64,000 nucleotides of DNA, from assembly GCA_000996205.1 (NCBI GenBank), contig LBYO01000005.1:1728-65727 (forward strand). The letters run 5' to 3'. The notes beneath the pieces are model-generated. The model searched no databases. It was not told the DNA's origin and saw nothing but the letters and a program-made list of their open reading frames with translations. The number at the start of each line of letters is the position of its first letter. The stretch's first letter is position 1. Shown here piece by piece: positions 1 to 64,000 of this stretch. The stretch comes from Parcubacteria group bacterium GW2011_GWA1_40_21 (GTDB lineage: Bacteria; Patescibacteriota; Minisyncoccia; Phycocordibacterales; GWA1-40-21). The translations under genes and the position numbers were made by a program.

Positions 1-85
1 AATAATTCCATAGACCCGATGAAATTTATGGATCTGTTTAAATAATCTTGGAATATAGTGTAAACTATGTTTAATCAAAAAATTT

Positions 86-493
86 ATGCCTTACAAAATA
101 AATGAACACATTGCCGATATAAGAATTGCGGCGCGCGGGCGAAATCTGGAGCAGCTTTTTACCGACGCTTTTCTGGGAATGATGTATATATTGAAGCCGG
201 TGCAGAAGTTTTTGCCGGAAAAAATAGAGCGGGAAATATCTCTTGAAGCCATAGACACTACGGCACTTTTAGTGGATTTTCTTAATGAGACATTGTCTCT
301 CGCGAACGCGAATAAAGAATTTTACACGCATGTGATTTTTTACAAAATCCAGCCGACCAGCTTAAGAGCAAAACTTTTCGGAGTTTCCACCGAATCATTT
401 CACAGAGACATCAAAGATGTGACCTACCACGAAGCGGAGGTTAAGCAGACGGAAGACGGAGCGTGGGAGACGGTGATTGTATTTCCGAGATGA
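86..493 (+). CDS. Archease (putative chaperone/activator of RNA-modifying enzymes)
   Basis: N-terminal EHIADIRIAARG...LEQLF matches the archease H-T/I-ADI motif and fold length (~135 aa). Confidence 0.7.
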   Translation: MPYKINEHIADIRIAARGRNLEQLFTDAFLGMMYILKPVQKFLPEKIEREISLEAIDTTALLVDFLNETLSLANANKEFYTHVIFYKIQPTSLRAKLFGVSTESFHRDIKDVTYHEAEVKQTEDGAWETVIVFPR

Positions 494-545
494 CTTATTG
501 CCGATGATATTGCTTATATTTTTTAATTCAGTAAACTTATTTAAT

Positions 546-713
546 ATGAAGACAAACAAAGGCAAGTTTCAAATCTCAAAAGCAGAACATTTCGGGTGCG
601 CTCCGCGCCTCAAAGGTGTCGTCAAAAATCTGGGCATAAAACCGACGAGAAAGATGAAGAGAAAAGGCGAGGTTCATATGAGAGTTTCGGATATCAAGAA
701 GAAGTTAAAATAA
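546..713 (+). CDS. small basic hypothetical protein
   Basis: ORF 477..713, likely start MKTNKGKF; lysine/arginine rich; no recognisable family. Confidence 0.25.
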   Translation: MKTNKGKFQISKAEHFGCAPRLKGVVKNLGIKPTRKMKRKGEVHMRVSDIKKKLK

Positions 714-716
714 TTT

Positions 717-888
717 ATGAACATAAGAATAATTTTAACTTTGATGGGTCTCGCGACAGGCTGGTTTTTGTTTGAAGAAATAATTATAGGCGCCGTTGCG
801 TTCATTATATTCGGCGTTATCGTCTGGTTTGGTTACAAAAGAAAAAAGAGGAATTCAAAAGCGAAATTAAAAAGCCCAATCGGCTAAT
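717..888 (+). CDS. small hydrophobic membrane protein (57 aa)
   Basis: own translation MNIRIILTLMGLATGWFLFEEIIIGAVAFIIFGVIVWFGYKRKKRNSKAKLKSPIG; two predicted TM segments; not in ORF track (below 60 aa). Confidence 0.3.
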
Positions 889-1002
889 TATCTCATTTGG
901 TTTTTACCCACCCCTTAAGCATTGACTATATTAAATATTTCCATTACTTTTATTTCAGACTTTGTAAAAATATAAATAAAATCTTTAGAAAGGAGAAAGA
1001 GA

Positions 1003-1548
1003 TTGGCTAAAATAACTATTTTTGGACTCGCGGGGACAGGCACGACTTCGGTTGGGAAAATGTTGGCAAGCAATTTAGGTCACACTTTTTTGTCTAGCGG
1101 GAATTTGTTTAGAGAAAAATCGGTTAAACTTGGAATTGAAGTTTCCAAGCTTGAAAAAATCTGCTTAACACATTCAAAATATGATCTTGAGCTGGACAAA
1201 TATATAGAAAAGTTTGGCAAAGAAAAAAATAACTTTGTCGTGGAAAGCCGTCTAGCTTATCACTTCATTCCAGATTCAATAAAGATAAAGTTTGTCTGCG
1301 ATTATGCCACCAGGATTCAGAGAGTGGCCAGAAGGCAGAATATACCCACTTCGGTCGTTTCTGAAGAAACAAATTTCAGGGAGCAGGCCGCGAAGAGAAG
1401 ATACCGTAAACTTTACGGCGTCAAAAAATTGGCGCCAGATAAGCAGTTTCATTTAATCATTGACACATCGCGCAGATCCGCGGAAGAAACCGCGGCAATT
1501 ATTGTCTCAAAATTTAACCTGTTTAAACTCAAAGGAGGCAGACAGTGA
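1003..1548 (+). CDS. cmk: archaeal-type cytidylate (CMP) kinase, P-loop
   Basis: TTG start with upstream GGAG; Walker A GLAGTGTTSVGK; overall collinear with archaeal CMP kinases (FRE..., ESRLA, KRRY..Y motifs). Confidence 0.7.
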   Translation: MAKITIFGLAGTGTTSVGKMLASNLGHTFLSSGNLFREKSVKLGIEVSKLEKICLTHSKYDLELDKYIEKFGKEKNNFVVESRLAYHFIPDSIKIKFVCDYATRIQRVARRQNIPTSVVSEETNFREQAAKRRYRKLYGVKKLAPDKQFHLIIDTSRRSAEETAAIIVSKFNLFKLKGGRQ

Positions 1549-1877
1549 AAGTGATAATAGATAAAAATGGCGATGTTGTTTACCGGCAAGGATTAAAGAC
1601 TCTGATAGTCAACATGAATACGAAAGTTGATTATGAAATCTTTAAAGCGGCGGCGAGTTTTTCTCAGACGATTCATTATTTCCTTTCTTCAAGGGGGATT
1701 ATGAATTGCGCGACTATCACGCTGTTCGCGGCGACGCTGGCCTTTTTTTCTTGCGTTTTCGTCCGTGAATTGAAGACATATCTGATCACAATTGCCAAAG
1801 TTTCAGGCTCCGTTGCGGGAATATTCATAGCCTTGCTCATATATCGTTCTCGTCTCTGGAAATGGAAGATTCTTTAA
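1545..1877 (+). CDS. hypothetical membrane protein
   Basis: GTG/ATG-start ORF overlapping the cmk stop; hydrophobic C-terminal half. Confidence 0.35.
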   Translation: MKVIIDKNGDVVYRQGLKTLIVNMNTKVDYEIFKAAASFSQTIHYFLSSRGIMNCATITLFAATLAFFSCVFVRELKTYLITIAKVSGSVAGIFIALLIYRSRLWKWKIL

Positions 1878-1911
1878 AAAGATATTCCGATTATTTTAAG
1901 ACCCCGCTCTT

Positions 1912-1940
1912 TCTCGACAAAAGAACGGGGTTTTTCACTT
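1912..1940 (+). terminator. rho-independent terminator
   Basis: ccccgctctt...aagaacgggg stem followed by ttttt. Confidence 0.6.
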
Positions 1941-2063
1941 CCTCTCAATGAACGGGTATCATTATATGCTTTGTATTACGAAACTTGATAATGCCGTTGA
2001 CTTAATTATATAATGTGATATACATAAGAAACAAATTGATTATTATTTATTAATCGCACAAAA

Positions 2064-3095
2064 ATGCCTATAATTAAATTCAAGCCAAAACAAGCGTCAA
2101 AGAAGCTTCTGTCGGCTCTTTCCGACAGGTCAAAAGAAGTTATGGAAAGCCGGTACGGATTGGGAAAGAACGACGAAAGGATGACGCTTGAAGCGATAGG
2201 ACAGTATTATGGAATTACGAGGGAGCGGGTTCGCCAAATAGAAAACCATTCAATCGCCGCGATAAGAAAATCCAAATATTACACTGAAGAAAATTCCGCC
2301 TTTGACGAACTGGAATCACTCATCCGCTCTTTGGGGGGAATTATTGTGGAACAGGACCTTCTTGACCATATTTCCAAAGATACGACTATTCAGAACCATA
2401 TCAATTTTCTTTTGGTGATCGGGCACCCTTTCAAGAAAATCAAAGAAGATGAAGATTTTAAGCACAGGTGGTATGTGAACGAAGAGCTTTCAGAGAAGGT
2501 TCACGGATCGCTTAAAAAAGTCTATGAAAATCTGAAAGACGAAGATTTGATATCGGAAACGGAAATGATCAAAGCGTTTATGGAACACATCAAAGACTTG
2601 GCGGAAAATTTAAAAAATGAAGAGATGGTAAGGAGATGGCTCTCAATTTCCAAGCGAGTAGGCAAGAATCCTTTGGGTGAATGGGGAAAGACTGCTTCTC
2701 CCAACATCAGTGCGAAAGGGATGCGCGATTACGCCTTCTTGGTAATAAGAAAACACGGCTCGCCAATTCATTTTAAAGAAGTCGCCAGAATAATCAGCGA
2801 AGTTTTCAAGAAAAAAGCCCATATCGCCACTTGCCACAACGAACTGATTAAAGACCCTAGGTTCGTGCTTGTCGGAAGAGGTCTTTACGCTCTTTCGGAA
2901 TGGGGATATATGAGCGGCGTGGTTAAAGATGTGATAAGAAAAATTTTGGAAAAACACGGTCCTTTGAGCAAAGAAGAAATAATAGATAAGGTAATGAAAG
3001 AAAGGTATGTAAAAGAAAATACCATCACGGTCAATCTCCAAAATCCGAAATATTTCAAGAAAAACAAAGAAGGGAAATATACAGTTGCGAAATAG
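2064..3095 (+). CDS. sigma-70 region-4 HTH protein with C-terminal HARE-HTH-like winged helix
   Basis: LSDRSKEVMESRYGL...TLEAIGQYYGITRERVRQIENHSIAAIRK is a textbook sigma-70 region 4; C-terminus ...FVLVGRGLYALSEWG resembles HARE-HTH. Confidence 0.5.
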   Translation: MPIIKFKPKQASKKLLSALSDRSKEVMESRYGLGKNDERMTLEAIGQYYGITRERVRQIENHSIAAIRKSKYYTEENSAFDELESLIRSLGGIIVEQDLLDHISKDTTIQNHINFLLVIGHPFKKIKEDEDFKHRWYVNEELSEKVHGSLKKVYENLKDEDLISETEMIKAFMEHIKDLAENLKNEEMVRRWLSISKRVGKNPLGEWGKTASPNISAKGMRDYAFLVIRKHGSPIHFKEVARIISEVFKKKAHIATCHNELIKDPRFVLVGRGLYALSEWGYMSGVVKDVIRKILEKHGPLSKEEIIDKVMKERYVKENTITVNLQNPKYFKKNKEGKYTVAK

Positions 3096-3099
3096 ACCG

Positions 3100-3250
3100 A
3101 ATTAGGTTCTAGTGATTAGGTTTTAGGGACTAGGTCGGGAGCAGATTCCAGTTTTTAGTGAATAGTGGTTAGGTTTTGGAATTAGACATTAGAAATTAAT
3201 ACAAACTTCTATTCTCTATAACCTAAAACCTAGCCACTAAAACCTCCCGT
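3100..3250. repeat. cluster of short direct/inverted 'aggtttt(a)gg' / 'cctaaaacct' repeats
   Basis: ttaggttttaggg, ttaggttttgg, acctaaaacctag, actaaaacctcc within 150 bp downstream of the sigma-like gene. Confidence 0.4.
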
Positions 3251-3322
3251 TAAAGATTGATAGTTCACGTTTGCGGTGGTATTATTATCGCATAATTTTA
3301 GAACCGCCTTACGCATTTATTT

Positions 3323-4564
3323 ATGCTAAATAATTTCTTGTCATTCATTTCTAATAATCTGCCGGATTTGGAAAGAATAGTTTTGGATACTTTAATCTCG
3401 TATTCGCCGATATGGCTTCCAATACTGCTTATAATTATCGGTTGGAAATTATGGGTGAGGTATATTAGAGCGCTTTTTTGGAGCAAGCAGAAGCGAATAC
3501 TTTTGGAAATCAAGTTGCCGAAAGAGATTACCAAATCGCCACTCGCAATGGAAACATTTCTAATAGGATTGCATCAGACCGGCCGCGAAGGGACATGGTA
3601 TGCCAAATTCTGGGAAGGGAAGACGAGGCCGTGGTTTTCTTTGGAAATGGTTTCCACAGAAGGAGTCGTGCGATTTTTCATCTGGACTGAAGCGTCTTTT
3701 AAAAACATAATTGAAGCGCAACTTTACGCTCAATATCCGACGGTGGAAATTTACGAAGCGCCGGATTATACCGAAGGAGTATTTTTTGACAAAGATAAAA
3801 TAGGGCTTATGGGCACAAACTTTGAATTCAGTAAATCTAGCGCTTACCCAATAAAAACTTATGTTGATTATGGGTTGGATAAAGCAGACACGAAGGAGGA
3901 ATACAAGACTGACCCGATTACGCCGATAATTGAATTTTTGGGTTCAATGGGGAAAGGCGAACAAGCTTGGATTCAAATCTTGATAAGAGCCCATAAGAAA
4001 GAGCAGATTAAGAAAGGGACATGGTTTGAAAAGGCAGATACTTGGCAGGACGAAGCCAAAGAGGAGATTGAGAAAATCAGGAAAGAAGCTACTCCAGAAA
4101 CTGAATCTGACTACCCCGCCTTTCCTAATCCGACCAAAGGTCAGATTGAGAAGATTGCCGCCATTGAAAAAAATGTTTCCAAGCTCGGATTTGATTGCGG
4201 CATTCGTATTATTTATCTTGCCGAGAAAAATAAATTTAATAAGGGTATGAGTGCCGCTATGACTGGCATTACCAGACAGTTTCATTCCAATAATTTAAAC
4301 AGTTTTAAATCCTACGGAATAACATTTTTTGATTATCCGTGGCAGGATTACAAAAGTATAAGGGTTAACAAGAAAAAAAAGAAAATGCTCAATGCTTACA
4401 AATTACGCTCCTATTTTTATCCGCCCTATCAGAAAAAATGGTTTGTGATAAATACGGAAGGGCTCGCTTCAATTTTCCACTTGCCCGGAAGTGTCGCGCA
4501 GACACCATCATTCGCGAGAATTGTTTCCAAGAAAGCCGAACCTCCGTCAAATTTGCCTATTTAG
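3323..4564 (+). CDS. hypothetical membrane-anchored protein
   Basis: N-terminal TM helix (PIWLPILLIIIGWKLWV) then large soluble domain; no confident family assignment. Confidence 0.4.
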   Translation: MLNNFLSFISNNLPDLERIVLDTLISYSPIWLPILLIIIGWKLWVRYIRALFWSKQKRILLEIKLPKEITKSPLAMETFLIGLHQTGREGTWYAKFWEGKTRPWFSLEMVSTEGVVRFFIWTEASFKNIIEAQLYAQYPTVEIYEAPDYTEGVFFDKDKIGLMGTNFEFSKSSAYPIKTYVDYGLDKADTKEEYKTDPITPIIEFLGSMGKGEQAWIQILIRAHKKEQIKKGTWFEKADTWQDEAKEEIEKIRKEATPETESDYPAFPNPTKGQIEKIAAIEKNVSKLGFDCGIRIIYLAEKNKFNKGMSAAMTGITRQFHSNNLNSFKSYGITFFDYPWQDYKSIRVNKKKKKMLNAYKLRSYFYPPYQKKWFVINTEGLASIFHLPGSVAQTPSFARIVSKKAEPPSNLPI

Positions 4565-4599
4565 TTTATGACATATCTCTAGTTGTCACTTCCTGATTT

Positions 4600-4665
4600 T
4601 TATGTCATTCCCGCGCATGCGGGAATCCAGAACCTCGGTGGTTTAGACCGGATCCCTACCTTTGT
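4600..4665. repeat. 'gtcattccc-N8-gggaatccag' palindromic repeat element (copy A)
   Basis: gtcattcccgcgcatgcgggaatccag; the same terminal motif recurs at 21321, 26805 and 37505. Confidence 0.6.
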
Positions 4666-4688
4666 AAGTCCTATAATTTTATTTATCA

Positions 4689-5687
4689 ATGTTTTACATA
4701 TTACATAAAGTGGCGGAAAAATTGTCATTCAAACCGAGCAAAAAGGTTTTGACTATTGCCGCCGCGACATTTTTTTTGGCGGCAGGATTTTTTTATTATT
4801 TTTTTGCAAGTCCTCCGGCTGACTTTCCCGTAAATTCTATATATTCAATTCCAGAAAAAAGCAATCTTTCAGAAATAGCGAATGAGGCTGAAAAAAATCA
4901 TATAATAAAATCAGCGCTGGCGTTAAAAGTTTTGACTATCTTATTTTCAGGAAATAAAGGTGTAATCTCCGGAGACTATGTCTTGGACAGGAAGGAGAAT
5001 GTGTTTGAAATTGCTCAAAGATTCACTGATGGAGATTTTAGGCTGTCAGCCGTAAAGATTACAGTTCCTGAAGGTTTTAGTGTTTATGATATAGCCGAAT
5101 TGTTATCCAAGAAAGATGATTTGCGGAATTTTAATAAAGAAGATTTTATCAGTCTCGCGAAAGACAAAGAAGGATATTTGTATCCCGACACATATTTTTT
5201 CCTGCCCAATATTAAAGCCAAGCAGATAATAGAAATTATGATGGATAATTTTAGAGACAAAGTTGAATTGATTCAGAAAGACGCCAAGAAATTCAATAAA
5301 ACCTTTCAAGAAGTCTTGATAATGGCTTCCATTCTTGAGAAAGAAGTCAGGACTGCGGAAGACAGGAGGATTGTCGCTGGAATTCTTTGGAAGAGGATAA
5401 AGATAGGAATGCCTCTTCAAGTTGACGCTGTTTTTCCTTACATAACGCAGAAAAAAGACAGAGCGATAGCTAAAGATGATTTAAAAATAAATTCACCCTA
5501 CAACACATATCTCAACAAAGGCTTGCCGCCCGGGCCGATTTCCAACCCAAGCTTGGACGCGATTGAGTCGGCCATTAATCCGAAAGAAACTAAATATCTT
5601 TTTTATATTTCAGATAAAAAGGGAATTACGCACTTCGCAAGCACGCTTGAGGAACACAATAAGAACATTGCGAGATATTTGAGATGA
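4689..5687 (+). CDS. mltG: endolytic murein transglycosylase MltG (YceG family)
   Basis: N-terminal TM, then YceG-like core; C-terminal GLPPGPISNPS...LFYIS...HFASTLEEHNKN matches MltG. Confidence 0.85.
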   Translation: MFYILHKVAEKLSFKPSKKVLTIAAATFFLAAGFFYYFFASPPADFPVNSIYSIPEKSNLSEIANEAEKNHIIKSALALKVLTILFSGNKGVISGDYVLDRKENVFEIAQRFTDGDFRLSAVKITVPEGFSVYDIAELLSKKDDLRNFNKEDFISLAKDKEGYLYPDTYFFLPNIKAKQIIEIMMDNFRDKVELIQKDAKKFNKTFQEVLIMASILEKEVRTAEDRRIVAGILWKRIKIGMPLQVDAVFPYITQKKDRAIAKDDLKINSPYNTYLNKGLPPGPISNPSLDAIESAINPKETKYLFYISDKKGITHFASTLEEHNKNIARYLR

Positions 5688-5710
5688 TGTTTTCACTTTT
5701 GTGAGCAAGT

Positions 5711-5743
5711 AAAAAAGCTGGAGGTTTAAATTCCAGCTTTTTA
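5711..5743. terminator. bidirectional rho-independent terminator between convergent genes
   Basis: aaaaaagctggaggtttaaattccagcttttt; A-run and T-run flank an agctgga/tccagct stem. Confidence 0.6.
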
Positions 5744-5765
5744 AAATCCATAAAATAATAAAAAC

Positions 5766-6215
5766 TTATTTTGGTTTTACGTCAATAAATTCATATTTAA
5801 TTAGACGGGATTCTTTCAATTTGTAACTGTTATACTTATTTTTATATACCTCCCTGTAAGTTACAATAACTTCTTGTCCCTCTTTAAGCCCTTCCCATAA
5901 TTGCTTGATTTTTGGGGATTTAAATATAAACTCCCCGTGTTCACACTTAAGGATTATCGCATAAACATTTGGCACATCAACATTCACGGGAACGAAGCAC
6001 GTGCTCATCTCGCCGTTGTCAGTTGAAGGATTAATAATGCTTGGTTTTCCGTGCATTGGCGTTATTGATAGTAGATATAAGACTTTCGCATTCTCCGTCA
6101 ACAATAAAGAGCGTTCCTCTTGATATGTTTTTTTGCGGATACATCTCATACCCCCACACACGGACAGCACCATAATCCCAGCTACAATTAAAAGTAAAAA
6201 TTGCTTTACTTTCAT
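5766..6215 (-). CDS. hypothetical secreted protein/lipoprotein
   Basis: signal-peptide-like N-terminus ending LSVCGG (lipobox-like); no family. Confidence 0.4.
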   Translation of the reverse strand: MKVKQFLLLIVAGIMVLSVCGGMRCIRKKTYQEERSLLLTENAKVLYLLSITPMHGKPSIINPSTDNGEMSTCFVPVNVDVPNVYAIILKCEHGEFIFKSPKIKQLWEGLKEGQEVIVTYREVYKNKYNSYKLKESRLIKYEFIDVKPK

Positions 6216-6279
6216 TATTACGCTCCTTCTCTTGATTAAGTTTTCCCTTGATAAAGTACACTATTATTAAGTTAATCTA

Positions 6280-6385
6280 CTTTGAATTACGAAACCCTTG
6301 TTTTCCGTCTTTGCGAGTCGGTACTCCGGCGTGGCAATCCAGAGCTTATCGCGCGTAATCATAGATTGCCACGCTTCTCATAATT
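6280..6385. repeat. MITE family A copy (truncated; left 'ctttgaattacgaaac' end only)
   Basis: about 100 bp nearly identical to the left halves of the copies at 32919 and 48045. Confidence 0.7.
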
Positions 6386-6428
6386 GACTATCATTGTCAA
6401 TGAATATAAATTGTGTTAGATTTTTTTA

Positions 6429-7607
6429 ATGAAAAAGATTGGGACAAACAACACAATGAATAAGTTAAAGAAAAAAGCTAAAGTCTTCGTGGCGATGTCG
6501 GGCGGGGTGGATAGCTCGCTTTCGGCGGCTTTGCTTAAAGAAGAAGGCTACGATGTGACTGGAGTATTCATAAAGGTTTGGCAGCCGGATTTTGTGGAAT
6601 GCGTTTGGAAGGAAGATAGGCTGGATGCGATGAGGGTGTGCGCGAAGTTGGGGATTAAATTCTTGACTCTTGATTTGGAGAAGGAATACAAAAGGGATGT
6701 GGTGGATTATATGGTAAGCGAATACAGGGAAGGACGGACGCCGAATCCGGATGTGAATTGCAACAAGTATGTGAAGTTTGGAGCCTTTTTTGATTTTGCG
6801 ATGAAAAACGGAGCAGACTATGTCGCGACGGGACACTATGCCCGCCTTCGGCGGGAATTTCCAATTTCTAAATCCCAATTTCCAAACAAATCAGAAATTC
6901 TAAATTCAAAAATACAAACTATTTATAAATTGCTCGAAGCAAGCGATTCAAACAAAGACCAGTCGTATTTTCTGTGGAATTTGACGCAGGAACATTTGAA
7001 GAGAACTCTCTTTCCCATCGGAGATATGCAAAAAACGGAGGTCAGGAAAATGGCGCGAAAATTCAACCTGCCTGTTTCAGAAAAAAAGGACAGCCAAGGA
7101 CTTTGCTTTATCGGCAAGGTGGATATGAAAGATTTTTTAAAACATTATCTGCCACCAAAGAAAGGAAATGTTTTGAATGAAAAAGGGGAAGTAATCGGCT
7201 GGCACGAAGGAGCCTATTTCTACACGATTGGCCAAAGGCATGGATTTATAATCACGAAAAAGTCGCCGGAGGATAAGCCTTATTACATAATTTCAAAAGA
7301 CATACCGTCAAACACAATCACGGTTTCTCACAGTCCTGCCACGCAAGGAATTTCATCGTCAAAAAAAATCACGATAAGCGGATCAAATTGGATAGCCGGC
7401 GAGCTTCCTGATTTAAATAAAAAATATAAAGCCAGAATTCGCTATCGCGAGCCACTTAAATCTTGCCGAATTGAAATGGTGAAAGAAGGTAATTCAAGAT
7501 TTTTGATTATCTTTGACTCTTCTCAAGCCGCCGTTTCCAGAGGACAATCGCTAGTCATTTACGACGGCGAGCATTGTATTGGCGGAGGGGTTATAGACAA
7601 TTTTTAG
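6429..7607 (+). CDS. mnmA: tRNA-specific 2-thiouridylase MnmA
   Basis: PP-loop AMSGGVDSS, VATGHYAR, LCFIGK motifs; low-complexity insert after the catalytic core. Confidence 0.9.
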   Translation: MKKIGTNNTMNKLKKKAKVFVAMSGGVDSSLSAALLKEEGYDVTGVFIKVWQPDFVECVWKEDRLDAMRVCAKLGIKFLTLDLEKEYKRDVVDYMVSEYREGRTPNPDVNCNKYVKFGAFFDFAMKNGADYVATGHYARLRREFPISKSQFPNKSEILNSKIQTIYKLLEASDSNKDQSYFLWNLTQEHLKRTLFPIGDMQKTEVRKMARKFNLPVSEKKDSQGLCFIGKVDMKDFLKHYLPPKKGNVLNEKGEVIGWHEGAYFYTIGQRHGFIITKKSPEDKPYYIISKDIPSNTITVSHSPATQGISSSKKITISGSNWIAGELPDLNKKYKARIRYREPLKSCRIEMVKEGNSRFLIIFDSSQAAVSRGQSLVIYDGEHCIGGGVIDNF

Positions 7608-7682
7608 CAAAGGTGTATCATTATGGACATTATAAACGCAATCGTTTAATATTATTAGCAATTATCAACATAATTAAAATTT

Positions 7683-8168
7683 ATGGAAAACAACAACAAG
7701 AAATCCACAGCGATCATCATAGCGATAATCGTGATAATTCTTATCGGAGCAGGTTTTTATTTTTCTTATAAGAAAAGCGGAGTTCAGACAGGAACTACAG
7801 AGGATCAAATTCCTTTGAAAAACGGGTCAAGCTCAAGCTACGAGATTACAGCCATTAATGCAAGACATCAATACAAGAACGGCAAGCACATATACGCGGG
7901 AGTGATTGACCTTCCTACTCCTTGCCATTCCGTCAGTGTTGTGGCGACCCCTTCGGGAACAAACAAATATACGCTTCAATTTACAACAAAGACAACCGAT
8001 GAAGTCTGCGCTCAAGTGATTACCCCGAGACCTTTCAGAGTTGAGTTCGCGGCTCCAAAGAATATTACTGTTGATGCCACTTTGAACGGCAAGCCCATTA
8101 CTCTCAATGTTCTTGAAGTAAAAGAGGGAGAAGATATTGACAAAGTTAAGTTTAACGACAAAGGCTAA
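7683..8168 (+). CDS. membrane-anchored hypothetical protein
   Basis: single N-terminal TM (AIIIAIIVIILIGAGFYF) then Thr/Ser-rich extracytoplasmic domain. Confidence 0.4.
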   Translation: MENNNKKSTAIIIAIIVIILIGAGFYFSYKKSGVQTGTTEDQIPLKNGSSSSYEITAINARHQYKNGKHIYAGVIDLPTPCHSVSVVATPSGTNKYTLQFTTKTTDEVCAQVITPRPFRVEFAAPKNITVDATLNGKPITLNVLEVKEGEDIDKVKFNDKG

Positions 8169-8184
8169 ATCTTAAGCCGTTCCT

Positions 8185-9018
8185 ATGCCTAAGAAGGATG
8201 CTTTAATAATCAAGTCTACCGGAGAGAAGGAACTGTTTGACGTCAGAAAATTGGAAGCGTCCCTCGCGAGAGCGGGAGCATCTGAAAGCAGTGTAAGTCT
8301 GATAGCGGAACACATACTTAAAGAAGTGAGAGATGGCATGAGTACGGGAGAAATCTACACTCATGCCTTTTCTCTTTTGCGCCGATACGAAAAACCGGCG
8401 GCTCTTAAATATTCGGTGAGAAGAGCGGTGATGGAATTGGGACCCTCAGGTTTTCCATTTGAAAAATTTATCGCCGATCTTTTCAAGGCCAGAGGGTTTA
8501 AAGCGGAGACCAATCTTTTGGCGAGAGGGAAGTGCGTGGAACACGAAATTGATGTGATGGCTTGGAACGATGTGAAATTGATCATAGCCGAGGCCAAATT
8601 CCACAACGATAACGGCCTTAAATCCGATCTCAAGGTGGCGCTTTATGTCAAAGCGCGCTTTGACGATTTAAAAGAGACTCTTTTCAGCCCGGATGGCAAT
8701 AAAAGAAAATTTGACGAAGCCTATCTCATAACAAACACCAAATTCACTTCTCACGCGATTGATTACGCCAAATGCAGCGGGCTCGCTCTCATTGGTTGGA
8801 ATTATCCGAACACCGGCAATCTTCACAATATGATTGAAGATTTTAATCTTCATCCGATTACCGCCCTGACTGCTCTTAGCGGTTCCGAGAAACGAGATCT
8901 GCTCTCGCAAGGAATCGTGCTTAGCAAACAAATTTCCGACAGAAACATTCTGAAAGGCGTCGGCATAAAAGATGCCAGAATTGACGCGATTCTTCAGGAA
9001 ATAAAAGAACTTTTTTAA
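8185..9018 (+). CDS. ATP-cone domain fused to Mrr-like restriction-endonuclease-fold domain
   Basis: N-terminal ATP-cone pattern (IIKSTGEKELFDVRKLEASL...); central FEKFIADLFKARGFKAE...HEIDVMAW...AEAKFH resembles the PD-(D/E)XK Mrr catalytic core. Confidence 0.6.
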   Translation: MPKKDALIIKSTGEKELFDVRKLEASLARAGASESSVSLIAEHILKEVRDGMSTGEIYTHAFSLLRRYEKPAALKYSVRRAVMELGPSGFPFEKFIADLFKARGFKAETNLLARGKCVEHEIDVMAWNDVKLIIAEAKFHNDNGLKSDLKVALYVKARFDDLKETLFSPDGNKRKFDEAYLITNTKFTSHAIDYAKCSGLALIGWNYPNTGNLHNMIEDFNLHPITALTALSGSEKRDLLSQGIVLSKQISDRNILKGVGIKDARIDAILQEIKELF

Positions 9019-9040
9019 TCTTTCATTTTCGAAAAATTTT

Positions 9041-9078
9041 CAACATCCGATGTCCAAATATTTGGACATCGGATGTTG
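9041..9078. repeat. REP-like palindrome dimer flanking the RAYT gene
   Basis: caacatccgatgtccaaatatttggacatcggatgttg is a perfect 38-bp self-complementary sequence. Confidence 0.8.
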
Positions 9079-9107
9079 AAAAATAAGTCATCGTAAAATG
9101 TAAATTC

Positions 9108-9809
9108 TTATTCAAGGGTGAAACCGTTGAAATCACTGGAGCTGAAATTTTTTAGTTCTTGATAAACCGAATTTTTATAACCTGATTCTCCGCCGAAATA
9201 ATCAAGAAAAAAATCTCTTTGAGTAACCGACGGAAAATTCTTTTTGCCCAGATAATCAAGATGACTGCTCCATCGGTATGATTCAAGAAATTTGATAGCG
9301 GAGTTGAGATTTTTAATACTTCGCTCTCTCCACTCCGGTGCATGAAGATCAAGAGGGTTAAAATGGATGTAGTATGGCATAAAAAGAAAATGACGATCTT
9401 CCGTGATTTGTATTGACTTGTATTTTCCTTGAAACAGAGCTCCGACGCGTTCATATTTTTCATTGAAATATTTTGAGTAGCCCATATTGAGTTTCTTCAT
9501 AAATAAAGAAACGCCTTTTTCATTTATCGGAGAAATTAATAGGTGATAATGATTCGGCATCATGCTAAAAGCATGAATTTTCACTAAGCATTTTCTAGGT
9601 CTTGGTGATTTTGTTTTCTCAATCTTTGGACATTCGATGTCCAAAGATTGATTGTAAGATTGGCAAAAACGGTAATTATTCGCATAAACATTATTTTCAT
9701 CATTGAATTCAAATAAATCGTGAACAAAGCGAAAATGATCTTCTTCATCTTGAAAGATTGTCCTTTTGTCAACGCCCCTGTTGAGTATGTGATATAGTCC
9801 TAATTCCAT
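9108..9809 (-). mobile_element. REP-associated tyrosine transposase (RAYT) / IS200-like HuH Y1 transposase
   Basis: HuH motif MPNHYHLLIS and a Y1-transposase-like C-terminus; flanked on both sides by 'ttggacatcggatgtccaa' palindromes. Confidence 0.75.
9624..9646. repeat. REP-like palindrome copy inside the RAYT coding sequence
   Basis: ctttggacattcgatgtccaaag; in frame it encodes SLDIECPKIE. Confidence 0.6.
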
Positions 9810-9829
9810 TTAATAAAAACATTATAATA

Positions 9830-9852
9830 CTTTGGACATCCGATGTCCAAAT
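9830..9852. repeat. REP-like palindrome upstream of RAYT
   Basis: tttggacatccgatgtccaaat. Confidence 0.8.
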
Positions 9853-9891
9853 ATTTTGTTTAAAAAGATAATTTTGTGATAACATTGTGGA

Positions 9892-10698
9892 ATGTCGCAA
9901 TATTACAATTCAAAGAGGACCAGAAATCTATTCAGTCCGGAATCACAAGAGCCGTTCAAATTGAGTCGTTCAAAGATTGACCTTTTTATTGAGTGTCCGA
10001 GATGTTTTTATCTGGACCGGCGGCTTGGGGTGGGAAGGCCTCCCGGCTTTCCTTTCACTTTAAACAGCGCGGTGGACTTTTTGCTAAAGAAAGAATTTGA
10101 CATTCACAGAAAACATAAAACTACCCATCCTTTAATGGAAAAATACGGAATAGATGCTGTCCCAATCCAGCATCATGATATGGAAATGTGGAGAGATAAT
10201 TTTGTCGGCATTCAACATCTTCATAAGCCGAGTAATTTTATAATTACTGGCGCGATTGACGATCTTTGGGTGAATAAAAAAGGCGAAGTTATTATCGTTG
10301 ATTACAAAGCGACGAGCAAAGACGAAGAGGTTAATCTTGATGCCGAGTGGCAAGACGGTTATAAGCGGCAGATGGAAGTCTATCAATGGCTTTTCAAGCA
10401 AAACGGATTCACGGTTTCTCCGACGGGATATTTCGTTTACGCCAACGGGCGAAAAGACAAAGAAGCCTTTGATGGAAAACTTGAATTTGAAGTGAGTATA
10501 ATAGCTTATAAAGGGAAAACTGATTGGGTGGAAGGCGTGCTTATTGACGCCCAAAAAACCTTGACCGGCGATTCAATTCCTAAAATAGGAGAGAGGTGTG
10601 ATTATTGCCCTTATCGCAACTCGGCGGGGGAGGCGCTCGCAAAAATAGTAAAAGGAGCAAAAGCGAATTTGAAAACCGAGCCGACATTGTTTAGTTGA
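9892..10698 (+). CDS. PD-(D/E)XK nuclease, Cas4-like, with Cys-rich Fe-S signature (solitary, no CRISPR)
   Basis: N-terminal CPRC, catalytic-core-like D...IVDYK, C-terminal GERCDYCPYRNSAGE cysteines as in Cas4/DUF83. Confidence 0.6.
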   Translation: MSQYYNSKRTRNLFSPESQEPFKLSRSKIDLFIECPRCFYLDRRLGVGRPPGFPFTLNSAVDFLLKKEFDIHRKHKTTHPLMEKYGIDAVPIQHHDMEMWRDNFVGIQHLHKPSNFIITGAIDDLWVNKKGEVIIVDYKATSKDEEVNLDAEWQDGYKRQMEVYQWLFKQNGFTVSPTGYFVYANGRKDKEAFDGKLEFEVSIIAYKGKTDWVEGVLIDAQKTLTGDSIPKIGERCDYCPYRNSAGEALAKIVKGAKANLKTEPTLFS

Positions 10699-11325
10699 TT
10701 GAATTTTATGAATGAGAATAACGAAATTCTGATTTCACATTTGAAAGAAAAAGAATTATTGAATTCTAAAGAATTAGAAAGCGCTTTTCGGATAATTGAC
10801 CGCGCTGATTTTGTGACGGAAGATCACAAAGTAGAAGCTTATGAAGATTATCCTCTTCTCATCGGCTTCGGACAGACGATTTCCCAGCCGACAACGGTGG
10901 CTTTTATGCTTGAGCTTTTGGATTTGGAGAAAGGAGACAAAGCGCTTGATGTTGGTTCCGGTTCCGGATGGACGACCGCCTTAATCGCTGAAATAGTGAA
11001 GCCTCAAGGCAAGGTTTGGGGAGTGGAAATCATACCAGAACTGGTTGAGTTTGGCAGGAAAAATTTGGCAAAACATAAATTGCCGAATGCAGAAATTATT
11101 CAAGCTGGAAAACAGATGGGACTCTCGGAACACGCGCCCTATGATAAAATTCTGGTTTCCGCCGAGGCGGAAGACTTGCCTGATGAGTTGATTAGCCAGC
11201 TCAAAGAAGGCGGCATCATGGTCATACCCATAAGAAATACATTATACAAACTTGAAAAACTTGCAGGAAGCAAGATAAAAGAAACCGCTTTCCCCGGATT
11301 TGTTTTTGTTCCGCTGGTCGGGTAA
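10699..11325 (+). CDS. pcm: protein-L-isoaspartate O-methyltransferase
   Basis: GQTISQP, SAM-binding LDVGSGSGW, overall PCMT length. Confidence 0.85.
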   Translation: MNFMNENNEILISHLKEKELLNSKELESAFRIIDRADFVTEDHKVEAYEDYPLLIGFGQTISQPTTVAFMLELLDLEKGDKALDVGSGSGWTTALIAEIVKPQGKVWGVEIIPELVEFGRKNLAKHKLPNAEIIQAGKQMGLSEHAPYDKILVSAEAEDLPDELISQLKEGGIMVIPIRNTLYKLEKLAGSKIKETAFPGFVFVPLVG

Positions 11326-11383
11326 TATTTATAAAATTCTAAGTGCGAACTAAAAAGCTAACAGCTTATAGATTTTAAAAAAC

Positions 11384-11713
11384 ATGACATTTGAAGAATA
11401 TCAAAAAGAATCAAGAAAAACGGCTTTGTATCCGAACAAAGATAATAATTTCATTTATCCCGTCTTGGGGCTCTGCGGCGAGTCGGGAGAAATAGCCGAG
11501 AAAATCAAGAAAGTGATTCGCGATGAAGCGGGTGTTGTGAGCGAACAGAAAAAAGAAGAAATTAAGAAAGAGCTGGGCGATGTGCTTTGGTATATAAGCC
11601 AAATTGCGACAGAGTTGGGTCTTTCTCTTGACGCCGTGGTCAAGCTGAACATAGAAAAACTGCGATCTCGTCTGGAAAGAAACAAAATTTTCGGAAGTGG
11701 CGACAACCGATAA
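11384..11713 (+). CDS. MazG-like nucleotide pyrophosphohydrolase
   Basis: EE...K...ELGDVLWYISQIA...LGLSLD matches the MazG/NTP-PPase all-alpha fold. Confidence 0.8.
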   Translation: MTFEEYQKESRKTALYPNKDNNFIYPVLGLCGESGEIAEKIKKVIRDEAGVVSEQKKEEIKKELGDVLWYISQIATELGLSLDAVVKLNIEKLRSRLERNKIFGSGDNR

Positions 11714-11755
11714 CTTGCTTTTTGGAGCGGATATTAGAATTTATATCCCTAATAC

Positions 11756-11794
11756 GAAAGGCCTTAATTAGCTCCGTGTTAATTAAGGCCTTTT
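11756..11794. terminator. bidirectional rho-independent terminator
   Basis: ggccttaatta / taattaaggcc 11-bp stem followed by ttttt. Confidence 0.7.
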
Positions 11795-11801
11795 TACTTA
11801 C

Positions 11802-12341
11802 TTACGGGCGACTCATCAGGGATGATTTATGAACCTTTCTTAGAGCAAGGTCTCCCAGAAAATCAAAGAGTTTTTCTATTTTATCAAGCGATGTCTTATC
11901 CGGCTGTTTTCCTTGCGCCATCGTTTCAAAGCAGGTGATGAAACTTTTGACTTCCTTAATATATTCTTCATCATTTTTAGAGAAAGGTAAACCAGATTTA
12001 ATCCAACCCTCAACAAACATTTTCCCGTTTGTTAGATTTTTTATACAAGCGCCAAGAAGAACTTTTTCGCCTTTCCTTACTTTTTTTTCTGCTTCTAAAA
12101 CAGATTCCAAAAAAACTATAACTGATTTTTTAATATATAATATATCTTCATCAGTTGAGTGGCCTTTTTTGAATTCTGTGATTAAAGATCCAACTTCGTT
12201 GGATAAATTTCCAACAGGATACCATTCCTGCCTATCTGACTCAGATAATATATCCATATAATCTCTCTTATAAAATTGTTCTAAAAAATAAAGATTCTTT
12301 CTATTAAAAAGATAACACAAGGATATAAATTTGCAAAACAT
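11802..12341 (-). CDS. hypothetical protein
   Basis: ORF only; likely start at the internal MDIL; no family. Confidence 0.35.
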   Translation of the reverse strand: MFCKFISLCYLFNRKNLYFLEQFYKRDYMDILSESDRQEWYPVGNLSNEVGSLITEFKKGHSTDEDILYIKKSVIVFLESVLEAEKKVRKGEKVLLGACIKNLTNGKMFVEGWIKSGLPFSKNDEEYIKEVKSFITCFETMAQGKQPDKTSLDKIEKLFDFLGDLALRKVHKSSLMSRP

Positions 12342-12470
12342 TGTGTGAGCATATCTTCTTTTTTATTGTTGGAGCGAGCATTCTGTTTTTAAAAGCCTTG
12401 CGCAGGAAATTATCCAGCACTTATTTTAGATTTTCAAAATAAGTGCTGGTTTGATTGACGAGCAGAGAAA

Positions 12471-12533
12471 TCCCTCCTCAGTTTTAATCTTAGAAATTTC
12501 TATTTTCCAAAACTGGGGAGGGATATTCGTGCT
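12471..12533. repeat. hairpin element family C ('tccctcctcagtttta...aaaactggggaggga')
   Basis: about 60-bp near-perfect inverted repeat; homologous copies at 21546 (inside rnpB) and 48147 (nested in a MITE). Confidence 0.7.
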
Positions 12534-12630
12534 TTTAAAAATAGAATGCGAGCGTGTTTAGTGTCGGCGGAGCTGATATCATAACTAAAAAAGAAACCCT
12601 GATGCCCCGCACTCTGGCGCGGGGATTTCT

Positions 12631-14418
12631 TTATCTTCTCCCCGCTTTTGATCTGTCGGTTTTTGTAAGGAGTTTTTTTCGCAGTCTTACGCTTTTAGGA
12701 GTAATTTCCAGATAATCGTCGTCCGTCATTATTTCCAAACCTCGTTCTATATCAACTTCAAGGGCGGGCACAAGCCTTATGGCTTCGTCGGAGCCGGAGG
12801 CTCGCATATTGGTCAGCTGTTTTCCTTTCGTTGGATTGACATCAAGGTCATCGCCTTTTGTCACATTTCCAATTACCATTCCTTCATAGACTTCAACTCC
12901 CGGGGCTATGTATAAGACCCCGCGTTCTTGCAGATTCCAAAGCGCGAAAGCCAGAGCTTTGCCGGGCATCATTGAAACCATTGAACCGTATTCTTGTTTT
13001 TTAATCTCACCGGCGTATTTTTTAAATCCGATGACTCGGCTGCATAATATGCCTTCACCTCTAGTGTCAATTATAAACTGTCCGCGGTACCCCAGAAGTC
13101 CTCTCGTCGGAATTTCAAACAGCAAGCGGACATTGCCGTCTTTCTGCTTCATATCCGTCATTATTCCTCTTCGCTTGTTTATTTTTTCAATGACAGTTCC
13201 CGATACTTCTTCCGGAACATCAATAGTCAGTTCTTCAAATGGCTCCACTTTCTCGCCATCAATTTCTTTAATGATTACTTGCGGTTGCGACACTTGAAGC
13301 TCGTATCCTTCGCGCCGCATATTCTCAAGGAGTATGGCAATATGAAGCTCGCCTCGGCCATAAACCTTAAGCGTATCGCCTGAATCAAAATCCACTTTTA
13401 GTCCCACATTTATCTCCACTTCCTTTTCAAGGCGTTCTCTGATTTGCCGTCCTGTGACAAATTTGCCTTCCTTTCCGGCGAAAGGGGAGTCATTGACCAG
13501 AAAATTGACAGATATCGTCGGCTCATCTATTTTTATTTCGGCTAACGGCTCCTGATTCTCATTTTGCATAATAGTTTCCCCTATATATATGTCGGTCAAG
13601 CCGGCGAGCATAACAATGTCTCCGCTTTCGGCCTCGGCGACTTCTTTTCTCTGCAATCCTTCAAAGGTGAAAAGTTTGGTGATTTTACCCTGTCTTGTTT
13701 CTCCATTAGGCTTTTTTACAAATACAGAACCCCCCGATTTGATTATTCCTTCGTAAACTCTGGCGATAGCCAATCTGCCAAGGAAATTATCATATCCCAA
13801 ATTAAATGGCTGGGCGCGGAAGGGAAGGTCAGTCCCTTTTGAAGCTGGAGGTACTTTTTCAACTATCATATCTAGAAGAGGAGTCAGATCTTTTGATTCA
13901 TCAGTCAAACTGCGCTTGGCAATTCCTTGTCTTCCGATGGCGTAAATCACAGGGAAATTCAATTGCTCGTCATTCGCGCCGAGCTCCATAAACAATTCAA
14001 GCACAAGATCGTGAACTTCAGCCGGTCTTGCTGCTGATTTGTCAATTTTGTTTATTATAACAATAGGTTTCAAACCTAGCTCCAAAGATTTTTTGAGCAC
14101 GAATCTTGTCTGGGGCATCGGACCTTCCTGCGCGTCAACGACAAGAAGCACAGTGTCAATTGAGCGAAGCACTCGCTCCACTTCCGAGCCGAAATCGGCG
14201 TGTCCGGGCGTGTCTACGATGTTGATTTTCCCGCCTTTATAATAGATAGAAGTGTTTTTGGCATAAATAGTGATGCCGCGCTCTTTTTCCAGCGCGTTTG
14301 AATCCATACTGAATCCCTCAGCAAGACTCCCCCCGCCGTTCTGCTTCATCAGAGCGTCAGTAAGCGTCGTTTTCCCATGATCCACATGGGCGATAATGGC
14401 TATATTTCTAATTTCCAT
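12631..14418 (-). CDS. typA: translational GTPase TypA/BipA
   Basis: [33 protein letters not shown]-motifs, ~595 aa. Confidence 0.92.
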
Positions 14419-14533
14419 AATATTTTGAATAAGTCCGCATTGTAATAGAAAAATTTAATTTTGTCAAAATTTCGTTAGTTATAAAGTCCATCAAGTTTAT
14501 AAAGTTATAAAGCAAGAGATGATGAAAACCACA

Positions 14534-14567
14534 TTTTGGACATCGGATGTCCAAAATGTCCAAAATA
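14534..14567. repeat. REP-like palindrome copy in the typA-pyrH intergenic region
   Basis: tttggacatcggatgtccaaaatgtccaaaat. Confidence 0.7.
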
Positions 14568-14775
14568 ATCTTGATTGCCTGCTCATCTTTACTTTATAAA
14601 CTTGCTTGCCCTGCTGTAGCTTCTAGCGAAGGTTGAGATAACTATTAAGAACTTTACGAACTCATTTCGGTTGCAACGGACGATTCCGTATGCTACTAAT
14701 TTAAATAGTTCGTTCTCTTATTTAAGAGATTACTGAGTATCTTTGACATTTTTTAATAGAGAAAGGTGGTAGATT

Positions 14776-15504
14776 ATGGGCGAGATCAATGTCGGAAGGG
14801 TCAATTGGACGGTAATATCACTTGGCGGTTCGCTGATTGTTCCGAATGAAATAAACACAAATTTTATTTATCAGTTTAAGGAAGTTACTGTGAAGCAAAT
14901 GAATCTGGGCAAGCGGTTTATTATTGTTTGCGGGGGAGGTCGGGTTGCCAGGGATTATCAGAATGCGTATAAAATAATTGCTCCTGTTGCGGACAGTAAT
15001 ATTCTTGACTGGGTAGGGATAAACGCCACCAAACTGAACGCTCAATTCATGGTGGGTGTTTTTGGAGATTTAGCGGACCAAAGAATCATAGATAATCCGA
15101 ACAAAAAAATTAAGACGAAAAATCCGGTTGTTTTTGCCGGCGGATGGAAACCTGGATGGAGTACTGATTATGTCGCTATTCTTTTTGCCAATAATATCGG
15201 CGCGCAAAGAATAATAAACTTGACCAATGTGGACGGTGTCTATGATGTTGGCGAAGACGGTGAGAGAAAAGAATTACTTCACTGTATTACATGGGATCAT
15301 TATATGGCGATGATTCCTAAAAAGTGGACACCCGGGCTCTCTGCGCCATTTGACCCCATAGCTTCAAAAGAGGCGCAGAGAAAAGGCATTGAGGTCGCGG
15401 TGATCGGACAGAATTTAAGAAACTTTGAGCTCTGTCTTGATGGCGAGCGTTTTAAGGGAACGATAATTGTAGGAAATTCCCCCAATTTGTATCCGTATGT
15501 TTAG
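14776..15504 (+). CDS. pyrH: UMP kinase, archaeal type
   Basis: ISLGGSLIVP, IVCGGGRVARDY, TDYVAILFA...INLTNVDGVYD align to archaeal uridylate kinases. Confidence 0.8.
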   Translation: MGEINVGRVNWTVISLGGSLIVPNEINTNFIYQFKEVTVKQMNLGKRFIIVCGGGRVARDYQNAYKIIAPVADSNILDWVGINATKLNAQFMVGVFGDLADQRIIDNPNKKIKTKNPVVFAGGWKPGWSTDYVAILFANNIGAQRIINLTNVDGVYDVGEDGERKELLHCITWDHYMAMIPKKWTPGLSAPFDPIASKEAQRKGIEVAVIGQNLRNFELCLDGERFKGTIIVGNSPNLYPYV

Positions 15505-15580
15505 AATTTCAAAAAGAGAAGGTTGCGCAGGACAGAAGACACATTTTTATATGAATAAAGGTCAGTGAGTGAAAGAAATT

Positions 15581-15666
15581 AAAAAAGGGCAGGCGAACTG
15601 TTAAAATCGCCTGTCCTAATTTTTTTGGCATTAAATCTGTGGGTATCAGATACCCACAGATTTTTT
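15581..15666. terminator. two tandem terminator hairpins between convergent pyrH and pdaD
   Basis: gggcaggcg...cgcctgtcc + ttttttt, then perfect palindrome tctgtgggtatcagatacccacaga + tttttt. Confidence 0.65.
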
Positions 15667-16231
15667 AATGCGCGTTCGGCTGTTCTCCTTCCAAGACGAA
15701 TACTGCTGAAGCAAGAACAGTTGTCCACAAGCCCTCTTTGTGTCCTTGAGCGGTTTGGGTGATGTTGGAAGTGGTGATGAATTTACCGCTGGCTTTGTAT
15801 TGCTTTTCCCTCTCGTCCCAATCTTTATTGGAGTCAAACTCTATACCCAGAGTTGACGCCAGCATTGTCGCCGCCAGGTCTTCGGCGTAATCGCCGGCTC
15901 TTTCCTCGGTATCGCCGAAAGAGTGATGTTCGCTCAAATATCCGTACTGGTTGCTGTCTTTTGGAATTGCCAATCCCACGGACGCGGCGATAAGCCTGTT
16001 CGGCTCATTAGTCGCGTTTCTGCTCATTACGCAGAATCTTATTGATCCCGCCTTCATATATTTGACCCCTTCTTCCTTGGATATTCTTTTAGCTCCGGGA
16101 GGAAAAATACTTGAAACCGTCACTAAATTTTGAGTTTCTATTCCAGCGTCACGGAGCGCCAACTCAAAAGATTGGAGGTAGTCTTTATGCCGACCTACTC
16201 CTTTCGTGAAAAAAACTTTTTGAGGAACCAT
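15665..16231 (-). CDS. pdaD: pyruvoyl-dependent arginine decarboxylase (archaeal PdaD type)
   Basis: VTVSSIFPP self-cleavage Ser-Ser site and [10 protein letters not shown] region match PvlArgDC. Confidence 0.7.
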
Positions 16232-16427
16232 ATGTGATGAAATTTCTAAATCCTAATTTCTAAAAATCGGAAATTATTTTAGAATAAATATTATTTTAAT
16301 AAATTTTAGATTGACCTCGCGGTCTCACTGCGGAAATAATATCAACGATTGTTTTAAAATGCAAAATTATCAGCTTGCGTTGAGTATCAAATTTTTGGGA
16401 TAATAGAAAAGATATATTCTTCTTCTT

Positions 16428-17720
16428 ATGTCGTTGAAACAAGTTAATTCAAAAATTTCCGCGCGCATGTTAAAAAAAAAGAGATTTTTATTTTTCCCTT
16501 TAGAAATAGGACTGGCTCATATCACCAGGTCCATTGCGATTGCGGAAAAAATGATAACGGACGGACACGATGCTTATGTCGTGGTGCCGGGTAAAAAAAT
16601 AGAGCTTTTTAAAGATACCATCGTCACCTTAATTCCCACAGAAATATATGACAATTCAGAAGATTCACATCCCTTGCATAAATTTAGAGATGTTGAGTAT
16701 CTCTATCATATTTCTAAAAAAGAACAGGAAATCATCGAGAAAATTGCGCCGGATTGTGTTGTTGTGGACTATCGATTATCCGCGCTTATTGCCTGTATGA
16801 TGTGCGGCAAAAAAACGGTTTTTATTTCCGACGGAGGCTGGGGTCCCCATGACTTCGCGATGCCTAATCCGGGAATAGAAAAAACAATTTTTAGAACTTT
16901 TGGCTTTGCTGCAGACTTCCTTTTTAAATACTTGAAGGGCAAGTTTATAAAATCATTATTTATTGCGGCAAAAAAAAGAGGTTTCATCGGTTATAAAAAA
17001 GATATTATTCATTCTATTTTGTATATCGCTCCGGAATTTACAAATTATTTGCCGGCTAAAAAATCTTTACCCAAAATTGAATGCGTCGGCCCGATTTTTT
17101 GGAGCGGGTTTGAGCGTTTTGGCGATCAAAGCGTCAAAAACCTAAAACCTGACGGAAAAACGGTATATCTGACATTCGGCGGGACCGGTTTTGACGGTGA
17201 AAAGTTAATTTCTCTTAGTGACGCCATAGCAAAAAAGGGTTACCGTGTTTTAGTGTCATCAAGTATAATCGCGGATGTAAAAAATTTTCCGAAGCACGAT
17301 AAATTATTGCCTTTCAAATTTGTTGACGGGAAGAAAGCTTCCGAAATAGCCGATCTCATAGTTTGCCACGGAGGGTACGGCACAATGATGCAAGCAATGC
17401 TAGCCGGCAAACCGGTAGTGGCAATCCCGTATAATTTCAGTCAACTTATCCACTCTTTAAGATTTCAAGAGCTGGGGCTGGGCAAGTGCGTGTCAAAAAA
17501 AAGCATACGGAATATTGTTTATTTGATTGCCAATATGTGGGAAAGGTTTGAGAGAAATGCAAGAAAAGTTCAAACTCAAGATATTTTAAATGACATAGAA
17601 GAAGTTATGCAAAATTATGAAAAATACAAAAAAAGAATTGAAAAATTTATTGCTAATGATAAATACTGCAATGGAAGTTCCGCGGCGGCGGATTTAATTT
17701 ACGATTTTTTGTCAAAATAG
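16428..17720 (+). CDS. GT1-family glycosyltransferase (MGT/UDP-glycosyltransferase-like)
   Basis: C-terminal VCHGGYGTMMQAMLAGKPVVAIP matches the GT-B nucleotide-sugar binding motif. Confidence 0.65.
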   Translation: MSLKQVNSKISARMLKKKRFLFFPLEIGLAHITRSIAIAEKMITDGHDAYVVVPGKKIELFKDTIVTLIPTEIYDNSEDSHPLHKFRDVEYLYHISKKEQEIIEKIAPDCVVVDYRLSALIACMMCGKKTVFISDGGWGPHDFAMPNPGIEKTIFRTFGFAADFLFKYLKGKFIKSLFIAAKKRGFIGYKKDIIHSILYIAPEFTNYLPAKKSLPKIECVGPIFWSGFERFGDQSVKNLKPDGKTVYLTFGGTGFDGEKLISLSDAIAKKGYRVLVSSSIIADVKNFPKHDKLLPFKFVDGKKASEIADLIVCHGGYGTMMQAMLAGKPVVAIPYNFSQLIHSLRFQELGLGKCVSKKSIRNIVYLIANMWERFERNARKVQTQDILNDIEEVMQNYEKYKKRIEKFIANDKYCNGSSAAADLIYDFLSK

Positions 17721-17771
17721 CCGCTATTAAATTTTTAATCTTGTGATAACATATAAAAATCATAAAAAATA

Positions 17772-18290
17772 TTGAAACCCGAAATGAATTTTTTGAAATT
17801 TTCATTCCTACTCATTTTTATTTCTCTATTAGTTGGTCTTACGCCGACTTTTTTTAAGTTTGCGTTTAACTTGGACAGTATTCAGCCAGCCGAGGCGGTC
17901 TCTTTTAAGACGACAAAAGATACTGGTAAAATTAAATCAATAATTGTCGGAAAGTCTAAAATACCTGTTTATTTGGCGGACACTGAAGAGAAAAGAATAA
18001 AAGGGCTGGGAGGACGGACATCAATTCCTCGCAATTACGGTATGTTTTTTATCTTTGACTATGTCGACTATCAAAATATTTGGATGAAAGATATGCTTTT
18101 CCCGATAGACATAATCTGGATTGATGGAAACAGCAAAATCGTGCACATAGAAAAAAATGTTTCGCCCGATACTTATCCGAAAATTTTCACCGCGCCCGTT
18201 AAAGCGCGCTATGTTTTGGAATTGAACGCCGGAATGTCCGAACTCTATGATTTAAAGATAGGCAAAAAAATTATTTTCGGGTCAAAGTAA
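17772..18290 (+). CDS. DUF192 (COG1430) protein with signal/TM anchor
   Basis: GLGGR...GMFFIF...WMKDMLFPIDIIWID...VLELNAG matches the DUF192 consensus. Confidence 0.75.
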   Translation: MKPEMNFLKFSFLLIFISLLVGLTPTFFKFAFNLDSIQPAEAVSFKTTKDTGKIKSIIVGKSKIPVYLADTEEKRIKGLGGRTSIPRNYGMFFIFDYVDYQNIWMKDMLFPIDIIWIDGNSKIVHIEKNVSPDTYPKIFTAPVKARYVLELNAGMSELYDLKIGKKIIFGSK

Positions 18291-18532
18291 TCTTTTCCAC
18301 AGCTTTATTTCATTTTTTAACAAATTCTAGAACAATATTTGTCCTTTAATTTTTTTTCTTAAAAAAAGTCTTTGCTTCCATTATTTTACAACGGATTTTT
18401 TCATAGAGACTTTACATAAGATATTTTTTAAGCTCAAGTGATACTTTTTACTTGTTTTACACTTCTTTTGTTCTTCTCTTTAAGGTAAAATTAATTGAAA
18501 TATTTTTTATTAGCTGATATTTTTTTAAAATT

Positions 18533-20815
18533 ATGGTCAAAGATTCAAAGAGTGGCGGCAAAGGAACAAGTTTTATTGAAAAGGTGCAAAAAAGAGATGG
18601 TTCAATCGCGCCTTTTGATCTAGGAAGAGTAACGAATGCGATCAATAAGGCTATGATTTCCGTTGGAGAAGGGTCGGAAGAAGAAGCGAAGCTCGTCGCC
18701 AACAAAGTCTTGGCCGATTTGGTGAGAATTGTCAAAAAATTCAAAAATTTCGTGCCGACCGTGGAGGGAATACAAGATACGGTGGAAAAGGAGCTCATAT
18801 TGAGCGAGTATGTGAAGACCGCCAAATCATATATTCTTTATCGCGACAAGAGATCAAAGCTTAGAGAGAAAGGAGTTCAAGTTCCGGAAAAAGTTCGCCA
18901 CCTGACGGAACAAAGCAAAAAGTATTTCAAGAGTCCTTTGGGTGAATTTGTTTATTACAGATCTTATTCAAGGTGGATTGATGAGGAGGGAAGACGCGAA
19001 ACATGGATTGAAACCGTTGACAGGTATATGAGTTTTATGAAAGAAAATCTCGGCAAGCTGGTGAAAGATTCTGAATATAAAGAAGTCCGCGAAGCAATTT
19101 TAAACCAAGAAGCGATGCCGTCAATGAGACTGCTTCAATTCGCCGGACCCGCCTCCAGAAAGACCAATGTGTGCGCTTACAATTGCTCTTTCATCGCCCC
19201 GTCAACATTCCAAGACTTCGCCGAGATTATGTATATTTCAATGTGCGGAACTGGTGTCGGTTTTTCCGTGGAAAGCCAAAATATTCAGGCTCTGCCGCAG
19301 ATCAAAACGCAAACAGGAAAGAAACTTCCGACTCATATAATCGCTGACACGAAAGAAGGCTGGGCTGACGCTCTCTATCTGGGAATAAAGACTTGGTATG
19401 AGGGCAACGACATAGAGTTTGATTATTCAGGGTTGCGTCCAGCGGGAGCGAGGCTTAAAACTATGGGAGGGAGGTCTTCCGGTCAGGAACCTCTCAAAAG
19501 ATTGCTTGATTTTTCGCGAATGAAGATACTCAAGAGGCAGGGCAGGCGGCTTACCAACTTGGACGCCCACGATATTATTTGCTGTATCGGAGATTGCGTT
19601 GTTTCCGGCGGCGTTCGCCGAAGCGCGCTTATCTCCCTCTCCGACCTTGATGACGAGGCGATGCGCGATTCCAAGAAGGGGCAGTTTTATTTGACTGAAC
19701 CGCAGAGAAGCATTGCCAACAATTCCGCCGTGTATCTTCAAAAGCCGACAAACGCCGAATTTCTGGACGAATGGGTCGCTCTTATGAAAAGCGGAGCGGG
19801 AGAAAGAGGAATATTCAACAGAGGAGGACTGGCGAAAACATTGCCGGAAAGAAGGTTGAAAGTTCTCAATGGCCAAATAGGCGATTTGGGCACGAATCCT
19901 TGCGGAGAAATCATACTTCAGTCAAAGCAATTTTGTAATTTATCTGAAATTGTCGCCAGAGCGGATGATGACGAGAAATCGCTTTTAAGAAAAATCAGAA
20001 TTGCGGCAATTTTGGGGACTTATCAATCCACTCTCACCAAATTCGGCTACTTGTCAAAAACTTGGGAAGAAAATTGCAAAAAAGAAAGACTGCTTGGGGT
20101 GTCCATAACCGGACAATGGGATTGTCCGGCAGTTAGAGATGCTAAAATTCTTCAGAAGCTTAAAAAAGAAGCTATCCGCGTCAATGAATTATACGCCAAA
20201 AGATTCAAAATCAATTCTTCAACCTGCATTACTTGCGTCAAACCTTCCGGCACATTGTCGCAGATGGTGGACTGCGCTTCCGGAATGCATACCAGACACT
20301 CGCAGTACTACATAAGAAGAGTGAGAATTTCGGCGACTGATTCTTTGTTTAAAATGCTTCGTGATCAAGGCGTTCCCTATCATCCGGAAGTGGGACAATC
20401 AAGAGATAACGCCAATACTTACATTTTTGAATTTCCGGTAAAATCACCAGAAGGATCACTTTTCAGAGATGACTTGACGGCACTGGAACAGCTTGAACAT
20501 TGGAAGCTCGTCAAAGAAAATTATACCGAACACAATCCGTCAATTACCATATCGGTGGGAGAAGAGGAATGGATTGATGTGGCCAATTGGCTCTACAGAA
20601 ATTGGGACATCATCGGCGGGCTGTCTTTCTTGCCGAGAGCCGACCATGTTTACCAAATGGCGCCTTACGAAGAAATTGATGAAAAGACCTACAACGAGGC
20701 TGTGAAAAGATTTGCTCACATTGATTTTTCCAAAATCGTCACATACGAAAAAGTTGATGAAACGGAAGTGAAGAAGGAGCTAGCCTGCGTTGCCGGAGTC
20801 TGTGAGATTGTTTAA
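18533..20815 (+). CDS. nrdJ: class II (adenosylcobalamin-dependent) ribonucleotide reductase with N-terminal ATP-cone
   Basis: ATP-cone at the N-terminus; active-site NPCGEI and CNLSEI motifs. Confidence 0.85.
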   Translation: MVKDSKSGGKGTSFIEKVQKRDGSIAPFDLGRVTNAINKAMISVGEGSEEEAKLVANKVLADLVRIVKKFKNFVPTVEGIQDTVEKELILSEYVKTAKSYILYRDKRSKLREKGVQVPEKVRHLTEQSKKYFKSPLGEFVYYRSYSRWIDEEGRRETWIETVDRYMSFMKENLGKLVKDSEYKEVREAILNQEAMPSMRLLQFAGPASRKTNVCAYNCSFIAPSTFQDFAEIMYISMCGTGVGFSVESQNIQALPQIKTQTGKKLPTHIIADTKEGWADALYLGIKTWYEGNDIEFDYSGLRPAGARLKTMGGRSSGQEPLKRLLDFSRMKILKRQGRRLTNLDAHDIICCIGDCVVSGGVRRSALISLSDLDDEAMRDSKKGQFYLTEPQRSIANNSAVYLQKPTNAEFLDEWVALMKSGAGERGIFNRGGLAKTLPERRLKVLNGQIGDLGTNPCGEIILQSKQFCNLSEIVARADDDEKSLLRKIRIAAILGTYQSTLTKFGYLSKTWEENCKKERLLGVSITGQWDCPAVRDAKILQKLKKEAIRVNELYAKRFKINSSTCITCVKPSGTLSQMVDCASGMHTRHSQYYIRRVRISATDSLFKMLRDQGVPYHPEVGQSRDNANTYIFEFPVKSPEGSLFRDDLTALEQLEHWKLVKENYTEHNPSITISVGEEEWIDVANWLYRNWDIIGGLSFLPRADHVYQMAPYEEIDEKTYNEAVKRFAHIDFSKIVTYEKVDETEVKKELACVAGVCEIV

Positions 20816-20916
20816 GACCTTTCTGCTTGAATGGCGTTTCATTTTTTCTTGCATATTTTTTTTAAAAAGGTTAGTCTTATTAGAAGTTCTTTATTTATTT
20901 TCTTTATTTTTTCAGC

Positions 20917-21108
20917 ATGGAAAGGAGAGGGAATATGTTAAAATCAGAGGTTGAATTGAGAAAGATTAAAGAAGCCAAAGAAGATGGGCGCGTGGATGCT
21001 GAAGGAAATTTTTTGATTGTAAACGAGAGAGGGATTCCGCATAATTGCAAGCCAACTTTCCTGATGAAAATCTTAGCGGCGCTCGATAAGTTTATGTATA
21101 GACAATGA
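20917..21108 (+). CDS. small hypothetical protein
   Basis: ORF only. Confidence 0.3.
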   Translation: MERRGNMLKSEVELRKIKEAKEDGRVDAEGNFLIVNERGIPHNCKPTFLMKILAALDKFMYRQ

Positions 21109-21124
21109 AATAAGTAAAGGTCTC

Positions 21125-21161
21125 ATGAATCCGTCAAAATTTTGACGGATTCATTTTTTAT
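21125..21161 (+). terminator. rho-independent terminator
   Basis: perfect palindrome atgaatccgtcaaaa/ttttgacggattcat followed by tttttt. Confidence 0.75.
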
Positions 21162-21190
21162 TAAAACACAGTAAAACAACGGAAAATAAA

Positions 21191-21246
21191 AATGTGTATC
21201 TTAATTCTGCTATCGCTGAATTAAGATACACATTTATTTTTTTTAT
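21191..21246 (+). terminator. second long hairpin followed by a T-run
   Basis: aatgtgtatcttaattc...gaattaagatacacatt followed by tattttttttattt. Confidence 0.55.
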
Positions 21247-21320
21247 TTAGTCTTTACTAGGACACCGCGCAGACGAAGAGTATTTTGCTCACACCTCCCC
21301 CATATTTCTTTCATTCCGTC

Positions 21321-21416
21321 TGTCATCCCTCGTATCAAGTACGAGGGCAGGCTCCCGCGAATGCGGGGATCCAGTTTCAGTCACTAATGGGGCGAATTTT
21401 TTCAAGGGAATGACAG
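21321..21416. repeat. 'gtcatccc...ggggatccag...gggaatgaca' repeat element (copy B)
   Basis: terminal inverted repeat tctgtcatccct / aagggaatgacaga enclosing ctcccgcgaatgcggggatccag. Confidence 0.6.
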
Positions 21417-21481
21417 AAGGAAGCGTGAGTGGGCGCAACGAAGACATTTGCGACCTTTTTGCTTTTATTGTATATTATTTC

Positions 21482-21918
21482 CGTCTTTGCGCCGGATAGC
21501 CACTGAGTTCCGACTTGCTCGGAGCTTAGAGGAAAGTCCGAACACTCTCCCTCCCCAGTTTTAGGCTCTCGAAATTTCTATAGTCTAAAACTGGGGAGGG
21601 AAACAGGGTAGCGGGTAACGCCCGTCTGGAGCAATCCAAGAGGTGCGAACAGAGACGCCAAACATCGAAAGATGTTTGGGCGCTTCCGAAAGGAGGCGTA
21701 GTCCAGCTCCAGTTTTGAGAGATTGATTTTTCGATAATTCAAAACTGGGGCTGGGGTGCAACGGCAAAATCCTTACCCGGGTGCAAGGCCGTGTCTCCCG
21801 ATGTAATGTCGGGGGAAGTGCCGCTTGAGTCCAGCGGTAACGCTGGACCTAGATAAATGGCTATACAATTTCGCACAATGCGGAGTAGACAGAATTCGGC
21901 TTATAGGCGCAAAGGCAT
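21482..21918 (+). ncRNA. rnpB: RNase P RNA (bacterial type)
   Basis: conserved GAGGAAAGUCCG (P4 5' strand), GGGUAACGCC, ACAGAAuuCGGCUUA (P4 3' strand); 5' ctttgcgcc pairs with 3' ggcgcaaag (P1). Confidence 0.8.
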
Positions 21919-21920
21919 TA

Positions 21921-21960
21921 AATCAAAACCGTTCCATACAAGTGGAGCGGTTTTGATTTT
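21921..21960 (+). terminator. rho-independent terminator after rnpB
   Basis: aatcaaaaccg...cggttttgatttt. Confidence 0.65.
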
Positions 21961-22127
21961 CCTGTTTGAATGAGGGTTTGAATTGCCGAAAAAGACGAGA
22001 TAGCCAAAATCTCCAAGAAAACCAACCCCTCCCAACCCCCCCCTTTATCAGGGGGAGTTCAGTTTTCCCCCTGACAAGGGGGATTAAGGGGGTTTGAATT
22101 TATTTTACCCTTTTCCAACTGTCAAAT

Positions 22128-22155
22128 TTGATAATGCGATTGCATTTGATATAAT
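22128..22155 (+). promoter_or_regulatory. sigma-70-like promoter TTGATA-N16-TATAAT
   Basis: near-consensus hexamers about 50 bp upstream of the 22206 ORF. Confidence 0.5.
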
Positions 22156-22205
22156 ATTAACTAATAGCTAATAATTTATTACAAAGTTATTTTATAAAAA
22201 ATAAT

Positions 22206-24668
22206 ATGGAAGAAAACAAAATAGAAATAAAAATCGGCAATCCGTCCAATCAAGAAACAAAGCCTCTGAAAAAATATTATCGTTCTGAAAAAATTTCTTA
22301 CATTTCTTTGCTCGTAAGCGCTTTTTTGCTGCCATTATTTTTTATACCGTCTCAATTCACCTTACTTGAATTGAGCAAAGTTTTGATAATGGTTTTAGGT
22401 GTCCTGATTTCTTTGGTTTTTTGGAGTCTGTCTGGAATCAAAGAAGGGAAATTTGAATTTTCCTCAACCGCCCTCTTTCCAAGCGCTTTCTTTATAATCC
22501 TCATTTATTTTTTGTCGGCGATGTTTTCCGGAAGCAAGATGAATTCGCTCTTTGGGCAGGGTTTTGAGTTGGGAACTTTCGGTCTGGTTTTTATCGGGTT
22601 CGCCCTTATGTTTATGGTTTCGTCTGTTTTTAAAACAAGAGACAGAATATTTTATTCTTACATATGTTTGATAATTTCATCCCTTATCGTATTTTTATTT
22701 CAAACGGCTAGACTTTTATCAGGCGCTGATTTTCTGTCCTTGGGAGTTTTCAAAGACATTACTTCCAATATGATAGGCAAATGGAACGATCTTGGTATTT
22801 ATTTCGGCCTCGTCGCCCTTCTTTCGGTTGTCACGATTGAGCTTACCAAATTCAGCAAGATGATGAGGTTTTTTCTGTATTTTATTTCCATAGCCTCGCT
22901 ATTTTTCATAGCTTTGATCAATTTTAAGGTCGTTTGGTTTACAATCGGCTTCTTCGCTCTCATTTTCTTTATTTACTCCATTTCCTTAAAAATGAGAGGT
23001 GAAACGACCAAGTCCGAGAATTCGTCGGGAGGTTCCAAAAGGACGCCTTATTTTGTTCTCTTCTTTCTCATAATATCAACGCTATTCATTATTGACGGGT
23101 TTAGAAGCAAACATATTATCGGCGACTCAATGGCTGATTATTTCAAGGTCTCCCATATTGAAGTCAGACCGTCTTTCCGTGGGACTTCGGAAATTTTGAA
23201 AGGAAGTTTCAAGAAAAATCCAGTTTTGGGTTCAGGGCCTAACAAGTTTTTAAATGACTGGCTTCTGTTTAAATCAGACGGAATCAACAATACGATTTTT
23301 TGGAATTTTGACTTTAGTTACGGAGTCGGCATCATCCCGACTTTTATAACCACGACCGGAATATTGGGTATGATTTCCTGGATTATTTTCTTCGGATTAT
23401 TTCTTTATATCGGGTTTAAGAATATTTTTATCAAAGTCGGAAATTCATTTTCACGCTATCTGATAGTTTCCTCATTTTTAGCTAGCCTTTATTTGTGGAT
23501 AGTCAATGTGTTTTATGTTCCGAGCGCCGTCATATTTTTTCTGACCTTCTTTTTCACGGGGCTTTTTATCAGCGTTCTTGCGAGCGAGAATTTAATACCC
23601 TTGAAGAGGCTTGCTTTCTTAAGCAATTCGCGCCGAAATTTCATCTTCGTGTCCATTTTGGCGATTATAATCATATCTTCAATCACTGGAAGTTATGTTT
23701 ATTTTCAAAAATTCTTTTCCAATATTTATTTTCAAAAGTCTCTGAATTCTCTGAACGGCTCCGGCAATCTTGATGATGCCGAAAGATACGCGGTAAAGGC
23801 GGCTTCTTTTTCAAAGAGCGATTCTTATTACAGATTGTTATCCGATATTTCTCTTGCCCGATTAAATTCTTTGTCTTCGCGGAAAGATCTCACAAAAGAA
23901 GCTCTGAACAACCAGTTTCAATCAATATTTCAAAATATGATTAAAAGTTCAAAAGCGGCCATTGATTACGACGGCTTGAATTATCAAAATTATCTCACCG
24001 CCGGGCGGGTATATGAGTCGATTGTGCCAATGGAGGGAGCCTACAAAATAGCTTACGAAAATTATAATAAAGCTTTGAGTTTGAATCCGAAAAGTCCGCT
24101 TATCAATTTAACGCTTGCCAGACTTGAAACTTCCAACAAAAACAACATCAAAGCGAAAGAATACGCAATAAAATCTCTTCAATTGAAAAATAATTATACG
24201 GACGCGGTGTTTCTTCTGGCTCAGATTGAAATAGCGGAGGGCAATATAAAAGAAGCGATTAAACTCGTTGAAGCGGGTTCAATTCTGGCCTCCGATAATC
24301 CCGTCGCGTATTTCCAATTGGGCGTTCTTAAATACAGCGACAAAGAAAAAAATTATAAAGGAGCGGCAGAAGCTTTTGAAAAAGCTGTGGCCATTAGTCC
24401 TTCCTATTCCAACGCGCGCTACTTTCTCGGTCTAAGTTATTACAATTTGGGAAAAACAATTGATGCGATAAGGCAATTTGAATCGGTTCAATCGCTCAAT
24501 CCCGACAACAAAGAGGTTGAGTTTATTTTAAAGAATTTGAGAGATGGAAGAGCGCCGTTCGCGAACGCCGCGCCGCCGATTGACGATAAGCCTGAAAAAA
24601 GAAAAAATTTGCCGGTGAAGGAAGATGGGCTGAAAGAAACAAAGAAGAAAGAGGCAAAACAGAGATAA
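22206..24668 (+). CDS. large polytopic membrane protein (O-antigen ligase/Wzy-like) with C-terminal TPR repeats
   Basis: more than 10 predicted TM helices over ~470 aa, then TPR-like repeats (AYENYNKALSLNP, ARYFLGLSYYNLGK). Confidence 0.5.
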   Translation: MEENKIEIKIGNPSNQETKPLKKYYRSEKISYISLLVSAFLLPLFFIPSQFTLLELSKVLIMVLGVLISLVFWSLSGIKEGKFEFSSTALFPSAFFIILIYFLSAMFSGSKMNSLFGQGFELGTFGLVFIGFALMFMVSSVFKTRDRIFYSYICLIISSLIVFLFQTARLLSGADFLSLGVFKDITSNMIGKWNDLGIYFGLVALLSVVTIELTKFSKMMRFFLYFISIASLFFIALINFKVVWFTIGFFALIFFIYSISLKMRGETTKSENSSGGSKRTPYFVLFFLIISTLFIIDGFRSKHIIGDSMADYFKVSHIEVRPSFRGTSEILKGSFKKNPVLGSGPNKFLNDWLLFKSDGINNTIFWNFDFSYGVGIIPTFITTTGILGMISWIIFFGLFLYIGFKNIFIKVGNSFSRYLIVSSFLASLYLWIVNVFYVPSAVIFFLTFFFTGLFISVLASENLIPLKRLAFLSNSRRNFIFVSILAIIIISSITGSYVYFQKFFSNIYFQKSLNSLNGSGNLDDAERYAVKAASFSKSDSYYRLLSDISLARLNSLSSRKDLTKEALNNQFQSIFQNMIKSSKAAIDYDGLNYQNYLTAGRVYESIVPMEGAYKIAYENYNKALSLNPKSPLINLTLARLETSNKNNIKAKEYAIKSLQLKNNYTDAVFLLAQIEIAEGNIKEAIKLVEAGSILASDNPVAYFQLGVLKYSDKEKNYKGAAEAFEKAVAISPSYSNARYFLGLSYYNLGKTIDAIRQFESVQSLNPDNKEVEFILKNLRDGRAPFANAAPPIDDKPEKRKNLPVKEDGLKETKKKEAKQR

Positions 24669-24886
24669 CCGTGAATTATGAAACTTGTCGAGGCGCGCTG
24701 TTTTCGGGAGGTTTTGAGTCCGGTGCCAGTTTTGATCTATGGAAAATTGCACAAACAAAACTGGTGCTGGACGAAAACTTCAGGATTTTTTAAGCTTCAA
24801 AAAATATGGACATTAAAAACAGCGCGCCGAGTAAGAGTTTCGTGATTTACAAATAGATAATCAGATAATCAATTTTTCTCGCGAAG

Positions 24887-26566
24887 ATGGTAAAAACTGT
24901 ATTAAAAATTTTTCACAGGGAGATAAGCGGACTTCATGAGGCCGCTTATCTTTTGGCGTTTTTCGCGATTATGTCCCAGATTTTGGGATTAATCAGGGAC
25001 AGGCTTCTCGCGTACTCTTTCGGCGCGAGTAGTACCCTTGATATTTATTACGCGGCATTTCGGATACCTGATTTTATATTTGTCACCGTGGCTTCCATCG
25101 TTTCAATTTCCGTTCTCGTTCCATTCCTCATTGAAAAATTGGATCAAGGCGCAGTTCTCGGCAAGAAATTCATTGATAACATATTTTCTTTCTTTTTCAT
25201 TTTGATATTCGGGGTCAGTCTTTTGGCTTATTTTTTAATGCCATATCTTGTCCCGCTTATTTTTTCCGGTCTAAACGAAACGGATAAGATGTCGGAGCTT
25301 ATAACAATCGCTCGCATTTTGCTTTTGTCGCCAGTATTTTTGGGACTTTCAAATTTCTTCGCGAGCATCACTCAAGTCTATCGCCGATTTTTAATATACG
25401 GTTTAAGCCCGCTTTTTTATAATATTGGAATTATAATCGGAATTTTGTTTTTTTATCCGATATTCGGCCTGAAAGGCCTTGTTTTCGGAGTGATTCTGGG
25501 AGCCATTTTTCATTTTTCCATACAGATACCTTTTGTCCGGAAGCAAGGTCTTATTCCCAGATTTTCATTTTCTATTGATTACGCTGAAATAAGAAGAGTC
25601 GTATTTTTATCTGTCCCAAGAACGATTACTCTCGGCATACACCAAATAGGACTGATTTTTTTGATTTCTATCGCTTCCAGAATGACCGAAGGATCAATTT
25701 CCGTGTTTAATTTTTCTTTGAATTTACAGTCCGTGCCCCTTTCAATAATAGGGGTCAGTTATTCAATCGCGGCTTTTCCCACTTTATCGCGGCTTTTTTC
25801 GTCAGGACAAAGAGATAATTTCTTGCGGCAGATTATTGTTTCATCAAGACATATTATATTTTGGTCAATTCCCGTGAGCGTTTTGTTTATAGTCCTCCGC
25901 GCTCAAATAGTGAGAACTATTTTAGGTGCGGGCAAATTCAGCTGGGAAGATACCAGACTCACGGCCGCCGCGCTCGCTCTGTTTACCATATCAATAGTCG
26001 CTCAAAGTATGGTGCTCTTGTTTGTAAGAGGTTATTACGCGATGGGCAATACGAAAAAACCTCTCTTTACGGGCTTGTTTTCCGGCGCGATGATAATTTT
26101 ATTTTCCTTTATTCTCATCGCAATATTCAACAATTTTCCAATGTTCCGATATTTTATTGAGTCTCTGCTTAGGGTGGACGATATTTCAGGAACGGCGGTC
26201 TTGATGCTCCCGCTCGGATACTCCCTCGCTCTTGTCGCCAATTGCGTTCTTCTTGGAATTTATTTTCACAGAGATTTTCCCGATTTTTTCAAAGCAATCG
26301 CCAAGACATTATTCCAGAGTTTCAGCGCCTCAATCATTATGGGCTTTGCCGCTTATTTAAGCCTTAATATTTTTGATAACATCTTTAATCTCAATACGCT
26401 CATCGGCATATTTTCTCAAGGTTTGTTTTCCGGATTAGTCGGCATATTCGCGCTTATCTTGACTCTAAAACTTTTGAAGAGCAGAGAAGCGGATGAAATA
26501 TGGAAAACTATGCATAAGAAAATTTGGAAAGCCAAGCCTATCTCTCCGGATGTGCAGGAGTTGTGA
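24887..26566 (+). CDS. murJ: lipid II flippase MurJ (MviN)
   Basis: LLAYSFGASSTLDIYYAAFRIPDF N-terminal signature; 14-TM architecture. Confidence 0.85.
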   Translation: MVKTVLKIFHREISGLHEAAYLLAFFAIMSQILGLIRDRLLAYSFGASSTLDIYYAAFRIPDFIFVTVASIVSISVLVPFLIEKLDQGAVLGKKFIDNIFSFFFILIFGVSLLAYFLMPYLVPLIFSGLNETDKMSELITIARILLLSPVFLGLSNFFASITQVYRRFLIYGLSPLFYNIGIIIGILFFYPIFGLKGLVFGVILGAIFHFSIQIPFVRKQGLIPRFSFSIDYAEIRRVVFLSVPRTITLGIHQIGLIFLISIASRMTEGSISVFNFSLNLQSVPLSIIGVSYSIAAFPTLSRLFSSGQRDNFLRQIIVSSRHIIFWSIPVSVLFIVLRAQIVRTILGAGKFSWEDTRLTAAALALFTISIVAQSMVLLFVRGYYAMGNTKKPLFTGLFSGAMIILFSFILIAIFNNFPMFRYFIESLLRVDDISGTAVLMLPLGYSLALVANCVLLGIYFHRDFPDFFKAIAKTLFQSFSASIIMGFAAYLSLNIFDNIFNLNTLIGIFSQGLFSGLVGIFALILTLKLLKSREADEIWKTMHKKIWKAKPISPDVQEL

Positions 26567-26583
26567 TGATTGTAAATTGATAC

Positions 26584-26688
26584 CTTGAATTACGAAATGC
26601 AAAAATTTAGGTCTGGTTGAGCAAAAACATTTAGAAGACAAAGAGGTTTTGCGACCCGAGGACCTAAATTTTTGCATTTCGTAATTCA
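26584..26688. repeat. MITE family B copy ('ttgaattacgaaatgcaaaaattt' TIR)
   Basis: about 24-bp terminal inverted repeats; second copy at 27494. Confidence 0.75.
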
Positions 26689-26804
26689 CAGATTGATAAT
26701 AAAAAAATGGGTCAAGCATAGACACTTGACCCATTTTGCCGCAAAATCCTTTGTAGAAAAAAGGGTATCTGCTCACGACTCTTTTATGCCCCTTGTGTTT
26801 TTTA

Positions 26805-26902
26805 TGTCATTCCCATGAAAGCTTGTCCTCGCCGCGATCGGGGATGGGAATCCAGATTCAATCAATGAGGACCTAGATTCCCGTCTTTACGGGAATGACA
26901 GA
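26805..26902. repeat. 'gtcattccc...gggaatccag...gggaatgaca' repeat element (copy C)
   Basis: atgtcattccc ... ggggatgggaatccag ... cgggaatgacagat. Confidence 0.6.
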
Positions 26903-27059
26903 TGGAGGCGTGAATAGATACTGTACAAGTACTTGCTTTTATTTGAATACGGAGTATAATATTTAAATCGGGAGATGTTCTCAAGGGTTTAAGTTTTTCT
27001 TAGCCATATGGGAAGGGGTCGCTCTATCGATGATTTATAAGAATAAATTAAGTTAGCAT

Positions 27060-27392
27060 ATGGCAAAGAAATTGTATGTCGGAAATTTGTCTTACGGAAT
27101 GACTGATGACGGCTTGAAAGACGCTTTCTCGAAAGTGGGAGCGGTTGATTCAGCCAACATCATTACGGACAAAATGACCGGCAGATCCAGAGGTTTTGGT
27201 TTCGTCTCTATGCCGAACGATGATGAAGCGCTTAAAGCGATTGATTCAATGAACGGTTTGGATCTTGACGGACGAAAGCTTACTGTAAACGAAGCGAAGC
27301 CTATGGCAGAGAGACCTCCAAGAAGGGGAGGCTTTGACAGGGGTGGTAGCGACAGAGGTGGTAATAGAGGCGGAGACAGAATGGGCTACTAA
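27060..27392 (+). CDS. RRM-type RNA-binding protein with Gly/Arg-rich tail
   Basis: RNP2 LYVGNL and RNP1 RGFGFV motifs; C-terminal RGG repeats. Confidence 0.88.
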   Translation: MAKKLYVGNLSYGMTDDGLKDAFSKVGAVDSANIITDKMTGRSRGFGFVSMPNDDEALKAIDSMNGLDLDGRKLTVNEAKPMAERPPRRGGFDRGGSDRGGNRGGDRMGY

Positions 27393-27420
27393 AAATAGTT
27401 TGTTCTCATAATCGCCTCAA

Positions 27421-27456
27421 ACAAAAACCCGACCTAACGGTCGGGTTTTTGTTTGG
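27421..27456 (+). terminator. rho-independent terminator
   Basis: aaaacccgacc taac ggtcgggtttt followed by tgtttgg. Confidence 0.75.
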
Positions 27457-27493
27457 CTGATTGATAATAATTGTATTTTCAGAGTATAATGAA

Positions 27494-27604
27494 CCCCGAA
27501 TTACGAAATGCAAAAATTCAGGTCCTCGGGTTATAAAAGCTATTTGTTTTTTTAAATGTTTTTGCTCAATAGACCTATAAATTTTTGCATTTCGTAATTC
27601 GGGG
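27494..27604. repeat. MITE family B copy 2
   Basis: ccccgaattacgaaatgcaaaaatt...aatttttgcatttcgtaattcgggg. Confidence 0.75.
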
Positions 27605-27655
27605 TAATAAAGTTATAAGTTTTTAATTTTTTTATACAATTTACGCAACATCACA

Positions 27656-29458
27656 ATGCTTTCATCTGAAGAAATACGAACGAGATTTTTAAAATTTTTT
27701 GAAAAAAAGGGGCATAAGATAATCCCTTCGGCATCGCTTGTGCCGGAAAATGATCCTTCTGTTTTGTTTACAACGGCCGGAATGCATCCTCTTGTGCCGT
27801 ATATTCTCGGGCAGACTCATCCATTGGGGAAGATGCTCGCCAATTCGCAGAAATCTTTGAGGACGGTGGATATTGACGAAGTTGGCGACAATACCCACGC
27901 GACTTTTTTTGAAATGCTTGGAAACTGGTCTTTGGGCGACTATTTCAAAGAAGATGCTATCAAATGGAGTTATGAATTTTTAACTTCCAAGGAAGAAGGA
28001 CTCGGTCTCAATCCTTCGCGTTTGTATGTGACGGTTTTTGAAGGAGATGAGAAGGCGTCAAGGGACGATGAGTCTTTCAAAATTTGGAAAAGTCTGGGAA
28101 TGCCAGAGGATAAAATATATTTTATGAGCGCGAAATCCAACTGGTGGAGCGCCGGCGACAGCGGACCATCAGGTCCGGACACGGAAATGTTTTATGATAT
28201 AACGGATAAAGGTCTCAATATCAAGACAAAAGAAGAATTTTTTAAGGCCGACGAAAAACAGCAGGTGGTGGAGATTTGGAATGATGTCTTTATGGAATAT
28301 GAAATGAAAGATGGCAAAGTGATAGGCAAATTGAAAAATAAAAATGTTGATACTGGGTCTGGTCTTGAAAGAGTGGCTATGGTGGTTCAGAAAAAAAACA
28401 ATATATTTGAGACGGATTTACTAGCGCCTTTAATTGAAAAAGTTGAAGATTTAAGCAATGTTGATTCGGCTAAATTATCTGACAAAGAGGCTTTGAGAGC
28501 GAAGAGAATTGTTGCTGATCACATCAGAGCTTCAGTTTTTATAATTGCCGATGGGGTAATGCCGTCAAACACCGACCGAGGTTATGTTTTAAGAAGGCTT
28601 TTAAGAAGAGCGGTAAGATATTCCGACATTTTGAAAATAAAAGAAGGAGGGATCAATGATATTGCCAATGCTGTTATTCAAAAATATGAAAAAATTTACA
28701 GAAATGTTGCTGATAATTCTAGTGTGATTATTAAGGAGATTGAAAAAGAGGAAAAAAAATTTCGCGGGAGTCTGGCGCGTGGATTAAAGGTTTTTGAAAA
28801 TTATGTAAGCGCGGATTTTCAACTATCTGGACAATCTGCTTTTGAATTGGTTACAACATACGGCTTTCCGCGCGAGCTCATAGAAGAAATCGCCAAAGAA
28901 CGAAAAATTGAGGTGGACTGGTTCGCGTTTGAAGCTGAAATGAAGAAACATTATGATCTTTCGCGCGCAGGTTCGGAGCAAAAATTCAAAGGAGGTTTGG
29001 CCGACATGGGCGAGGAGTCAATCAAATATCACACTGCGACGCATCTTTTGCATGCGGCTTTGCGCGATGTTTTGGGCGATCATGTCTTGCAAAAGGGAAG
29101 CAACATAACAGCCGAACGGCTTCGTTTTGACTTCTCGCACGACGGCAAAATGTCCGAGGAAGAAAAAAAGAAAGTTGAAGATATCGTGAATCAAAAAATA
29201 AAAGAATCGCTCCCGATAAGTTTCAAAGAGATGAATATAGGCGAAGCTAAGACAGCCGGAGCGCTCGGCGTCTTTGGCGAGAAATACGGCGAAGTGGTGA
29301 AAGTATATAAAATCGGAGATGAAGAGCGGGGAATTTTCAGTATGGAGCTTTGCGGCGGACCTCATACCGAAAATACCGGCAAGCTGGGACACTTCAAAAT
29401 AATCAAAGAAGAAGCGGTCTCGGCCGGCGTAAGAAGAATCAAGGCGGTCTTGGAGTAA
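27656..29458 (+). CDS. alaS: alanyl-tRNA synthetase, short form (catalytic + editing domains; no C-Ala domain)
   Basis: N-terminal FLKFFEKKGH..PSASLVP..DPSVLFTTAGM; editing HTATHLLHAAL ... CGGPH. Confidence 0.85.
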   Translation: MLSSEEIRTRFLKFFEKKGHKIIPSASLVPENDPSVLFTTAGMHPLVPYILGQTHPLGKMLANSQKSLRTVDIDEVGDNTHATFFEMLGNWSLGDYFKEDAIKWSYEFLTSKEEGLGLNPSRLYVTVFEGDEKASRDDESFKIWKSLGMPEDKIYFMSAKSNWWSAGDSGPSGPDTEMFYDITDKGLNIKTKEEFFKADEKQQVVEIWNDVFMEYEMKDGKVIGKLKNKNVDTGSGLERVAMVVQKKNNIFETDLLAPLIEKVEDLSNVDSAKLSDKEALRAKRIVADHIRASVFIIADGVMPSNTDRGYVLRRLLRRAVRYSDILKIKEGGINDIANAVIQKYEKIYRNVADNSSVIIKEIEKEEKKFRGSLARGLKVFENYVSADFQLSGQSAFELVTTYGFPRELIEEIAKERKIEVDWFAFEAEMKKHYDLSRAGSEQKFKGGLADMGEESIKYHTATHLLHAALRDVLGDHVLQKGSNITAERLRFDFSHDGKMSEEEKKKVEDIVNQKIKESLPISFKEMNIGEAKTAGALGVFGEKYGEVVKVYKIGDEERGIFSMELCGGPHTENTGKLGHFKIIKEEAVSAGVRRIKAVLE

Positions 29459-29586
29459 TTTTCAAAATTAAGCTTTCCAATGAGTTCCCTTGGATTACTC
29501 TCTCTAAAATTTACAAAAAAATGCTACCAGAGATCCGAAGATCTTCTGGTAGCATATTAAATATAAATGAGAGATGTCTATTTAAT

Positions 29587-29988
29587 TTAAACGCAACACT
29601 TGTCGTTTTCTCTGCAAAGATATTTTGCCAAAACAAAACCGGGTTTTTCTTTCCATTGAGGCCATAACACCTCAATTTTTCCAAATTTTATATTAAAGTT
29701 TTGCGGTCTCGATCTAAATAATGCAATCAAGAATGCAATCAACGCATCCTTTTTTATGAGAGTTTCTATATCGGGATACTTATTGTATCTTGTCGCGATG
29801 TGAAGTTTATCACCGGAAGATTCCAGATAATAAAAACAATTACCCATCATATACGCTTCGCCCTGCAGGTAAACATTTTTATGAGCCGTAGCGGTATTTT
29901 CAAGTGTTTCTTTTAGTCGGTCCATATCTACGCCTCGATCTTTTAAAATAAGTGAAAAAATACTCACATTAAGAGTGTTAAGTTTCAA
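29587..29988 (-). CDS. hypothetical protein
   Basis: ORF only. Confidence 0.3.
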   Translation of the reverse strand: MKLNTLNVSIFSLILKDRGVDMDRLKETLENTATAHKNVYLQGEAYMMGNCFYYLESSGDKLHIATRYNKYPDIETLIKKDALIAFLIALFRSRPQNFNIKFGKIEVLWPQWKEKPGFVLAKYLCRENDKCCV

Positions 29989-30310
29989 TGCCTTTCTCCT
30001 TAAAATTAAAAAATTAAAAGTGAAAAATCTTAATCCTACCGGTATGATAAATGCGCTTATGGATTAATAACCACCTCCTTTTTGAAAGAACTATTTCCTT
30101 AATATTAAAGAAAGTATTATATTAATCCTCGTAAAAATTTTGTCAAATTCTGCTATAAGGTTTTAGTTTATAGTTGTTAGTTTATGGTCTTAATAAAAGA
30201 AATTTTCAATTTCTAATTCGCAATCTTCATTAAACCTATAAACTAGCACCTAACCACAATAACCTTCTTATAATTGTTGAGTTGACTGTCCTTGTGTTAT
30301 AATTTCATAT

Positions 30311-31507
30311 ATGTCGCTATTTTCATTTTTCAATAAGAAAAGCGAAGAAGTTTCCGCTGTCTTTCACATAGGGAGCGGGAGCGTGGATGCGCATCTCGTC
30401 AGATTTTCTAAAGTATCAAAACCGGAAATAATTTACGCGACAAAAGCCCCCATATCATTTCAGAAGAATATTGATTTGGAAAGATATTTCAAGCTTATGG
30501 TCAAAGCGTTTGATTCCGCACTTCAGGACATTCAGAAGCGCGGGCTGCTCCATTTGAATTTCACCGGTTTGAGAAATCACAGGATAAGCAATGCTTTCTA
30601 TGTATTATGTTCGCCGTGGTGCGTATCGCAGACTAAAATAATAAAAATAAAAAAAGATAAGCCTTTTGAAATAACCGTCGATTTGATTGAAGGCGTAATA
30701 AATGAACAAGAGAGGAAGTTTTTATCGGATGATTCGGTTAAAGGCTCAAAGATAATTGAAAAGAAAATAATTGACGCGAAATTAAACGGCTATAGAACGG
30801 CGGAAATCTTCGGCAAAAAAGCTAAAGATGCTGAGCTTGCTTTTTTTATGACTTCAGCACCGGAATATGTGCTGAAAGAATTGAATTATGTTGCGCGCAA
30901 GTATTTCAATTTTCACATCTCGGATTTCCATTCATTCGCTATCTCTGCTTTTTCTGCAATCCGGGAAATATATTCCGACAAAGAAAATTTCATATTTATT
31001 GATACTCACGGGGAATTAACGGACTTGTCAATAATAAAAGACAATATTTTCGCGGAGAGCGTTTCTTTTCCGGTGGGGGAAAATTTTTTTGTGCGGCAGA
31101 CGTCTAAAGACCTCCTCCTTTCAGGCGATGAATCCTGCTCTCTCATAAATTTGCATATTAACGGCAAATGCGACAGCGTGACCTCGCAAAAAGTTCAAGC
31201 GACTATGGATAAATCGCTTAAAATTTGGTTGGAAAAATTCCATTCTGTTTTGACTTCTCTTTCACTCAATATGTATGTTCCAAGAACAATTTTTATTATG
31301 ACAGATAATGAGTTTAGCGAATTTCTGGCTAAAAAATTAAAAGAAGAAAAGTTCAGCCAGTTTTCAATGACAGAAGAATCTTTTAATGTTATAGTATTAA
31401 ATAATAAAAGCCTCTGCGAATACTGCCTGTCAGACAAGGAGATTGAGAAAGAACCATTCGCGGAACTGGAATGTGTATTCTTGAACAAGATATTTAACAC
31501 AAAATAA
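30311..31507 (+). CDS. actin-like ATPase fold protein (PilM/FtsA-like)
   Basis: N-terminal phosphate-1-like VFHIGSGSVDAHLV and later IDTHGELTDLSII resemble PilM/FtsA ATPase motifs. Confidence 0.4.
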   Translation: MSLFSFFNKKSEEVSAVFHIGSGSVDAHLVRFSKVSKPEIIYATKAPISFQKNIDLERYFKLMVKAFDSALQDIQKRGLLHLNFTGLRNHRISNAFYVLCSPWCVSQTKIIKIKKDKPFEITVDLIEGVINEQERKFLSDDSVKGSKIIEKKIIDAKLNGYRTAEIFGKKAKDAELAFFMTSAPEYVLKELNYVARKYFNFHISDFHSFAISAFSAIREIYSDKENFIFIDTHGELTDLSIIKDNIFAESVSFPVGENFFVRQTSKDLLLSGDESCSLINLHINGKCDSVTSQKVQATMDKSLKIWLEKFHSVLTSLSLNMYVPRTIFIMTDNEFSEFLAKKLKEEKFSQFSMTEESFNVIVLNNKSLCEYCLSDKEIEKEPFAELECVFLNKIFNTK

Positions 31508-31508
31508 A

Positions 31509-32852
31509 ATGGCAAAAAACATCATACAAGACGTAGTGGTAAACAACAGAAGATCCATTAGGCAAGTATCCATTGAAAGAAGAAGGCGTCCGACGCAGAG
31601 CAAGGCGAGGAAAATGGAAGCGAATGAGTTTGAAGAAAAAAAGAAAGCGGAGCCGGCGAGTCAGGAAACGCAGAAGGAAATAAAAAAAAGAAATGCTCCA
31701 AAGATGATAATTTGGACAATAGCATTGTTATCCATAATTTTTTTGCTGTTTTCAGTAACATCTTTCTTTTCAACGGCGACAGTGACCGTAATTCCCAAGA
31801 CTGCCCGCATTGCGTTCAACGACACTTACATAGCCAAAAAGAATGCTCTTCCCGGCGAACTCCGATACGAGGTGATGACTCTGCAGAAAAAAATGTCAAA
31901 ACAGCTTGAAGCGACGGAAACGGAAAATCTTAAGATTAAGGCGAGCGGGAAAATCGTGGTATACAATAATTTCAGCGAGGCGACTCAAAGGCTTATCATA
32001 AACACCAGATTTGAATCCGAAGAAGGTCTGATTTATAAAATACCCAAATCAATCATTGTGCCCGGCATCAAGCTGGTTGGAGGCAAGAAGGTTCCGGGAA
32101 GCGTTGAAACACTCATCTTCGCGGATGAGCCCGGTGAAAAATACAATATGAAAGTTTCAGATCTCAAGGGAGATTTTAAAATCGCGGGTTTCAGGGGCGG
32201 CAAAAAATACAACTTTTTCTACGCGCGACTCAAGACTGACATAGCGGGAGGTTCAAGCGGTTTGGTTAAAAAAGTGCCGGCGAAAATATTGGACGAAGCC
32301 AGAAAAGAATTAAGGGCCGATATCAAATCCGAACTTCTTAAAGAAGCTTATGCCATCAAACCCCAATCTTCCGTCCTTCTTGCTGACGCTTATTATTATT
32401 CAGATTACGCTTCTTTGCCTGACAAGTTTCTGGGCGCTGATAAAATTGAAATCAATGAAAATGCCGCTTTCCACGGAATAATTTTTGACGAAGCCGAATT
32501 AAACTCTTATGTGGTAAAAAATAAACTTCCTGATTATGACGGCGTGCCTGTCAATTTGGTTTTAGATGACAATACCGGCGTCAGCTTGTCCGACAATTCC
32601 AGCGCGAAACCCCCTTGGGAAGGCGATTCGTTGAGTCTTTCTTTGAAAGGCGGAGCGGATGTCATTTGGACTTATGACGAGGCTCTCTTGCAGAAAAGTC
32701 TCGCCGGTCAGCGAAAGAGCGATTTAAATCGCATCATATCGTCTTTTCTCGGAATCGCGGAAGTGCGCGCTCAAGTAAGGCCTTATTGGAAAAGATCTTT
32801 TCCAAGCAAGCCGGAAAAAATAAAAATTGAAAATTTCAGCGTCAAAAAATAA
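31509..32852 (+). CDS. membrane-anchored hypothetical protein (possible partner of upstream PilM-like gene)
   Basis: basic N-terminus, single TM (IIWTIALLSIIFLLFSV), large extracytoplasmic domain; start overlaps the upstream stop. Confidence 0.4.
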   Translation: MAKNIIQDVVVNNRRSIRQVSIERRRRPTQSKARKMEANEFEEKKKAEPASQETQKEIKKRNAPKMIIWTIALLSIIFLLFSVTSFFSTATVTVIPKTARIAFNDTYIAKKNALPGELRYEVMTLQKKMSKQLEATETENLKIKASGKIVVYNNFSEATQRLIINTRFESEEGLIYKIPKSIIVPGIKLVGGKKVPGSVETLIFADEPGEKYNMKVSDLKGDFKIAGFRGGKKYNFFYARLKTDIAGGSSGLVKKVPAKILDEARKELRADIKSELLKEAYAIKPQSSVLLADAYYYSDYASLPDKFLGADKIEINENAAFHGIIFDEAELNSYVVKNKLPDYDGVPVNLVLDDNTGVSLSDNSSAKPPWEGDSLSLSLKGGADVIWTYDEALLQKSLAGQRKSDLNRIISSFLGIAEVRAQVRPYWKRSFPSKPEKIKIENFSVKK

Positions 32853-32918
32853 TTTTATCACCGCGACTTTTCGTTCCGTTCTTTATTTCTGTCTCTGCTT
32901 TATAAACTTTATGAACTT

Positions 32919-33061
32919 CTTTGAATTACGAAACCCTCATTTTCCGTCTTTGCGAGCCGGTACTCCGGCGTGGCAATCCAGAGTTTACCGCGCGTAATAA
33001 TGGATTGCTTCGCTTCGCTCGCAAAGACAATGCGGTAATGTGATAGTTTCGTAATTCAAAG
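32919..33061. repeat. MITE family A, complete copy (~143 bp)
   Basis: TIRs ctttgaattacgaaac / gtttcgtaattcaaag; internal ttgcgagc...gctcgcaaag inverted repeat. Confidence 0.8.
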
Positions 33062-33140
33062 TGAACTTGATAACTTTCAACTTATTTGCTTGACTAATCA
33101 TATGGCAATTTGCTAACATAGTGTTTGCTGTTTTAAAGTA

Positions 33141-33365
33141 ATGGAAAATAAAAAAGCAAAGGAAAAAGTGGCCACGGGCGGGATAGTGGTAGAGGCTTTT
33201 CCCAATACCTTGTTTAAAGTGAAGCTTGATGGCGGCGGAAGCGAGATACTTGCTTATCTTTCGGGAAAGATGAGGATGAACAGGATAAGGGTTTTAATAG
33301 GAGACAAAGTCGTAGTTGAACTTGATGAATATGGTGGTAAGGGAAGAATCGTTAAAAGAAACTAG
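33141..33365 (+). CDS. infA: translation initiation factor IF-1
   Basis: S1-like OB fold: GIVVEAFPNTLFKVKLDGG...ISGKMRMNRIRVLIGDKV. Confidence 0.9.
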   Translation: MENKKAKEKVATGGIVVEAFPNTLFKVKLDGGGSEILAYLSGKMRMNRIRVLIGDKVVVELDEYGGKGRIVKRN

Positions 33366-33494
33366 CCGGTATTAGGTTTTAGGCGGTTAGACCGTAGAGA
33401 AGAAATTAATTTTTTGAATTTACAACCTATCCGCCTGTCATCGCAAGCATGAGTCTGCTCAGGCGTTGCGGGCGCGGCAACCTACAATAAAAAC

Positions 33495-33611
33495 ATGAAA
33501 GTAAAATCATCAGTAAAAAAGATATGTTCCAAATGCAAGACGGTGCGCAGAAAAGGCTATGTCTATGTAATATGTAGCGCTAACCCGAGACATAAGCAGA
33601 GACAGGGTTAA
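33495..33611 (+). CDS. rpmJ: 50S ribosomal protein L36
   Basis: own translation [38 protein letters not shown] (zinc-ribbon C..C...C..H); not in ORF track (38 aa). Confidence 0.85.
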
Positions 33612-33641
33612 TTTATTTTAAAAAATCAAACTTACATAAAT

Positions 33642-34022
33642 ATGAGAATTGCCGGCATAACGATACCTGAAAACAAAAGACTGGAAGTAGGTCTTACTTC
33701 GGTTTATGGCATAGCCAGATCCAGAGCCCACGAAATATTGGATAAATCAAAAGTCGCGTACAGCAAGAAACCGAACCAATTAACTCCCGAAGAAGAAAAC
33801 GAGATCAGAAAAATCGTGGAAGCTTACAAAATAGAAGGAGATTTGAAAAGAGAAGTTTCTTCAAATATAAAGCGGCTTAAAGACATAAAATCTTATCGCG
33901 GGACAAGACATATGAAAAGATTGCCGTCACGCGGACAAAGGACGAAGACCAATTCAAGAACTTTGCGCGGCAACGTGAGAAAGACCGCTGGTACCGGCAG
34001 AAGGAAAGAAGAAAAGAAATAA
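33642..34022 (+). CDS. rpsM: 30S ribosomal protein S13
   Basis: MRIAGITIPENKRLEVGLTSVYGI...YRGTRH. Confidence 0.95.
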   Translation: MRIAGITIPENKRLEVGLTSVYGIARSRAHEILDKSKVAYSKKPNQLTPEEENEIRKIVEAYKIEGDLKREVSSNIKRLKDIKSYRGTRHMKRLPSRGQRTKTNSRTLRGNVRKTAGTGRRKEEKK

Positions 34023-34036
34023 TCATTTAAAAATTT

Positions 34037-34471
34037 ATGGGTAAAAAAAGAATAGTAAAAAAAGAAGAAGGAGAAGTTTCGTCCGGCGCGAAAAGCCAGG
34101 CCGAACCGAAGTCCGGCAAGAAAAAGCTGGAAACGGGAATTCTTTATGTTCAGTCCACTTACAACAACACAAAAATCCTTCTCACCGACCCGAAAGGCAA
34201 CGCTTTGGCTTGGTCATCGAGTGGTTCTCTTGGGTTCAAAGGGGCGAAAAAAGGCACGCCGTTCGCGGCCGCCAAAATAGGAGAACTCATCGGAGAAAAG
34301 GCGAACGATATGGGAATTAAGGCGGTGGAAGTGGTTATAAAAGGCGTCGGATCAGGAAGAGAATCGTCTGTGCGAGGTTTTTTATCAAAGGGCATAGACC
34401 TTATCGGAGTCAAGGATGTGACTCCCGTTCCGCATAACGGCCCTAAGCCTAAAAAACCGAGAAGGGTGTAA
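34037..34471 (+). CDS. rpsK: 30S ribosomal protein S11
   Basis: GILYVQSTYNNTKILLTDPKGNALAWSSSG...GSGRESSVR. Confidence 0.95.
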   Translation: MGKKRIVKKEEGEVSSGAKSQAEPKSGKKKLETGILYVQSTYNNTKILLTDPKGNALAWSSSGSLGFKGAKKGTPFAAAKIGELIGEKANDMGIKAVEVVIKGVGSGRESSVRGFLSKGIDLIGVKDVTPVPHNGPKPKKPRRV

Positions 34472-34514
34472 ATTTTTAGTTTGATTTTTCAATAATTTTT
34501 TAATATTTATAAAT

Positions 34515-35123
34515 ATGTTAATTGGACCAAGATACAAAAAAGCAAAGAAGTTAGGAGCGCATATCTTTGATAAGACCCAAACCGCGAAATTCGCGTTGCG
34601 TCAGGCGAGAAAAAAAGGCTCGGACAAGAGAGGCAGGCCCAAAAGCGATTTTGGCCTTCAGCTTCTTGAGAAACAGAAAGCGCGTTTTACTTACGGAGTA
34701 AACGAAAGGCAATTTTCAAAATACGTAAAAGGTATAATAAATAAAAAAGGAGGCAATTCGCCGGATTCTCTCGTTGGGATTCTTGAATCAAGATTGGACA
34801 ATGTCGTCTATCGCCTCGGTCTCGCTGGTTCGCGGCAAGCCGCGAGGCAAATGGTTTCTCACGGCCATATTACCGTTAACGGAAGAAGGAACAACATACC
34901 TTCTTATAATGCCACTATGGGGGATAAAATCGGTGTGAGCCAGAGAAGCCTGAAAAGCAAGCTTTTCGCGGATCTAGAGAAGAAAATCAAGGAGCATAAT
35001 TATCCTTCCTGGCTCAAATATGACGCTGGAAGCAAGTCTTATGACATTCAAGGAATGCCAAAACTCGCGAACACTGAAATAATGTTCAATGTTGCTTCAG
35101 TTCTGCAATTTTACAGCCGATAA
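34515..35123 (+). CDS. rpsD: 30S ribosomal protein S4
   Basis: RLDNVVYRLGLAGSRQAARQMVSHGHITVNGRR S4 domain. Confidence 0.95.
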   Translation: MLIGPRYKKAKKLGAHIFDKTQTAKFALRQARKKGSDKRGRPKSDFGLQLLEKQKARFTYGVNERQFSKYVKGIINKKGGNSPDSLVGILESRLDNVVYRLGLAGSRQAARQMVSHGHITVNGRRNNIPSYNATMGDKIGVSQRSLKSKLFADLEKKIKEHNYPSWLKYDAGSKSYDIQGMPKLANTEIMFNVASVLQFYSR

Positions 35124-35202
35124 GAACAGACTTGCATAAATCGCAAAAATAATACATAATTGATTTTTATTATTTGATTAAAAATAACCAGAAGAAACAT
35201 AT

Positions 35203-36162
35203 ATGATCGACAATAATATAATTTTGCCTTCAAAGCCGAAAATAATCCAAGAAAAAGATTCAAGCGGGGTATACGAGATTGACGGATTTTATCCCGGTTA
35301 CGGTCATACTTTGGGTAATTCTCTCAGAAGAATCATATTGTTGTCTTTGCCTGGGGCGGCAATAACCTCGGTAAAGATTAAAGGTGTCAGTCATGAATTT
35401 TCCTCAATAGACGGAGTCAAAGAAGATGTCATAAATATTCTTCTTAATTTGAAAAACATAAGAGTGAAAATGCTTACGGACGAGCCTCAAATTCTCAATC
35501 TTAAAGTCAAAGGAGTGAAGAATGTCAAAGCCGGCGACATAGACGCTCCTGGACAAGTTGAAATATTGAATAAGGATTTGCACATAGCGAGCATTACCGA
35601 CAAAAATACGGAGCTCTCAATTGAAATGCGAGTGGAAAGAGGACTCGGCTATGTTCCCAAAGAAATTCTCCAGAAAGACAGAGTTGAAATAGGCGCGATT
35701 GCTCTTGACGCTTCGTTTACTCCCATCAGAAGAGTGAATTACGAAGTTGAAAATATGAGAGTCGGAGACAGGACGGATTTTAATCGCTTGAGAATCTTCA
35801 TAGAAACCGACGGCACTATTTCTCCAAAGGAAGCTTTGGAAATTTCCATTCAAATTATGATTAAACAGCTTAAAGCTATCATCGGCTTTGAAGAGCCGGA
35901 AGAGCCGAAGGAAGAAGAAACGCGGCCAACGAAAGAGACGGAGGAAAGCAAGGAAATGGATGTGGAATTTCTAAAAACAAGAATAGAATCAGTTGATCTT
36001 TCCGCAAGAACCGCCAAAGCTCTTTCCAACGCCAACATAAGAACTGTCGGCGGACTGGCCAGAAAGAAAGAAAAAGACCTTTTGGAAATTGAAGGTCTTG
36101 GAGCGAAAGGAATTCAAGAAATAAAAAAAGCTTTGTCCAATTTCGGCATCACGCTGAAATAA
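35203..36162 (+). CDS. rpoA: DNA-directed RNA polymerase subunit alpha
   Basis: [23 protein letters not shown] N-terminal domain and C-terminal alpha-CTD. Confidence 0.95.
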   Translation: [319 protein letters not shown]

Positions 36163-36223
36163 GCGCAAAATAAGATATTTTAAGACGCATTTCAGATAAA
36201 ATTGAAAGATATAAATTTGCAAT

Positions 36224-36571
36224 ATGAAACACCACAAATCAATGAGAACATTGGGAAGAGAAAGAAACCAGAGAAGAGCGCTTCTCAAGTCTCTTGCCGC
36301 CTCTTTGATTGAGAGCAAAAAGATAAAAACGACTTTGGCGAGAGCCAGAGAGCTTCGCCCGGTTATGGACAAATTCGTTACTATTTCAAAAAAGGGAAAT
36401 GTGAACGCGCTCCGAATTCTTTCCGCCAAAGTGGGAAAAGATAACGCGAAAAAACTCGCGGGTGAGATAGCGGCGTCCTACAAAGACAGGAAAGGCGGCT
36501 ATACCAGAATAATAAAATTAAATCCGAGGAAAAGCGACGGCGCTTTAATGGCTCAGATTGAGTTTGTATAA
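36224..36571 (+). CDS. rplQ: 50S ribosomal protein L17
   Basis: RKLGRERNQRRALLKSLAASLIE. Confidence 0.9.
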   Translation: MKHHKSMRTLGRERNQRRALLKSLAASLIESKKIKTTLARARELRPVMDKFVTISKKGNVNALRILSAKVGKDNAKKLAGEIAASYKDRKGGYTRIIKLNPRKSDGALMAQIEFV

Positions 36572-36611
36572 TATTTTTCGGATAATAATTTTTAGTATCA
36601 ATATCAATAAT

Positions 36612-36962
36612 ATGAATAAAATAATAGAAATAGACGCAAAAGGAAAGAAACTGGGCAGGGTGGCTAGCGAGGTGGCTGTATTTCTGATGGGCAAGAATTT
36701 GACAAACCAACAAAGAAACGCCATTCCCGAAATTTCCGTCAAAATCACCAACGCTTCCAAGCTGCAGATTGATTCCAAAAAGAAAAAGGAAAAAGATTAC
36801 GCCTCTTTTTCGGGTTATCCGGGCGGACTCAAGAAAGAAAGTATGGAAAAATTGATTGGCAGAAAGGGATTCAGGGAAGTTTTAAAATTGGCGATATACG
36901 GAATGTTGCCTTCCAATAAATTAAGAGCGAAGATGTTGAACAACTTAACGATAACAGAATAA
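36612..36962 (+). CDS. rplM: 50S ribosomal protein L13
   Basis: start placed at MNKIIEIDAKGKKLGRVASEVA (the ORF-track start at 36558 is probably too far upstream). Confidence 0.85.
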   Translation: MNKIIEIDAKGKKLGRVASEVAVFLMGKNLTNQQRNAIPEISVKITNASKLQIDSKKKKEKDYASFSGYPGGLKKESMEKLIGRKGFREVLKLAIYGMLPSNKLRAKMLNNLTITE

Positions 36963-36963
36963 T

Positions 36964-37410
36964 ATGGTGGCCACTAAAAACGAAGAAAATAAAATAGCAA
37001 AAGATTCAAAAATGGAAAACAAAACCTACATAGAAGCCGTTGGTAGGAGAAAAACCGCCACCGCCAGAGTCAGAATCACAGAAAGCGCAAAAAATGCTTT
37101 TATTGTCAACGACAAAAGCTTGGAAGATTATTTCAAGGTGAAAGAGCTGTCCGAAATTGCGAGCGAAGCTCTGACCAAATCCAAAACGCCGACGCATTTC
37201 AGCGTTTCCGCGAAGATAAAAGGAGGGGGGGTAAGTTCTCAAGCGGAAGCGTTAAGGTTGGGAATCGCAAGAGCGCTTATAATATACGACAAAGAACTAA
37301 GGAAGAAGATAAAAGGTCTAGGATTTCTGAAACGAGATCCAAGGGCGAAAGAGAGAAGAAAATTTGGTTTGAAAAAAGCCAGAAAAGCTCCGCAATGGTC
37401 CAAGCGATAG
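36964..37410 (+). CDS. rpsI: 30S ribosomal protein S9
   Basis: GRRKTATARV ... GGGVSSQAEALRLGIARAL ... C-terminal KKARKAPQWSKR; true start may be the internal Met at 37012. Confidence 0.9.
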   Translation: MVATKNEENKIAKDSKMENKTYIEAVGRRKTATARVRITESAKNAFIVNDKSLEDYFKVKELSEIASEALTKSKTPTHFSVSAKIKGGGVSSQAEALRLGIARALIIYDKELRKKIKGLGFLKRDPRAKERRKFGLKKARKAPQWSKR

Positions 37411-37504
37411 TATTTTTATCCATTAAAGAATTATTGCGATTTTTAGATAGAGTATTTTGCGTATTTTCAACATCTGTAATTGTTGCTTAAAGTGCGTTGG
37501 CTTA

Positions 37505-37570
37505 CATTCCCTCTGCCATTCCCGCCCCGTCGTCTTCATGGAGGGCAGTCTCCTGCGGGAATCCAGTTTG
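37505..37570. repeat. 'cattccc...gggaatccag' repeat element (copy D)
   Basis: tacattccctctgccattcccgcc...ctcctgcgggaatccagtttg. Confidence 0.5.
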
Positions 37571-37657
37571 AAATACCGAATATAATAATTTGACAAGACA
37601 GAAAATACCTGTTAATTTATTTATATAATAAAATATTAATTTTTTCTAAATAGTTTT

Positions 37658-38269
37658 ATGAATGACGACAATAAAAATATAAATAATGAAAATGAGGAAG
37701 GCGGTGAGACTGCGGAACAAGAAGAAATAGTATCTGAAGAAGATGAAAACACTCCGCGTCTTTTATCCAAATTGCGCGAAAAAGTTAAAAAACTGGAAAC
37801 GGAAAAACAAGAGAATTTAAACGGCTGGCAGAGAGAACGGGCTGATTTCGTGAATTTCAGAAAAAGAAGCGAGGAAGAAAAGAGGGAGTTGGTTAAATTT
37901 GCCAACGAAGCGCTAATAGGCGATATAATTCCAGTCTTGGAAAGCTTTGAAATGGCTTTTTCCAACAGGAAAGCTTGGGAATCATTGCCGGAAGAGTGGA
38001 GAAAAGGGGTGGAATATATATATAACCAACTTTTAAGCGCGCTCAAAAACAAAGGGCTGGAAGAATTAAATCCGCCCAAAGGGGAAAAATTTGATCCGAA
38101 TTTCCATACCGCCGAATCGTTTGCCTCAACGCTTGACAAGGAAGAAGATGGTGTCATAATGCGAGTAGTAAAAAAGGGTTATCGCCTGAATGGGAGGGTG
38201 ATAAATCCGTCGATAGTGGTTGTTGCCGAACACAAGGGAGAAAACAGCGAAAATGCGGGAGGTAAATAG
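37658..38269 (+). CDS. grpE: nucleotide exchange factor GrpE
   Basis: acidic N-terminus, coiled-coil, RK..E.E.....FA...L...ILPVLD-like core. Confidence 0.9.
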   Translation: MNDDNKNINNENEEGGETAEQEEIVSEEDENTPRLLSKLREKVKKLETEKQENLNGWQRERADFVNFRKRSEEEKRELVKFANEALIGDIIPVLESFEMAFSNRKAWESLPEEWRKGVEYIYNQLLSALKNKGLEELNPPKGEKFDPNFHTAESFASTLDKEEDGVIMRVVKKGYRLNGRVINPSIVVVAEHKGENSENAGGK

Positions 38270-38375
38270 CAATCAGCGAATTTAATAATTAAAAATTTAA
38301 CGGATCGGGGTTGCGGATTTTATTTAAAAGAATAAAATCAAAGTTTAACAAATCAAATTTAATTTTTTAAAAAAT

Positions 38376-40286
38376 ATGTCAAAAATAATTGGAATTGATC
38401 TTGGAACAACAAACTCAGCGGTGGCGATAATGGAAGGAGGCGAGCCGAAAATAATAGAGAACATTGAAGGGGCTAGAACTACGCCTTCTATCGTGGCTGT
38501 CTCTAAAACAGGAGAAAGGCTTGTTGGACTTTTGGCTAAACGACAGGCTGTAACGAATCCGAAAAATACTATTTTCGGCATAAAGCGATTCATAGGACAC
38601 ACATTTGACGACCCGGCTGTGCAGAAAGACAGAGCCGCCGTGCCTTACGATGTTCACAAGTCTGAGAATGGCGGGGTGGAGGTAAAAATGGGGGACAAGA
38701 ATAACAGACCGGAAGAAATCTCGGCGATGATTCTCCAGAAAATTAAAAGCGATGTTGAGGCGAAGCTCGGCGAGAAAATCACGGAGGCGATTATCACTGT
38801 TCCGGCGTATTTCAACGACTCTCAACGGCAAGCGACCAAAGATGCCGGAAAGATTGCCGGACTGGATGTCAAAAGAATAATAAACGAACCGACAGCCGCC
38901 GCTCTCGCTTACGGATTCAATAAAAAGAAAAATGAAAAGATTGTCGTTTTTGACTTCGGCGGGGGGACTTTTGACATCTCTGTCTTGGAGGTAGGCGATG
39001 ATGTGGTGGAAGTGAAGTCAACGGACGGCGACAGTCATTTGGGCGGAAAAGACATTGACCAGAAAATAATCAATTGGCTTGCTGATGAATTCAAAAAAGA
39101 AAACGGCATAGATTTGAGAAAAGACACTTTGGCGCTTCAAAGACTGGACGAATCGGCGGAAAAAGCCAAGATAGAGCTTTCTACCGCGCTTGAATCGGAA
39201 ATAAACATACCGTTCATAACTTCAGATGCCACAGGCCCTAAGCATTTGCTTGTTAAGATGAATAGGGCGAAACTTGAATCATTGACGCAGGAATTCATTG
39301 ACCGAGCGATGGAGATTGCAAAGCGCGCCATGTCCGCCTCTCCTTTCAAAATCAATGAAATCCACGAGGTAATTCTTGTCGGCGGACAGACTAGAATGCC
39401 GGCGATAGTCAAAGCCGTTAAAGATTATTTCGGCAAGGAGCCTAACAAGACCATCAACCCCGATGAAGTCGTGGCACTCGGCGCGGCTATCCAAGGAGGG
39501 ATTATCAAGGGGGATGTGAAAGACATTCTTTTGCTTGATGTCATTCCTCTTTCTCTCGGAATTGAGACTATGGGCGGAATCGCCACTAAGCTGATTGAAA
39601 AAAACACAACTATACCGACTTCAAGGTCTCAAATTTTCTCAACCGCCGCTGACAACCAGACTTCGGTTGAAATCAATATTGTCCAAGGCGAAAGATCAAT
39701 GGCTAAAGACAACAAAAACCTCGGCAGATTTATTCTTGACGGTATTCCGCCTTCTCCTCGCGGCATGCCGCAAGTTGAAGTTGTTTTTGATGTGGATGCC
39801 AATGGAATACTCAATGTGAAAGCTAAAGAAAAAACGAGCGGCAAAGAACAGTCCATAAGAATTGAGGCGCGATCCGGATTGTCCAAAGAAGATATTGAAA
39901 AAATGACTAAAGACGCCGAAACGCACAGCGATGAAGATAAGAAGAAAAGAGAGGAAATTGATGTGAAGAATACCGCCGAGCAGATGGTCTACACGGCGGA
40001 GAAATCCCTTAAGGATAACAAAGAAAAATTGCCAGCCGATTTGGTAAAGGAAATTGAAGATAAAATCGCTGAAATCAATAAAGCTAAAAATGAAACATCA
40101 ATTGATAATCTGAAAAAAGCGACTGAAGAATTGTCATCTTCAATGCAAAAAATAGGGGAAACGATGGCGAAAAATCAACAGCAAGGCCAGCAAGCTGGCG
40201 GCACTCAAGGGGAAAATAAAACGGAGGGCGAAACAAAGGACGCGGAATTCAGAGAGGGAGGCGAAGAAGAACAGCCGAAGTCGTAA
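38376..40286 (+). CDS. dnaK: molecular chaperone DnaK (Hsp70)
   Basis: [32 protein letters not shown]. Confidence 0.97.
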
Positions 40287-40372
40287 AAGATTTTTGTTTA
40301 TCTTGAAAATTCGTTTGGCGGCAACTGGTATGGTATTGTGTTGCGAATTTTTTGCATTATAATAAAACCACT

Positions 40373-41443
40373 ATGAAAAAAGATTACTATGAAATTTTAG
40401 GAGTGGATAAAGGCGCGAACAGCGAAGAAATTAAAAAAGCTTTTCGCAAACTGGCGCACAAATACCATCCTGACAAAGGAGGCGGTGATTCTACTAAATT
40501 TAAAGAAGCGAGCGAAGCTTACAGTATTTTGTCTGATGAAAAGAAAAGGGCCGAATATGACACTTACGGAAAAAGTGGGAATAACAGTGGCGGGTACCAA
40601 GGCGGACAAGGCGCCGGAGGCTTCGGCGATTTTGATTTCTCCGGTTTTGCCGGACAGGCGGAGCAGGGAGGTTTTCAGGATTTTGACCTCGGAGATATTT
40701 TCGGCGATCTTTTTGGCGGAGGCAGGAAAGAAAGAGTGAAGAGAGGCAGGGATATCTCAATTGACTTAGCTATTTTATTTTCTGAATCAATCTTCGGCGC
40801 GGAGAGAAAAATCCTTATAACAAAAACTTCAGTTTGCAGCGAATGTAAAGGAAGCGGAGCGAAAGTCGGCTCGGATACAGTCACTTGCGATATTTGCAAC
40901 GGCAAAGGCAGAATTCACGAAACCAAACGGTCAATCTTCGGAACATTCAGCACCCAAAAAGAGTGCGCGAATTGCCATGGCACAGGCAAAATCCCTCGCG
41001 AGAAATGCCATAAATGCCGAGGCGCCGGTGTTCTGAGAAGTGAAGATGAAATCGTTGTTAAGATTCCGTCAGGGGTTGATAACGGAGAGATGGTCCGGCT
41101 TGGCGGAGCGGGAGAAGCGGTGCGGGGTGGTACGGCGGGCGACCTCTACATAAAGCTTCATGTAGAGAAACACCCTATTTTTAGAAAAGAAGGAAGCAAT
41201 CTTTTGATGGATCTCAATGTCAAGCTGACAGAAGCCATCTTGGGAAGCGAGGTTAAAATAAAAACTCTTGACGGTGACCTTATTGTGAAAATTCCGGAAG
41301 GTGTATCTCACGGCGAAGTATTGAGAATCCGTAGCAAAGGCGTACCGACAGGAAGACACAGCCGAGGCGACATTATGATAAAAATAAATATCCAAATTCC
41401 GACAAAGCTTTCAAAAACGGCAAAAAAAATAGTGGAGGAGTAG
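40373..41443 (+). CDS. dnaJ: molecular chaperone DnaJ
   Basis: J-domain YYEILGV...HPDK, G/F-rich linker, four CxxCxGxG zinc-finger repeats; start taken at MKKDYY. Confidence 0.93.
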
Positions 41444-41544
41444 TGGAGGAGTTGAAGAAGGAGGGAGTGTAACCCGCCTTCGCTGGAAAATTTTGAAAGC
41501 CTCCGCCGACACCAAGGCTTTTGCGGGCAAGTCGGCGAGACGAA

Positions 41545-41587
41545 GAAAACCGTGAAAATGAGCACTTTTTAAGCAGTTTTTCACGGT
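41545..41587 (+). terminator. terminator-like hairpin after dnaJ
   Basis: gaaaaccgtgaaaa ... ttttcacggtt. Confidence 0.4.
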
Positions 41588-41591
41588 TATG

Positions 41592-41619
41592 TTGACAAAA
41601 CAGTGAAAATTACTATACT
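41592..41619 (+). promoter_or_regulatory. sigma-70-like promoter TTGACA-N16-TATACT about 8 nt before the Fic start codon (probably leaderless mRNA)
   Basis: consensus -35, near-consensus -10; the ATG at 41628 lies ~8 nt after the -10 with no Shine-Dalgarno. Confidence 0.5.
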
Positions 41620-41627
41620 TAAAATAT

Positions 41628-42518
41628 ATGGCAAAGACACTCGCGGCATTCAACAAAATTAATACATTAAGGGAAAGATACTATAAAGCATCTACCGGCA
41701 AGGATGCTCTTATTAAGCTCATTAGCGAAGCGGAAGTTGCCGAACAGGTATACAACTCAAATGCTATTGAAAATAGCACGCTTACTCTCGAAGAGACCGA
41801 AAAAATACTTCTCCAAATTGACTTGGATAGGTTTATTAGCGAGCGGGAAATATTTGAAGCGAAGAATTTAGCGCGCGTAACATCGTATATAGATAAACGA
41901 GCAAAAGAACAAGAACTGAACCTTGATGTAATTTTATCACTTCATAAAATGCTTATTTCAAGTATTCGTGATGATATTGCCGGTAGATTTAGAAAGACCG
42001 GGGAATATGTGCGGGTTGGAAGTCATATTGCTCCAAAATCGGAAGAAGTAATACCGCGACTGGAGAAAATTCTTGCGGAGTATAACGCAAGCAGTCACGA
42101 AAACATTATAAAACGTATTGCTAAACTGCATCTTGCATTTGAGCACACACATCCTTTCTGTGACGGAAATGGCCGTATTGGGCGCGCACTGAATAATTAT
42201 TTACTTATACGAGATGGATATGTGCCAATAAATATAAAATTCATTGATAGAGAAAAGTATTACGACGCATTTAAGGAATTTGATGAGAAAGACAAAACTG
42301 AAATTATGGAAGAGATTGTCGCAAAGTCGCTTACAAATAGTTATCACAAAAGATTAGCGTATTTAGAAGGCAAGAAAATCATGACACTTGTCGATTATGC
42401 GAAAGAAAATAAGTTATCACATTCTAATTTGATAAATAAGGCGACACGCCAAACCATTGAAGCCTTCCTGGAAAAAAATGTTTGGAAAATTGGCATCGAC
42501 AATCACAAAGAAAAATAA
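41628..42518 (+). CDS. Fic/Doc (Fido) family protein
   Basis: canonical Fic motif HPFCDGNGRIGR. Confidence 0.9.
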   Translation: MAKTLAAFNKINTLRERYYKASTGKDALIKLISEAEVAEQVYNSNAIENSTLTLEETEKILLQIDLDRFISEREIFEAKNLARVTSYIDKRAKEQELNLDVILSLHKMLISSIRDDIAGRFRKTGEYVRVGSHIAPKSEEVIPRLEKILAEYNASSHENIIKRIAKLHLAFEHTHPFCDGNGRIGRALNNYLLIRDGYVPINIKFIDREKYYDAFKEFDEKDKTEIMEEIVAKSLTNSYHKRLAYLEGKKIMTLVDYAKENKLSHSNLINKATRQTIEAFLEKNVWKIGIDNHKEK

Positions 42519-42520
42519 TT

Positions 42521-43660
42521 ATGGCAAACAGTAATCTTACAAACGCAAAAAGAGCAAAGAATGACGAGTTTTATACTCAGTTCGGCGATATTCAAAAAGA
42601 GATTGAAGCGTATTTGGAATACAACCCCAATGTATTTCGTGGCAAGGTTGTGTATTGCAATTGCGACGATCCGTTTGAGAGTAATTTTTTTCGCTATTTT
42701 GTGCTCAATTTCAACAAACTTGGATTGAAACAGCTTATCACCACGAGCTATAAGCCCTCGCCTGTCGCCAACACGCAACTGGGATTGTTTGGCGATGATA
42801 AAACTCTCACAAAATCAAAAAGCCTGCCTGCCGGTAGGCAGGGCCGTCCTAAGGTAAACGCCAACAAATTTATTGTGAGCGATGTGCGCGACATAGACGG
42901 CGACGGCGAGTTCAACTTAAGGGATGTCGCCAAGCAGTTAAGGGCAAACAAACACAACGAATGGACGCCACTTGAAGGCGACGGCGACTTCCGTAGCGAT
43001 GAATGTATAAATTTGCTAAAACAATTCGACATCGTCGTAACAAATCCGCCGTTCAGTCTATTCCGCGAATATGTTAAGCAACTTTTTGATAATAACAAGA
43101 AGTTTGTGATTATCGGTAATATGAACGCTATTACTTATAAAGAAATATTTCCCTTGATAAAGGAAAATAAAATGTGGCTTGGTAATGGCTTTCACGCTGG
43201 CAATGCTTATTTTTCCACCCCTCTAGCTAAAGAATACGGGGAGGGAGTTTATATGCCAGAAACCGGTTTAGTAAAATTTAGAAATATTTGTTGGTTTACT
43301 AACTTAGACCATGGGCGCCGTCATCAACCATTACCGCTTATGACAATGAAAGAAAATTTGAAATACAGCAAACACAAAGAAATTAAGGGCAAAAAGTCGT
43401 ATGATAAATATGACAATTACGATGCCATAGAAGTTTCATTTACTGATGCAATTCCAAGTGATTATGATGGTGTAATGGGCGTGCCGATTAGTTTTTTGGA
43501 TAAATACAATCCTGATCAGTTTGAGATTATTGGAATGGCAGAAGATAACGGCAAGGGTTTTTCGGGTGGAATTTGGGACGGCAAAAATCCGCATTGTGTC
43601 ATAAATGGAGAGAATAAATTTAAGAGAATTTTTATTAAGCATAAGAAAGTTGGGGAATAA
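42521..43660 (+). CDS. N6-adenine DNA methyltransferase, M.EcoRI-like
   Basis: N-terminal KNDEFYTQFGDIQKEIEAYL and VVYCNCDDPFESNFFRYF recall the M.EcoRI N-terminus; catalytic FDIVVTNPPFS (NPPF). Confidence 0.6.
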   Translation: MANSNLTNAKRAKNDEFYTQFGDIQKEIEAYLEYNPNVFRGKVVYCNCDDPFESNFFRYFVLNFNKLGLKQLITTSYKPSPVANTQLGLFGDDKTLTKSKSLPAGRQGRPKVNANKFIVSDVRDIDGDGEFNLRDVAKQLRANKHNEWTPLEGDGDFRSDECINLLKQFDIVVTNPPFSLFREYVKQLFDNNKKFVIIGNMNAITYKEIFPLIKENKMWLGNGFHAGNAYFSTPLAKEYGEGVYMPETGLVKFRNICWFTNLDHGRRHQPLPLMTMKENLKYSKHKEIKGKKSYDKYDNYDAIEVSFTDAIPSDYDGVMGVPISFLDKYNPDQFEIIGMAEDNGKGFSGGIWDGKNPHCVINGENKFKRIFIKHKKVGE

Positions 43661-43670
43661 AAATGAATTT

Positions 43671-44390
43671 ATGCAAAAAGAAATTAAAAAATATATTAAA
43701 TATATTGAAAAAAACTTATTATATATAAGTTTAATAATTTTATTTATCCTACTTTTTTCATATGTATTTTCTAGTTGTTTTAGATTTGTTCTATATTTCT
43801 TAAATATTGAACCCAATTTTCTAGTTGTTTTTATTACTGCGATTACTTTAATATTTTCGGCTATAGAGAATAAAAAAGAAAGAAAATATAATTTTAATTT
43901 AAATTTAAAAAACTCAGTAGAAGAAAAAGCAGCTATTGTTATAGGAAAATTATTTATAATGATGAATGATTCTCAAAATTATTTACAGACAATAAAGGAT
44001 ATAAAAAATGCAATAGAAAAAAATAAAAAGTTTGTTGATATGAATAATGTTTTATCCTTAGATCTTCTTAAAAAAGACAGAGAACTTGTTGGATCATATA
44101 TAGTAATTTATTTTTCTCAGTATATTCAAAATGATTGGAATTTAATGGTGGATAAAATTAATAAAATTGGAACAAATTGTTCAATGGCAATGACTAATTA
44201 TAACGAAAATTATAATCTTATTAATACGGCTGGTTTTGAAAATGAAACATTGTCTAATATAGATAATACGATAAAAGAATCAGAAATTTTAAATGAAGAG
44301 ATTTATGAATTAACAGAAAAAATGAAAAATACATTATTATCTATTATTGTAGAAAATAATAATAAAATGAAAGAAAAATATATAAATTAA
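43671..44390 (+). CDS. hypothetical membrane protein encoded by an extremely AT-rich segment
   Basis: ORF 43605..44390 trimmed to its second Met; two TM helices, then a Lys/Asn/Ile-rich domain; local GC far below the window average. Confidence 0.35.
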   Translation: MQKEIKKYIKYIEKNLLYISLIILFILLFSYVFSSCFRFVLYFLNIEPNFLVVFITAITLIFSAIENKKERKYNFNLNLKNSVEEKAAIVIGKLFIMMNDSQNYLQTIKDIKNAIEKNKKFVDMNNVLSLDLLKKDRELVGSYIVIYFSQYIQNDWNLMVDKINKIGTNCSMAMTNYNENYNLINTAGFENETLSNIDNTIKESEILNEEIYELTEKMKNTLLSIIVENNNKMKEKYIN

Positions 44391-44396
44391 AATAGT

Positions 44397-45401
44397 ATGA
44401 CAAATATCAATAATTCCGGTGAGATAATTATTTATGAAGGCGCGGATGGGGCGACTAGGATTGAGGTGCGTGTTGAGGGTGAGACCGTTTGGCTTACTAT
44501 TGATCAAATATCGAAACTTTTCAATAAGAGCCGTTCTACGGTTAACGAGCATATTTTGAATATTTATGCCGAAAAAGAGCTAAATGAAGCTGAGTCTGTG
44601 AGAAAAATCGGAAATTCCGATTTTTCTACCAAACCGACCAATTTTTATAATTTGGATGTTATTATTTCCGTCGGTTATCGCGTGAAATCCATACAGGGCA
44701 CAAAGTTCCGTCAATGGGCGACTGCCAGAATCAGTGAATACCTTATTCAAGGATTCACTATGAATGATGAATTTTTGAAAAACAATGGTGGCGGCTTATA
44801 TTGGAAGAAACTCTTGTCTCGCATTCGTGATATTCGATCTAGCGAAAAGATGTTGTATCGGCAAGTTTTAGATCTCTATGCCACAAGCGCGGATTATAAT
44901 CCAAAATCTTTACATTCAATTAAGTTTTTCAAAATTGTGCAAAACAAATTGCACTATGCTGCGCATAAAGAAACGGCAGCAGAAGTTATTTACAATCGCG
45001 CTAATAGCGATAAAGAATTTATGGGTTTGACGGTTTTTGAGGGAGATTTACCTGTGTTAGAAGAAGTGAGAATTGCTAAAAATTATTTGTCCGCGCGAGA
45101 GCTAGAAAAATTAAACAGGCTTGTCTCGGCATATTTTGAGTTGGCAGAATTGCGCGCTATGGATCAGCAAATAATGCATATGGCAGATCATATTGCATCT
45201 TTAGATAAATTACTTTTTGATTACGGCGAAGGAGTTTTAACTGACGCTGGAAAAGTAACACATAAAAAAGCCATAGAAAAAGCAGAAAATGAGTATAAAA
45301 AATTTCAAGCTAAAACACTCTCTCCTGTTGAAAAATCATATTTGGAAAATATTAAGTTATTAGAGAAAAAAGTAGAGAAAAAAATAAAAGATAAAAATTA
45401 A
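44397..45401 (+). CDS. RhuM-family (virulence protein RhuM / Fic-DOC-associated) protein
   Basis: [16 protein letters not shown]...[22 protein letters not shown]...[23 protein letters not shown] matches the RhuM family. Confidence 0.8.
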
Positions 45402-45415
45402 TTAAAAATAAAATT

Positions 45416-46585
45416 ATGAAAACAATTTTAAAAACCGGCATCACTGTCAAAGATATTTGTGAAGGGTTCGTCTATAACGAACTGGAGGGCAAGGGGCTAT
45501 TTGGTTTGTCTGGCAAGCTCACCATTCAGCCGGAGTATCAGCGCAACTATATCTATGCCTCCGACGGCGGGAAAAGAGAGATGGCTGTTATTGAATCAAT
45601 ACTCAAAGGTTACCCAATAGGCTTGATCTATTTTAATAAGGTTTCTGAAAACAATCTGGAGGTCTTGGACGGGCAACAACGGATCACCAGTGTTGGACGT
45701 TTTGTGACTGACAAATTTGCTATCAAAGACGAAAACGGCATGGAGCAATATTTTGGCGGTATAGCAAAAGACAAGCAAGTCAAGATTTTGGAAACGAAAC
45801 TGCTCATTTATGAATGCGAAGGCACAGAAAGCCAGATAAAAGAGTGGTTTAGGACTATCAATATAGCTGGAGTTCCGCTCGTCCCACAGGAATTGTTAAA
45901 TGCGATCTATTCCGGACCATTTGTTACTCTAGGTAAAGAGGAGTTCAGCAACAGCCAAAATGCCAATATTCAAAAATGGAGCGCGTACATAAAGGGCAGC
46001 GCAAACCGACAGGCATTTTTTGAGAGAGCTTTAGACTGGGCGAGTAAGGGAGATATTGATGATTACATGAGTCTTCATCGCAACGACAAAAATATCAATG
46101 AGTTAAAAAATTATTTCAACAGTGTGATTGATTGGATCTCTAGTGTATTTACCGGTGTAGAAAGCGAGATGTGCGGACTTGAGTGGGGACGACTGTATGC
46201 GGAGTATCACAAGAAAGCTTATGATCCTGCTAAAGTGTCAGATGAGGTTAGTAAACTGTATGGCGATCCATATATCAAAAACCGCAAAGGTATCTTTGAA
46301 TTTATTCTAGGTGGTTCTGTTGATACAAGATTACTTGAGGTTAGATTTTTTGATGAAGCAACTAAAAAAGCGGTTTATACAACACAAACCGCTAAAGCAG
46401 AGAAAAAAGGTGAATCAAACTGTCCGCATTGTGCCATTGGACATGATGCCAACAAAGAAAAAATTTGGAGTCTAGGCGAAATGGATGCCGACCATGTAAC
46501 GGCTTGGAGCAAGGGCGGCACAACCTCGGCTAAAAATTGTGAGATGTTGTGCAAGACGCACAACCGAGCAAAAGGAAATCGGTAA
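45416..46585 (+). CDS. GmrSD-like type IV restriction enzyme (DUF262 ParB-like NTPase/nickase domain + C-terminal HNH nuclease)
   Basis: DUF262 signature DGQQR; C-terminal CPHC...DADHV...N..LC..HN HNH motif. Confidence 0.75.
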
Positions 46586-46610
46586 TAGAAAAAATAATCG
46601 TGGAAAATCT

Positions 46611-46991
46611 ATGAAATTGAATAAAAAACAGAGGGATATGCTGTGGGGAGATAGCGGACCATATTCTCAAGCGAATTTAATACGTCAGGTCCGCATTCTT
46701 GACGACAGGATAAGCCGGATATTCTTGGTGGTGGAAGTTGATATAAATCCCACGACTTTTGAAATGGTGCAAAAATTCAGGGATAATGACAAGTTTAAAA
46801 ATAACATTATTATCCAACAGTTATTGGATACCGCTGAATATCGCGGTCCTTCGTTCGGCTATGTTTCCGTGGCTTTTGAAAGGGAATATAAAGACGAGAT
46901 GGTGATGTGGAGCGCCGAAGCCGCGTTAAAATATTCGCAGGAGAATATAATTAAAATGCATAAGTTTGTTATGAATAAAATTCTTCAATAG
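46611..46991 (+). CDS. hypothetical protein
   Basis: ORF 46539..46991 trimmed to MKLNKKQRDM; no family. Confidence 0.35.
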   Translation: MKLNKKQRDMLWGDSGPYSQANLIRQVRILDDRISRIFLVVEVDINPTTFEMVQKFRDNDKFKNNIIIQQLLDTAEYRGPSFGYVSVAFEREYKDEMVMWSAEAALKYSQENIIKMHKFVMNKILQ

Positions 46992-47007
46992 ATAAGTTCA
47001 AGAAAAA

Positions 47008-47391
47008 ATGAAAACAATTTTAGTGGATGCGATAAATACTTTCGTGATTAAAGGCGAGGGGATATTTGAAGATATGCGTGATTTGCTTGAGAAGTATCCC
47101 AACAAGAAAATAATTCTTACCAATGCCGACGATGAACAAATGCAGAAGAATGGTTTGGATAAAATGCCCTATGAAATTTTTACTCTTAAGCATAATCCGG
47201 AAAAAACTGATAAAGAGTATTATGAAAAAATGCTGGAGCATTTTGGTTTAAACAAAGATGATGTTTTGTATTTTGAACATAACGAAGATGCCGTAAAAAG
47301 CGCCCAGTTTGTCGGCATAAAGACATATCATTACGACAAAGACAAAAAAGATTTAAATGAGTTGAAGAAATTTCTGGCTGATAATCTTTAA
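47008..47391 (+). CDS. short HAD-like hydrolase domain protein (possibly a fragment)
   Basis: C-terminal VLYFEHNEDAVKSAQFVGIKTYHYD resembles HAD motif III/IV; too short for a full HAD enzyme. Confidence 0.35.
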   Translation: MKTILVDAINTFVIKGEGIFEDMRDLLEKYPNKKIILTNADDEQMQKNGLDKMPYEIFTLKHNPEKTDKEYYEKMLEHFGLNKDDVLYFEHNEDAVKSAQFVGIKTYHYDKDKKDLNELKKFLADNL

Positions 47392-47629
47392 AATTTTGGA
47401 AAAGTTGATAAGTGGCCAGAAGAGATTAGTTGTGTATTTAAACATATCTCTAATTCGCGCGAATGGGCGAATAGTTGTATTTTAACCGCACGCCTATTTT
47501 GGCGAGATAATTGAAAAATAAATGGTGAACTTTGCTTTGACTAAATATTGCCGATGTACTAGTCTTTGTAAAGAATTTGTAATAATTTTTTCATTATAAT
47601 TGTCAACAATTTTAAGAAGGAGGTGAAAA

Positions 47630-47980
47630 ATGCCTAAAAAACTAACTAGGTTGACTAGAAGCAATTGGTGGTCTGAGCTTGGTAATTCAGGATTGTCCGA
47701 TGATCTTATCACATTACTTCGTTCAATCGTTTCTGATTATTTAAACGGGGCGATGGGCGTGAGGGCTCCAGATGCAAATTTTATAACAAACGAATTGCTG
47801 AAGAATCACCTAATGGAAGGTTTTATGGTAGATAATTGTTTTTTTGATGTTGTTGTGTTTGCACCCAAATCTAATAAGGGTAAAAGTAAAGTTAAGGGTG
47901 GAATGCGCCGCCATCGGAGCTTCTATAAGATCGTAGAAAGACACCCAGGGTACAATACGCTGACATTAAAGGATCTCTGA
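47630..47980 (+). CDS. hypothetical protein with strong Shine-Dalgarno
   Basis: aaggaggtg 8 nt upstream of the ATG; basic C-terminus. Confidence 0.4.
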   Translation: MPKKLTRLTRSNWWSELGNSGLSDDLITLLRSIVSDYLNGAMGVRAPDANFITNELLKNHLMEGFMVDNCFFDVVVFAPKSNKGKSKVKGGMRRHRSFYKIVERHPGYNTLTLKDL

Positions 47981-47994
47981 TCATGAAAGGATAA

Positions 47995-48038
47995 ATGCCG
48001 CACCAATTGAATTGAATATTGGTGCGGCATTTCTTATT
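47995..48038 (+). terminator. rho-independent terminator
   Basis: 13-bp perfect stem atgccgcaccaat/attggtgcggcat, followed by ttcttatt. Confidence 0.7.
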
Positions 48039-48044
48039 CAGTCA

Positions 48045-48245
48045 CTTTGAATTACGAAACCTTCGTTTTCCGTCATTGCGAGCCGGTACTCCGGCGTGGC
48101 AATCCAGAGTTTACCGCGCGCAATAATGGATTGCTTCGCTCCGCTCGCCCCTCCCCAGTTTTAAGTTTTGGAAATATCCAGAATCTAAAACTGGGGAGGG
48201 GCTCGCAAAGACAATGCGGCAATATGATAGTTTCGTAATTCAAAG
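48045..48245. repeat. MITE family A copy carrying a nested family-C hairpin insertion (48147..48200)
   Basis: same TIRs and internal sequence as 32919..33061, but interrupted at ...ccgctcgc|cccctccccagtttt...aaaactggggaggg|gctcgcaaag with duplicated gctcgc. Confidence 0.8.
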
Positions 48246-48353
48246 TCAGTCATTAAAATTTGATAACTGATTGCATCATGTTTAATATTAAAAACAAAAG
48301 CCACCCTTTAAAGATGGCTTTATAGGCACGGTAATTTTCTTCTTTCAAGAAGA

Positions 48354-48887
48354 TTAGGGAGAATAATAGGAAATATTATTTTCAATATTTCCTATTTTCT
48401 GATCAATAAACTCACGAGTGGCTTCATCCATTGAAAATAATGAGATGTGTTTGTATATAACCAAAGATTTCTCATAATTTCCAGTCTCATAATAGATATT
48501 GCCCAACAAGACGAGGAATCTAATGTAATTTACGGAATTCATATCTCGTATAGCCGACTGCAAACCTGAGAAAGCCATTTTTTCAGCAGTGAAAAATAAT
48601 TTAATTTCGTAAAAACAGTAAGTTAAATTTAAATGCGCCTCATCAGAATGCCACGAATGCAACGATTTGATATAACAAATTATGGCATTTTCATAATCAT
48701 GCTTGTTCTGCAAGATTTGTCCCATTTTAAATTCTTTTTCCGCTGTTAAAAATATACCCAAAGCCTCTTCGGTTGCGGATTTTATCGGATTGAATTTCGG
48801 AACTATGGCAAAAAGATTATGAGGAATAATAAGAAAAATCAAAACTATAAAAATAAGCCCACAAACAAAACTTTTTAAGTTTTTCAC
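48354..48887 (-). CDS. secreted TPR-like repeat protein
   Basis: signal peptide; repeats YENAIICYIKSLH / GNYEKSLVIYKH. Confidence 0.4.
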   Translation of the reverse strand: MKNLKSFVCGLIFIVLIFLIIPHNLFAIVPKFNPIKSATEEALGIFLTAEKEFKMGQILQNKHDYENAIICYIKSLHSWHSDEAHLNLTYCFYEIKLFFTAEKMAFSGLQSAIRDMNSVNYIRFLVLLGNIYYETGNYEKSLVIYKHISLFSMDEATREFIDQKIGNIENNISYYSP

Positions 48888-49063
48888 GGTCTCTATCCTT
48901 TATTAAAATGTCAAAAGATCTAAAATTTATTATTTGATGATAGGATATTTAATGCAAAATATCAATAGAGCGACCCAGATTCAAGTTCGCAGAGCAGGAA
49001 TTTCTCCCTCGCCTCTAAATTTTTTCAGTCAAAAAATTTAGGACTGGGCACAGGCTCGTAAAA

Positions 49064-49293
49064 TTTTCTGCTGAAAATTTTATACTCCGCCCTTCGAATC
49101 CTGCCCGTCCCGATGTTCATCGGGACTCTGGGCGGACAATTCCGCTTCGCTGCATTGTCCGCCCAGCAGTAATTTCTCGCCTACAGCGCGTGATTTTCTT
49201 GTTTCGCCGACTCAACATAGAAAATCCTTCGAATCCTGACGAGAGCCAAGCAGTTGGCTCTCTCTGAGCGGACAATTCCGCTTCGCTGCATTG
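49064..49293. repeat. tRNA-Lys-associated modular repeat region (two tandem units)
   Basis: two copies of gcggacaattccgcttcgctgcattgtccgcccagcag (38 bp; includes the tRNA 3' acceptor strand), two ccttcgaatcctg T-arm-like fragments, and a ttttctgctgaaaa hairpin. Confidence 0.7.
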
Positions 49294-49366
49294 TCCGCCC
49301 AGCAGGATTCGAACCTGCGACCAATCGCTTAAGAGGCGACTGCTCTACCAACTGAGCTATAGGCGG
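49294..49366 (-). tRNA. tRNA-Lys (anticodon CTT)
   Basis: manual fold of the minus strand: acceptor ccgccta/tgggcgg, D-arm gctcagttggtagagc, anticodon loop ctCTTaa, T-arm gcaggttcgaatcctgc; no encoded CCA. Confidence 0.8.
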
Positions 49367-49605
49367 ATTTTTATAAAAATAGGACTTGCGCATTTGGATG
49401 CAGTTCGAGGCGCGAGCTCGGCTTGCGACCAAGCTGTATTATTATACTGCGCGGGAGCAAACGAGCGAAGCAACGAAGAAATGCGCCGAACGCACAAGTC
49501 CTACAAAAATCTAGCAAATTTAGGACATAGTGGCAAATTTAAAACCCCACCTTTAAAACCCCACCGCTTTGAGTTTGCGATGGGGCTTTGTTCTTAAAAT
49601 ACGAT

Positions 49606-49959
49606 TTAAAAATTTAAGATCTCCTTAATTTTTTGCACGAATTTGAATTTGTCTGTCTTGTAATCGCATCCAGCAGACATTAATATGTCATTGAAATCTT
49701 CCACATTAGAGATAGCGATCATTGGGCGATCAGTGAAAGAATTTCTCATTTTTCGCGCTAGTTCCATTGTATTCGGTTCGTTACCGGGAACACAAGCGTC
49801 AACCGCAACCGCGCTTAAATCAGGATTATCATTAAAAGCCCTTTCCGCTTCTTCTAGAGAAAAAGCCTGAATTATATTAATGGGGTATTTATTTAACAAC
49901 TCCTTCCATTCTTCTTGTCTATCTGCGCTATCTTCTATTATTAAGATCTTTTTCCTCAT
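49606..49959 (-). CDS. single-domain response regulator (CheY-like receiver)
   Basis: KILIIEDS, phospho-acceptor region AVAVDACVPG, conserved K near the C-terminus. Confidence 0.65.
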   Translation of the reverse strand: MRKKILIIEDSADRQEEWKELLNKYPINIIQAFSLEEAERAFNDNPDLSAVAVDACVPGNEPNTMELARKMRNSFTDRPMIAISNVEDFNDILMSAGCDYKTDKFKFVQKIKEILNF

Positions 49960-49990
49960 AAAATCTCTCCTTCCGAATGAAAATTAAAGA

Positions 49991-50230
49991 TTAAACTTTT
50001 TTTTGAATTACCACATCTCCAGATTTTAATTTTTTGAATTGCAAGTTAAGTTTAATTTTTCCGTCTTGAGAAAGGGTGTTTCTGTTGTGTTGATGTTTAT
50101 CGAAATCCGGCTCATAAAATCCTTCAGATCCTCCTGTTTGGTCCAATAACCTTCCTACTTTTAATATTTTTTCGCAAATTAACATTTTAAGACCTCCCTT
50201 AGTAAATTTATATGGAAATGTAAAAAACAA
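49991..50230 (-). CDS. small hypothetical protein
   Basis: ORF only. Confidence 0.25.
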   Translation of the reverse strand: MFFTFPYKFTKGGLKMLICEKILKVGRLLDQTGGSEGFYEPDFDKHQHNRNTLSQDGKIKLNLQFKKLKSGDVVIQKKV

Positions 50231-50300
50231 ATTTTCTATTTAATTTATAGCATAAAATAATTTCTTTGCATATCCAAAAAATAAAAAGCAGAAAATTAGA

Positions 50301-50436
50301 TGGTGCCTGAGGTGGGAATCGGTCACAACTCTTTTACTGGAGCAAAAGGTCGCGACCCCGCCTCGCGCCGTCGCGCTCCGGCCTTCGATTCCCACTGACC
50401 AAATAAAAAACCTCATCAGAAATGAGATCTTTTATT
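50301..50436. repeat. tRNA-Leu-associated modular element (terminator, inverted T-arm copy, GC-rich core, hairpin, direct copy of the tRNA 3' 21 nt with CCA)
   Basis: read on the minus strand: ggtcagtgggaatcgaagg (inverted T-arm) + cggagcgcgacggcgcgaggcggggtcgcg + cttttgctccagtaaaag + gtgac + cgattcccacctcaggcacca. Confidence 0.75.
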
Positions 50437-50523
50437 TGGTGCCTGAGGTGGGAATCGAACCCACACGAGCTTTCGCCCATAACATTTTAAGTGTTACGTG
50501 TATACCAGTTTCACCACTCAGGC
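50437..50523 (-). tRNA. tRNA-Leu (anticodon TAA), class II with long variable arm, CCA encoded
   Basis: minus-strand fold: anticodon stem-loop taaca-cTTAAaa-tgtta, long variable arm gggcgaaagctcgtg, T-arm gggttcgattccc, terminal cacca. Confidence 0.8.
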
Positions 50524-51012
50524 TTTGTTTTTTAACATATTTCTTCCCCTATGTGTCGGTTTTAAACTATGGCAATTCGGACATAATATTCTTAAATTTT
50601 CCAATCTATTATCATGCCTATCGCCGTTTATGTGATCAAGTTCTAATGGAAGATACCCTTCTTTGTTTCTTGTGGACCAACCGCATTCTTCACAAAATTG
50701 TTTTTTTAAATTTTCACTAAATAATCTTTTTTTGAGCTTAAAACTTTGATAAGAAGAATCTTTCTTAAGAATAAACTCTAGAGGAGTAATTGGTTTGCCT
50801 ATGCCCCTCAAGCCCTTGTTCCAAGCTTTTCCTTTGAAATGAGAAATATTAAATTTATATTCTTTAATATATTTTTTAATTTGCTCATAATTTCCACCCG
50901 CCGCTACTAATCCTATCTTTTTTAAGACTTGTCTATAACTGGTTGAATCTTTAACAGCGACTTTTAATTGAGATATTTCCCACGATCTTTTCCTTCTGTT
51001 AATTTTCATCAA
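50518..51012 (-). CDS. stand-alone HNH endonuclease
   Basis: CEECGW ... LELDHINGDRHDNRLENLRILCPNCHS classic HNH/zinc-finger motif. Confidence 0.8.
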   Translation of the reverse strand: MMKINRRKRSWEISQLKVAVKDSTSYRQVLKKIGLVAAGGNYEQIKKYIKEYKFNISHFKGKAWNKGLRGIGKPITPLEFILKKDSSYQSFKLKKRLFSENLKKQFCEECGWSTRNKEGYLPLELDHINGDRHDNRLENLRILCPNCHSLKPTHRGRNMLKNKA

Positions 51013-51079
51013 TAAATGATATCAAATGGTAAACGGAAATCAACTCATTATAGTAAAAGCGTATTCCATTTAGATTAGA

Positions 51080-51150
51080 GGCCGCGGTCGGAATTGAACC
51101 GGCGCATAGGAGTTTTGCAGACTCCTGCCTTACCACTTGGCTACGCGGCC
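51080..51150 (-). tRNA. tRNA-Cys (anticodon GCA)
   Basis: minus-strand fold: ggccgcg acceptor, anticodon stem-loop ggagt-ctGCAaa-actcc, T-arm ccggttcaattccgg. Confidence 0.8.
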
Positions 51151-51250
51151 TTGAATTTTCAAAAAGCTGTATTCTTCTGGAATCTGGATTCTCGCCGGAG
51201 TTTACCCTCGTGAAGACGGGGGCGGAAATGACAGAAAATTTCAGATCAAT

Positions 51251-51574
51251 TTAATTATTTTCTAGAATTGCGTCAATTTTCTGTCGGTGTTTCTCGCCGG
51301 CGTCTATTTCAAAATCAAAAAATGGAATTCTTCCGGCTCTGATGTTTTTCTTGGCGAAATCCCTGAATTCAGCCCTCTTGCGCTTGGCGAAATCCAAAGC
51401 GGCTTTTTCCTTATCACTCGGATAGACCGTAAAAAATATAGTAGCATATTTTCCGTCTTTTGAAATCCGCACATCTGTCACAGTCACCATTGATACTCTG
51501 TTTGATTCAATGTTCAGAAATTTAGCCGCAACTTCTCTGATCATATCTTTAAGTTTTACGTCTCTATTTTTCAT
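51251..51574 (-). CDS. rbfA: ribosome-binding factor A
   Basis: RVSMVTVTDVRISKD..YATIFFTV matches the RbfA KH-like fold; start trimmed to MKNRDV so as not to overlap infB. Confidence 0.75.
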   Translation of the reverse strand: MKNRDVKLKDMIREVAAKFLNIESNRVSMVTVTDVRISKDGKYATIFFTVYPSDKEKAALDFAKRKRAEFRDFAKKNIRAGRIPFFDFEIDAGEKHRQKIDAILENN

Positions 51575-51575
51575 C

Positions 51576-53090
51576 TCACTTTTCCACAATTTTATAAGAC
51601 TCAATCTTGTCTCCCGGCGCTATCTCAATCGTCGCTTGGATCTGGCAACCAAATTCCATTCCTTCTTTAATTTCCGACACTTTCTTTTTTTGATGCTGTA
51701 ATTCTTTTATTTTGCCTCTTCCAACTTCTTGCTCTCTTCTCAGGATTTTAGCATCCTCGCCCAAGGAAATTAGTCCGGACTCAACTTTTCCTCCGACCAC
51801 ATATTTGTCTTTCGCTTTACTGAAGACGCGAATTATTTTCGCCACTCCAGATGTCTCTTCGGTCTCAAACTTCGGCGTGCTTTCGCGGGCTTTCGTTTCA
51901 ATCCATTCCGACAATTTGTAGATGACATCAAAGACTTTTATCTCCACGCCAAGCCTCTCGGCATAGCTTCGGGCTTTGGAATCAATAGCGGTATCAAATC
52001 CTAAAATTACTGTGCCTTCTTTGGCGTTCGCGGTTTTAACATCGTTCTCGGAAATGCCACCGATGCCGGAATGCACGATTTTTATTTTCACTCTGTCATT
52101 TTTTATTTTTCCTATCTCATGTTCTATAGCTTCAATTGATCCCATCGTCTCGGCTTTTAAAATAATATAGATAGAGAAAATATTTTCGTTTTCTTTATCA
52201 TTCGGGACTTTTTTCTTTGCGGGAATATTTTCTCTAAAAGTGGCGAGATGGCTTTCGGCCTCTTTTTTTGTTTCAAATGATTTGAACATTAAACCAACAG
52301 CAGGCAAGTCGCTAAAACCGACCACTTTAATCGGGCTTGAAAAACTAGCTTCCTTTATCTTCTTTCCGGTGAAATCTTCAATCAGTCTGGTGGAAGCGAT
52401 GCTTCCGCCGCTAGCGACAAACATTCCCGTCTTTAGTGTCCCGTCTTTTATTATGAGGGTGCCGGAAATCCCTTGGTGGCTGTCCAGATTAGCTTCAATG
52501 ACTACTCCCTCCGCGTTTTTATTCGTGTCGCCTTTCAGTTCTCCTATTTCGGCGACCAGAAGCATCATATCCAAAAGTTCCGATACTCCTTCGCCTGTTT
52601 TGGCGGAAATCGGAACCCATGGCACCGCGCCTCCGTATCCTTCAATATAAATTTCATTTTCCGCCAAATTTTGTTTCGTCTTTTCAACATCGGCTCCGGG
52701 CTTGTCTATTTTGTTTATCGCCACTATGTAGGGAATACCGCTGTCCTTTATGCACTTGAGAGCTTCAATGGTTTGCTTTTTAACGCCGTCTTCGGCGGAC
52801 ACGACAAGGACGGCTATATCAGCGACATCAACTCCGCGCTCTCTAATCGCGCAAAAAGCTTCATGTCCGGGCGTATCCAAAAAGGTTATTTTGTTCTCTT
52901 TGCCGGCTTTGCTTTTGTGAACAACTTCGTAGGCGGAGATTCTTTGAGTTATCCCGCCAGCCTCCTTTTCGGCGACCGTCGTCTTTCTAATGTAGTCAAG
53001 CAGGGTAGATTTTCCATGGTCAATATGCCCCATTATGCAAATAACGGGAGGACGCTCTATGATATTCGGTTGTTTATTGTCCGTTTTCAT
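51576..53090 (-). CDS. infB: translation initiation factor IF-2, short form (G domain to C-terminus, no N-terminal extension)
   Basis: RPPVICIMGHIDHGKSTLLD, DTPGHEAF, NKIDK; 504 aa. Confidence 0.9.
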   Translation of the reverse strand: MKTDNKQPNIIERPPVICIMGHIDHGKSTLLDYIRKTTVAEKEAGGITQRISAYEVVHKSKAGKENKITFLDTPGHEAFCAIRERGVDVADIAVLVVSAEDGVKKQTIEALKCIKDSGIPYIVAINKIDKPGADVEKTKQNLAENEIYIEGYGGAVPWVPISAKTGEGVSELLDMMLLVAEIGELKGDTNKNAEGVVIEANLDSHQGISGTLIIKDGTLKTGMFVASGGSIASTRLIEDFTGKKIKEASFSSPIKVVGFSDLPAVGLMFKSFETKKEAESHLATFRENIPAKKKVPNDKENENIFSIYIILKAETMGSIEAIEHEIGKIKNDRVKIKIVHSGIGGISENDVKTANAKEGTVILGFDTAIDSKARSYAERLGVEIKVFDVIYKLSEWIETKARESTPKFETEETSGVAKIIRVFSKAKDKYVVGGKVESGLISLGEDAKILRREQEVGRGKIKELQHQKKKVSEIKEGMEFGCQIQATIEIAPGDKIESYKIVEK

Positions 53091-53186
53091 TTTTTAGCTT
53101 GTTAGGCAATAGGAAGATGTCGGAAGATTTTAGGTTTTTCAGAGAATTTTCCTACAACCTACCACCTTGCCTGCTATTCGCGCTTT

Positions 53187-53654
53187 TTACGCCTGCGCCG
53201 AGTCTTTAGCTTTGTTTAGAGATTCCTTTTCCTCTTTCGTCATCTCGTATTCCGACGACAATTTTTTTATCGGCTTGGCGAAGACGCTGACACGATCCCT
53301 TGAATACAGACTTGAGATTACAACACCGTCGCCTTCTTCGTTTACAAAAGCCGTGGAGAAACTTTGATCGCCTCCCGAACCGTCTCCTTTAAAAGGGTTG
53401 AAGCGGATCGTTTCCACCCCTGTGACGCTTTTCCTGATTCTCCTTTCCACGCTTTCAAGATATTTTTCCGAAGCGTCTCTGTATTTCGTAATCGCTGACA
53501 ATTCTTTCCTTATCTCGGAAATAGTACTGTCCAGCGATTGATTTTTCCCGCCAAGAAGTCGGCGCAATTTAATTTCAAACCTGATAAGCCACAGAATGGC
53601 TAACACAAGCAATGCAGATAAGGCGTATAAAATATATATTTCAGGGATCATCAT
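53187..53654 (-). CDS. DUF4446-like membrane-anchored protein
   Basis: N-terminal TM, coiled region, then RFNPFKGDGSGGDQSF...GDGVVISSLYSRDRVSVFAKPI. Confidence 0.45.
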   Translation of the reverse strand: MMIPEIYILYALSALLVLAILWLIRFEIKLRRLLGGKNQSLDSTISEIRKELSAITKYRDASEKYLESVERRIRKSVTGVETIRFNPFKGDGSGGDQSFSTAFVNEEGDGVVISSLYSRDRVSVFAKPIKKLSSEYEMTKEEKESLNKAKDSAQA

Positions 53655-53960
53655 ATAACAAAGAATTCTACATTGTTTTTAGATATTACGCAATCGCAAT
53701 TAAGTTCATCAAGTCCTTAAAGTCATAAAGTCTATAAAGTTAGAGAAGAGAAAAGAAGTTGTCTTTTTTTCGACGAAGAAAAAGAAAAGGGGGGACGATA
53801 AATCCTGTTGCTTTTCGGTTTTATTTGTTATACTTTATTTGAATTTAATTCATTTCATTCCGGCGATGTCAAAATAAAAATACGGATGGTATATGTCGGA
53901 GTTTAATTTTGACAGAACTATGGATGAAAACACAGTTTATAAATTTAATAAATATTTTTT

Positions 53961-54119
53961 ATGAGATACGCATGGGTAAGTTTTGCAATTGTCGTCTTAT
54001 GGATATCGTCCACTATAATTATAGTGTCGGACAAATTAGTTAATCCAAATAATTTTTATATATTTATCGTGCTGACTACCGTGGTTGTTTCCTATATAGG
54101 TTTTAAGTCAGCCTCTTAA
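53961..54119 (+). CDS. small two-TM membrane protein (52 aa), paralogue of 55722..55886
   Basis: own translation MRYAWVSFAIVVLWISSTIIIVSDKLVNPNNFYIFIVLTTVVVSYIGFKSAS. Confidence 0.35.
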   Translation: MRYAWVSFAIVVLWISSTIIIVSDKLVNPNNFYIFIVLTTVVVSYIGFKSAS

Positions 54120-54145
54120 TTAGGTTAAATCATGCCTTTTTTAAA

Positions 54146-55705
54146 ATGACTCTATTTTTAGAAAGACTGTTTTATATTTTGAAGATAGCCATTAGGGCTT
54201 TGTCTAAGCCTGATTTAACTAAACCCCAACGTTTGAAATTGTTTTTTGAAGAGTCGGGAGGAGCTTTTATAAAACTTGGTCAAATATTGGCGCTGCGTCG
54301 AGACTTTCTGCCTGCGGAATATACCCTTGAGCTTCTTAAGCTGTTGAATGATATGCCTGCCGTGCCTTTTTCCGAAGTGAATAAAATTTTTACTGAAGAC
54401 ATCGGCGAGCCCGTAGAAAAGTTTTTCGCGTCATTTGACAGTGAGCCTATAGGCTCGGCTTCAGTGGCACAGGTCTATAAAGCCGTTCTTAAAAATGGCG
54501 AGGAAGTAGCGGTGAAGATCCTGCGTCCCGGCACTGAAAAAGTTTTCAAGGTTGATTTTTTAATCATATCTTTTTTCGCTTCGGCAATTGACTTGCTGAA
54601 TTTGACTTCTTTTCTGAGCGTTAGAGAAGTTGCAACTGATTTTATAAGATGGACAAAAAGAGAACTTGACTTCAGACATGAATCTAACAATGCCGTTGCC
54701 TTTTTAAAATATAGCAAAGGCGCGCCGGGAACGATAATACCTAAACAACACCAAGAATACACCTCGTCTAGAGTTTTGATTCAAGAGCTTATTTTAGGCG
54801 GGGTTTCAGTTTTGGATATAATTTTAGGCAAGTACAGCCGAGAACAGCTTATTGAAAAGAGAATTAATCCCGATAAGATGGCGCTGTATCTGATAAAAGA
54901 TGCTATGAGACAATATTTCATTGACGGATTTTTCCATGCCGACGCGCATCCGGCTAATTTGGCTTTTCTTCCGGGCGATGAAAATTCTCCTGAAGGAAAG
55001 ATTGCTTATTTTGATTTCGGCATAGTGGGGGAAGCAGAAAAAGAAAGCAGAATGACGCTCTTGAAATTTGTTTATGCTGTCTCGGCTAAAGACATTGAAC
55101 TAATAGCGAAATATTTGCTTGAATACGGTCGAAAAAATTTCAAAAAAGAGCTTCTTTATTCTTTTGAAGTTGAACCGGTAAAACAAAAAATCGTTAATGA
55201 TATTATTGGAATAATAGAGAAAGACATAGTTTCTCATTTTAAAACAGAGGTCCAAGAAATCATGGGGTCGTGGTTTGTCGACGAAAAAGACATCCAAGCA
55301 GATCTGAAAAAAAGATCTTCCGCTTTAGTTTTCATGAATTTAGTCAGAAAAGCTGAAAAATACGGAGTTCATTTTCCGTTGGATATAATTCTGTTTTTTA
55401 GGGGACTAGTCATTATTGACATGGTGGCTTTGCAAATATCTCCCCAGTTTGACATAATCAAAGCAATGGAATCTTTCTTTGAAAAGCATTCTATTGAAGA
55501 AATTGAAATAAAGGTAAGAAGTCAGGCCAATTGGAAAGAAATAGACAAAAAAATAATATCTCTCAACGATGACTGGGAATCGTCTGGAGAACGACTGATA
55601 ATGCAGAAAGAAAAGGTTGCAATAATGAGAGAGAGAATACTAGAAATAGTTTTTTATTACGCAGAGAGGCATCCTGAAATAAAGAATTTAATTAAACAAT
55701 TATAA
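54146..55705 (+). CDS. ABC1/UbiB-family atypical kinase
   Basis: LGQILALRRDFLP, SASVAQVYKA...VAVKILRPG, HADAHPANL, DFG motifs. Confidence 0.85.
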   Translation: MTLFLERLFYILKIAIRALSKPDLTKPQRLKLFFEESGGAFIKLGQILALRRDFLPAEYTLELLKLLNDMPAVPFSEVNKIFTEDIGEPVEKFFASFDSEPIGSASVAQVYKAVLKNGEEVAVKILRPGTEKVFKVDFLIISFFASAIDLLNLTSFLSVREVATDFIRWTKRELDFRHESNNAVAFLKYSKGAPGTIIPKQHQEYTSSRVLIQELILGGVSVLDIILGKYSREQLIEKRINPDKMALYLIKDAMRQYFIDGFFHADAHPANLAFLPGDENSPEGKIAYFDFGIVGEAEKESRMTLLKFVYAVSAKDIELIAKYLLEYGRKNFKKELLYSFEVEPVKQKIVNDIIGIIEKDIVSHFKTEVQEIMGSWFVDEKDIQADLKKRSSALVFMNLVRKAEKYGVHFPLDIILFFRGLVIIDMVALQISPQFDIIKAMESFFEKHSIEEIEIKVRSQANWKEIDKKIISLNDDWESSGERLIMQKEKVAIMRERILEIVFYYAERHPEIKNLIKQL

Positions 55706-55721
55706 TTTAACATATAAAAAT

Positions 55722-55886
55722 ATGAAATATCCTTGGGTGGGAATAACTTTGGGAACGATGTGGTTTGGTTCTGCTTATATAATAATAAGCAATTCAAAGA
55801 TTGATTCATCGACGGCTCTTTTTACGGCTATAATAGGCACAATTGTCGTAGCTTTTATCGGATTCCGCGCACCGAAGATAAAGTAA
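55722..55886 (+). CDS. small two-TM membrane protein (54 aa), paralogue of 53961..54119
   Basis: own translation MKYPWVGITLGTMWFGSAYIIISNSKIDSSTALFTAIIGTIVVAFIGFRAPKIK. Confidence 0.35.
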   Translation: MKYPWVGITLGTMWFGSAYIIISNSKIDSSTALFTAIIGTIVVAFIGFRAPKIK

Positions 55887-55997
55887 TCAAAAAAATTAAG
55901 TTAAAAAATGGGTCAAGTGTTTTCCCTTCTTTGATTTTTGACACAGAATGTCTAAAATAAATTGTCTTTTTGAGGACTTAACCGTTAGAATAATAAG

Positions 55998-57293
55998 ATG
56001 AGGAAAATTTACCCTAACACCTTGTCTGGGACGCCCCGTGTCCTTGGCTCAAAGTCGCTTCTTTCTCCCTTGCCCTTACGCAGAAAGCTTTTATCTAGAG
56101 GACAGGGTGTGAGGGTTTACTTAGACAATGCTTCAACGACGCCGATAAACAGGGAAGTCAAAAGGGTGATGGATAAATATATGACGGATGAATTTGGCAA
56201 TCCTAATTCAATTCATAAGATGGGTGTGGCGGCGAAAAATGCGGTTGATAACGCGCGCAAGAGCGTCGCCCTGTCTTTCAATTCTCATCCGGATGAAGTG
56301 ATTTTTAATTCCGGCGGGACGGAAGGAAACAATGCGGCGATTTTCGGCGTGTTCAATCATCTGAGAAAAAACGGCGTGAAGTATTCCGATATGCGCGCTA
56401 TTACCACCAACATTGAGCATAGCTCCGTCTTGGAATGTTTTAAGGAGCTTGAGAATAGAGGGGTGGCGGTTGATTACGCGCTGGTGGGTGAAAATGGAAT
56501 TGTTGACCCGATTACGATAAAAAAATTGCTCAAACCTGAAACCGTCTTAGTTTCAATAATGTATGCCAACAACGAAATCGGAACAATTCAACCGATAAAA
56601 GAAATCGCCAAAGCCATCCGAACTTTCAAAAAAAACCTATCACCCCGCCTCATCGGCGGGCAAGCTACAACCTTTCCCTTCTTTCACACCGATGCTTGCC
56701 AAGCTCCGCTTTTTCTAAATCTCAATGTTCAAGAGTTGGGAGTTGATTTTATGACGATTGATGGACAGAAAATTTACGGACCAAAAGGCGCCGGCGCGCT
56801 ATTCATAAAAAGAGGAGTGGAGATAGAGCCGATAATTTTCGGTGGCGGACAAGAAAAAGGATTAAGGTCGGGAACGGAAAATGTTCCGCTTATAGCGGGA
56901 TTAGCCAAAGCGATTGAAATCGCGAACAAGAACAGAATCAAGAACAGCGAACAAATTTCTAAAATTAGAGATTACGGCATAAAAAAGATAGAAGAAAAAA
57001 TTCCGCGGGCGGTATTGAACGGCGATAGGATTAAAAGATTGCCGAATAATATAAATACCTCTATTCCCGGAATTGATCCTGAATTCATGGTGCTTCAACT
57101 GGATGAAAAGGGAATCGTCTGTTCAACAAAAAGCGCCTGTCTAAAAGATGAATCCGCCTCTTATGTGATATCGGCGCTTGGAAAAGATGGAAAATATTCG
57201 CAATCATCGCTTAGATTTTCTCTTGGATTGGACACGGCGAAAAAAGATATGGACTATCTTGTGAAAATTCTAATTAAGTCCGTCAAGTTATAA
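55998..57293 (+). CDS. iscS: cysteine desulfurase (IscS/NifS class V aminotransferase)
   Basis: YLDNASTTP, SGGTEGNN, PLP-lysine region FMTIDGQKIYGPKGAGALF, active-site Cys loop STKSAC. Confidence 0.85.
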   Translation: MRKIYPNTLSGTPRVLGSKSLLSPLPLRRKLLSRGQGVRVYLDNASTTPINREVKRVMDKYMTDEFGNPNSIHKMGVAAKNAVDNARKSVALSFNSHPDEVIFNSGGTEGNNAAIFGVFNHLRKNGVKYSDMRAITTNIEHSSVLECFKELENRGVAVDYALVGENGIVDPITIKKLLKPETVLVSIMYANNEIGTIQPIKEIAKAIRTFKKNLSPRLIGGQATTFPFFHTDACQAPLFLNLNVQELGVDFMTIDGQKIYGPKGAGALFIKRGVEIEPIIFGGGQEKGLRSGTENVPLIAGLAKAIEIANKNRIKNSEQISKIRDYGIKKIEEKIPRAVLNGDRIKRLPNNINTSIPGIDPEFMVLQLDEKGIVCSTKSACLKDESASYVISALGKDGKYSQSSLRFSLGLDTAKKDMDYLVKILIKSVKL

Positions 57294-57379
57294 AGTTTGC
57301 AAAGTTCATAAAATGAAGATGAGAAATAATTAAGAATAAGTTCGTTTTCAACTTTACAGACTTTATAACTTTCAACTTT

Positions 57380-58471
57380 ATGACTGGCGCGCTACGCGCC
57401 TCGCTTGCCTTGTCTGTCGATTTGATTTATTATTTAGCAAATATGGAAAATCTCACCAAGCATCAGCTTATTCTCGTCGCTCTTCTCATAAGTTTCGTCA
57501 CATCAATCGCGACAGGTATCGTGACAGTGTCGCTTATGGATCAAGCGCCGAAAGCCGTTATCCAGACTATAAATAGGGTTGTGGAGAGGACGGTTGAACG
57601 AGTCGTGACCGAACCACCAAAGAAAGGAAGCGCTGTGGTTAAAGAAACTATCGTTGTTAAAGAAGAAGATAAGATAATAGAAGCGATTGAAAAGAACGCG
57701 AAAAGCATGGTTAGAATTTACAAAACAGATTCGTCTTCAAGCGCGGAAAATCCTCTTAAATCATTTGTCGGTTTGGGTATAATAATTTCAAAAGAAGGCG
57801 GCATAGCGACTGACGGCGCGATAATCGCGCCGTCAAGCTCGTATTCCGTGGTGCTAAATGACGCTAAAGAGTATGATGTCAAGACGCTACCATTAGAAGT
57901 AAAGAGCGCTATTGAGTTTTTAAAAATAGTTCCAAAAGTTGGAGAAGATTTGTCTTTAACTCCTGTGGTTTTGGCTAATTCCGACACTCTCAAGCTTGGG
58001 CAGACAGTCATATCTTTGGGAGGCAAATTGAGGAATAGCGTTTCTATCGGAGTCATTACGAGCTTCATAGAATCAAGCGATTCAAATTTTGAAAATACAA
58101 CAACGGCTGAAAGCATCGGATTATCATCACAGAATGAATCAACAACAACAACGATGCTGGCTACCGCAGATACCGGGAACCTCGCCGCAATCGTCAATGA
58201 ATCTGTTAAAGAAAATTCTCCTTTGGCCAAAGATTCCAAAGGCTTGCAGGCTAGCGCGGAAAAATCAATGATTCTGATTGAAACTAATATTATTCCGAAC
58301 GACAACACAACCGGCAATCCTTTCATAAATCTTTCAAGCGAAGTGGTGGGAATAAGAGTGAAATCGCCAAACGGCGCTCGGACAATATCATTCGTGCCGA
58401 TAAACGAAGTGAAGAAAAATTTCTCCGAATTGGAGGCATTGAGTAATTCATCAAAACAAAATGCCAATTAA
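57380..58471 (+). CDS. membrane-anchored trypsin-like (S1C/HtrA-like) domain protein, apparently catalytically inactive
   Basis: fold-level similarity to HtrA (GLGIIIS..GIATDGAII; GQTVISLGGKLRNSVSIGVITS; NTTGNPFINLSSEVVGI), but His (TNAHV) and Ser (GNSGGP) positions are replaced. Confidence 0.45.
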   Translation: MTGALRASLALSVDLIYYLANMENLTKHQLILVALLISFVTSIATGIVTVSLMDQAPKAVIQTINRVVERTVERVVTEPPKKGSAVVKETIVVKEEDKIIEAIEKNAKSMVRIYKTDSSSSAENPLKSFVGLGIIISKEGGIATDGAIIAPSSSYSVVLNDAKEYDVKTLPLEVKSAIEFLKIVPKVGEDLSLTPVVLANSDTLKLGQTVISLGGKLRNSVSIGVITSFIESSDSNFENTTTAESIGLSSQNESTTTTMLATADTGNLAAIVNESVKENSPLAKDSKGLQASAEKSMILIETNIIPNDNTTGNPFINLSSEVVGIRVKSPNGARTISFVPINEVKKNFSELEALSNSSKQNAN

Positions 58472-58617
58472 ATTTTACACTTTGAATTATGAAAAATTAT
58501 TCTGATTTCCTAAAAACCTACAACCTAACACCTACCACCCACAACCTGTTCGGCAGTTTGACAAGCCTTAAAAAGTCGGTATAATGCGAATATATTGAAT
58601 AATATTTAGAAAAATTT

Positions 58618-61314
58618 ATGCCTCCATTTACTCAATTCACAACAAAAGCAAAAGAAGCCGTGAGAAAAGCTCACGAGCTTGCCATTGAGCGGGGACAAAA
58701 TCATGTGAACCCGCTTCATCTTCTCTCGGCGCTAATCTTACAGGAAGAAAGTATGGTGTCTTCAATATTAGACAAGCTGGAAGTGGACATCATTCTTCTC
58801 ACGGACTCTCTGCTTGAAGCGATTGAGACAAATGAAACATCAAATACGATTTCTCCTTCTTATCAGCTTTACCTTACTCCTGAATTGGCCCAGACTATTG
58901 AAGGTGCCGGCAAAGTTGCCGCATCTCTTAAAGATGATTTTATTTCAACCGAGCATCTTTTCATCGCTCTTTTTGACGCGGCTCAAACGGCCCGTGAAAT
59001 ACTTAGCCGATTTAAAATTGACAAGGCTGGCGTAATGAGAGTTCTTGAAGAGCTCAAGACTAGCAAGGTGACGGATGTTCATCTTCCCAAGAAAAACAAA
59101 TCCATATCAAGATACACCAGAAGCCTGACGAAGCTAGCCCAAGAAAACAAGCTTGACCCAGTCATCGGGCGCGATGATGAGATTTCAAGAATAATCCAAA
59201 TTCTTTCCAGAAGAACAAAAAACAATCCTATCTTAATTGGAGAGGCCGGAGTGGGCAAGACCGCGATCGTGGAAGGATTGGCGATAAGAATGGCTTTGGG
59301 CGATGTGCCGGAATCTCTCAAGGAGAAAGAGCTCGTGTCGCTTGATCTCGGTGCGCTTGTGGCTGGCACGAAATACCGAGGCGAATTTGAAGAGAGATTA
59401 AAAAACATAATCAAAGAAATTGAGCGGGCGGAGGGAAAGATTATCGTGTTCATAGACGAAATACACACAATCGTCGGCGCCGGTTCTGCCGAAGGTTCGC
59501 TTGACGCTTCCAATATGCTGAAGCCCGCTCTTTCTCGCGGAGAATTCCGATCTATCGGAGCAACGACGCTTAAAGAATATCAAAAACATATTGAAAAAGA
59601 CCCGGCGCTCACGAGAAGATTCCAGCCTGTGTATGTGAACGAGCCTTTGCTTGAAGACGCGGTGGCTATCTTGCGCGGACTAAAAGAGAAATACGAGCTG
59701 TATCACGGGGTGAGGATTACCGATGACGCTATTTTGGCCGCCGTCAACCTAAGCAGCAGATACATCACCGACAGATTCTTGCCGGACAAAGCTATAGACC
59801 TCATAGACGAATCGGCCTCGGCTCTTAAGATTTCACTGGAAAATATGCCGCCGATTCTTGAAGAGACTCGAAGAAAAGTTATGCGGCTTGAAATTGAAAG
59901 AGAAGCGCTTCGAAAGGAAATTGAAATTGGAAGCAAAAAATCGATTAAAGCCAGAATCAAAAAAATTGAGAAAGACATAGCCGATTTGAAAGAGAAAACT
60001 TCGGAAATAGAGCTTAAGTGGAAAAATGAAAAAAATATTCTTTCCGACATAAAATCAATCAAGAAACAGCTTGAATCCCTGAGAATGGATGCGGAAGGGG
60101 CGGAGGCGCGGGCGGATCTTTCTAAAGCGGCCGAGATAAGATACGGCAAAATACCCCAGCTAGAGAAAGATTTGGAAATGAAACTAAAGAGGCTGAAAAC
60201 TCTGCAAAGCACGAGAAGAATTCTTAAAGAGGAAATAACTGAAGCCGATATCGCGTCAGTCGTTTCTCGCTGGACAGGGATACCGACTGCCAGAATGTTG
60301 GAAGAAGAAGCTGAAAAGCTGAACAGAATGGAAGAAACGCTCAAAAAAAGAATAATCGGTCAAGATGAAGCGGTCAAAAAAATCGCCGATACGATAAAAA
60401 GATCTCGGGCGGGAATCGCTGATCCGAACAGGCCTATCGGCTCATTTATATTTTTGGGTCCGACTGGAGTGGGGAAGACCGAACTCACAAAAGCTCTGGC
60501 TGGATTCGTATTTGACGACGAAAAATCGCTTATTCGCGTGGATATGTCGGAATTTATGGAAAAGCATTCGGTGTCCAAGCTTATCGGCGCTCCGCCCGGA
60601 TATGTCGGACACGAAGAGGGCGGAACTTTCACCGAGATGATTCGGCACAGGCCATATTCCATTATTCTTTTTGACGAGATTGAAAAAGCTCATCCGGAGG
60701 TGTTTAATATATTGTTGCAGATTTTGGACAACGGAAGATTGACTGATGCCAAAGGAAGATTGGTGAATTTTAAAAACGCTGTGATTATTATGACTTCCAA
60801 TATTGGAGCTCAATACATAGACAAAATGGAACAAATTGGATTCAAGGATGTTTCTGTTACCGGCGACGATAATTATCTGAATGTAAAAAACAAAGTCCTC
60901 GCGAGCCTCAAGGATTATTTCAGGCCGGAATTTCTAAACCGGCTTGACGATATAATTGTCTTTGATATTTTGAGTCAGGACGCGATAAAAGAGATTGTAA
61001 AAATCCAAGTTGATATTGTTAAAGAAAGGCTATCGGCAAAAGAAATCAAAATGGAAGTTTCGCCGGAAGCGCTTTCCTATTTGGCGAAAGAAGGGTATAA
61101 TCCGCACTACGGCGCGAGACCGCTTAAGCGTCTGATTCAAAATAAGATATTAACCCAAATTGCGTCTTCTATGATATCTAAAAACCTCTCCAAGGGTGAT
61201 GCGGTATTCGTAAATTTGAAAGGAGAAGAATTTGATTTTGAAATCAAGAAAGGCAAAAAGGGAAGATTGCTTTCGGATTTGAGCAGGGTGAGTAGAAAGG
61301 AAAGCGTCGTTTAG
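58618..61314 (+). CDS. clpB: AAA+ disaggregase ClpB
   Basis: two Walker A boxes GEAGVGKT and GPTGVGKT, middle coiled-coil domain, Clp N-domain. Confidence 0.92.
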
Positions 61315-61350
61315 TTTATAAAAACTTGGTAATCGGAGTACCAAGTGTAA

Positions 61351-61434
61351 TGCGTAGGTGGCAGAGCGGTCAATTGCATCAGACTGTAAATCTGACGCCC
61401 TATGGGCTACGGGGGTTCAAATCCCTCCCTACGC
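61351..61434 (+). tRNA. tRNA-Tyr (anticodon GTA), long variable arm, no encoded CCA
   Basis: acceptor gcgtagg/cctacgc, anticodon stem-loop cagac-tGTAaa-tctg (G-U closing), variable arm cgccctatgggctac, T-arm gggggttcaaatccctcc. Confidence 0.8.
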
Positions 61435-61724
61435 ACAGCGAGTCTTCGAGTTGGGCAGGAAGAAGCGCGGGGCGCTTCTGTGAGGGATTTGAAGCCCGAT
61501 TGAGCCGAGCTTGGAGTGTCTTCACGAACAAGCGAGCCAATCGGGGTACTGAACGAGTAGCGTTCAAATCCCTCCCTACGCACTAAGAAAAAATGCCAGA
61601 TTCTTTATCTGGTATTTTTTGTTAGTCGCGGAGGGATTTGAAGGTCGGAGCGCGACGGCGCGAGACGGGGTCGCGGGATTTTTCAGCAGAAAAATACCCG
61701 TGACCAAATCCCTCCCTACGCACC
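61435..61724 (+). repeat. tRNA-Tyr-associated modular elements: two tandem units, each = inverted T-arm copy ... direct copy of tRNA-Tyr 3' end; unit 2 has the GC-rich core shared with the tRNA-Leu element
   Basis: gagggatttgaag (61491, 61631), ttcaaatccctccctacgca direct copies at 61564 and 61704 (the latter followed by cca), core cggagcgcgacggcgcgagacggggtcgcg 61645..61674, hairpin ttttcagcagaaaa. Confidence 0.75.
61587..61620 (+). terminator. rho-independent terminator inside the tRNA-Tyr element array
   Basis: gccagat tcttt atctggt followed by attttttg. Confidence 0.6.
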
Positions 61725-61824
61725 ACTTCGCTTTGTTTTCACAAAGCTACTCGGTGCAAGCACAAAATTGAGTCCCCGAAATTTCGGGCGTAAAAAAACA
61801 TTCCTGATGGAATGTTAAGTTTAA

Positions 61825-61915
61825 TATGGCAGGCAAATGGTAGAGAGTTGATTAGGAGAAAAACCCTCGTTTCTTGAATCCGTTTTGGCGTATCGGTAAA
61901 CCATCTGCCTGCCAT
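61825..61915. repeat. 18-bp inverted repeat pair flanking a 55-nt spacer
   Basis: atatggcaggcaaatggt ... accatctgcctgccatat (one mismatch). Confidence 0.5.
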
Positions 61916-62060
61916 ATTATATAACTATATCGAACATTATTCTGTTTTTATTATATTGGTATGCGGCAATAAGTCAAAAACAATAGGCTTTAAACGACAT
62001 GCTAGTTGAATTGATTGAGTAGTGTTTTCTTTTTATCTTTTTTTGCTATTATGCTTTTGT

Positions 62061-64000
62061 ATGAATATGAAACATAAAGCAAAAATTTTTCATTTTGTCG
62101 GATATGAATTTGATGTAAATGCCAGAAAAATATTTTTCAAATATCGCATAGAATTTTATAATCAACATTCTTTAAATTTTACCGAAACGATTATTTTTCC
62201 GAATCACCCAAAAAAATTAAAAGAAGAATCAATCCAAAAAATTCTTGAATCTTTGCTTATTGTTTTGGGTATTAGTTATTACAAATTATATTGCCCTCCG
62301 CGAGTGACAATGCCTTTCAGGCTTTCACGAGAACAAGCGGATTTCTGGAATACCGTTTATAGAAAAGGACTTGGAGAATTTTTATACAGGAACAAACTTG
62401 ACCCAAAGCGATTGGCAAAATTTTCATACTCCAACATTAAAATTTATCCGGATAGAATTAAAACTCAAGACCGCGCCCTTTTGGGAATTGGCGGGGGCAA
62501 AGATTCAATTGTGGCCGCAGAATTATTGAAAGATTTTGACATAGTTTCTTTCTTGGTTGAGACGCAAAAGCAAGATCTAATTTCTGACAGTGTTATTGAT
62601 AAAATCGGCAGACCGTCTTTGAAAATAAGAAGGGTGCTTGATCTTAAAATATTTGAAAAACACGATGGGGCGTATAACGGACATATTCCAATCTCGGCAA
62701 TTTTTGCGTTTTTGGGACTTCTCACGGCAGCTATTTATGAATACAAATATGTGATTGTCGCAAATGAACACAGCAGTAATTTTGGCAACTTGCAGTATAA
62801 AGGAGAAATCATAAATCATCAGTGGAGCAAGTCTGTTGAGTTTGAGTCGCTGTTTCAAGAATATACAAGGAAATTCATTACGCCGGACATAGTCTATTTT
62901 TCGCTACTTAGGCAGTTTTATGAAATCAGAATCGCGCGGATGTTCGTCGAACATAAAAAATACTTTCCGCTGTTTGCCAGTTGCAACAGAAACTTCAGAG
63001 TTTTCAAAGACCGTCCCGGCTCTCTGTGGTGCGGCGAGTGTCCAAAATGCGCCTTTGCTTTTTTGATGTTGGCCTCGTTTGTTGGCAAAAAAGAAGTCAT
63101 TGGCATATTTAAGAAAAATCTTTTTGCGGATAAATTACTTCTTCCCCTTTTCCAAGATTTGCTCGGGTTTGGAAAACTTAAGCCGTTTGATTGCGTTGGG
63201 ACATTTGAAGAATCGCAAACAGCCCTTTTTCTCGCTTCAAAAAAATTCAAAAATGAAATTATAATAAAAACTTTTTTACCAAAAATAAGGAATCCTGAAA
63301 AACTTATAGAACGGGTTTTTAAAACATATCCGGCACCGACAGTTCCGACACCTTTTCGTTTTCTCGGCATTAAGAATGTTTGTATTTTGGGTTACGGCAA
63401 AGAAGGCAAAATCACGGAAAAATATATCAAGAAAAACCATCCAAATTTAAAAATAGGCATTCTTGATCAAACCACGGATAAGAAATATCTTGAACGGCAG
63501 AAAAACTACGATTTGGCGATTAAAACACCCGGAATCGCCAAAGAAAAAGTTAAAATTCCCTATACTACCGCCACAAATATTTTCTTTTCTCAAAATAAAA
63601 ATTTCATTATAGGGGTCACCGGGAGCAAGGGAAAAAGCACGACAGCAAGCCTTATCTATGAAATTATTAAAGCTTCTGGTAAAAAAGTTCGTCTGATTGG
63701 CAACATTGGAAATCCGATGCTGGAAGTTCTTTTTACGAAAATTGATCCTAATGAGATTTTTGTCGCGGAGCTTTCCAGTTATATGCTGGACGACATAGAA
63801 TATTCTCCCAATATCGCTTTGCTTTTAAATCTTTTTCCTGACCATATGGATTATCACGGCGGAGTTGAAAATTATTACAAAGCCAAGAAAAACTTTTTTA
63901 AATTTCAGAAACAAGGAGATTTGGCCGTCAAACCGCCTTTTGATGAAAAAATTCCGCTTCAAAAAAGTGAAATTCCTTTGATTGGCGCTCACAACATTAA
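62061..64000 (+). CDS. murD: fusion protein (partial, runs off the window): N-terminal PP-loop ATPase domain (MurL-like?) + C-terminal UDP-N-acetylmuramoyl-L-alanine--glutamate ligase MurD
   Basis: own translation finds no stop from 62061 to the window end; PP-loop GIGGGKDS and CGECPKC in the N-terminal part; MurD motifs ILGYGKEG, GVTGSKGKSTTASL, GNIGNPMLE, ELSSYML, DHMDYHGG..NYY.AK in the C-terminal part; absent from the ORF track because no stop in window. Confidence 0.7.
   Translation, partial: MNMKHKAKIFHFVGYEFDVNARKIFFKYRIEFYNQHSLNFTETIIFPNHPKKLKEESIQKILESLLIVLGISYYKLYCPPRVTMPFRLSREQADFWNTVYRKGLGEFLYRNKLDPKRLAKFSYSNIKIYPDRIKTQDRALLGIGGGKDSIVAAELLKDFDIVSFLVETQKQDLISDSVIDKIGRPSLKIRRVLDLKIFEKHDGAYNGHIPISAIFAFLGLLTAAIYEYKYVIVANEHSSNFGNLQYKGEIINHQWSKSVEFESLFQEYTRKFITPDIVYFSLLRQFYEIRIARMFVEHKKYFPLFASCNRNFRVFKDRPGSLWCGECPKCAFAFLMLASFVGKKEVIGIFKKNLFADKLLLPLFQDLLGFGKLKPFDCVGTFEESQTALFLASKKFKNEIIIKTFLPKIRNPEKLIERVFKTYPAPTVPTPFRFLGIKNVCILGYGKEGKITEKYIKKNHPNLKIGILDQTTDKKYLERQKNYDLAIKTPGIAKEKVKIPYTTATNIFFSQNKNFIIGVTGSKGKSTTASLIYEIIKASGKKVRLIGNIGNPMLEVLFTKIDPNEIFVAELSSYMLDDIEYSPNIALLLNLFPDHMDYHGGVENYYKAKKNFFKFQKQGDLAVKPPFDEKIPLQKSEIPLIGAHNI

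Follow-up and report, generated by a model that had tools for sequence, protein, structure and literature searches.

A probable bifunctional MurL–MurD2 fusion protein for MurI-independent D-glutamate incorporation in a Parcubacteria genome

At the end of a 64,000-nucleotide stretch of DNA from Parcubacteria group bacterium GW2011_GWA1_40_21 (the window), the plus strand stays open from position 62061 to the last position, 64000, over 646 codons without a stop codon, starting with MNMKHK in translation. This locus raises the question of whether the frame is a gene and, if so, whether its product brings D-glutamate into peptidoglycan without the glutamate racemase MurI. The MurL/MurD2 pathway itself is already known; its published range comprises Xanthomonadales, a few Alphaproteobacteria and rare actinomycetes (PMC8788868). 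We assign a probability of roughly 0.78 to the reading that the frame encodes a bifunctional enzyme of this alternative, MurI-independent D-Glu route, derived from the fusion of adjacent murL and murD2 genes. Homology, domain architecture, PP-loop fold, signature residues and genomic context are observed, and from these we infer substrates, stereochemistry and channelling, with the mechanism transferred by homology from the characterised Xanthomonas oryzae enzymes.

A fused reading frame at the window edge

Over positions 62061–64000, the ORF list shows nothing beyond a single off-frame ORF and short ORFs on the minus strand. Frames still open where the source ends are excluded from this list by design, and for this reason the gene looks 'unannotated'. 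The original prediction of a long plus-strand ORF beyond those listed is borne out: the 646 stop-free codons translate into an exact prefix of the database protein P0001 (813 aa, Parcubacteria MAG), which supplies the C-terminus absent from the window and completes the gene, with a stop codon ~500 nt past the window end. Independent assemblies yield P0001 from at least 8 metagenome contigs, and more than 100 full-length homologues (811–861 aa, 63–88% identity) share its architecture, with the linker region conserved. This recurrence confirms that the ORF at the window edge is a real gene, neither a chance frame nor an assembly artefact. From the open frame, the P0001 prefix and the independent contigs, positions 62061–64000 (+) correspond to the 5′ 646 codons of an 813-codon fused MurL–MurD2 gene; all window coordinates given below refer to the same strand.

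We also considered that an assembly chimera or a sequencing frameshift had joined two genes, since murL and murD2 are separate and often overlapping in most other lineages, so that a single indel could join them. The chance of such an artefact is minute. Several CPR lineages carry MurL–MurD2 as one ORF, 24 of the best 150 representative clusters are fused in the same order (MurL then MurD), and we rejected the artefact because the identical 813-aa protein recurs on independent contigs and its homologues are themselves single ORFs.

Databases name these proteins 'D-glutamate ligase', 'Mur ligase family protein' or 'hypothetical'; where annotation exists, the MurD half is named and the MurL half ignored. 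In the intergenic region upstream of the fusion gene, Rfam identifies a tRNA alone.

The MurL part and its predicted fold

The MurL part (62061–63329) consists of an N-terminal β/α domain (MurL_N) followed by a PP-loop core and a helical C-terminal region (MurL_epimerase_C), as delineated by NF041275, Pfam and the structural model. NCBIfam NF041275 matches aa 4–410 (model positions 4–413 of 447; E = 3.5e-101; 338.9 bits), and the precomputed Pfam matches for the identical protein P0001 are MurL_N (PF26299) and MurL_epimerase_C (PF26298). The earlier suspicion that this domain belongs to MurL and not to an unrelated PP-loop family is therefore upheld. The score fails the NF041275 equivalog cut-off of 700 bits. 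NF041275 is a clade-specific model ('MurL_Xanthmoales') built on Xanthomonadales, so that a score below the cut-off denotes divergence and not exclusion from the MurL family; identity between the window MurL part and proteobacterial MurL amounts to ~35–40%.

We determined invariant columns from 25 diverse MurLs, including the window sequence, and also checked them in 48 fused homologues. The family-invariant motifs GGKDS, NHQ-SK, SCN, CxxCxKC and KPF-C-G are all present in the window MurL part. Within the PP-loop GIGGGKDS (aa 142–149, 62484–62507), G-G-K-D-S is invariant in both sets, and the motif probably binds the α-phosphate/pyrophosphate of ATP for substrate adenylation. INHQWSKS (aa 251–258, 62811–62834) is the most conserved motif of the family, with N-H-Q-(W)-S-K invariant or nearly so. 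A cysteine set (62979–63050) comprises C308 in SCNRNF and C324, C327 and C330 in WCGECPKC, spaced C-x15-C-x2-C-x2-C and invariant or at least 90% conserved. In the window translation, CGECPKC occupies aa 324–330 (63030–63050), so that both motifs noticed at the outset, the PP-loop and this cysteine pair, are located exactly. According to the MurL alignments, C378 in FDCVGT (63186–63203) is invariant as well. The cysteine set represents a putative metal site (Zn or Fe–S). The Cys-rich PP-loop enzymes TtuA, NcsA and QueC-like Cap9 are structural neighbours of the MurL part.

The AlphaFold model of the MurL part reaches a pLDDT of 92.8 and a pTM of 0.91 and places GGGKDS (aa 144–149) between strand E136–142 and helix 147–155. 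The top PDB structure matches of this model are all PP-loop ATP pyrophosphatases, namely TtuA, Cap9/QueC-like, argininosuccinate synthase, MnmA, NcsA, LarE and NAD synthetase, with Foldseek probabilities of 0.96–1.0 to TtuA, Cap9, argininosuccinate synthase, MnmA, NcsA and LarE. PDB sequence searches returned no solved MurL relative, and none of the solved structures resembles the MurL part significantly in sequence. On the predicted model, the MurL part carries an SGGxDS-type PP-loop on a Rossmann-like α/β core and belongs to the PP-loop ATP pyrophosphatase superfamily, in agreement with the PP-loop ATPase domain proposed at the outset. MurL has been described as a protein that 'lacks known conserved domains', and its stoichiometry from ATP to AMP is published (PMC8788868, PMC5808125); the PP-loop fold is consistent with this stoichiometry.

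The N-terminal domain could also be a diverged MurL homologue that performs the same adenylation with another outcome, such as amidation or another change at the Glu α-carboxylate, instead of epimerisation. The score below the equivalog cut-off and the low identity to proteobacterial MurL leave room for this reading, adenylation-dependent reactions of PP-loop enzymes are many, and the literature leaves the catalytic residues of MurL undefined. We nevertheless judge it very unlikely: (i) every MurL-invariant residue is conserved, Xanthomonadales-type relatives included; (ii) the tight murL–murD2 coupling and the MurD2 signature are alike in CPR and Xanthomonadales; (iii) in the operon of one relative (L087), the next encoded enzyme is a standard D-Glu-recognising MurE equivalog; and (iv) the neighbourhoods examined contain no glutaminase or amidotransferase partner.

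The MurD part and its glutamate stereospecificity positions

Between the MurL match, which ends at ~aa 410, and the MurD match, which starts at aa 441, lies the proline-rich linker PAPTVPTPF (aa 424–432, 63330–63356). The MurD2-type Mur ligase follows at 63381–64000, where the window covers its N-terminal and central domains (aa 441–646) of a protein that runs to aa 813; the assignment is based on TIGR01087, Pfam and PDB. TIGR01087 (murD) matches aa 441–625 of the window translation, Pfam Mur_ligase_M lies at aa 519–625, and MurD structures are the best PDB matches of the C-terminal part. The full-length protein scores 253.7 bits and passes the TIGR01087 cut-off of 211.95, in line with the MurD identity expected for this part. 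Alignment to E. coli MurD locates the ATP-binding P-loop GVTGSKGKST (aa 518–527, 63612–63641), with K at the position of Ec K115. In PDHMD (aa 593–597, 63837–63851), Asp594 (63840–63842) aligns with Ec D182 and X. oryzae (Xo) E197, and His595 with Ec H183 (alignments; PMC8788868).

The residues linked to stereospecificity in X. oryzae MurD2 are E197, R358, P433 and F435 (PMC8788868). For the positions Ec D182/K319/K348/A414/L416, Xanthomonadales MurL-linked MurDs provided the positive controls; MurD enzymes from E. coli, P. aeruginosa and S. agalactiae were the negative ones. The five residues are D-I-R-P-Y in the window protein and D-K-K-A-L in E. coli MurD, and the canonical enzymes of P. 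aeruginosa and S. agalactiae retain Lys319 and Ala414. The combination E-I-R-P-F, identical to the published XoMurD2 residues, occurs in MurL-linked MurDs of Rhodanobacter, Luteimonas, Dokdonella and Lysobacterales, and 74 MurL-linked MurDs from named genomes follow [E/D]-[I/L/F]-R-P-[Y/F] with few exceptions. Arg723 of P0001, past the window end, aligns with Xo R358/Ec K348 and is Arg in all 140 fused homologues. Pro791, Tyr793 and Ile696 align with Ec A414, L416 and K319, respectively, so that the Pro and the aromatic residue are present and Lys319 is lost, as in all Xanthomonadales controls. The MurD2 type suggested at the outset thus stands for four of the five diagnostic positions; at the fifth, Glu at Xo E197 is replaced by Asp594, as in canonical E. 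coli MurD.

This Asp recurs among relatives. At the Xo E197 position, the 140 fused homologues divide into 114 with Glu and 26 with Asp, the two residues alternate between relatives that are 85–87% identical, and unfused MurL-linked MurDs from CPR and Acidimicrobiales can carry Asp as well. P0003 is one of the relatives with Glu. In published work, the double mutant E197D/R358K switches MurD2 to D-Glu, the single mutant E197D already alters its stereospecificity in the wording of a review, E. coli MurD K319T gains acceptance of L-Glu, and P433 and F435 alone cause no specificity change (PMC8788868). From Asp at this position and the effect of E197D, the ligase may accept D-Glu too. The alternation in close relatives, in which MurL is still fused and conserved, argues that both residues serve the same pathway there. 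The natural Asp/Glu alternation might mark relaxed L/D-Glu ligases.

A competing reading takes this Asp as the key residue: the MurD part would be canonical or dual in specificity and would use mainly free D-Glu, made by MurI or derived from a host, and the MurL part would be a corrective or back-up epimerase for L-Glu that was added by mistake. Apart from the E. coli-like Asp and the consequence of E197D, it can draw on some CPR with active MurI, such as Ca. Saccharimonas aalborgensis, for which a functional glutamate racemase has been reported. We regard it as unlikely, yet the stronger of the two functional alternatives. The other four diagnostic positions are MurD2-type, with Lys319 lost and Arg in place of Ec K348, the Glu/Asp alternation occurs without loss of the fused MurL, and no Asp/Glu racemase (murI) domain is present in ORFs of at least 230 aa in the 64-kb window or in the 10 kb downstream (~74 kb in all).

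The MurL–MurD2 reading, with its L-Glu ligase and epimerase in one polypeptide as first proposed for this locus, is supported by the MurL homology, the MurD cut-off and the four MurD2 positions. By analogy to X. oryzae, the MurD2 part would first ligate L-Glu to the cell-wall precursor. The MurL part, acting as an ATP- and Mg-dependent, AMP-forming L-to-D epimerase, would then bind a second ATP at the PP-loop and adenylate the α-carboxylate of the terminal L-Glu, with AMP eventually released. Adenylation would render the Cα proton more acidic, and the ATP/AMP-dependent epimerisation would proceed one-way from L-Glu to D-Glu, yielding the substrate of MurE. The fusion would fix the two activities at 1:1, and the L-Glu intermediate may pass directly from site to site.

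Genomic context, distribution and relation to known systems

In named genomes, a murD2-type gene directly follows murL on the same strand at ~70 of 80 loci, often overlapping it, Rhodanobacter and Luteimonas among them. At least one protein, P0241, is fused in the reverse order (MurD then MurL), which suggests that fusion happened more than once. Closed or near-closed genomes with the fusion or the gene pair include GCA_028718635.1 (672-kb contig), the relative L089 (611-kb contig) and the Roizmanbacteria chromosome CP066689.1. Across 119 homologues, both halves are conserved: the MurL part averages 67.9% identity and the MurD part 75.6%. Relatives carry the fusion either between murE and murC or beside mraY-ftsW-murG, and the latter locus has no separate murD. 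In the source genome, an alanine racemase gene starts 1 nt after the stop codon of the fusion gene. This linkage is not general: an alr homologue lies within 4 kb at 0 of 80 diverse loci, and the closer relatives L087–L089 have no alanine racemase linkage either.

We scanned contigs for the pattern [IV]NHQ[WY]SKS and found at least 600 MurL loci in species genomes. The MurL/MurD2 route is represented in no fewer than 600 species genomes and in 2,520 clusters at 50% identity, which span Proteobacteria, Actinomycetota and Bacillota as well as many lineages of CPR. Compared to the handful of published genera, the MurL/MurD2 route extends here to hundreds of species over several phyla and is very common in CPR. 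Literature searches returned no publication on a fused MurL–MurD2, on its abundance in CPR or on MurL in CPR. We put at somewhat below an even chance the broader proposal that the fused protein is the sole MurD and the sole source of peptidoglycan D-Glu in this lineage and in much of Patescibacteria, with no MurI and with direct transfer of the intermediate, and that MurL/MurD2 constitutes a major, phylum-spanning alternative.

These findings bear on annotation, on cell-wall reconstruction and on mechanism. Current names overlook both the most likely substrate of the ligase half, L-Glu, and the epimerase in the other half. CPR reconstructions that take murI as the marker of D-Glu supply would therefore misjudge the capacity to build a cell wall. 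The PP-loop core and the invariant cysteine set provide a testable framework for the MurL mechanism, for which the natural fusion, small and well conserved, is convenient in structural and channelling work. Inhibitors of this route aimed at Xanthomonas or Stenotrophomonas would reach a far wider set of bacteria.

Among PP-loop enzymes, the tRNA thiolases TtuA and NcsA as well as QueC and Cap9 share with the MurL part a Rossmann-like PP-loop core with GGxDS, a C...CxxCxxC set and, presumably, AMP-forming adenylation. Superposition on enzymes of this type is restricted to a core of ~180–200 residues, with TM scores of 0.2–0.3 when normalised to the query and at most 0.63 when normalised to Cap9. 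The MurL part differs from them in its presumed substrate, the UDP-MurNAc dipeptide, and in its outcome, which would be epimerisation and not thiolation or nitrile formation.

With canonical MurD (PDB 1e0d, 8dp2, 3lk7), which operates with MurI, the fusion shares the three-domain Mur ligase architecture, the P-loop, conserved Ec N138/H183/K198, a TIGR01087 score above the cut-off and a MurD step beside murE, murC or mraY-ftsW-murG. It deviates by Ile (DDAISTT) in place of Lys319 of DSKATN, by Pro for Ala414 and Tyr for Leu416, and by Arg for Lys348, although streptococcal MurD also has Arg here. It further carries an attached epimerase, which is needless for a ligase that uses D-Glu.

The X. 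oryzae MurL/MurD2 system comprises the same two families in the same order (murL then murD2), and its MurL-invariant residues are shared with the fusion. The fusion also matches XoMurD2 at R358 (Arg) and P433 (Pro), carries an aromatic residue at the F435 position and, where E. coli has Lys319, a hydrophobic one. The chemistry, L-Glu ligation followed by ATP/AMP-dependent one-way epimerisation, is presumably common to both. In contrast to the two adjacent genes of X. oryzae, the fusion is one polypeptide of 813 aa with Asp instead of Glu at E197, it belongs to a Patescibacteria/CPR host outside the published distribution, and it is directly followed by alanine racemase.

Reading frame and domain composition of the fusion

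Translation of the plus strand from nucleotide 62061 to the window end at 64000 yields 646 codons free of stops, beginning MNMKHK, in line with the original prediction of an open frame of more than 640 codons. Besides the minus-strand ORFs that had been remarked, all of them short, the mechanical ORF list holds just one off-frame ORF here; the fusion seemed unannotated because the lister leaves out frames crossing the source end. The full-length product was recovered as P0001, a database protein of 813 aa of which the window translation is the exact prefix. It is encoded by at least eight independently assembled groundwater metagenome contigs, and an assembly artefact as the origin of the fusion is essentially excluded. 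The two motifs quoted in the prediction lie at aa 142–149 (PP-loop GIGGGKDS, nt 62484–62507, plus strand) and aa 324–330 (CGECPKC, nt 63030–63050, plus strand), and a short proline-rich linker, PAPTVPTPF (aa 424–432), joins the MurL and MurD parts.

The NCBIfam model NF041275, a clade-specific equivalog for the Xanthomonadales UDP-N-acetyl-alpha-D-muramoyl-L-alanyl-L-glutamate epimerase MurL, matches aa 4–410 over positions 4–413 of 447 (E = 3.5e-101). Its score of 338.9 bits is below the equivalog cut-off of 700 bits; despite this, the alignment clearly indicates homology to MurL. Precomputed Pfam annotation of the identical protein gives MurL_N (PF26299), MurL_epimerase_C (PF26298) and then Mur_ligase_M; our local scan returned Mur_ligase_M alone because that copy lacks the two MurL families. 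The MurL affiliation, raised originally as a possibility, is thereby borne out. Alignment of the window sequence with other diverse MurLs (25 sequences in all) shows complete or near-complete conservation of G-G-K-D-S, N-H-Q-(W)-S-K, S-(C)-N, the C-x2-C-x-K-C set and K-P-(F)-x-C-x-G; these columns are also invariant in 48 fused homologues. The low equivalog score could alternatively reflect a diverged PP-loop domain performing different chemistry; with the MurL motifs retained, we regard this as very improbable.

An AlphaFold2 model of aa 1–430 is confident (mean pLDDT 92.8, pTM 0.91). Its top Foldseek matches in the PDB are exclusively PP-loop ATP pyrophosphatases (E to 2.4e-5, probabilities 0.96–1.0), as expected for the predicted PP-loop/adenine-nucleotide alpha-hydrolase type: TtuA, NcsA, QueC-like Cap9 (TM 0.63, normalised to target), argininosuccinate synthase, MnmA/TrmU, LarE, NAD synthetase and carbapenam synthetase. 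Superposition is limited to a core of ~180–200 residues, and a PDB sequence search found no solved structure related in sequence to MurL. MurL of X. oryzae consumes one ATP per turnover, releases AMP and converts L to D in one direction only, for which adenylation of the alpha-carboxylate was proposed (PMC8788868, PMC5808125); the modelled fold matches this ATP-to-AMP biochemistry. MurL was said to 'lack known conserved domains' (PMC8788868, PMC5808125), and the PP-loop assignment therefore contributes a mechanistic framework, which may already be implicit in newer domain databases. The invariant cysteines C308, C324, C327, C330 and C378 resemble the metal sites of Cys-rich PP-loop enzymes among the structural neighbours and, by this analogy, have a putative metal-binding or catalytic role.

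Stereospecificity residues of the ligase half

The C-terminal part was correctly recognised as MurD: aa 441–625 match TIGR01087 (murD) within the window, the full-length protein passes the cut-off (253.7 versus 211.95 bits), and PDB sequence searching ranks MurD structures first. Near the glutamate site, E. coli MurD and X. oryzae MurD2 differ at D182/E197, K348/R358, A414/P433 and L416/F435; E197D or R358K alone alters the stereospecificity of MurD2, the double mutant becomes a D-Glu ligase, and E. coli MurD K319T acquires L-Glu acceptance (PMC8788868). After settling the numbering (crystal equals gene minus one), we aligned 140 fused proteins on E. coli MurD. The D182 position is occupied by Glu (114) or Asp (26), K319 by Ile, Leu, Val or Asn and never by Lys, K348 by Arg throughout (140/140), A414 by Pro (136) and L416 by Tyr (131) or Phe (4). 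The window protein carries D-I-R-P-Y (Asp594, Ile696, Arg723, Pro791, Tyr793), of which Asp594 alone falls within the window.

Among the best 80 of at least 600 MurL loci, the MurL-linked MurDs include (i) E-I-R-P-Y (39, widespread), (ii) E-I-R-P-F (12, covering all Xanthomonadales loci except L040, which has EIRPY), (iii) D-I-R-P-Y (8, mainly CPR, fused and separate) and (iv) D-L-R-P-P (3, Acidimicrobiales and an unclassified Actinomycetota MAG). E-I-R-P-F is identical to the published XoMurD2 residues and hence serves as positive control. The negative controls from E. coli and P. aeruginosa (both D-K-K-A-L) and S. agalactiae (T-K-R-A-W) retain Lys319 and Ala414, and MurL-linked ligases have D[SA]ISTT where the canonical motif is DSKATN. 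By this comparison, the window MurD half groups with the MurL-linked (MurD2) ligases at four of five positions; MurD2-type residues are present as I-R-P-Y and missing at Asp594, where MurD2 has Glu. Either residue is found in relatives 85–87% identical, and Asp is not a fixed clade feature. Since the two interchange among near relatives while both halves are conserved (mean identity over 119 homologues 67.9% for MurL and 75.6% for MurD), our reading is that, in this background, the pathway tolerates either residue. Asp594 leaves room for relaxed L/D specificity, and a D-Glu or dual-specificity ligase with the MurL half as corrective epimerase would accommodate it; given the other four positions, we consider this unlikely.

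Distribution and genomic context

A scan of one genome per species with the MurL alignment as query gave at least 600 candidates, all 600 of those listed being confirmed; signature and gene-order counts refer to the best 80. Members of the published MurL/MurD2 group among these are Rhodanobacter, Luteimonas, Dokdonella and Lysobacterales; also represented are many Alphaproteobacteria, Bacillota (Holdemanella), Actinomycetota (Rugosimonospora, Acidimicrobiales, Solirubrobacteraceae) and, within the CPR, Peribacteria, Peregrinibacteria, Gracilibacteria, Falkowbacteria, Saccharibacteria and Roizmanbacteria. In ~70 of the 80, murL is followed immediately on the same strand by a murD-like gene, frequently overlapping; both form one ORF in 6 and the order is reversed in 2. 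The window fusion preserves the common order, murL then murD2. The MurL part by itself, searched exhaustively against 1.84 billion representative proteins, returned 2,520 clusters at E ≤ 0.001, the best 150 comprising 125 stand-alone MurLs, 24 MurL–MurD fusions and one MurD–MurL fusion.

The latter, P0241 (878 aa, 1.19-Mb contig), has MurL at residues 457–841. Separate genes run murD then murL in a Saccharibacteria MAG (L053, 2706–5344) and an unclassified bacterium (L062, 2643–5278), whose MurDs have F instead of I at the E. coli K319 position; these reversed orders suggest that rearrangement or fusion happened more than once. Another homologue, P0258 (699 aa), bears a ~240-aa N-terminal extension before MurL. 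Four loci (L063, L073, L081, L082) from MAGs labelled Gammaproteobacteria or Bacillota carry the CPR-type DAISTT motif and score, for example, 359–378 (MurL) and 392–404 bits (MurD) against the CPR query, versus ~240 and 160 for genuine proteobacterial loci, which may point to mis-binned contigs or mislabelled MAGs.

In a Pacebacteria locus (L087), the fusion is flanked by murE (498.6 bits, cut-off 373) and murC (388.1 bits, cut-off 335). A 611-kb contig from Patescibacteria (L089) has it directly downstream of mraY-ftsW-murG, and the usual mraY/ftsW interval there holds no separate murD. Just past the window end, on contig L001, an alanine racemase gene (Ala_racemase_N and Ala_racemase_C, 12444–13571) starts 1 nt after the fusion stop, so that the D-Glu and D-Ala supply steps adjoin in this genome. 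This linkage occurs in none of 80 diverse MurL loci (searched within 4 kb) and none of three closer relatives; it is lineage-local, not general. The window content is ordinary CPR housekeeping (MurJ, YceG/MltG, AlaRS, RpoA, DnaK/DnaJ/GrpE, ClpB), and no ORF of at least 230 aa in its 64 kb contains an Asp/Glu racemase domain.

Upstream of the fusion lies tRNA-Tyr(GTA) (61352–61436), whose 22-nt 3′ end, GTTCAAATCCCTCCCTACGCAC, recurs at 61562–61583 (100%) and 61702–61723 (91%) with spacings of 147 and 140 nt, the complementary GAGGGATTTGAAG preceding each copy. The two repeat units form stable long-range hairpins (z = −3.6 and −7.8), the second opening with a terminator-like hairpin and U-run; Rfam finds only the tRNA in 61352–61723. 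The arrangement resembles the repeats downstream of E. coli tyrT, which each bear the tRNA-Tyr 3′ end; alternatively, the copies may be scars of decayed integration (att) sites. A 20-bp near-perfect inverted repeat (61822–61919, 95% complementary, 58-nt loop, fold z-score −4.3), ~140 nt before the fusion ATG, matches no Rfam family above threshold and could be a regulatory hairpin, terminator or mobile-element end. A probable defence or restriction-modification island comprises a Fic/DOC protein (41628–42518), an EcoRI-type adenine methyltransferase (42482–43660), a 261-aa ORF with no Pfam match (43605–44390), a RhuM-family protein (44397–45401) and a GmrSD-like nuclease with HNH (45416–46585); GC falls to 0.34–0.35 at 42–46 kb. 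Mobile/nuclease-type genes also cluster at 8185–10698: an Mrr_cat restriction endonuclease-like protein (8185–9018), an IS200-like Y1 transposase (9108–9809, minus strand) and a PD-(D/E)XK nuclease (9892–10698). Three long ORFs lack a Pfam match (threshold E ≤ 1e-5): 3323–4564 (413 aa) and the almost abutting neighbours 30311–31507 (398 aa) and 31509–32852 (447 aa).

Proposed function and relation to the known pathway

Homology, fold, residue signatures and context are best explained by a bifunctional MurL–MurD2 enzyme. The ligase half would add L-Glu, which the PP-loop half would adenylate and epimerise to D-Glu, yielding the substrate of MurE; we infer these substrates and their stereochemistry, as well as any channelling between the halves. 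An active glutamate racemase has been reported for at least one CPR bacterium, so that CPR differ among themselves on this point. The assignment would correct annotations and CPR metabolic reconstructions, extends MurL/MurD2 far beyond its published distribution and offers, as one chain, a convenient object for studying the mechanism and structure of MurL. The MurL/MurD2 pathway has been known since 2017 (PMC8788868), and the literature we searched gives it for Xanthomonadales, a few Alphaproteobacteria and rare actinomycetes only, mentioning neither fusion nor CPR. Domain annotation in databases already assigns MurL domains to these proteins, and one JGI annotation names a homologue as the epimerase. 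The fusion is therefore an architectural variant and range extension of this pathway, not a new kind of system.
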